A stretch of DNA of 63,641 bases, the filler included, from Octopus bimaculoides (taxonomy: Eukaryota): the NCBI RefSeq assembly GCF_001194135.2. It is 5 parts of 4 records of this genome, joined end to end, with 100 filler letters (N's around TTAATTAATTAA, not from the genome) between each part and the next. Parts side by side here need not be neighbours in the genome. Positions count along the whole stretch, not along the records: positions 49,014 to 63,641 come from NC_068985.1; 4 more parts are not named here. One strand, written 5' to 3'. Below are positions 1 through 63,641 of this stretch, piece by piece. Within the stretch, counting starts at the first letter, position 1, and every line of letters starts with the position of its first letter. The notes below the pieces were generated by a model. That model was not told where the DNA came from, searched no databases, and worked only from the letters and a program-made list of their open reading frames with translations. A program made the translations under genes and the position numbers.

Positions 1-367
1 GATGATGACGAGTTGAACAAACAACCAAACTACTTATTTTTTTAAATACACGCTCTAAATGGTGTATTTTACGTGCCACCTGCACAGGAGCCAGTCCAGT
101 GGCACTGGCAATGATCTCGCTCGAATGACTTTTCACGTACCACCGGCACAAGTGCCAGGAAGGCGACGCTGGTAACGATCACGCTTGAACAGTGCTCTTA
201 GCACTCCACTGGTACAGGTGCCATCACGATTTCACTTTCACTTGCCCCAACAGGTCTTCACAAGCCGAGTTTAGTGTCCAGTGAAGGAGACGCCATGGGC
301 CAGTCATCGAATTTAGTTCGATTTCGATTTCACTTGCCTCGAAATCGAACTAAATTCGACAACTATA

Positions 368-494
368 CAGGGTGTCCACAAAGTCTGGCTACATGGAGTA
401 AATAAAATCATAACATAAACAATTAAATAAAAGAAATAATAATTTCTTAAAGTATGTGTGAATCCACATGTACCCAGACTTTGTGGACACCTTG
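368..494. mobile_element. Tc1/mariner-type MITE (127 bp)
   Basis: TIRs CAGGGTGTCCACAAAGTCTGG / CCAGACTTTGTGGACACCTTG, with TA on both flanks. A second copy lies at 39913-40036. Confidence 0.9.
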
Positions 495-940
495 TATATN
501 NNNNNNNNNNNNNNNNNNNNNNNNNNNNNNNNNNNNNNNNNNNNNNNNNNNNNNNNNNNNNNNNNNNNNNNNNNNNNNNNNNNNNNNNNNNNNNNNNNNN
601 NNNNNNNNNNNNNNNNNNNNNNNNNNNNNNNNNNNNNNNNNNNNNNNNNNNNNNNNNNNNNNNNNNNNNNNNNNNNNNNNNNNNNNNNNNNNNNNNNNNN
701 NNNNNNNNNNNNNNNNNNNNNNNNNNNNNNNNNNNNNNNNNNNNNNNNNNNNNNNNNNNNNNNNNNNNNNNNNNNNNNNNNNNNNNNNNNNNNNNNNNNN
801 NNNNNNNNNNNNNNNNNNNNNNNNNNNNNNNNNNNNNNNNNNNNNNNNNNNNNNNNNNNNNNNNNNNNNNNNNNNNNNNNNNNNNNNNNNNNNNNNNNNN
901 NNNNNNNNNNNNNNNNNNNNNNNNNNNNNNNNNNNNNNNN

Positions 941-1130
941 ACGTAAAAGCACCCACTACACTCTCTGAGTGGTTGGCGTTAGGAAGGGCATCCAGCTGTA
1001 GAAACTCTGCCAAATCAGACTGGAGCCTGGTGTTGCCATCCGGTTTCACCAGTCCTCAGTCAAATCGTCCAACCCATGCTAGCATGGAAAGCGGACGTTA
1101 AACGATGATGATGATGATGATGATGATGAT
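941..1130 (+). mobile_element. Abundant (GAT)n-tailed retroposon, family A, 3' part
   Basis: Shared body GCACCCACTACACTC..GAGTGGTTGGCGTTAGGAAGGGCATCCAGCTGTAG..CATGGAAAGCGGACGTTAAACGATGATG. Recurs many times in the window. Confidence 0.85.
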
Positions 1131-1201
1131 GTATGTATGTATGTATTGTATCAACTACCATTCCATGTATGCAAAAATGTAATAATATACTTCATTTCCA
1201 G

Positions 1202-1276
1202 CCACAAGGCAAAACATCACGGGATTTATTTTTGGAAAAGTTCCGAGCTTTCTTGAAAGAAAATGCTGGTACCAGG
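1202..1276 (+). CDS. RNF123: RNF123/KPC1 E3 ubiquitin ligase, internal coding exon A (PQGKTSRDLFLEKFRAFLKENAGTR)
   Basis: ttccag acceptor, gtaggt donor, 75 nt, phase 0/0. Resembles the vertebrate RNF123 segment recalled as [20 protein letters not shown]. Confidence 0.82.
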
Positions 1277-2104
1277 GTAGGTTGTTTCATTGACACTATA
1301 AAACCATCTATCATTATAAATAATACATAGCCATTTATTAATTACATTTGATGTTTCTCGTACACATTGACCTTTGTTCCTCAGCAAAATGAATAAACTA
1401 TAAAAGTTTAACTGTGACAAGTTATTCAAAGAATTTACTTCTTCTCCCACCATCACTTTTATTATCTGATCTGCTTGAAGAAATGCTTTGGAAAAGAAGA
1501 ACCAGCATTCTGTGTTTTGGCTTGAGTAATATGTAACCACTAGACACATGGCTTAGTGGTCAGAGTGCTTGGCTCATGGTCATAAGGTCATGGGTTCAGT
1601 TCCTATACTGGGCAGTGCATGGTCTTTGAGCAAGGCACTTCATTTCACATTGCTCTAATGAGTACCTACTAGATGCTGATAGCTCCCCCCCTCTCTCTGT
1701 CTCTCTCTCTCTCCCCTTCAGCTGTCACATCCTAATTGTTCCTCTGGACCAAAGGGAGGTGTACTCATGATCACACAGGCACCTAAAACAATTAGTAAAA
1801 GCATGGTACATGCTACCAAGTGATATATATATACACTTAATGATGGCTACCTGTACTTTACCATTTCTATCTTGTTAAAGCACTCTCAATTTGTAAACAA
1901 ATTTTAGATAATTTTAAATATATTAGGGACATATCTGAACCTGTAAAGGCCTTTTCACTGCAGTTCTGTACTGGAGAAAAATCCTCACTTTAGACAAAAA
2001 AGTGTCAGAACATTATAGCCAGCCTAAAGCACCCTCTATGGGCGGGTAGATGCATCTACTACCTTTTTTGATCTTTGGACCCTTTTGATTCTTGTTTTAT
2101 TCAG

Positions 2105-2440
2105 GTGGGCTGGTCCTGTGCCAGTGGCATGTAAAAAGCACCATTTGAGCATGCTCGTTGCCAGTGCCACCTGACTGGCTCCCGTGCCAGTGGCACATAA
2201 GAAGCACCATTCAAGTGTGGTCGATGCCAGTACCACCTGTCTGGCCCTCGTACTGGTGGCACGTAAAAAGCACCCACTACACTCTTGAGTGGTTGGCATT
2301 AGGAAGGGCATCCAGCTGTAGAAACATTGCCAGATCAGATTGGAGCCTGGTGCAGCTTTGTGGCTTGCCAGCCCTCAGTTAAACTGTCCAACCCATACCA
2401 GCATGGAAAGCAGATATTAAACGATGACGATGATGATGAC
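2105..2440 (+). mobile_element. Family A retroposon with internal ~65-bp cassette repeats
   Basis: Three GCCAGTG..GTGGCACGTAAAAAGCACC units followed by the common tail and (GAT)n. Confidence 0.85.
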
Positions 2441-2789
2441 GACCCCCCACCAAACCATTTGATATTTCAGAAATATTTTTAGGATTAAATATTATTAGGA
2501 ATTGTATGAAAAAAGTTAATATATTTTGTGTATTGTAAAAGTATAATCAACTTATTGCACATAAATTTTAACAAGATCGTAGATGGACCCCCACAAGGGT
2601 CATATTGACCCCTGGTTGAGAACCAGTGGTCAAAAGAAAGAATTTTTTTCCTCTACCAAACTGCAGTGAAAACCCCTTTACATGTCCTAAACATATTTGA
2701 ATTGAGTCAAAGTTTGTTTCTGTTCTGTCACTGCTTTGCTCAAACAACCATAATTTTTTTTGTGTTTATTATTATCCATTCATTTTCAG

Positions 2790-2916
2790 CTACATCCAAT
2801 CAATACGTGCCCTTTACCTGTTAGTTTGTGTTTCTTCCATCGACTCATCCAAGCTTTACGATATTATTGGGATTTTTATGCTCAACAAGACACAGTGAAA
2901 TTTTTGCCAAGTTCAG
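2790..2916 (+). CDS. RNF123: RNF123 exon B (LHPINTCPLPVSLCFFHRLIQALRYYWDFYAQQDTVKFLPSS)
   Basis: ttttcag acceptor, gtatgg donor, 127 nt, phase 0/1. Matches recalled RNF123 [24 protein letters not shown]. Confidence 0.9.
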
Positions 2917-3584
2917 GTATGGATGTACAGTATTTCTTCTTCAACTGCATCAACAAACATTGAGTGTAGAAGATTGTTTTAGTCCTGCTTCTTTAGTAAT
3001 TTTACCAATATTGTAACCCTTTTCAACGGGAATATTCATGTATCTATTCTCTAGCTGGACACCTATTCCTGTCTCTTATCAACTGGCACAAAACCACTCT
3101 TTCACTACTACTCCCTCCTCCCGGCTGAGGAGTTTTTATCTTGCAAGTTACTCAGTAACCTTCTTGGTGCTGGTGTCACATATAAATCACCCAACACTCT
3201 GTAAAGTGGTTGGAGTTAGGAAGGGCAACCAGCTGTAGAAATCATGTCAAAGCAGACAATTAGAGCCTGGTGCAACTCTCTGGCTTGCCAGCTTCCGTCA
3301 AACCATCCAACCGGATGCCAGCATGGAAAACAGACATTAAATGATGATGATTAGTGAGGAAGATTGTCTTAGTCCACCTTGTCTGGTCATTTTACCAATA
3401 TTGTAATTACTACAAAAAAAAAATTGGTAAAATGGAATAAATTTCTCCTGTGAGTAATGATGAATTCTAAAGTTTCAGGCAAAGAGCCTCTTTGATAATT
3501 TATGACTTTTATTAATTCGTTTTTGCTGATGCCCATGCCGGTGGCACATGAAAAGCACCATTTGAGCGTGGTCAATGCCAGTAC

Positions 3585-3940
3585 TCTGTATGACTCTACT
3601 GACATACAAGTAACTCTGTATAGCACTGCTAACATACCAGTGACTCTGTACGATTCTAGTGACATACAAGAGACTTGTATAGCACTACTAACATACCAGT
3701 GACTCTGTACGATTCTAGTGACATACAAGAGACTTGTATAGCACTGCTAACNNNNNNNNNNNNNNNNNNNNNNNNNNNNNNNNNNNNNNNNNNNNNNNNN
3801 NNNNNNNNNNNNNNNNNNNNNNNNNNNNNNNNNNNNNNTCTCTCTGTACGATTCTAGTGACATACAAGAGACTTGTATAGCACTACTAACATACCAGTGA
3901 CTTTTTATAGCATTAGTAACATACCTGTGACTCTGAATAT
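3585..3940. repeat. ~59-bp minisatellite built from two related ~30-bp subunits
   Basis: Repeated ATACCAGTGACTCTGTACGATTCTAGTGAC-ATACAAGAGACTTGTATAGCACT(A/G)CTAAC on both sides of the N gap. Confidence 0.9.
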
Positions 3941-3984
3941 GACACTGGTACACACAATGAATATCTCGCATTCGCTCTGATGTA

Positions 3985-5414
3985 TCAGGTCATCCCATAA
4001 GTTCTGTCCGAATTTTGAATAAAGAAAACAAGTGATCAAATGTTATATTTAATTGAAATTTAACCCTCAATGTACTTTCCCTGATTATCTATGACTTCCT
4101 TCCATCTATTTACAAGCTTTTTAATTCTATGAATTTGAAACTCTTTTGGTTTCAAAGCGAAGAACTCTGAAATGTCAGTTTCGACCTCCTCCTGGCTTGC
4201 GAAAGTTATGTCCCCCAAATGATTCTGTAAACTAGGAAACAAATGGTAGTCTGAAGGAGCAAGGTCGGGAGAATAANNNNNNNNNNNNNNNNNNNNNNNN
4301 NNNNNNNNNNNNNNNNNNNNNNNNNNNNNNNNNNNNNNNNNNNNNNNNNNNNNNNNNNNNNNNNNNNNNNNNNNNNNNNNNNNNNNNNNNNNNNNNNNNN
4401 NNNNNNNNNNNNNNNNNNNNNNNNNNNNNNNNNNNNNNNNNNNNNNNNNNNNNNNNNNNNNNNNNNNNNNNNNNNNNNNNNNNNNNNNNNNNNNNNNNNN
4501 NNNNNNNNNNNNNNNNNNNNNNNNNNNNNNNNNNNNNNNNNNNNNNNNNNNNNNNNNNNNNNNNNNNNNNNNNNNNNNNNNNNNNNNNNNNNNNNNNNNN
4601 NNNNNNNNNNNNNNNNNNNNNNNNNNNNNNNNNNNNNNNNNNNNNNNNNNNNNNNNNNNNNNNNNNNNNNNNNNNNNNNNNNNNNNNNNNNNNNNNNNNN
4701 NNNNNNNNNNNNNNNNNNNNNNNNNNNNNNNNNNNNNNNNNNNNNNNNNNNNNNNNNNNNNNNNNNNNNNNNNNNNNNNNNNNNNNNNNNNNNNNNNNNN
4801 NNNNNNNNNNNNNNNNNNNNNNNNNNNNNNNNNNNNNNNNNNNNNNNNNNNNNNNNNNNNNNNNNNNNNNNNNNNNNNNNNNNNNNNNNNNNNNNNNNNN
4901 NNNNNNNNNNNNNNNNNNNNNNNNNNNNNNNNNNNNNNNNNNNNNNNNNNNNNNNNNNNNNNNNNNNNNNNNNNNNNNNNNNNNNNNNNNNNNNNNNNNN
5001 NNNNNNNNNNNNNNNNNNNNNNNNNNNNNNNNNNNNNNNNNNNNNNNNNNNNNNNNNNNNNNNNNNNNNNNNNNNNNNNNNNNNNNNNNNNNNNNNNNNN
5101 NNNNNNNNNNNNNNNNCAAGCATTCTTTCCCATAAACCGAGTGTCTGTTTCAAGTCGCTTTGGCTGTAGAGTTTCCTTTTTTGTACTCATAAAGCATTAT
5201 GTGTCTCAAATGCTCTTTGGATACTTCCATGTTAGAAAGGGTTTTAATCAAAGAAATTTTAATTCTATTATTCTGTAAAATAATATTTGATTAGTTTAAA
5301 TGTACAGAAATGCATAAAAATAATTTTTAATTTCATTAGACATTCTAAAATGCTATTAAATTTCATTCAATTTTAAAAAAGGTAAAATTGGACAGAACTT
5401 ATGGGATGGCCTGA
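3985..5414 (-). mobile_element. mariner DNA transposon, near full length, middle hidden by N gap
   Basis: ~31-bp TIRs TCAGG(T/C)CATCCCATAAGTTCTGTCC, TA duplications at 3983-3984 and 5415-5416. Minus-strand transposase C-terminus YSPDLAPSDYHLF...WKEVIDNQGKYIEG at 4060-4276. Confidence 0.95.
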
Positions 5415-5527
5415 TAGATACAAAAAAAAACACATGTCAATCTGTTGCTGTTGATCTGAATAATAATAATTCCTGGTAAAATTGTAATTAAGTTCTAATG
5501 TATGGTCAACGTTTAATCGTTTTACAG

Positions 5528-5629
5528 AAGCTTACATGCCAATATGTGAATTCAAGAAACCTGGCCGTGATAACTTAGACTTTCAAAGGTGTGGTGGATT
5601 ACTATCTCATTTACAACGAACATTATCTG
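5528..5629 (+). CDS. RNF123: RNF123 exon C (EAYMPICEFKKPGRDNLDFQRCGGLLSHLQRTLS)
   Basis: tttacag acceptor, gtgagt donor, 102 nt, phase 1/1, in frame with exon B. Matches recalled EAYIPP...DLQRLGGLLSHLRKTL. Confidence 0.9.
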
Positions 5630-6122
5630 GTGAGTTATTTCTCTTTCTTATTAATAAGCATTATTGTTACCATTATTATGGTGATATGATATTATTATAA
5701 GTATGACATTATAATATTATTATAATTATAACGTTATGGACATTATTAGACTTTAGATATTTGATATCAAACACAGGTCATTTGCACAGGTCATTAGACA
5801 TTTGCTATCAAACACAAGTCATTTATACCTGTCAGTGGTTCACTAGGTTGCTTTGAGGACAAGTTGTATGTGACGTTTGATGATTTTAAACATATACTTT
5901 TGGTTTTACATTACCGGAAGTTACAAAACTTATTCTACAGTAATGATTCAGAAGTCCTTTTGTCATTTAAATGGTAGATTAAATTTATTTCTTTGTTACA
6001 ATTTTGTTTTTATATGGTTTTGATACTATGCTTGCTATTTTGTTGTGAATATATCTATCTAACTATATATATATATATACATACATACATATATGGTTGA
6101 AAAGGAACACACGAGTTGATAT

Positions 6123-6371
6123 ACATTATTTACATTATTTACATTTGACGGATATTTGTCCTCATCTTGTTTGTTGTTAACACAACGTTTCGGCTGATAT
6201 ACCCTCCAGCCTTCGTCAAGTGTCACAGGGAAATTTCGAACCTGGGTTCTCATTCCTAACGATGTTACTATTATTATATTATTATTATTATTATTATTAC
6301 TATTATTAATCAGGTCGTCAAATGTAAATAATGTAAATAATGTAAATAATTCCTCATCTCTTAAATATAGA
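6123..6371 (-). mobile_element. Miniature Penelope-type element with hammerhead motif and inverted ends
   Basis: 12-bp target duplication ACGAGTTGATAT at 6111-6122 and 6372-6383. Inverted copies of CGTCAAATGTAAATAATGTAAATAATGT near both ends. Hammerhead-like core at 6179-6224. Confidence 0.75.
6179..6224 (-). ncRNA. Minimal type I hammerhead ribozyme motif, C3U variant
   Basis: Minus strand reads GACAC-UUGACGA-A-GGCUG..CAGCC-GAA-ACGU-U-GUGUU. Stems I and II pair and helix III is the palindrome ACGU. The first core C is changed to U. Confidence 0.65.
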
Positions 6372-7679
6372 ACGAGTTGATATGTATAAGGAAAAAAAGT
6401 CAAGGTAGAAAATGCTAAAATAATTTTATCATAAAAAACATTTTAATACCGGTTTCAGTCAGTGANNNNNNNNNNNNNNNNNNNNNNNNNNNNNNNNNNN
6501 NNNNNNNNNNNNNNNNNNNNNNNNNNNNNNNNNNNNNNNNNNNNNNNNNNNNNNNNNNNNNNNNNNNNNNNNNNNNNNNNNNNNNNNNNNNNNNNNNNNN
6601 NNNNNNNNNNNNNNNNNNNNNNNNNNNNNNNNNNNNNNNNNNNNNNNNNNNNNNNNNNNNNNNNNNNNNNNNNNNNNNNNNNNNNNNNNNNNNNNNNNNN
6701 NNNNNNNNNNNNNNNNNNNNNNNNNNNNNNNNNNNNNNNNNNNNNNNNNNNNNNNNNNNNNNNNNNNNNNNNNNNNNNNNNNNNNNNNNNNNNNNNNNNN
6801 NNNNNNNNNNNNNNNNNAAGGAAAATGGCTCTAGTATTTGAATACTATGCAAATATTCTTTTAAAATGCTTTTCTTTTAATTTTTCCAAAACTTAATTGT
6901 TTTCCAGAGTTGAAAAAGTTTCAATGACTGAAACCGGTATTAAAATGTTTTTTTATGATAAAATTATTTTAGCATTTTCTACCTTGATTTTTTTTCCTTA
7001 TACATATATATATATATATATATATACTTCTAATATAAGATAAAAAATTTTTCCCAAAATTTCATCAAAGTTGCCAGCATATTAAAAATACATTTAAAGG
7101 TGAAAATTATAAATAATTGTATATAAGGGCAAAAGAATATTATATATATGCACACACATACAGTTCAACCCATGCCAGCACGAAAAGTGGAAATAAAATG
7201 ATGATTTTATCACCATTTAACATCTGTTTTCCCATGCTGATTGTGGGTTGCATGGTTTGACAGCGGCTGGCAGGGTAAAGGATTGTGCTAAGCCCCTACT
7301 GTCTCTTTTGACAAGGTCTCTCTGGCTGAATGCCCTTCCTGAGGCCAACCACTTCACAAAGTGTAACTGGGTGCTATTTGTGTTGCATCAGCATCGGTGA
7401 GGTCACCATGTAACTTCCAAGACAAAGATCCCTCAATTGGGAGGGGAGTGGTGTGTATTCTTTTATTCTTGTATTTGTTTCAGTTGTTTGACTGTGGCCA
7501 TGCTGGAGCGCCACCTTTTAGTCGAAGAAATTGACCCCAGGGCTTATTCTTTGTAAACCTGGTCCTTAATCTATCAGTCTCTTTGCCGAACCATTAAGTT
7601 ACGAGGGCATAAACACACCAACATCGGTTGTCGCGATGGTGGTGGAACAAACACAACAATCCACGCATGCATGGTGCTT

Positions 7680-8237
7680 ATTGCATGCCACCAACACGGG
7701 AGCCAGTCAGGCGGCACTCTGGTATCGACCAAAACTACAATTTCCACTTGATTGTGATTTGATTTGATTTTGATTTTACTGGCACCCGTGCCAGTGGAGC
7801 GCTAATAGCACCACCCAAGTGTGATCATTGCCAGAGCAGCTGTCTCGCTTCTGTGCCAGTGGCACCTAAACAGCATCATTTGAGCGTGATCGTTACCAGC
7901 ATCGCCTTACTGGCATTTGTGCCAGTGGCACGTGAAAAAACATTCGAGCGAGGTCATTGCCAGTGCTGCTGGACTGGCTCCTGCGCAGGTGGCACATAAA
8001 AAACACCATTTTGAGTGTGTCCATTGCCAGTAATGCCTGACTGGCCCTCATGCCGGTGGCACGTAAAAGCACCCGCTACACTCTCGGAGTGGTTGGCGTT
8101 AGGAAGGGCATCCAGTTGTAGAAACTCTGCCAGATCAGATTGGAGCCTGGTGCAGCCATCTGGTTCGCCAGTCCTCAGTCAAATCATCCAACCCATGCCA
8201 GCATGGAAGGCAGACGTTAAACGATGATGATGATGAT
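7680..8237 (+). mobile_element. Family A retroposon, long copy with several cassette units
   Basis: Five to six cassette units followed by the common tail and (GAT)n. Confidence 0.85.
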
Positions 8238-9486
8238 TGACTCAATAGGTCTCCTCANNNNNNNNNNNNNNNNNNNNNNNNNNNNNNNNNNNNNNNNNNN
8301 NNNNNNNNNNNNNNNNNNNNNNNNNNNNNNNNNNNNNNNNNNNNNNNNNNNNNNNNNNNNNNNNNNNNNNNNNNNNNNNNNNNNNNNNNNNNNNNNNNNN
8401 NNNNNNNNNNNNNNNNNNNNNNNNNNNNNNNNNNNNNNNNNNNNNNNNNNNNNNNNNNNNNNNNNNNNNNNNNNNNNNNNNNNNNNNNNNNNNNNNNNNN
8501 NNNNNNNNNNNNNNNNNNNNNNNNNNNNNNNNNNNNNNNNNNNNNNNNNNNNNNNNNNNNNNNNNNNNNNNNNNNNNNNNNNNNNNNNNNNNNNNNNNNN
8601 NNNNNNNNNNNNNNNNNNNNNNNNNNNNNNNNNNNNNNNNNNNNNNNNNNNNNNNNNNNNNNNNNNNNNNNNNNNNNNNNNNNNNNNNNNNNNNNNNNNN
8701 NNNNNNNNNNNNNNNNNNNNNNNNNNNNNNNNNNNNNNNNNNNNNNNNNNNNNNNNNNNNNNNNNNNNNNNNNNNNNNNNCCACAAGCCTCCTCTTCTTC
8801 CCCATCACTTCCTTGTTTTCCTCTCCCTTTTTACTCCCTGTTCTCCCATCCCTCTGCTTCTTTCCACCCAGCCTCACCCTCTCTTGTTCCCTCTCCCCCC
8901 ACTCTCCCCCTCCTCATCTGAAACATTCCAAAACCTTCCATTTATTATACATTACCATTTATTTCCGATTGAAAGAATTCTTCAGAGAGAAAAGAAGACA
9001 AAACATATTATTTTTGGTTATTTTCTTTGTAAATCAAATAGAGAAATGACAGGGAGTAAGGAGTGGTGGATGTGGCAGCAGATCCTGTTACCCGATTAGG
9101 GGTTATGGGGTCATTTGGAACACCATTGATGATATCACTTTCATATAAGGATGTCAAAGCAGCCTCATAAAACCCATCTTTATTGTTTGATATCCCAACA
9201 CTGTAGTGTGTGTGTGCTCTCACACACACACACACATTCATGCATGCAAAAACACATACATAGACTTATATATTTCTATATATATTAATAATTTAGAGAA
9301 GAATCACTATGATGCAACTCAAACGATGAAGGACATCAGACACCATCAAGAAAGGCGTACTCTACAAAATACTAATTTAAAAATCTAAAAAATCCAAGAG
9401 AAAATTTAAAATCCTAAAATCTGTAAAATATTAGATTAAAAATTGAATTCGGTTTAGTAAATTTAATAAAAACGAAAGTGAATAAT

Positions 9487-9592
9487 AGACTACGCGCATT
9501 TCGTGGCCACATAAAAGTGGAAAAGATCTGTGCAATCTATAATAAATCGATCAAGATAAGTTCCACTCAGAATGAGGACACTCTTCAGGTCT
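9487..9592 (-). ncRNA. Type I hammerhead ribozyme motif with extended stem-loop II
   Basis: Minus strand reads AGAC-CUGAAGA-GUGUCC..(~67 nt containing an AGUGGAA/UUCCACU stem)..GGCCAC-GAA-AUGCGCGU-A-GUCU. Confidence 0.65.
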
Positions 9593-9744
9593 TGTAACTT
9601 CAAAAAACGTATCCTAATATTTAAAAATGCAATAAAATAAGATAGGAAAAAGTAGAAATATCTGTATGTTTAAGCAATTATTAGAACAAACCATCCAACC
9701 CATGCCAGCATGGAAAGCAGACATTAAATGATGATGATGAGAAC

Positions 9745-10200
9745 TAGGGTCAGTGTAATTAACTGACCCACCTCCCTTGAGCTTGCTGGCCTTGTGCCAA
9801 AATATGGGACCAATATTCTTGTCTACTCCGGGCATGAGGCCCAAAATTTTGTGGGGTGCAGTGGGGGTGCAGGCAATTAGATCGACCCCAGTACACAACT
9901 GGTACTTAACTTATCAACCCCGAAAGATGAAAGTTGACCTCAGCAGAATTTGAACTCAGAACGTAATGACAGACGAAATGCCGCTAAGCATTTTGCCCCG
10001 TGTGCTAACATTTCTTACTTCTTTACTGCCCACAAGGGGCTACACACAGAGGGGACAAACAAAGACAGACAAAGGGATTAAGTTGATTATATTGACCCCA
10101 GTGCGTAACTGGTACTTAATTTATCAACCCTGAAAGGATGAAAGGCGTGCTAACGTTTCTGCCAGCTCACTGCCTTAGTATGGAACCAATATTAGGGCCA
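9745..10200 (-). mobile_element. Cluster of tRNA-derived SINE copies with a MetaSINE-like central domain
   Basis: Reverse complements of GAGGTCAAC..TTTCATCCTTTC.GGGTTGATAA.TTAAGTACCAGT repeated. Same family at 20122-20350 (+), 30337-30520 (+), 46735-46825 (-) and 61880-61980 (-). The domain name is from recall. Confidence 0.65.
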
Positions 10201-11556
10201 CATCAACTTAACCAGTCCTATACTACTACTGCTACTGATGCTTCTACTTCTACTACTACTACTATTACAAATACCGCTGCTGCTGTTGTATTGCTGTGGT
10301 AAGCACATGCTCTTTCTTGCTCCATTTAGCCTGACTGATGAAAACCTGTTCTACTTTCTGCTTCATAGTTGAGTGGTTAGCAATAGGAAAGTCATTCATT
10401 CGTGATAAAGTATGTTGTCCCAACAAGTAAGTCACCCATTTATGAAAATGTAGAAATATGAATGCAAAAAGTTAGAAATGAAAGAAAAACGCAATGGAAA
10501 GAACTACCGTATCTGTCTCTGTATAGTAACCCCAGGCATGGCTAGGTGCATGTGTGGCCTTGTAATTAAGACGCTTGCTTCCCAATTTTGTGATCTTGGG
10601 TTTGGTTCCACTGTGCAGCACCTTGGGCAAACGTCTTCAACTAAAGCACTGAGTTGAGCAAAGCTTTGTGTATGTATTTGGTAGAGAGAAACTTGGTTCT
10701 GCCAGCACTTTTCTTGCATTTCTAATGTTATTAACAATAATATCTAATTAAAACAATAAAACTTAATATTTAGTAATGTCTTTTGCTAGGTAGAACTTCC
10801 TGGAAGCAATTAGTCTGTGTGTAAGAACATCTCTCCGTTCTCTCTCAGTTACTGAACTATTAATAATCTATGGAGAAAAAGAAAACACACACACACACAC
10901 TGTAATTGTTTTCCACCTCTAAGAAATGCCTTGCTTTGTAAATGTTGAATTTTGTATAATTTATTTACTTCAGGTTATGTCATGCTGATGATTTCAAATA
11001 AGAATGAAATGGTGCTATACATGACTACTTTTGATATAAATTTTAAGGTCTTTGAAATGGATGAGAGAAAAAAAAATTAAATGTGTCCATTTAGCATTTA
11101 AACCAACCATACCTGGCCTAAATATTCTACCTGTTTTATGTTCAAACCAGCCAGATGTGATCTCTCACCCCTACCCTACAAAGTCATTGTAAAAATAAAC
11201 AATTATATCACCAAAATGTCAATGCTATGAGACAATGCACAATCAATACAATATGAGTCAATACGCATTACATTTGATAGAATAATCTAAATGCTAAAGG
11301 GATATTCAGTGATCTTCATTGTTCTTCAATTTAAAATTCAAACTTCTTGTCCTGTCATGATTGATCTAGAAGTGATTATCTCCCTTACAATAACCATCCA
11401 CTACAACAGACCTTGCGTTTGAATAAATATTTAAAATATAAAATTTACAAGGGTCAGGACTTAAAAATGACTGTTGTGATTTGTGTCTAATCATTTGTAT
11501 ATGATATGATATTTAATGTTTCAAAATAGGGTCCTGTTTGTATTTCTGTTGTTCAG

Positions 11557-11699
11557 GCAGTCGTAGTAACAGTAATGATTGTTTGGAGAGCAGTGTCGAC
11601 CCCAGCTGTGCTGAAATTCCTGGTGATGCAACGTTAACAGAGTTACTTGATGGTGTGGTCACCCTCTATCACATAGCGACACACAAGCAACTTGGAAAG
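11557..11699 (+). CDS. RNF123: RNF123 exon D (GSRSNSNDCLESSVDPSCAEIPGDATLTELLDGVVTLYHIATHKQLGK)
   Basis: gttcag acceptor, gtcaga donor, 143 nt, phase 1/0. C-terminal half matches recalled LLEVLDGAVMMYNLSVHQQLGK. Confidence 0.88.
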
Positions 11700-12888
11700 G
11701 TCAGAGTTGAAGTTTTACAAAAATTCTTTCTTAAGTTTCAAAATGAATGTCATAATTTTGATGACAGATTTGAGCAAATGTTCAATTAAACACAATTCTT
11801 TGATTAAGAATTTCACTGTTTTTTTTCTTTTTGCATTTTTTCTCCTTCTCTTCCTGTGCCCCAATAAGACTATTCATATCCAGAGCCAAGGCAGAGCAAA
11901 CTTTCTCAGAACATGGAGGCAAAGATGCTCTTAGTACCTTCACCTTAATCAACCAAAAAACATTCTTCTTCCTGCTTACGACGACAAGGGTTCCAGTTGA
12001 TCCGATCAGCGGAACAGCCTGCTCGTGAAGTTAACATGTAAGTGGCTGAGCGCTCCACAGACATGCATACCCTTAATGTAACTCTCAGGGAGATTCAGCA
12101 TGACACAGAATGTGACAAGGCTGGCCCCTTTGAATTACAGGTACGACTCACTTTTGCCAGCTGAGTGAAAAGGAGCTATGTGAAATAAAATGTCTTGCTC
12201 AAGAACAGATACAATGCACTGCTGGGAATTGAACTCATGCTCTTGTGGTATTATTGGTCCAAATACCCTAACCACTAAGCTACACACCTTCACCTCCTAA
12301 TGAACCATGTTGTTAATGGGTCATCCCTAAAGACTTCATCTCTTGTAGTTGCTGTAATAGTGTACTGATGTAGGGCACTGCCCAAGGACTTGTAACAGAC
12401 GAACTGCAGACAGGAACTTCACTGCGGACTAGCTAGTGAGCTGGTCTGCAGTGAAGGGGCTCATTATATGTTGCCCTTCATCATCACATTGCTGGACAAA
12501 TTTAACTCCTTTGAACCTATGATGGAGTACATATATTTCTCATTCACCAACAGTGTTGGTACCATGTATAAAAATACTTGTGATGGTACCATGTAAAAAG
12601 CACTGGTATTGATTCCACTAAAAAAAAAACGGTGGTGTTGGTGCCACATAAATAACACTGGTGATGGTGCCACATAAAAGGCACTGGTGATGGTACTACA
12701 TGAAAAGCACCCAGTATACTCTGTACAGTAGTTGGCTTTAGGAAGGACATATATGTTGAAATAGACAATAGAACCTGTTGTGGCCCCCTGGTCTTGCCAG
12801 CTCCTGTCAAACCATCCAACTTATGCCAGCATGGAAAACAGAAGTTAAATTATGGTGGTGGTGATAACTCTTTAAATATCATCATCAT

Positions 12889-13215
12889 CATCATCATCAT
12901 CATCATCGATTAACATCCGCTTTCCATGCTACCATGGGTTGGACAATTTGACTGAGGACTGGCAAACCAGATGGCTTTACCAGGCTCCAATCTGATCTGG
13001 CAGAGTTTCTACAGCTGGATGCCCTTCCTAACGCCAACCGCTCTGAGAGTGTAGTGGGTGCTTTTACGTGCCACCGGCACGGAGCCCAGTCTGGTGGCAC
13101 TGGCAACGGCCATGCTCAAATGGTGTTTTTTACGTGCCACTTGCACAGGAGTCAGTCCAGCGGCACTGGCAATGACCTCACTCAAATGTTTTGTTCACAT
13201 GCCACCGGCACAATT
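12889..13215 (-). mobile_element. Family A retroposon, antisense, just upstream of RNF123 exon E
   Basis: (CAT)n at the left end followed by the reverse complement of the family A tail and cassettes. Confidence 0.88.
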
Positions 13216-13269
13216 TTATTTGTCTAATGCAAACAACAATATTTTCATGATATCTTTTTTGTGTTTCAG

Positions 13270-13353
13270 ATGAGTGCATTACGAGACAATATGAATGAAT
13301 TTATCAATTCATTAATAGACACAGAAGAAAAATTAGCAAAATGTCCAGATGAT
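13270..13353 (+). CDS. RNF123: RNF123 exon E (MSALRDNMNEFINSLIDTEEKLAKCPDD)
   Basis: tttcag acceptor, gtaagt donor, 84 nt, phase 0/0. Matches recalled [26 protein letters not shown]. Confidence 0.9.
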
Positions 13354-13862
13354 GTAAGTCCTGTCTCTTCTCTGCCTTTTCTTTCTCTTTTAATGCTTTT
13401 GCATTCAATTATTCTGTCAACTCTGATGCTTTTTTATCCACATTGTTTTGAATTAAACAGATGTTATCTTGTAGCTTCAAAATTTGGATGTTGTGATTGT
13501 TTATTTTTACAAGGACATTGTAGGATGGGTTTGAGTGTCTGGAACTGGCCAGTTTGAACATAACTTAGATAGAATATTTTGGCCAGATGCAGCCAGTTTA
13601 AGTGTTAAAAGGTTAAACGACAAACTGTATTTTTATGTAGGTTAAAGTTTGATCAAATTTGAACGTCCTCCATCTTTACTCACATCTCCCACATCTTCTG
13701 CCACACAATTCCTTAACCCTTTTGGTACCAACCCACCTAGGCTGTCCCTGATTTTATTTTAGTATGATTCTTAGTCATGTTCTTCTTTGGCTGTTCAATG
13801 ACCACACTAAAGTTTGAGTTTCCAAATATTTCATTAACTTACGTTGTTGTATTTACAAAATG

Positions 13863-14175
13863 TGGCACATAAAACACACCATTTGAGCGTGGTCGATGCC
13901 AGTGCCGACTGACTGGCTCCTGTGCTAGTGGCACGTAAAAAGCACTATCCAAACATGATCGATGCCAGGCCCGCCTAACTGGCCCCTGTGCCATTGGCAT
14001 GTAAAAAGCACCCACTACACTCTCGGAGTGGTTGGCGTTAGGAAGGGCATCCAGCTGTAGAAACTCTGTGAGTTCAGATTGGAGCCTGGTGCAGCTTTCT
14101 GGTTTGCCAGTCTCCAGTCAAACCGTCCAATCCATGCCAGCATGGGAAACGGACATTAAACGATGATGATGAGGA
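13863..14175 (+). mobile_element. Family A retroposon, sense, downstream of RNF123 exon E
   Basis: Cassette units, common tail and (GAT)n. Confidence 0.88.
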
Positions 14176-14385
14176 TGATGTTCAGAACTAAAAATGACTT
14201 GCTTCTCTACCTTGTATAGTGTTGGATGGAATGGCAGAGCATATCATAAATATTTTATCATTTACTTCTGTTGCCACCATCAGCACCCCCACCACCACCA
14301 CCATCACCACTACCACCACCAGCCCCCATCACCAATGACAACATCTGCCTTCATCAAGCTTTATGCTATCAATTTCTGTTGACAG

Positions 14386-14493
14386 GCTCAGGAAATTAAA
14401 TATGAACTAGAAAGAGCAAAATCAGTTTTTGAAGAGAAAATCTCAGAACTTGGACGCCAAATGGCTTGGGTCATAGCAGTCATTTACTCAAAG
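14386..14493 (+). CDS. RNF123: RNF123 exon F (AQEIKYELERAKSVFEEKISELGRQMAWVIAVIYSK)
   Basis: gacag acceptor, gtaaac donor, 108 nt, phase 0/0. Matches recalled [34 protein letters not shown]. Confidence 0.9.
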
Positions 14494-14659
14494 GTAAACT
14501 TCATTTCGTTTCTTTTTCAACTGTTTTATTGTATTTGTATTTATTACTTTCATGTTTGAATCCAGTTTTGATTTCAAATGGTTCTGTCAGTTTGTTGTTG
14601 TGTACAACTTGACATTCAAAGTTTTCATACAATAAACGAATCATCTTGACTAATTTGTG

Positions 14660-15015
14660 TGGGAGACCATGGGGTCTGAGAATCTTGATGGTCTACTGGC
14701 TAAATATGGTCTCGAATAGCCAACCATGCACCAAGGCTAACGTGAAACCATTAAGAGAAACTGTCGAAGCAAGAAGATGGAAATGGCTGGGTTGAGTTTG
14801 TCGCTATAAACCGAACTCAATTGTCTGGATTGTTTTGCAATGGGTTCCTCTAGGAAAAAGAAGATGGTGGCCAACCAAAGGAAACGTGGCAGGGAACAAT
14901 AACAAAAGATCTTAAAAGCTTTGAGGGATGCTGTCAGTGTTAGGAGGTGGAATGATCTTGCTGTCGCCTCAAGTGCTACAAGGCACAATGAGAACCGAAT
15001 GAATGAATGAATGTA
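14660..15015 (+). mobile_element. Degenerate RTE-type LINE 3' fragment
   Basis: Translates to ..ARRWKWLG*..LQWVPLGKRR.., typical of the RTE ORF C-terminus; ends in (GAAT)n. Confidence 0.6.
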
Positions 15016-15586
15016 TTACTTCATAGTACAGGAGTGGCTGTGTGGTTAAGAAGCTTGCTTCCCAACCAAACATCTGATCTTGGGTTCAGTCCTACTGTGT
15101 GGCACTTTGGCAGAGTGTCTTTTCACTATAACTAAAGCACTGGGACAACCAAAGCCCTGTGAGTAGATTGGATTAACAGAAATTAAAAGAAGCCTGTCCT
15201 ACATGTGTGTGTGAGTGTATGTGTGTCCTTGTTTTGACAGCACGTGATGGTTGTAAATGAGTATCACCATCATACAGGCAATGTTTGTAGTCTTCAATGA
15301 AATATATGTCTGGCAATGGGGAAATATTACTTTGCTTGGAAACAGGTGAGGGTTAGTGACAGGAAGGGCATCTGTCCATAGATATACCTTAAGAAATTCC
15401 ATCTAATTTGTGCAAGCATGGAAAAGTGGACATTAAAAGATTATGATGATTTATATTTATATATATTTTATATTTTTCTACCGGATAAGAAATTAAATTT
15501 ATTCCTTTCACTCGATATCCATCCTTCATCCTTATACTGTCCTCTCCACCCACATTTTACATTGATTACACTCCCCATTTCCCAAA

Positions 15587-15750
15587 CAGGTGTCTTGGGG
15601 AAATTTTGATCCTAGGTTCTCATTCCTAAGGTATTTTTCGATATTATTATTATTATTGTTGTTGTTGTTGTTAGTATTCAGGTCACTGCTTGGAATTGAA
15701 CTCGGAATCTAGGGGTTAATAGCCCGCGCTCTTAACCATTACACCATATG
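15587..15750 (-). mobile_element. tRNA-headed SINE-like copy of the 6.2-kb hammerhead family, truncated in the ribozyme core
   Basis: Minus strand has A-box-like TGGTGTAATGG and B-box-like GAGTTCAATTCC, a microsatellite, then TTAGGAATGAGAACC.AGG.TC.AAATTTCCC...GACACCTG shared with 6220-6260. Confidence 0.7.
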
Positions 15751-15783
15751 TACTGTCACATTTTGTATAAATCTGTTTTTTAG

Positions 15784-15961
15784 GCAAAGCAAATAGATGT
15801 TGCCTGGATATTTCGAGTGGTTCTAAAAACTATTGAGAAAGCATCCGCCCACGAAATACCTTTCCAGTTTCTTCCAGAATTCTATGTAGACACTTGTATT
15901 AATTCCTACAATGCATTGAAAAACTATTTCCATCCAACTGCAAATTTCTTTGATATTCCAG
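15784..15961 (+). CDS. RNF123: RNF123 exon G (AKQIDVAWIFRVVLKTIEKASAHEIPFQFLPEFYVDTCINSYNALKNYFHPTANFFDIP)
   Basis: tttttag acceptor, gtaagt donor, 178 nt, phase 0/1. Matches recalled LRVCLRTIEHG...[25 protein letters not shown]. Confidence 0.93.
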
Positions 15962-16889
15962 GTAAGTTTCCACTGGTTTTTGAACTCTGTATGTGTGCAT
16001 GTCTTGCAAAGATAATCTGGAACTCGACTGAAGAAAGAAAACACCAAATGACCTGTCCTTGTTTTTTCTTGTCCCTTTTTTGTATCATCTAACTGTCTGG
16101 ATGTTTTGTTGCCCCTTTTTGTAAAAGCACCCACTACACTCTCGGAGTGGTTGGCATTAGGAAGGGCATCTAGCAGGATTTTTACAGCTGGATGCCCATC
16201 CTAACACCAACCACTCAGCACAGTATATATAAAATATAAGTGAGTAACAAAGAAATACAGGTGTCAATTCATTATGGCCGTTTCTAACAACTCCTTTAAT
16301 TGATTAATGAGAACACTACATCATTGCAAAGATATATCTATATTTGCTTATCTATATATATATACTTACACTTGCCCTTCTTGTTACCAACCCTCACCTG
16401 TTTCCAAGTAAGGCAATATTTCCCCATGGCCAGACATGTTTTCATGGAAGGTTGGAAATAAAGGACAAAAGGGTACTGCCTGTATGATAGCAACAATCAT
16501 TTAGAGGTATCACAAGGAAATACAACCATACACACTGACGAACACACACACACACTGACAAACACACACAAACACACACATACAAAAAAAAGTACTCCAT
16601 CCAGTGAGAGGTAAATGTTATTTAATGTACACAGGATATAGTTATGAGCTACTAAAGTCTTCATGCATTGGAGACGTAGTCTAGGCAAATTTTAATAATA
16701 TGCCTTTTGTCTCCAAGAAACTTTCAGGCTCTGAGCACATGGCCTATACAATTTACAAATCAAGACACTAGAACAAGAGAAAGCACAAGAAAAAATGAGA
16801 AGGTCGATGCAAAAAGTGAAAGAGTGAATAAAAATGGGAAAAGGCAAAAGAAAAGAAAATTAGAGTTATGTCCCCTTCAACCACAAAAC

Positions 16890-17830
16890 TATAATAAAGC
16901 TAGTTGTAGAATGAATCAACGAAAGGGATCCAAAGTCTGTGATTACAGCTGCTCAATCCAAAGAGGTTGGTGTCCTCCAATTTGCCGAAAGAAATTTGTC
17001 CTTATGTTAGCATTTGCTGAAAATTTCTGATCTGGAATTCAGCAGTGCGATGGAATTCTTAAATCTGAAAAGTATATGCAATCTTTCAGCTACACATAAG
17101 TTTTATTTCTTAGATCCATTAACATATGGTATGGATTTATTTTCTATGATTTTCCACTTGATTGTATGGAGTTGATCTTCAAGCCCCATATGTGGCTAGG
17201 CAACGTAGTGGCTTTACTTTTGTTCTTGTGCCGGATAGAAAATAGGTGATTTGCATAGTGTCTTTGAAGTTGCCTTTGCATAACTCAATCTGGTTCTTTT
17301 TTTGGTTAGGTCATCATGTAGCGTTGCTGTAACTTCTGCCTCAAATACAATGGAATTTATTATGCATGCCTGGTCCCATGGGTGGGCTTCCGGGTCTTGA
17401 CAGTTGCAACTGGGTGTGGTCTTTTTTGCTGATGTTTATGGGTGATGATGTTCTTCATACTGGGGCAGCAGCTATATGATAATTTAATTGTCTTTTAAAG
17501 GTCTTCCTATATTTGTGATTTTCTGGGAAATGGTTACCTAGAAGAGACAGGATTTTTTTTGCCTACATTAGTTTTAGCATATAGGGAGGGGTGGGGCAAC
17601 CAAATTATTTTCCTAGGTCTATTTTTAGATTTATTTTTATGATTCATATTTTTACTAGAAGGGTTGTAACATATCTTATCTTTGAAGTCACTGTTAACTA
17701 TGACATTGTTATAGTAGGGGACTGGATTATCAAAAATTTCCTTAGAAGAAGAGAGATTGGATATCCTATTACTAATGTTAGCTAACAGGTTTTCAAACAC
17801 TATCGGAGGATGACAGGACTGTTTGTGTAT
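16890..17830 (-). mobile_element. Degenerate Penelope-like element fragment (RT C-terminus and GIY-YIG region)
   Basis: ORF 17534-17800 contains RISNLSSSKEIFD..YYNN..RKIIW..KTNVGK. Followed by disrupted CNC..IVFEAEV and HIWGLK motifs. Confidence 0.8.
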
Positions 17831-18257
17831 GTAAAAGAATTTCTCATTTGGTTTATGATACAGTTTATTAGAGCAGGAGTTTAAAAATCTAGGAAAATAT
17901 CTAAAAAATCAACTTTTGACAGATTAGTAGTGACAGGATTTTGAGGCCTAACAAACTAAAGTTTTTTCCACATTTATCAAGAGTGTGACCATCACAGCCA
18001 TGAGATATATATGGCATGGGTTTAAAGCTGAAAAGTGATATAAATGGTGATTGAATATCAGAGTGGACCTTCAAGGAATGAGTAGAGTAAGGGTGCCAGG
18101 TGTGTGTGTGTATATATATATATACATACACACAAACACGTCCAGTCATTGGGGGAAATATTACCCTGTTTGGAAACAAGTAAGGATTAGTAAGAGGAGG
18201 GATAATGTTATCATATATTTTCTTAACTTTTATTTATTTTATTTACCTTTACTGTAG

Positions 18258-18332
18258 ATAATTTTGACCTGAGTCACAAATTTGCCTTATTCCTCACTCG
18301 GCATTTTTCTGACAATCGCATTGTAAATTCAG
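18258..18332 (+). CDS. RNF123: RNF123 exon H (DNFDLSHKFALFLTRHFSDNRIVNS); last exon visible before the segment ends
   Basis: ctgtag acceptor, gtaagt donor, 75 nt, phase 1/1. Matches recalled LAAILAKHFADARIVGT. Downstream exons, including the RING finger, were not found in the window. Confidence 0.88.
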
Positions 18333-18578
18333 GTAAGTTCAATACTTCTTTTATATCATTACTACACCATGTCTTCTAGAAGAAGAAAAACAACCAACAA
18401 AATAACAAGCAAAAAAACATCTAACAAGATTGTTACCAAATATGTTTGCTGTTAAATGATTTAGCTTCGTTACTGTATTTCAGTTAAAATACACTAACTG
18501 ACTTTGGATTAATTTTGAAAATAATGAAAATTTAGTTGTTATTAAAGTGATGTTTGGAACATAAATTAACATATTTAA

Positions 18579-19532
18579 CCCTTTCGTTACTATATTTCTG
18601 ACCAAAATACACCCCTCATGAGTTTCAATTAAATTCTAAAATAATCATGAATTTAGACTAGTCTCATTAAACACCTGTAACTTTTTTATTTATCAACATA
18701 TTAATGTGATATTTGGAACATAATTAAAGAAAGGGTTCTTAATCAATTCTATTGCATAATTTTTGTCTCTAAGTTCNNNNNNNNNNNNNNNNNNNNNNNN
18801 NNNNNNNNNNNNNNNNNNNNNNNNNNNNNNNNNNNNNNNNNNNNNNNNNNNNNNNNNNNNNNNNNNNNNNNNNNNNNNNNNNNNNNNNNNNNNNNNNNNN
18901 NNNNNNNNNNNNNNNNNNNNNNNNNNNNNNNNNNNNNNNNNNNNNNNNNNNNNNNNNNNNNNNNNNNNNNNNNNNNNNNNNNNNNNNNNNNNNNNNNNNN
19001 NNNNNNNNNNNNNNNNNNNNNNNNNNNNNNNNNNNNNNNNNNNNNNNNNNNNNNNNNNNNNNNNNNNNNNNNNNNNNNNNNNNNNNNNNNNNNNNNNNNN
19101 NNNNNNNNNNNNNNNNNNNNNNNNNNNNNNNNNNNNNNNNNNNNNNNNNNNNNNNNNNNNNNNNNNNNNNNNNNNNNNNNNNNNNNNNNNNNNNNNNNNN
19201 NNNNNNNNNNNNNNNNNNNNNNNNNNNNNNNNNNNNNNNNNNNNNNNNNNNNNNNNNNNNNNNNNNNNNNNNNNNNNNNNNNNNNNATAGCATGAAACTC
19301 CTCTCCATCTTCAAAGTTGAAAAAAATTAACGCCGCAAAAAATGTGGAAAATAATCTTCCAAAATTCAGAGTTCAAATATCACGCCAAACAGTGTCAGAG
19401 ACAATAACTCAACTGTTTGCAAAGTGAAATCAGGTGTTTTAACGAATGTACTAACGAAATTTGGGTTCAAATATACATTTAAATAACAATGGGTACGCTC
19501 GGCCGGCTACGGCCGGGTTAGTAACAAAAGGG
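18579..19532. mobile_element. piggyBac-type non-autonomous element
   Basis: TIRs CCCTTTCGTTACTA / TAGTAACAAAAGGG, with TTAA at 18575-18578 and 19533-19536. Confidence 0.8.
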
Positions 19533-19770
19533 TTAATGAGAAGTTTTAGATTACTTCAATACTTTTGTTACCAGATTCCTGTTGAAATACACTGCCTTTG
19601 TTTTAATTAATTCTGAAAGTAATGAAAGGTTTAATTAAAATGAGTTTGTCATTATTAAGCTGGTGTTTGCAACATAATTTAGCTGAAATTTTGATGGAAA
19701 CTTTTTAATTTAGATCACTTTAAAATAGAAACTATGTTGCATTGAACCAGGGATAGTCTCATGGAGGACA

Positions 19771-19808
<38 letters not shown>

Positions 19809-20354
19809 TATCGTTATCCTCTTTCAGTTTTGTTTTTATTTCTTGCCGAGTGTCTTCAAAACACCTAGGGCAAAGAAACTCAGTGTATACATTAAAATAA
19901 ACACACCAGATTGTTCATTTACAAAGTCATGTGATAGGAAAAAAAGGGAAGAAATAAAGAAAAAGGGAAGAAGAAAAGTTTTTAAAGAATAGGGAAAAAA
20001 ATGAAAGAAATGAAGAAAACAAAAAATAAAGGTGAGGAAAAGGGAAAGAAAATTCACAGCAACAATGCCCTTCTCAGTATATGGGACATATTATCATTAT
20101 TATCATTATTATAATATATTAAGGTGGTGAGCTGGCAGAATTGGTACTGCACTGGATGGACTGCTTAGTGGTATTTCGTGTGTCGCTACCTTCTGAGTTC
20201 CAATTCTGCCAAGGTTGACTTTGCCTTTCAGCCTTTCAGGATCAATTAAGTACCAGTGAAACACTGGGGTCAATGTAATTGACTTAATCCCCTCCACTAA
20301 GCTGCCCTTGTGGCAAAAATTTGAAATTGTTATTATTATTATTATTATTATTAT

Positions 20355-20715
20355 TCAGTAGTCTTATTTTCATCATGTGCTTTCACTGTACTATTGAACA
20401 CAGCTCTGTGTGCCTTGGGTATGTGCTGTGGTTTGCTGTGATGCTCTTATGGTTACTGTATTGAAAGTGTTTTGTGTAGAATGTGTGCAGTGCCCAGTAG
20501 TGCAATTTTCTGTATGTTATATATATTTGTAAGTCCTGGTGTTTTTGTTATGTATTTGTCTGAATATTTTTTTATTATACCTAAGGCACCTACTATGATA
20601 GGAATTGTTTCTGTTTTTAGATTCCACATTCGAGTTACCTCTATTTCCAGGTCTTTGTATTTTGGAAGTTTCTCCATTTCTTTCAGAGAAACGTCATTGG
20701 TTGGTATTGATACAT
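20355..20715 (-). mobile_element. R4/Dong-type non-LTR retrotransposon 3' end (restriction-like endonuclease domain)
   Basis: Translates to VSIPT..KEMEKLPKYKDLEIEVTRMWNLKTETIPIIVGALG..QKIALLGTAHIL. Confidence 0.8.
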
Positions 20716-20735
20716 CATCATCATCATCATCATCA

Positions 20736-20835
20736 NNNNNNNNNNNNNNNNNNNNNNNNNNNNNNNNNNNNNNNNNNNNTTAATTAATTAANNNNNNNNN
20801 NNNNNNNNNNNNNNNNNNNNNNNNNNNNNNNNNNN
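20736..20835. other. Artificial assembly spacer N44-TTAATTAATTAA-N44
   Basis: Exactly 100 bp. The 12-mer has stop codons in all six frames. Identical at four sites. Confidence 0.95.
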
Positions 20836-21215
20836 GGGGTACATTCTTTGCCAGGGTAGGTTTTGGCATTTATAAGCCGCCCTCTTTCCCTATTTCTGGC
20901 GAGGATGTAGTCGATTTGGCTAGAGTGTCTTCCGGAGCGGTAGGTGACTAGGTGACTGGCAGGTTTCCTGAAGTTGGTATTGCAGACCATAAGATCGGTT
21001 GCATCACAGAACTCCAGCAGTCTGGTTCCCTCCTCATTGCGGGAACCGAAGCCATAGCCTCCATGTATGCCATGGAAGCCTCCAGCACGACGTCCGACAT
21101 GACCATTGAAGTCTCCAGCCACAAAGAGAAGGTCCCTGTCACTCGTCGACGAGGTAGTTTGCAAGAGGGTGTCATAGAATTGGTCTTTCAGAGGTAATTT
21201 ATAGAGAGATAAAAA
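20836..21215 (-). mobile_element. RTE-clade LINE AP-endonuclease fragment
   Basis: Translates to LFVAGDFNGHVG..GGYGFGSRNEEGTRLLEFC..CNTNF..SQIDYIL. Confidence 0.9.
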
Positions 21216-22387
21216 GGTTATCATTTCAACTTTTAAATAAGTTCAAAAAAAGATGTAGATAAAATATATATAAAAAGAAATTTTTTTCACTAAAATTGAG
21301 AAAGAAAAAAAAATTCCCTTCCTGATTTCCATGAATGAATTGTAGCGATGGGTTTGTTTGCATGAATTTGAGTCAAAGGCAAGAACTTGAATTAGCGTTT
21401 TTTTCTTATTTCTTTCTCCCCACACTTTATTTTTTTTTTGCTTTTATTCGTTAGTGTTTCTTTTTATTTTGTTGTAAGAAGCACAATGGTTTTGAGGTTA
21501 ACAAGTTGAACTGCTGACCATATTGTATGGCTTATAACAGAGTGCTGTGCAGCAAGACAAGGTACATAACTCTGCTTGGTTAACACAAATGAAAGAATCT
21601 TGTTATAAAAATTGTTCTTTGTAAATTATTCAAATTTTCCCTATCCTTCTGTAAAAATATATGGGCTAATAATTAAATAGATAAATAAAAACAATATAAA
21701 CAAAGTCTATCTAGTATAGAGAAGGGAGGAAATCAAGGCGAGATATGTTAATACTAACTTAGCTATTCCTATAAAGCAGAAAGTACCTCTGTGTACTTTC
21801 TCCAAGTGATTCTATAAAGAGATATTCTAATTTTCTCATCACTATTTCAGCAAATACAGTGAAGGCTATGTTTCATTGAAAAGGTTTAATAAGACCAAAA
21901 CATGTTTGGAGTTGTCTCCTATATGGGACTAAATGATTAGAATAGTATTAGTCATTTAATGAATATTATCTTTTCCTCACCACATTAGTGTTTTGATGTT
22001 CGTTACATTAACTATATTAGCATTAACTCAATAAGTGTGATTGCAGTTAAGTCTAAACTGTTGGGAAGGAAATATGAATGAGAGTTACTTCCAAAGAGAT
22101 ACAATTCTGAGAAAAGAAAATAATAGACTAGGTAAATTGTTTAATATTATTATCATTGCTTGATATATTCTTACTTAGAAAAGTGAGATATGATCATCAT
22201 CATCGTCATCATCATCATCATCATCATCGTTTAACGTCTGCTTTCCATGCTAGCATGGGTTGGACGATTTGACTGAAGACTGGTGAACCAGATGGCAACA
22301 CCAGGCTCCAAGCTGATTTGGCAGAGTTTCTACAGCTGGATGCCCTTCCTAACGCCAACCACTCCAAGAGTGATGCATGCGCAAAAT

Positions 22388-22439
<52 letters not shown>

Positions 22440-22992
22440 ATGTATGTGTATTGGTGGAGTTTACATGGTTCCATCATTAATTCCATTTTAGCTTAGGACA
22501 GACAGTTTTGCAAAGCTGACCATCTGTAAGAAGTGAATGTCATTTTACAACTGGTTGTTTCTCTTCTCAATGCCTCAAATCTTTAAATGTAAGTAAATAT
22601 ACTGTCTTCATCCAGACTACTCTTCTTTATTCATACTAGGGGCACCAAGACAGGTAGTAGATAAAATCAGTAGTAGATTACTTGTAGAAAAGTGAATTTA
22701 TTTTACTTACTATCTACATGAGATTTGCGTAATTTCTGTAAGTCTCCAGCATGACAGAATTCATACAAGACTTTGTTTGTTATATCTTCAGCTGTAAGAT
22801 CCATCATGTCAGAAATGCTAAAAAATATAAGCAGTTGAAAACATTACAATATATTCAAATAAATTACTTGGCTTTGTGTAGTTAAGAAGTTTATAACCAT
22901 ATGATTCCCCAGTGGGTTATTTTGGGTAAGTGTCTTTAGTCATCATACTTTGTGCTTGTCTTGTTCAGTCAGTTATCATAGTGAGCTTTAGT

Positions 22993-23376
22993 GGAGGCAC
23001 AATGGCCCAGTGGTTAGGCAGCGGAGTCGTGGTCATAGAATCGTGGTTTTGATTCCCAGACCGGGCGTTGTGAGTGTTTATTGAGCGAAAAGACCTAAAT
23101 CTCCATGAGGCTCCGGCAGGGGATGGTGGCGAACCCTGCTGTACTCTTTCACCACAAACTTTCTCTCACTCTTACTTCCTGTTTCTGTTGTGCCTGTAAT
23201 TCAAAGGGTCAGCCTTGTCACACTGTGTCATGCTGAATATCCCCGAGAACTACGTTAAGGGTACACGTGTCTGTGGAGTGCTCAGCCACTTGCACGTTAA
23301 TTTCACGAGCAGGCTGTTCCGTTGATCGGATCAACTGGAACCCTCGATGTCGTAAGTGACGGAGTGCCAACAACAA
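22993..23376 (+). mobile_element. Full-length tRNA-derived SINE with (CAA)n tail and target-site duplication
   Basis: A-box-like TGGCCCAGTGG and B-box-like GGTTTTGATTCC. TSD CATAGTGAGCTT(T)AGT at 22977-22992 and 23377-23391. A related 3' part lies antisense at 11965-12150. Confidence 0.85.
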
Positions 23377-23637
23377 CATAGTGAGCTTAGTAGTGTTCTA
23401 GAATGTCCATGATGTGTCTAGGTGTTTGTGAGTGTCTTAATAAGAGGTTGCAGAAGCTATATGTGTCAGAGTAAATTGTAACCATGGCTTGTGCTTCTTT
23501 CCTGGGTAAGTGGGAAACCACTTTTTGCTGTAACCACTCAGTTGTAGCATGAGAAGTATGAAGTGACTCACACAACAACACATAGAGACACATACATACA
23601 TCTCTCTCTCTCTTATTCTCTTTCTCTGTCTATGTAA

Positions 23638-23677
<40 letters not shown>

Positions 23678-23777
23678 NNNNNNNNNNNNNNNNNNNNNNN
23701 NNNNNNNNNNNNNNNNNNNNNTTAATTAATTAANNNNNNNNNNNNNNNNNNNNNNNNNNNNNNNNNNNNNNNNNNNN
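23678..23777. other. Artificial assembly spacer
   Basis: N44-TTAATTAATTAA-N44. Confidence 0.95.
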
Positions 23778-23837
<60 letters not shown>

Positions 23838-23984
23838 TGTAGGCCTGTGTGTATGTGGGGGTACAATTTTCGTGAGGAGGTATGTGTAGTTATATGCAAG
23901 ATGTCACCTAATAGGGGTGTGCATTGGTGTGTGAGGCAGGGCACCTGTGGTTGCAGTCATGATGGGACGCGCAGGTACGATAGA

Positions 23985-50670: not shown

Positions 50671-51236
50671 TGCTTATGCCTGTACATGCTTAACCCTGTA
50701 TGAAATCTGTTCCCATCAAGTATTCTCCTACGTGTCATCTTCCTAATGTGCATCAGTCCTCAAATTATAACATTACTCAGCTGCTGCAATCATTTGAGAT
50801 CAGGATCAGTATGTATTTCATCTGCATTTTAGCACAAGCAGTTACCTCCTCCTGACTCTGGGACCACTTCTTTTTAAACTCCATTCCTCATTCTCATTAT
50901 CATCTATGTCTATATTACTTTCTGCTGATTACGCTCTTCTCTGTGCTTTTAGTAATCTCTCCTTCTTACATTTTAGGTTAACAATACTTTGTCTTTAAAA
51001 CCTGTCCTATCTGCTTTCATTCTCAACACTCTGTCATATTCACCATCGATGATGCCTCCCATCTTTGTCACTATAGCCAGAGTTATGTATATCTAACCAC
51101 CATCTTTCTCACTGTATGTCTCCCTCTCCCTCCACTCTCACACCCTGCACATCATCTTCCAAATTTTTGACATATCTACAGATTTATGATGCTTTTGGTC
51201 TCTACAGCTCCTGTAGAAATAACAGTGATCATATAC

Positions 51237-51378
51237 GTGAAGTATATTTGCCACTTAAATGCGGCTAAACCCTAAGGGTGAATGTTACTCTTGCTTTTAG
51301 CCCCAGAACATCTTCTCCAGCTGGCTATTGACACACATCTGTGCCCTGTCGGTATTTCCAAAGGGAAGTCATCCTTCC
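51237..51378. repeat. Direct repeat X, copy 1 (142 bp), at the LINE 3' side
   Basis: Matches 57528-57672 with four substitutions and one 3-nt indel. Confidence 0.95.
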
Positions 51379-51396
51379 TATCTTGATCACGTGATA

Positions 51397-51441
51397 CGCA
51401 CGGACTCGAGTTTCTGGGTATTTACCCTTCGTCAGCGTACG
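51397..51441 (-). ncRNA. Minimal type I hammerhead ribozyme motif at the LINE 3' end
   Basis: Minus strand reads CGUACG-CUGACGA-A-GGGU(AAAU)ACCC-A-GAA-ACUCGAGU-C-CGUGCG. All three stems pair, helix III is palindromic, GUC triplet. Confidence 0.8.
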
Positions 51442-51649
51442 ACAATCACCGATCTTCGATTAAATCTTTATTATGATCATTATGATCTAAATACAGAAAG
51501 GACAATACAGGACAAATAATACAAAAATGTTAATATGAGTTCGAATGAGGATAAAAATTAAATATATAATTAAATTTCGATAACTTTCAGCTAGAACTTT
51601 AAAACAAAGACTTAAATAAAGAAAAAGACACAAAGAAAGGAAAGAGAAT

Positions 51650-54600
51650 GCAAAGTTTAAAAGATCGAACCTGTTAGCTAATAAGACCCAGCAGCTAACT
51701 TTTCCTTTTATCAATGATGAAGCTGGGTTCCTGACACCTACCTTTCTCATCACACCCTTCCATCGTTTATCATATTCTTTTGGCTGCAGAGTCTTCCTCT
51801 CCGACCCCATCCTGCTTTTCAGATGATATCTGAAGTATGTAAGCAAACCGGGGCCAGAGACGAAGGACCCTGTCACTAATCGTTCCATTCTAGTCTTCCA
51901 AACACACTCTTTCAATACTGCAACCGTACAGTAAAAACATGCCTCACCTTCCTTTGAAAGTCCAGTTGGCGGTATCATCTTTATTATGGATTCAGCCGAT
52001 AGCTGTACTTGTCCCAGATGTGACAACACGTGTTCTATGTAAATTATCAAACTTGAAAGTTCCCGACAATGTACAAANNNNNNNNNNNNNNNNNNNNNNN
52101 NNNNNNNNNNNNNNNNNNNNNNNNNNNNNNNNNNNNNNNNNNNNNNNNNNNNNNNNNNNNNNNNNNNNNNNNNNNNNNNNNNNNCGAGATAACTTATCGC
52201 GAACAGGTAAAGCGTTCCTGTAACACTGCCAAGCCAGGGATTTTTGGTAATTATCCAAATACCCCGGCTTGAAGGTTTTCTTGAACAGGTTGGTAAGTTG
52301 GTTCTCATCGAACCCCAGAGCCCCTCCTAGGACGTCATCATTTTTTGCCTCTACCAGCCCTCTATAGAATACCGAGGTGGTATTTCCGCAGCCAGCTTTG
52401 CCCGCCTTGTGGATTAGCCCGAGTGCCTGTCAGCACTCCTTCTGCCATAATGTCGGATTTATTCTTTTGATGAGATTGGGTTCAAATGTTTCCAGCGAAG
52501 CCGGTCGCGGCATGAACTTCCCCACCAGCGGACTCCACACCTTATCACCCTCCAGGTGGTGCCAGAGATGTCTCAGCCTCAACGCATGTCTTCGCATCAT
52601 TAGCCAAGGCATCCCTAACCCACCCTTTAACGGTTCCTGGCAGCACACGGAGCACCTCACAAGTGGCTTCCCCCCCCTCCACAACACGCGGAAGAGGAGT
52701 CGTTCCAACTTGCTTAGCCAAAAATCGGGGCAAGGCAGCACGGACAGGCGGTAGGTGATTACCGATGCTATAAACACCTGCACCACCTCTGCTCTGCCCT
52801 TCAAGGACAGAGGCCTTCCGGACCACCTCTGTGCTATGGCCTCCACCTTTTCCACCACCTCGCTCCAATTCTTCTCCGTCTGGGAGTCCAGACCAAGCCA
52901 AACTCCAAGCAACTTAACAGGACCATCTGTCCAGTGTCCGACGACACTGGACAATATCGGCTTGTTCCTCCAGGTGCCAAGGCACAAACCGACCGACTTA
53001 TCCTTGTTAACTTTTGCTCCTGCCACCGCTTTGTATCGTCAGAGAGCAACTTCTACACGAGGTAGTTGTGCTTGGTTAGACACGATGAGGGTGACGTCGT
53101 CCGCGTAAGCAGAAGAGAATCTACCGCATCCAATCTCATCTGGGTTGCCACCTAACTTCTCTAGCCTCTGCAGTAATTGATCCAGGGCCAAAACATACAG
53201 AATCAGGGACAAGGGACACCCTTGACGAACTGAACGCTCGATCAAAAACGGCTCCGTTAGGTAACCATTTATCTGGACAGTGGACTTGATGCCGCTATAC
53301 ATAGCAGAGATCCAGCCGCNNNNNNNNNNNNNNNNNNNNNNNNNNNNNNNNNNNNNNNNNNNNNNNNNNNNNNNNNNNNNNNNNNNNNNNNNNNNNNNNN
53401 NNNNNNNNNNNNNNNNNNNNNNNNNNNNNNNNNNNNNNNNNNNNNNNNNNNNNNNNNNNNNNNNNNNNNNNNNNNNNNNNNNNNNNNNNNNNNNNNNNNN
53501 NNNNNNNNNNNNNNNNNNNNNNNNNNNNNNNNNNNNNNNNNNNNNNNNNNNNNNNNNNNNNNNNNNNNNNNNNNNNNNNNNNNNNNNNNNNNNNNNNNNN
53601 NNNNNNNNNNNNNNNNNNNNNNNNNNNNNNNNNNNNNNNNNNNNNNNNNNNNNNNNNNNNNNNNNNNNNNNNNNNNNNNNNNNNNNNNNNNNNNNNNNNN
53701 NNNNNNNNNNNNNNNNNNNNNNNNNNNNNNNNNNNNNNNNNNNNNNNNNNNNNNNNNNNNNNNNNNNNNNNNNNNNNNNNNNNNNNNNNNNNNNNNNNNN
53801 NNNNGGCCTCCCCACGCTCGAGCGGACCACTCTCCCCGAACAACCGAGCGAAATGCTGGTGAAAAGCCTTTTGCATCTCCTCCTGTCCATAGATCTTGCG
53901 TCCTCGTTCGTCGGTTAAAGACGTAATACAGGACTTCTTGCCCTTCTGACACTCCTCACGACGTGTCCATCTGGCTACGTTAATTCCTTCTCGTTTCCCT
54001 GCACGTAATTTCGCTCTGACTCTGCAACCTTCGTGCTTGGCATTGAGGTGATGATACAAGACCGTTCTCGCCGCTAACACTCTAGATGCGGAGCCAGATT
54101 CCAATGCCTTGTCTAAGTTCTTAACTAATTCACCCTCTACCCTAGACCTATCTAAACTTAGCTGTTTGCTAAATCTAATGGACTCTAAATGAATGGCTCT
54201 TTTGAGGGCGTGCCACCATCTATTATTAACGATGGTACCACATAATGCTCTCTGAACTAACTCCTTAATCCGGGCACGGAAAGCTTCACAAGTCAAAATA
54301 GACTTGTTCATTTTCCAGTACCCGGGTCCCTGTCTATGACACTTATCAACATGCACCTCACACGTCACAAGCTTGTGATCAGTGTAAGGTACAATACANN
54401 NNNNNNNNAGTAATAATAATAAGAGGAATAAACACAATGAAAATAAAGGAAATAAACCCCATAAGCATAACATAAGCAATTTAAAATTTTTTAAAAACGA
54501 TATTAGTAACCATGATGATAATAATAAGGATAATAAAGTCTGGTTCATAATCCCATTTGGGAGAAATATCAAGAGTAACCTGATAGCAAAGTTTAGAGAG

Positions 54601-55448
54601 GTGATAGGTAGGCACTTCCCAAGGAGCTCACACTATGGTAAAATTATCAATACGCACATAATTAGGTTTGGGTTTTCAAATACTAGGAACCTAGCACAAA
54701 TAATAGCAGCGCATAACCTTAAAATACCTAAGTCTAAAGAAATAGGGGGGAATGAGAATTTGAACAATGATATAAATAGCAATAATAATAATAATAGTAA
54801 TAATAATGATGATAATAATAATAATAATGGAGGTACTATTAATAATAGGGGTAAGGTCTGTAAGAGTAAGAACCTAATCACAGTAAATGAGGTAAACCCT
54901 AGGAGATTAAAATTTGAAGGACCCAACGCGAAAGTCAAAAATATAGTATATCAATGTAAGGTAAAGACCCAAACAGGCACCACGAAATACCTTGGTTGAA
55001 CATCTGGACAGGTATGTAGGAGAATATCTAATCACTTCACAACATTTAGAGATAGAAGGAAAATAGCAAGCACTAGTCTTAGCAAATACATCTGGGAACT
55101 CAAAGAAAATAATAAGCCGTATTCGTTAGAATGGTCCATAGTAGCAAGATCAATGCCATACAAGAGAGGAAGTACAACCAGCCTACCTTCTGGGTCCAGA
55201 AAGACAGTACTAACCTGTAAGTCCAAGTTCTTCCTGATAAGGACTGCCACGCCTGCACCTCTTCCTTGGCTAGGAGAAATAAATTTCTCGTAACCATTCA
55301 GAAGAGGCAAGAACGCTTGAGGTCCCTTCATCTTGGACTCGGTTACAATAGCAACATCTATTCTATGTGTTGTGAGGTCGTTCAGGAAACAAGCCTGTTT
55401 CCATCTCGACCCCATTCCACGTACATTTAAACAGCCTATCTTAATCAT
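51650..55448 (-). pseudogene. LINE ORF2 (AP endonuclease and reverse transcriptase), disrupted
   Basis: EN and RT motifs as above. Interrupted by the Penelope fragment at 54410-55169, a stop codon and frameshifts. The C-terminal boundary is approximate. Confidence 0.85.
54410..55169 (+). mobile_element. Penelope-like fragment nested antisense in the LINE endonuclease domain
   Basis: WFIIPFGRNIKSN..RHFP..GKIINTHIIRFGFSNTRNLAQIIAAHN, a poly-Asn (AAT)n tract, then IVYQCKV..KYLG*T..RISNHFTTF..LSKYIWELKENNKPYSLEWSIV (GIY-YIG). Confidence 0.88.
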
Positions 55449-55478
55449 CGAGAAAAGAAAGGTATTTACTTACAGTTG

Positions 55479-57141
55479 TTAGAGGGAGCATGATAGTTCG
55501 TGTCTGCCTGCTTCCTCAGCACTCCCTATAGCTGCTGGGCTTTTCACCGGCGTTGCCACCGGGCTCTGGGTTGGTGTAACTGCCGGGCTAATAACCAGCT
55601 TTCCAGATATCACCTCCTGGGTGACATCTTTAATTAAATGTTCTTTGACTACTTCTTGGAGGAGTTTTTCTCTCCATTCCTCCTCGCTGATTTTTGTGTA
55701 TCTCACTTCGCTGTCCGTAACTTTGAAAGTTTTAATTCGGTGGTGTGCCTTGATGAGGCGAACCACCTTCTCATTTTTGGCATTGAAAGCCACTATTTTG
55801 TCTGTGTTTTTAAGTCCTTTTAACNNNNNNNNNNNNNNNNNNNNNNNNNNNNNNNNNNNNNNNNNNNNNNNNNNNNNNNNNNNNNNNNNNNNNNNNNNNN
55901 NNNNNNNNNNNNNNNNNNNNNNNNNNNNNNNNNNNNNNNNNNNNNNNNNNNNNNNNNNNNNNNNNNNNNNNNNNNNNNNNNNNNNNNNNNNNNNNNNNNN
56001 NNNNNNNNNNNNNNNNNNNNNNNNNNNNNNNNNNNNNNNNNNNNNNNNNNNNNNNNNNNNNNNNNNNNNNNNNNNNNNNNNNNNNNNNNNNNNNNNNNNN
56101 NNNNNNNNNNNNNNNNNNNNNNNNNNNNNNNNNNNNNNNNNNNNNNNNNNNNNNNNNNNNNNNNNNNNNNNNNNNNNNNNNNNNNNNNNNNNNNNNNNNN
56201 NNNNNNNNNNNNNNNNNNNNNNNNNNNNNNNNNNNNNNNNNNNNNNNNNNNNNNNNNNNNNNNNNNNNNNNNNNNNNNNNNNNNNNNNNNNNNNNNNNNN
56301 NNNNNNNNNNNNNNNNNNNNNNNNNNNNNNNNNNNNNNNNNNNNNNNNNNNNNNNNNNNNNNNNNNNNNNNNNCAGACGGAGCGAACGTGGCCCTTCTGA
56401 CCGCACTTAAAGCATCTTGTCCTAGGTCCCTCCACCAATACACGAATAGTAAGCCCCTCCCCCACGAAGACTCTATCTGGTAAATTTTCTAGGGTCAAAT
56501 TATCTGCCTGAATGACCATTTCGACCTTTCCAATTCGTCGCCTCTTTCTTTCTCGTGCTCGATATCGTTAGTTTTCCCTCTACATCATAGATTATAGCAG
56601 TTGCTACCCACATAACATCGAATCCCTCGGGTATCTCTTCCACAGTAATTTTTGCCGTTCTGCGGCCTAAGTATGTAGACAGCAGCATTATCTGCGTGTT
56701 CTTTAATGTCTGAGTTGACACCTCCTTCACTAAGCTCTCCGACTCGAAGTGGGCTTCTATTATAGCGCTTCTCACTCCTCGGCTAACGTAGCGAATCTTG
56801 TTCCATATTGGTGACAAGCAACGTTCTACAATTTCATTTTTTACGTCTATTATTTTTTTTTCTTTTATGTTATAAACTTTATAAACTATGGGGTTTTTTC
56901 GTATGGCTTCGATAGTTTCAGGGGGCGGTACCAGTTTTGTCACTTCACCAGTTTTCTCTATTAAGTTTCTGAACTGGAAGAGTTTCTCCATTGCTACTTC
57001 TAGTTCAATTACGTTACCGCCTACGGCGTCTGAAAAACTTTGGTGCAACAACTTTTTTTCCTTCTCCCATCTCGGGAAAATCAGATTTTGAAGATAATTC
57101 AAATTCCATAATGAATACAAAGAACTTGTCACAAATGACAA
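55479..57141 (-). pseudogene. LINE ORF1 (nucleic-acid-binding, CCHC knuckle), frameshifted
   Basis: Two overlapping ORFs (56500-57141 and 55479-56519) join by a 1-nt shift. CX2CX4H motif next to the N gap. Confidence 0.8.
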
Positions 57142-57527
57142 GAAAAATAATCTTTCAAAATAACCTATAAAGGTTAACAGAAAACAGAAATTTTCTGCCC
57201 CAGAGGGCGAAAATAACTGTAAAACAGTTCACAAGAAAGTAGAAATTTTCTGCCCCGTAGGGTGAAAATAACTGTAAAACAGTTCACCAAAAAACAGTCC
57301 AAATAAATTATTCAACAAAAATATTAACAAATAAGTAACTAAAGAACAAACTCACATTAACAAGGGTAGCAACAATAAAGACGTAAAAGCCGATCTTCAA
57401 TGCGAAGGCATCCCAATGCAAATACCTATATACTTTTTCCAGTGACGAATATTCACTGATCTCAAAAAAGTGAAAACAAGCAATGTTAAATCTCTGAACG
57501 AGGTATAAACAGTAACTGCACGACAAT

Positions 57528-57672
57528 GTGAAGTATATTTGCCACTTAAATGTGGCTAAACCCTAAGGGTGAATGTTACTCTTGCTTTTAGCCCCAGGAG
57601 AACATCTCCTCCAGCTGGCTATTGACACACATCTGTGCCCTTTCGGTATTTGCAAAGGGAAGTCATCCTTCC
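57528..57672. repeat. Direct repeat X, copy 2 (145 bp), at the LINE 5' side
   Basis: Matches 51237-51378. No hammerhead precedes this copy on the minus strand. Confidence 0.95.
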
Positions 57673-57689
57673 CAGCAAAGGTGGAACAT

Positions 57690-60250
57690 TGCTATTGAGA
57701 GAAAAAGTGACTATGTTGAGAAGTTGGGATGTGATCCACAGAGGACCAGCTTCCTTTTGATGTATGATACATATTCCTGTGTTGCTAATTAAACTTGTCC
57801 TAAACAAAATGGCATTACTTTTTGACTTACCCTCGTAGATAGATATGATATTTTTTTTAGGCTAACAGGAAAAACAATTGCTTCTTATCAATCACAGGAG
57901 AAAGAAGCAGTAGGTTACACTGCAAGAACAAAGTAGAAGGAATGTTTGGCTCTATGGATATTCAGTGTGATATGATATCCTCACCTATTCTTTTCCCCAC
58001 TAGAAGGTACAACATGTATTGTGTGGCTTTACCTAAACCTCATCACTGATCTAAGCAGTTGTAAGTACTCTGCTTGGATGTCTTCACTCACACTAGAATA
58101 TGGCACTCTAAAGCACTAACTTCTCTACCTGGCCTGATGGATGCTACATGTTGCACCAGAATATACCTCCATCTGGGAGGTATGTCCTCTTTTGGTTGTA
58201 GTTTGATTGTTCAATGGCATCTTTCTATGATTCCATTTCTACTTAGCCTGTATGTAGTTTTAAAATACAAATTCCAGTTATCCACCATCTCTCTCAGTGA
58301 CCCTGAACAAAACACTACTTTTATCTATCAGCATCTCAATAACTCGGCCCCTCTCCAAAACTTTTGTTCTGAAGTCTAATAATTTCAACTGCAGCCTCTG
58401 CTCTAATCTCCCTCTGTATAACTACTTGTCTATAACTGCAATCAGGATGAGCTACAACCTTTGGATGCATTACATCTACTGCCAACCACTTCCAATAACT
58501 TCTCACTCATGTCTCTCCCCTTTCATGCACACTTGGTTGATTGACTGACACCTGTCCCAACTTCTAACCACCTTCCAAACACTCTCCCTTGTAACATCAG
58601 GGTTAACACTTCTGGTCAAAAATATTGTTCTAATCATCCCTATATGATACACGTCATGGTTTCTCTTTAGCTTCAGATCCTCCAGATTTTCCAATCAGCA
58701 CTCTGGATTCAGTACCCTCTCTAAATCCTCTGGCACCCCATCCACATTTTCCTCACCCCAGTAAGGGCATCTTCAGTTTTCTCTGAAAGTACAAGTATTA
58801 TTCACAGCTGCAGGTTAAATTCTTTGATTAACTCTCCTAGGATCCCCAGGCATTGTTTTACAATCATCTCTATCGCTCTGTTCAGATTCTCTTCTCATAG
58901 GTAAATTAGGGATCTCACTCACCCAAGTACAGTTTAGATTTGGAACCCTGTCTAAACTAAATTTATTCCCTTCAACATGGCATCCAGTTTAACTACATTT
59001 TCTTAGCTAAGCTGCATCCTCTGTCACAACTTCACTTATTTCTAGGACAATCCCCATTGATATGCTACTAGCATCACACCATACAAGACCTCTCTCTGAC
59101 TTAGACAGTTAGGTCATCGTTGAATAGGAGTAGACATCTTTAGTATGTTGTTTACAGCTGTGTGTTATTCCATATAAAGACATAACCATTGTTGTTTAAA
59201 TACATATTTATTCTTATTGATTTAATGTACAATATTTACATGTATACATAAAAATTTTTGTAGGTTTTTGCAATATACTTCTGTATATTGCAGGAATAGT
59301 GTTTGTTCATCATAATTGAAGAACTCCTTTCTACTCCAGGCTGAGTTTCAGGAAAGGAAAACTTGACATTATAAAAGCTAGTTGCTCACTGGCTTGTTTT
59401 TGGTAAGAAGTGAGAATATGTGTTCTCTGGTGGCTTTTATAACCACACAAAGTGTGGGAACTTCTAAAAACTCATGGAATGTTTTACTGTATGGCATGAT
59501 ATTTCTGCTAGCTGATTGGTCAGTTATCAGGGAACATCATCTGACTCAAGTGTGGACTGGAACCAGCTACCAGGTTTGCAAGGTTTTAATTCTAGGTCTT
59601 GCTACAGACGCATACCAAATTTCTTCTCACTGGATCCTCCTTTCTAACCCTCTCCAAGATATCTTTCTTCATTACAACTGTTCTCTTTCCAACTTTCTGT
59701 CTTCAACTGACTCCAGCTGTTCTCCTCTTCACACAGCTACATGTTGTTCAGAGTTACCCAACAATAGGGTAATAGCACACTAGTTATCTGCACATTTGGA
59801 AACAGACCTCAATTACTCAAATCATCCTTCAAGTCCAGACTTTCATTTTCTCTCTGAAACACCAGCTCATCTGACCTATCTCCCCTCAGCCTCACTCCCA
59901 CTATAGATTCTAGTTGTTTTGCAACCTACCTGAACCTCTTCAGATTATCCATCACTTTTGCTGTTGTCACCATTGCCTTGTCCACCAAGATGTCATCTAT
60001 GTAGGAGTTAGGAACTCCTTTCAGTCTGTCCACCTTTCCCAGTATCATCTTGAGAATTGTGACTATGATCTTTGACACAGTTCAGTTGAAATTCGAACAG
60101 GGTCAAGCAGTACATCTTACCTCCTGAACTTCACCAGCTATTATTTCCACAACGTTTTGTCCACATGAAGCTGTAGATTGGCTGACTTCAAATCTATAAT
60201 TGTAGAAACCCCTCTCATCTGCCTCCACTCTCTAAAGGTCTACCTACATA
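57690..60250 (-). mobile_element. Old, heavily degenerate RTE-like LINE
   Basis: Scattered stop-ridden RT and endonuclease remnants on the minus strand, including a GC(S)SS.L-like QGC motif relic near 58430-58460. Boundaries are approximate. Confidence 0.45.
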
Positions 60251-62689
60251 TATTCGTGGCCTCTCTACTAGAGTTACATGTCACTTGCTTATTCAACTTC
60301 AATCCTACGTTGGCCAGACTTTATTCTTAATTGGTTGAACAACTGCAATCAGTGACTGAAGGGAGCCGGTGTTGAAGTGAGTCAATCGGAAGGATTATGC
60401 TTGTTACTTATACTTAATACTGATCAGGGACCAAAGTAAGTTTCGTTTTTCTGTTCCACTAACCACTAACCAGTAAACAAACTTTATTACTGACAACTCC
60501 ATGTAATATAAAAGTAGACAACATAGCAACAATCTACGTATTTAAATAACCCCAAAACATGATGGAACACTCAACGAAGTTCGTTGTTTTGGATTATATT
60601 CTGAAGCGGGCGTCAAAAACTGTTTCCTCCCATTTGGTTTACTACATTAATTACATTAAGTCTACGTGAGAAAAAGTAGGTATGGATGTAAGCGCGAAAG
60701 AAGAGAGCGACAATAGGTGTATGTGTGAAAGGAGATTGTGTGTGCGTGTGTAAAGAAGAGAAAGAGGGAGGTAGGAAGAGAGAGGGAGAGACGGAGAGGT
60801 AACAAAAGTATGTTCTTGGCAACGTTTGTTTTCATGTCTCCTCGTTGTCTGCTTTCATTTATTCACGTCCAATGCAATATCACCACCATCATCAACGATA
60901 AACTATGTTCATTGCTAAATAGAAAAGCAATAATGATTACGACCCAAAAGAACAATTATTTAGACAGTTGCTAGTGTAAACACAACAACATATAATTGTT
61001 TATATTAGCAACACGTTGTTACACGATATATATACATAATTCACTATAATAGTAATAATAATAATAATAATAATTATTATTATTTAGTCGCTGTTACGTT
61101 ATTAACAAAAAGTTTGCCATAATCAATATCGATATGGATATGGTACCTTCTGATGACATATTTAAGACATCTCAGTTACTGATACTAATCTTCTGGATTA
61201 TCCTTAATTCTCAAGTTCAATGTCACAAACTACCATCTGATTCCAGTTCGGAACTTCTTCCAAGTTACTCTTTACCAAGTAAGTCTCCCTCTTTCTAATA
61301 ATAATTGCAGGGAGACCTGAGAAAAAAAAATCTATTTTTGTTTATATCAAAATATGTTTTTTAAAGGGTACGGAATATGCTCGGAAAGACTTTCCAATTG
61401 ATCTCTAAAAATGTACAAATTCTTTTCATTTACGCAGAATTCTTTTTATTGTATTATCATAATTTCTTTTATTGTATAAAATTCATGATTTATTATTAAA
61501 ATTATTAATAGTAAGTCCTTGACAGTTGCCTGACTTGCTAGAAATAACAGTCAAATTTTCCTGAAACCACACTACCGTCTTACCTACCACTCATTGAATA
61601 ATGTAATCTTTGATGGTCATGGCTGGAGTGTCTTTGATTTGTTTATTTAGGGTTGACGGGGGACTAAATAACAACAAACATGAAAAATATTTGGCAATTA
61701 CGAGTAGCTTTTTTAATATTTACGTCCAAATTATGAGGGGGATAACATTAATCTGTTGATAATCTAATTAGCAAATTAAATCAAAGTTAATATAATTATG
61801 GTAAAAAAAAAGACATCTTTGATTTAAAGAGAAAACGGTTTTATTTATGATATTTTTTCTCTTATTCGCTGAGGTTCCTCATTATTGAGGTTCTAGGCCA
61901 CATTTTTATCGTTGACCTCGGCAGGAATTGAACTCGAAACGTAAAGGATCGTAACTAAATCTACTGCACTTTACTAATTCTTTAGTTATCCCCTGTTTTA
62001 ATATTTCTCTTTCAATTTGGGTTATTTTAAACCTTAGAGATTGTAATGGCGGGTTTTCACGGCAGTCTTCTGTTGTTTGAAATAAGAGGACGAGATTTGT
62101 GTAACTACAGGTCAGTCGTATTTGAGCAAACCTGTAATCAAAGACACGAGCCGTGGCTTTACTATCCTAAGGTGGATTGTAAGACAACACTATCAAATGT
62201 GTTCTTTCCTTATTTAAGACAGTATGGTGTGATTTGAGAGCGGTTTGGCTATTGTTTCTAGCATCCAGGACAACCACATACACCCCAATTCTCGTTATTC
62301 GCTATCAAATCCGACCTCTAAAGATTTAGGTGTCTCAATTATAGTATGTTAGTTTGCTTGATTGATAATATTTGAAGTTTGAAATACAATTTCTTCTTGA
62401 ATGAATGAACAAATATGCTCAGCCTCATGGCTGAGGGTTGGAGGTGGTGGGGAGCTTAGACATACAGATCCCTCGTCACCACTCAACAATGCCTTCTTAC
62501 TGCAATCACACTCTACCCTGTTCAGTCCTTGATATCATTTTAACCAATAATTAAGATAAATACAAAATGGGGATTGTTGGTGTTCTTGGAAATGTTGGCC
62601 TTAACTTGTCTTGCTTGCTTTTCTTCACTATAATCAATTACTCCCTGCCCATAATTGAAATTTATTACCCCCACCCACCTCTTACTTAT

Positions 62690-62900
62690 TGAGCACTAAC
62701 ATTAATTTTATTTGACTACAGCTAGGCTCTGCATCACATATTCTGGTGGAATATAGTTGGATCGGCAGCAACCTATATAAATAATAGAACCGGTTGCCAG
62801 TTATGTTCCTTAGAACTATTGAAAATCATTAGGTTCCCTGAAAAGGACAAGCTAATTAATAAGAGATCAGAATTCAAACCAACTTGTATGCATAAACTAG
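62690..62900 (+). mobile_element. Penelope-like element C-terminal fragment
   Basis: NNRTGCQLCSLE..LINKRSEFKPTCMHK matches the CxLC..NKRSE..C.H ending of PLE GIY-YIG domains. Confidence 0.7.
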
Positions 62901-63334
62901 TTAAAACCTTTAAATACTATAAGCCTTAAGTCCCCACTTTTAATTTCAAATCACTTCATGATCTTCTCTCATTGGTAATTCCCTCATCTGATCCCTCCTG
63001 CCACTATTCAGACATTGAATTAACAAATCCTGGACTTACCCCTAACCACTTAATTATTCAGTTTACTTTCACCGAGTTAGATTCTGACACACATATTTAA
63101 TAATCCGAGGTCTCTAATCTTATAGAGAAAATATCTAAATAATTTAGTCACTGGCTCTAAAATTTCGAATAACATTACAATACACAAAGGTCATATTAGC
63201 TAACACTAATTACGTCAATGTTTATAACAATATTATACTAGTATTTGTTAGTGGACAGAAACCTAGACTCTTTTAACTTCATATAGCAATCCCTAAACAA
63301 TTAAAATAGGAATATAGGAGAAGTTGCCCAATGA

Positions 63335-63641
63335 CATATAATGACACCTGCACATTAGCCAGTCCGGCGGCACTGGCAATGAACTCGCTCGAATGTCTTT
63401 ACACGTGCCAAGAAGGCGACGCTGGGCACAGGTGCCACCACGATTTCGCTTTCGCTTGCCCTGACAGGTCTTCGCAAGCCGAGTTTTGTATCCAATGAAG
63501 GAGACTACGTTGGCATGGGTGCCAGTCGTCGAATTTAGTTCAATTTCGATTTCACTTGCCTCAGCAGGTCTTCGCAAGCGGAGTTTAGTGTCCAATGAAG
63601 GAAAGGTACGCATAAGTGGGCTGGCTACACCCCTGGAAGAG
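63335..63641 (-). mobile_element. Family A-related retroposon, 5' region; homologous to 57-360
   Basis: Shares CACGATTTC..CACTTGCCC..CAGGTCTTC.CAAGC.GAGTTT.GTGTCC and GTCGAATTTAGTTC with the start of the window. Confidence 0.75.

What the first reader, a model, noticed from the sequence alone, without database searches (positions are those of the whole stretch)
51237..57672. Tx1/L1-type LINE enclosed by ~142-bp direct repeats with a hammerhead ribozyme at its 3' junction
Seen in sequence (minus strand): X - ATTGTCGTGC - 5'UTR/ORF1/ORF2/3'UTR with AATAAA - ATTGTCGTAC-G-hammerhead - 17 nt - X. The two X copies differ by four substitutions and a 3-nt indel. Established: L1/Tx1 LINEs normally have short TSDs and no long terminal repeats, many Tx1 families are target-sequence specific, and minimal type I hammerheads with terminal redundancy are typical of Penelope pseudo-LTRs and retrozymes. 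Model A (inference): the LINE inserted, with a 10-bp TSD, into an X-hammerhead-X tandem just before the catalytic core, and may target such repeats specifically. Model B (inference): X and the hammerhead belong to the LINE, giving a chimeric, terminally redundant, ribozyme-processed LINE.
Basis: partly seen in the sequence, partly recalled or inferred. Interest (0 to 1): 0.88.

Follow-up and report, generated by a model that had tools for sequence, protein, structure and literature searches.

The report
Decayed LINE nested in hammerhead repeat
An old, broken L1-type jumping gene sits inside a short piece of a roughly 210-bp repeat that carries a hammerhead ribozyme motif; this is most likely an ordinary transposon-in-transposon insertion, not a new ribozyme-processed LINE.

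Summary
Two direct repeats, X1 (57528-57672) and X2 (51237-51378), differ by four substitutions and a 3-nt indel. On the minus strand they bracket ATTGTCGTGC, an L1-superfamily LINE, ATTGTCGTAC, G, a type I hammerhead-like motif (51441-51397) and a 24-nt spacer.

The hammerhead has a perfect core, a 6-bp helix I, a 4-bp helix II and a palindromic helix III (ACUCGAGU), the dimer-type form seen in metazoan repeats. It scores 19.6 bits against an Rfam threshold of 34 and has extra A residues beside helix II.

With the LINE and one 10-mer removed, what is left is 1.7 copies of a 210-213-bp hammerhead-bearing unit. That is the layout of animal non-LTR retrozymes and Penelope-derived repeats.

The LINE is dead: in-frame stops, a frameshift, 125 endonuclease residues replaced by foreign DNA, and four gaps. 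Its pieces stay collinear with a 60%-identical relative.

Three relatives have the same 3'UTR end (AATAAA.GAAATC) followed by (ATT)n and no hammerhead. The ribozyme therefore lies outside the LINE body, which weakens model B.

No other copy of X, of the hammerhead unit or of this LINE family could be retrieved, so target specificity is untested. Best reading: a one-off nested insertion. Interest is low to moderate.

The parts
57528..57672 (-). X1, upstream copy of the direct repeat (145 nt); read here as the 3' part of a truncated repeat unit
   Evidence: four substitutions and a 3-nt indel relative to X2
57518..57527 (-). 5' copy of the putative target-site duplication, ATTGTCGTGC
51447..57517 (-). 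Decayed L1-superfamily LINE. 5'UTR 57517-56992, with two 55-nt tandem repeats at 57179-57288. ORF1 runs from 56991 and has a CCHC knuckle near 56400. ORF2 runs from 55448 to about 51724. 3'UTR runs to 51447, with AATAAA at about 51472-51467.
   Evidence: Pfam. PDB L1 ORF2p. Homologues with RVT_1 and zf-RVT. Collinearity with L014 ORF2, and with ORF1. 3'UTR-end homology. Two in-frame stops in the RT segment.
54409..55169 (+). Foreign AT-rich block that replaces about 125 endonuclease residues. On the + strand it encodes a fragment that looks GIY-YIG-like by eye and contains an Asn-rich tract. A 10-N gap (54399-54408) borders it.
   Evidence: No Pfam hit. One weak homologue, P0122.
51437..51446 (-). 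3' copy of the putative target-site duplication, ATTGTCGTAC; its last five bases form part of the 5' strand of hammerhead helix I
51397..51441 (-). Type I hammerhead-like motif. Helix I is CGUACG/CGUGCG. The core is CUGACGA...GAAA. Helix II is GGGU/ACCC with loop AAAU and is flanked by A residues. Helix III is the palindrome ACUCGAGU. Predicted cleavage is after C at 51403.
   Evidence: Rfam RF00163, 19.6 bits. Descriptor test. Fold of the reconstructed monomer forms helices I and II.
51379..51402 (-). 24 nt between the predicted cleavage site and X2; the first 6 nt are the 3' strand of helix I, and the stretch contains the palindrome ATCACGTGAT
51237..51378 (-). X2, downstream copy of the direct repeat (142 nt). 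Together with 51379-51446 it makes one 210-nt unit with 46% GC.
57678..57850 (+). Context: the 3' remnant of a mariner-like transposon (last codons of the transposase, ...RWNIAIERKSDYVEK, plus the terminal inverted repeat). It abuts X1 with 5 nt between them.
   Evidence: 93% DNA identity to ENA contig L003 over 57678-57776. The homology stops at the edge of X.

Best explanation
Two unrelated retroelements are nested.

Step 1 (inferred). A short hammerhead-bearing repeat entered this site next to a mariner remnant, or was amplified there. Its unit is X plus 68 nt, 210-213 bp, 46% GC. About 1.7 units are present (X-Y-X), so there is only one ribozyme. This is the partial-tandem layout typical of animal non-LTR retrozymes and Penelope-derived repeats.

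Step 2 (the junctions are shown, the mechanism is inferred). An L1-superfamily LINE with an AP-endonuclease inserted by target-primed reverse transcription 11 nt upstream of the CUGA core, in the same orientation as the ribozyme. It duplicated ATTGTCGTRC. The leading ATT may be microhomology with an (AUU)n RNA tail, which relatives of this LINE carry.

Step 3 (shown). Both elements then decayed. The X copies differ by about 4% and the 10-mers by one base. The LINE acquired stops, a frameshift and a foreign block in its endonuclease domain.

On this reading the hammerhead is not part of the LINE, and its position at the 3' junction is incidental. A read-through LINE transcript would carry a single dimer-type hammerhead, and such motifs cleave poorly on their own.
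For: X repeats and both junctions.

The 10-mer flanks the LINE exactly and is about 1% likely by chance in the 3' zone.

LINE identity.

The homologous 3' end of the LINE body maps to about 51458. In relatives L012, L014 and L015 it is followed by (ATT)n, with no hammerhead by Rfam.

The hammerhead has a complete core, a 6-bp helix I, a 4-bp helix II, a palindromic helix III and an unpaired base between A9 and helix II. These features are described for metazoan and Penelope hammerheads in PMC4209133. Rfam match. Descriptor test.

Unit length and GC lie within the 170-400 nt and <50% ranges reported for animal retrozymes, including 220-240-bp units in a coral (PMC7229834).

Partial tandems are the rule for Penelope-like elements (PMC11167929), and retrozymes are proposed to derive from them (bioRxiv 10.64898/2026.07.22.740005).

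A genome that shares the 93%-identical mariner also carries tandem hammerhead units with a palindromic helix III (L010).

The LINE UTRs show no similarity to the unit.
Against: Only one locus is available. No second copy of X, Y or this LINE family was found in any searchable collection. That X-Y is a repeat family is therefore inferred from its architecture, not shown.

The hammerhead is below the Rfam gathering score and has an extra A between C11.1 and G12, so it may be inactive or, less likely, a chance motif.

No target-site duplication flanks X-Y-X itself, and the adjoining mariner is truncated at the junction without explanation.

The two LINE junctions are joined only through four scaffold gaps.

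The LINE and the ribozyme share an orientation, and the insertion leaves helix I intact. That also fits a targeted or functional association.
Confidence: 0.62

Rival explanations
1. Targeted insertion (the second clause of the reader's model A). The LINE family recognises this hammerhead repeat and always inserts at ATTGTCGTAC in one orientation, as Tx1-clade elements do with other repeats. It may also gain a defined 3' end from the downstream ribozyme.
For: Many Tx1-clade LINEs prefer particular repeats, including DNA transposons and satellites (PMC4494074). The orientation is the same as the ribozyme's. The insertion preserves helix I. The target region is small, so a random hit on it needs the repeat to be abundant.
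Against: There is one copy only. The three closest relatives end in (ATT)n, not in hammerhead repeats. Tx1-clade membership was not established. The LINE 3' end shows no similarity to the unit.
Confidence: 0.12
2. Model B. X and the hammerhead are integral parts of a terminally redundant, ribozyme-processed LINE, organised like a Penelope pseudo-LTR.
For: The layout X-body-HHR-X resembles pLTR-ORF-pLTR with a hammerhead in the repeat (PMC4209133; PMC11167929).
Against: The enclosed ORFs are an AP-endonuclease and an L1-like RT, not a Penelope RT with GIY-YIG. Relatives at 60% identity share the 3'UTR end but have no hammerhead after it. The internal 10-bp repeat that exactly flanks the LINE body has no role in this model.
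Confidence: 0.04
3. X is not a repeat family but a 142-bp duplication of local target DNA, made when Y, or the LINE plus Y, inserted. It would be an unusually long target-site duplication or a local segmental duplication.
For: X1 abuts a mariner remnant. A few landmarks in X (G.H....RW) seem to continue the mariner reading frame by eye.
Against: X shows no significant DNA similarity to the mariner sequence upstream of the breakpoint in L003 (412 of 1000 shuffles score as well). PDB and Pfam searches gave nothing. No mariner sequence or inverted repeat lies on the flank B side. A 142-bp duplication is far outside the usual range for LINEs. The 10-mer would still need a second event.
Confidence: 0.08
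4. Scaffolding artefact. The 5' half (flank-X1-10-mer-LINE 5' part) and the 3' half (LINE 3' part-10-mer-Y-X2-flank) come from different loci or haplotypes and were joined across N gaps.
For: Four gaps lie inside the LINE. The contig with the 5' part runs into foreign sequence at 55169 and is joined by a 10-N gap. Reading frames differ across every gap.
Against: All four ORF2 pieces are collinear and non-overlapping with one relative. The missing stretches (about 600 nt and about 66 nt) are of the same order as the gap estimates of 485 and 107 N.
Confidence: 0.06
5. The hammerhead is a chance look-alike or a dead relic with no ribozyme history at this locus, and X-Y-X is simply a local duplication.
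For: The Rfam score of 19.6 bits is below the gathering score of 34, and the match was not reported at E<=1 in the 14.6-kb scan. An extra A lies on the 3' side of helix II. The monomer fold z-score is only -1.6.
Against: The core is complete and all three helices are in register. Expectation is 6.7e-4 per piece. The architecture matches the published metazoan type in five respects. The motif sits in a repeat of retrozyme-like length.
Confidence: 0.08

Closest known systems
Animal non-LTR retrozymes (Cervera and de la Pena 2020, PMC7229834), now proposed to be non-autonomous derivatives of Penelope-like elements (bioRxiv 10.64898/2026.07.22.740005)
   Same: A type I hammerhead sits inside a short, low-GC unit arranged head to tail. 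The unit is 210-213 bp, against 170-400 bp reported overall and 220-240 bp in a coral. Helix I has 6 bp, helix II has 4 bp, and helix III is short and palindromic.
   Different: Only 1.7 units and one ribozyme are present here. Copy number, expression and circular RNA are unknown. The motif has an extra A between C11.1 and G12 and is below the Rfam threshold.
Hammerheads in Penelope-like element pseudo-LTRs (Cervera and de la Pena 2014, PMC4209133)
   Same: Terminal direct repeats arise from partial tandems. There is an unpaired nucleotide between A9 and helix II. Helix III is palindromic, which implies action as a dimer.
   Different: The ORFs between the repeats are an AP-endonuclease and an L1-like RT, not a telomerase-like RT with GIY-YIG. 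Helix II here has 4 bp, against 6-8 bp in the minimal Penelope hammerheads.
Tx1-clade LINEs with preferred targets: Tx1L in Tx1D, Tx1-Mar in Mariner-N4, Keno, Kibi and Koshi (Kojima 2015, PMC4494074)
   Same: An L1-superfamily LINE with a CCHC ORF1 sits precisely inside another repeat, with a short target-site duplication. Relatives end in a microsatellite.
   Different: Neither clade membership nor any target preference could be shown. There is a single copy.
LINEs with terminal ribozymes: the R2, RTE and L1Tc HDV-like 5' ribozymes (from my own knowledge, not checked here)
   Same: A self-cleaving RNA motif lies at the border of a non-LTR element and could trim a co-transcript.
   Different: Those ribozymes belong to the element, sit at its 5' end and are conserved across copies. 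Here the ribozyme is a hammerhead, lies 3' of the element and outside its homologous body, and is absent from relatives.

Membership tests
Hammerhead ribozyme, type I (Rfam RF00163) | Conserved core C3-U4-G5-A6-N7-G8-A9 ... G12-A13-A14 ... U16.1-H17 | tested here: met
   CUGACGA, GAAA and GUC are all present in the right order and spacing.
Hammerhead ribozyme, type I (Rfam RF00163) | Three helices in register around the core, with helix I open | tested here: met
   Helix I is CGUACG/CGUGCG (6 bp, one G-U). Helix II is GGGU/ACCC. Helix III is the 8-nt palindrome ACUCGAGU.
Hammerhead ribozyme, type I (Rfam RF00163) | Score at or above the curated gathering threshold | tested here: not met
   19.6 bits against 34. 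A tandem hammerhead in the related genome scores 33.2 bits.
Hammerhead ribozyme, type I (Rfam RF00163) | G10.1-C11.1 pair stacked directly on the core | tested here: inconclusive
   An A lies between A9 and G10.1, a known variant (PMC4209133). A second A lies between C11.1 and G12, which I did not find described.
Hammerhead ribozyme, type I (Rfam RF00163) | Self-cleavage after H17 | not testable with these tools
   This needs in vitro transcription of monomeric and dimeric constructs.
Animal non-LTR retrozyme | Type I hammerhead within head-to-tail units of about 170-400 bp with GC below 50% | tested here: met
   After removal of the LINE and one 10-mer, X-Y-X is 1.7 units of 210-213 bp with 46% GC (criteria from PMC7229834).
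Animal non-LTR retrozyme | Multicopy family dispersed in the genome | not testable with these tools
   The source genome is not searchable. X and the hammerhead pattern were absent from JGI metagenomes, GTDB genomes and IMG/VR.
Animal non-LTR retrozyme | Expressed as linear and circular monomer RNAs | not testable with these tools
   No transcript data are available. This locus has only one cleavage site.
Penelope-like element | ORF encoding a telomerase-like RT with a GIY-YIG endonuclease between the pseudo-LTRs | tested here: not met
   The ORFs between the X copies are Exo_endo_phos and RVT_1, and they are closest to L1 ORF2p.
L1-superfamily (L1/Tx1) LINE | ORF2 with an N-terminal AP-endonuclease, an RT and a C-terminal zinc-binding region; ORF1 upstream | tested here: met
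   Pfam Exo_endo_phos (weak) and RVT_1, and a CCHC in ORF1. The window pieces are collinear with L014 ORF2, which carries PF03372, PF00078 and PF13966. The best PDB match is L1 ORF2p at 4e-17, against 8e-6 for R2.
L1-superfamily (L1/Tx1) LINE | Short target-site duplication at both ends | tested here: met
   ATTGTCGTGC and ATTGTCGTAC flank the element exactly. The 3' boundary is supported to within 11 nt by homology with relatives.
Tx1 clade specifically | Placement within the Tx1 clade in an RT phylogeny with reference elements | not tested
   No labelled reference LINE sequences were available in the tools.
Tx1 clade specifically | Target-sequence preference across independent copies | not testable with these tools
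   There is a single copy. Relatives show only (ATT)n at the 3' side.

The most novel reading that the evidence does not exclude
This LINE lineage homes to hammerhead-bearing retrozyme repeats, inserting just upstream of the catalytic core in the sense orientation. Read-through transcripts would then be trimmed by the host repeat's ribozyme. That would be a LINE borrowing a hammerhead for 3'-end formation, in the way R2 uses an HDV-like ribozyme at its 5' end.
Probability: 0.08. Interest if true: 0.7.

Novelty: new member of a known kind. Interest (0 to 1): 0.25.

Why it matters
If the nested-insertion reading is right, the locus is a routine example of transposons piling up. It adds one more hammerhead-bearing short repeat and one more L1-superfamily family to the catalogue.

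It would matter only if genome-wide data showed either of two things: that the LINE repeatedly sits at the same position of these units, or that it always carries the ribozyme. Either result would link AP-endonuclease LINEs to hammerhead and retrozyme biology, a link so far made only for Penelope-like elements. It would also bear on the open question of which machinery mobilises animal retrozymes.

Tried and rejected
1. X as part of the adjoining mariner, which would make X a long target duplication. By eye, X seemed to continue the transposase C-terminus. No test supported this:
- Pfam gave nothing.
- PDB searches, whose database includes mariner transposase entries, gave nothing.
- The one database relative (P0121 on L003) is 93% identical only from 57678 onward.
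- X has no significant DNA similarity to the L003 sequence upstream of that point.
- No matching inverted repeat lies on the other flank.

2. Finding other copies:
- A hammerhead pattern scan of JGI metagenomes returned five chance hits without a helix II.
- A 22-mer from X was absent from GTDB genomes and IMG/VR.
- A relative-protein scan of GTDB genomes found nothing.
- The protein database holds no LINE closer than 60% identity.

3. LINE-SINE tail sharing. The LINE UTRs show no similarity to the unit on either strand.

4. A tRNA-like head in the unit. ARAGORN found none.

5. ORF1 collinearity with distant relatives failed but worked with L014.

6. Sequence-string searches of the literature and a 'hammerhead ribozyme' plus 'Tx1' search found nothing relevant.

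7. The foreign block in the endonuclease domain has no Pfam hit and only one weak homologue.

Full report
**Observation**

The repeat finder returns the two X copies as two adjoining families because of a 3-nt indel. A global alignment gives 145 nt against 142 nt, with four substitutions and one 3-nt indel.

Directly 3' of X1 lies ATTGTCGTGC (57527-57518). The same 10-mer with one transition, ATTGTCGTAC, lies at 51446-51437. Between them is a LINE.

After the second 10-mer come:
- G;
- CUGACGA;
- a 14-nt helix II segment;
- GAAA;
- CUCGAG;
- UC, with C17 at 51403;
- 24 nt;
- X2.

**Gaps, tested first as requested**

A tblastn search with the ORF2 of the closest full-length relative (L014, about 60% identity in the RT) maps four window pieces in one order and orientation:

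| Relative ORF2 residues | Window coordinates |
|---|---|
| 3-67 | 55361-55170 |
| 193-387 | 54392-53808 |
| 587-965 | 53317-52184 |
| 988-1105 | 52077-51724 |

- The 485-N gap hides residues 388-586, so about 600 nt are expected there.
- The 107-N gap hides residues 966-987, so about 66 nt are expected there.
- Both gap lengths are therefore only rough. The frame changes across the gaps (-3, -1, -2) carry no information.
- Residues 68-192 are not hidden in a gap. They are replaced by a 761-nt AT-rich foreign block (54409-55169) that ends at the 10-N gap.
- ORF1 is homologous to the relative up to its CCHC knuckle (56694-56382) and has a frameshift. The 549-N gap follows the knuckle. Collinearity across that gap can be judged only from order: the knuckle lies before it and the ORF2 start after it.
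- The pieces fit one LINE, but the physical link between the 5' and 3' junctions rests on scaffolding.

**The LINE**

- Pfam finds RVT_1, a weak Exo_endo_phos match and a CCHC knuckle.
- The RT is far closer to human L1 ORF2p (4e-17) than to R2 (8e-6) among solved structures.
- Homologues carry zf-RVT.
- This places it in the L1 superfamily. I could not resolve Tx1 against L1.
- The copy is dead. The RT segment has two in-frame stops, ORF1 has a frameshift, and the endonuclease domain is interrupted.

**The hammerhead**

Rfam RF00163 aligns over its full model, but at 19.6 bits against a gathering score of 34. E is 0.014 in a 141-nt search, and the match is absent at E<=1 in the whole-piece scan.

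A structural descriptor that I wrote after seeing the motif finds only this site. It requires the core, 4 bp in helix II, a palindromic or hairpin helix III, and 6 bp in helix I. Expectation is 6.7e-4 per simulated piece.

The architecture matches the published description of metazoan type I hammerheads (PMC4209133):
- helix I of 6 bp;
- helix II of 4 bp;
- a short helix III with a palindromic loop, which implies action as a dimer;
- an unpaired base between A9 and helix II.

The unusual point is a second A between C11.1 and G12. Activity is therefore uncertain. Single dimer-type motifs are in any case poor self-cleavers.

**What X-Y-X is**

With the LINE and one 10-mer removed, the remainder is X (145 nt), Y (68 nt) and X (142 nt). 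That is 1.7 head-to-tail copies of a 210-213-bp unit with 46% GC and one hammerhead.

In any partial tandem the overlapping part appears as a 'terminal repeat'. The edges of X therefore need not be element ends.

The size, the GC content, the ribozyme type and the partial-tandem layout are those of animal non-LTR retrozymes (PMC7229834). They also fit the partial tandems of Penelope-like elements (PMC11167929), from which retrozymes are now proposed to derive.

The reconstructed monomer folds with helix I closing the X region and with the helix II hairpin formed, but the z-score is only -1.6.

A genome that shares a 93%-identical mariner with this window (ENA ERZ21867824) carries units about 401 nt apart, each with a hammerhead that has a palindromic helix III (L010, 33.2 bits). 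Such repeats therefore exist in a genome that shares this transposon.

**Is the ribozyme part of the LINE?**

Three contigs of the closest relatives (L012, L014, L015) share a recognisable 3'UTR end with the window...TGTATTGTCCT...GGCCAATAAA.GAAATC. In all three it is followed directly by (ATT)n. Rfam finds no hammerhead in them.

In the window the homologous end (AATAAAGATTTAATC) is at about 51458. It is followed by 11 nt, then by the 10-mer, which begins with ATT. The hammerhead therefore lies outside the conserved LINE body.

The 10-mer exactly flanks that body. This is what a target-site duplication predicts, and model B does not explain it.

A chance second 10-mer is not rare in the piece as a whole (0.41 expected). 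It is about 1% likely within the 320-nt zone where it is found.

**Surroundings**

Flank A from 57678 is the 3' end of a mariner-like transposon: the last codons of the transposase plus the inverted repeat. It is 93% identical to L003. The homology stops 5 nt from X1.

I suspected that X continues the mariner, which would have made X a 142-bp target duplication. Every test was negative. No target-site duplication flanks X-Y-X, and the mariner's truncation at this junction is unexplained.

**What could not be done**

No second copy of X, of Y or of this LINE family exists in the searchable collections. The relatives that end in (ATT)n are a different family and are only suggestive.

**Verdict**

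- The first half of model A, a nested insertion, is the best explanation (about 0.6).
- Target specificity (about 0.1) and model B (about 0.04) are not excluded.
- Both components belong to known kinds, and their juxtaposition is most likely incidental.
- Interest is 0.25. It would rise to about 0.7 only if genome-wide data showed a recurrent LINE-hammerhead association.

Noticed in passing
window 54409-55169 (+ strand): A 761-nt AT-rich block replaces about 125 residues of the LINE endonuclease. On the + strand it encodes a fragment that looks GIY-YIG-like by eye (NIVYQCKV...KYLG...SKYIWELKENNKPYSLEWSI) and is interrupted by an Asn-rich tract. It has no Pfam hit and only one weak database homologue (P0122). 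A 10-N gap borders it, so a scaffolding misjoin is possible.
   Followed up: partly
window 57678-57850 (+ strand): The 3' remnant of a mariner-like transposon (RWNIAIERKSDYVEKLGCDPQRTSF plus a terminal inverted repeat ending in TA). It is 93% identical to ENA contig ctg81796l (L003 523-621). It is truncated exactly where X1 begins, and no 5' half was found in the piece.
   Followed up: yes
window 49014-49412 (- strand): An RVT_1 fragment of a second, unrelated non-LTR retrotransposon (FYMDDLKLY motif), cut by the edge of the piece.
   Followed up: no
window 57179-57288: Two tandem 55-nt repeats (89% identical) inside the LINE 5'UTR.
   Followed up: no
window 49738-50513: Diverged direct repeats (70-79% identity) spaced about 530-570 bp apart in flank B. 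They may be two copies of another repeat.
   Followed up: no
window 63443-63602: Two 60-nt copies (85% identical) spaced 100 bp apart at the end of the piece. This may be the start of a tandem array.
   Followed up: no
L010 9400-9940 (- strand): In the ENA genome that shares the mariner, two units about 401 nt apart each carry sequences that look by eye like tRNA gene promoter boxes, followed by a type I hammerhead with helix III ACAGCUGU. One hammerhead scores 33.2 bits; the other has a mutated core (CUGAUGG). The units resemble schistosome Sm-alpha SINE-like repeats. ARAGORN found no tRNA.
   Followed up: partly
L012 2024-2105, L014 5157-5226, L015 3870-3877: The closest LINE relatives all end in AATAAA.GAAA(TC/CG) followed by (ATT)n. 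This is either a microsatellite tail or a microsatellite target, as in the Tx1-clade Kibi and Koshi elements.
   Followed up: partly
L011 10026-10146 (- strand): A full-length 5S rRNA gene (44 bits, above the Rfam threshold) lies 2.3 kb downstream of a distant relative of the LINE. It is not adjacent, so there is no evidence of 5S targeting.
   Followed up: no
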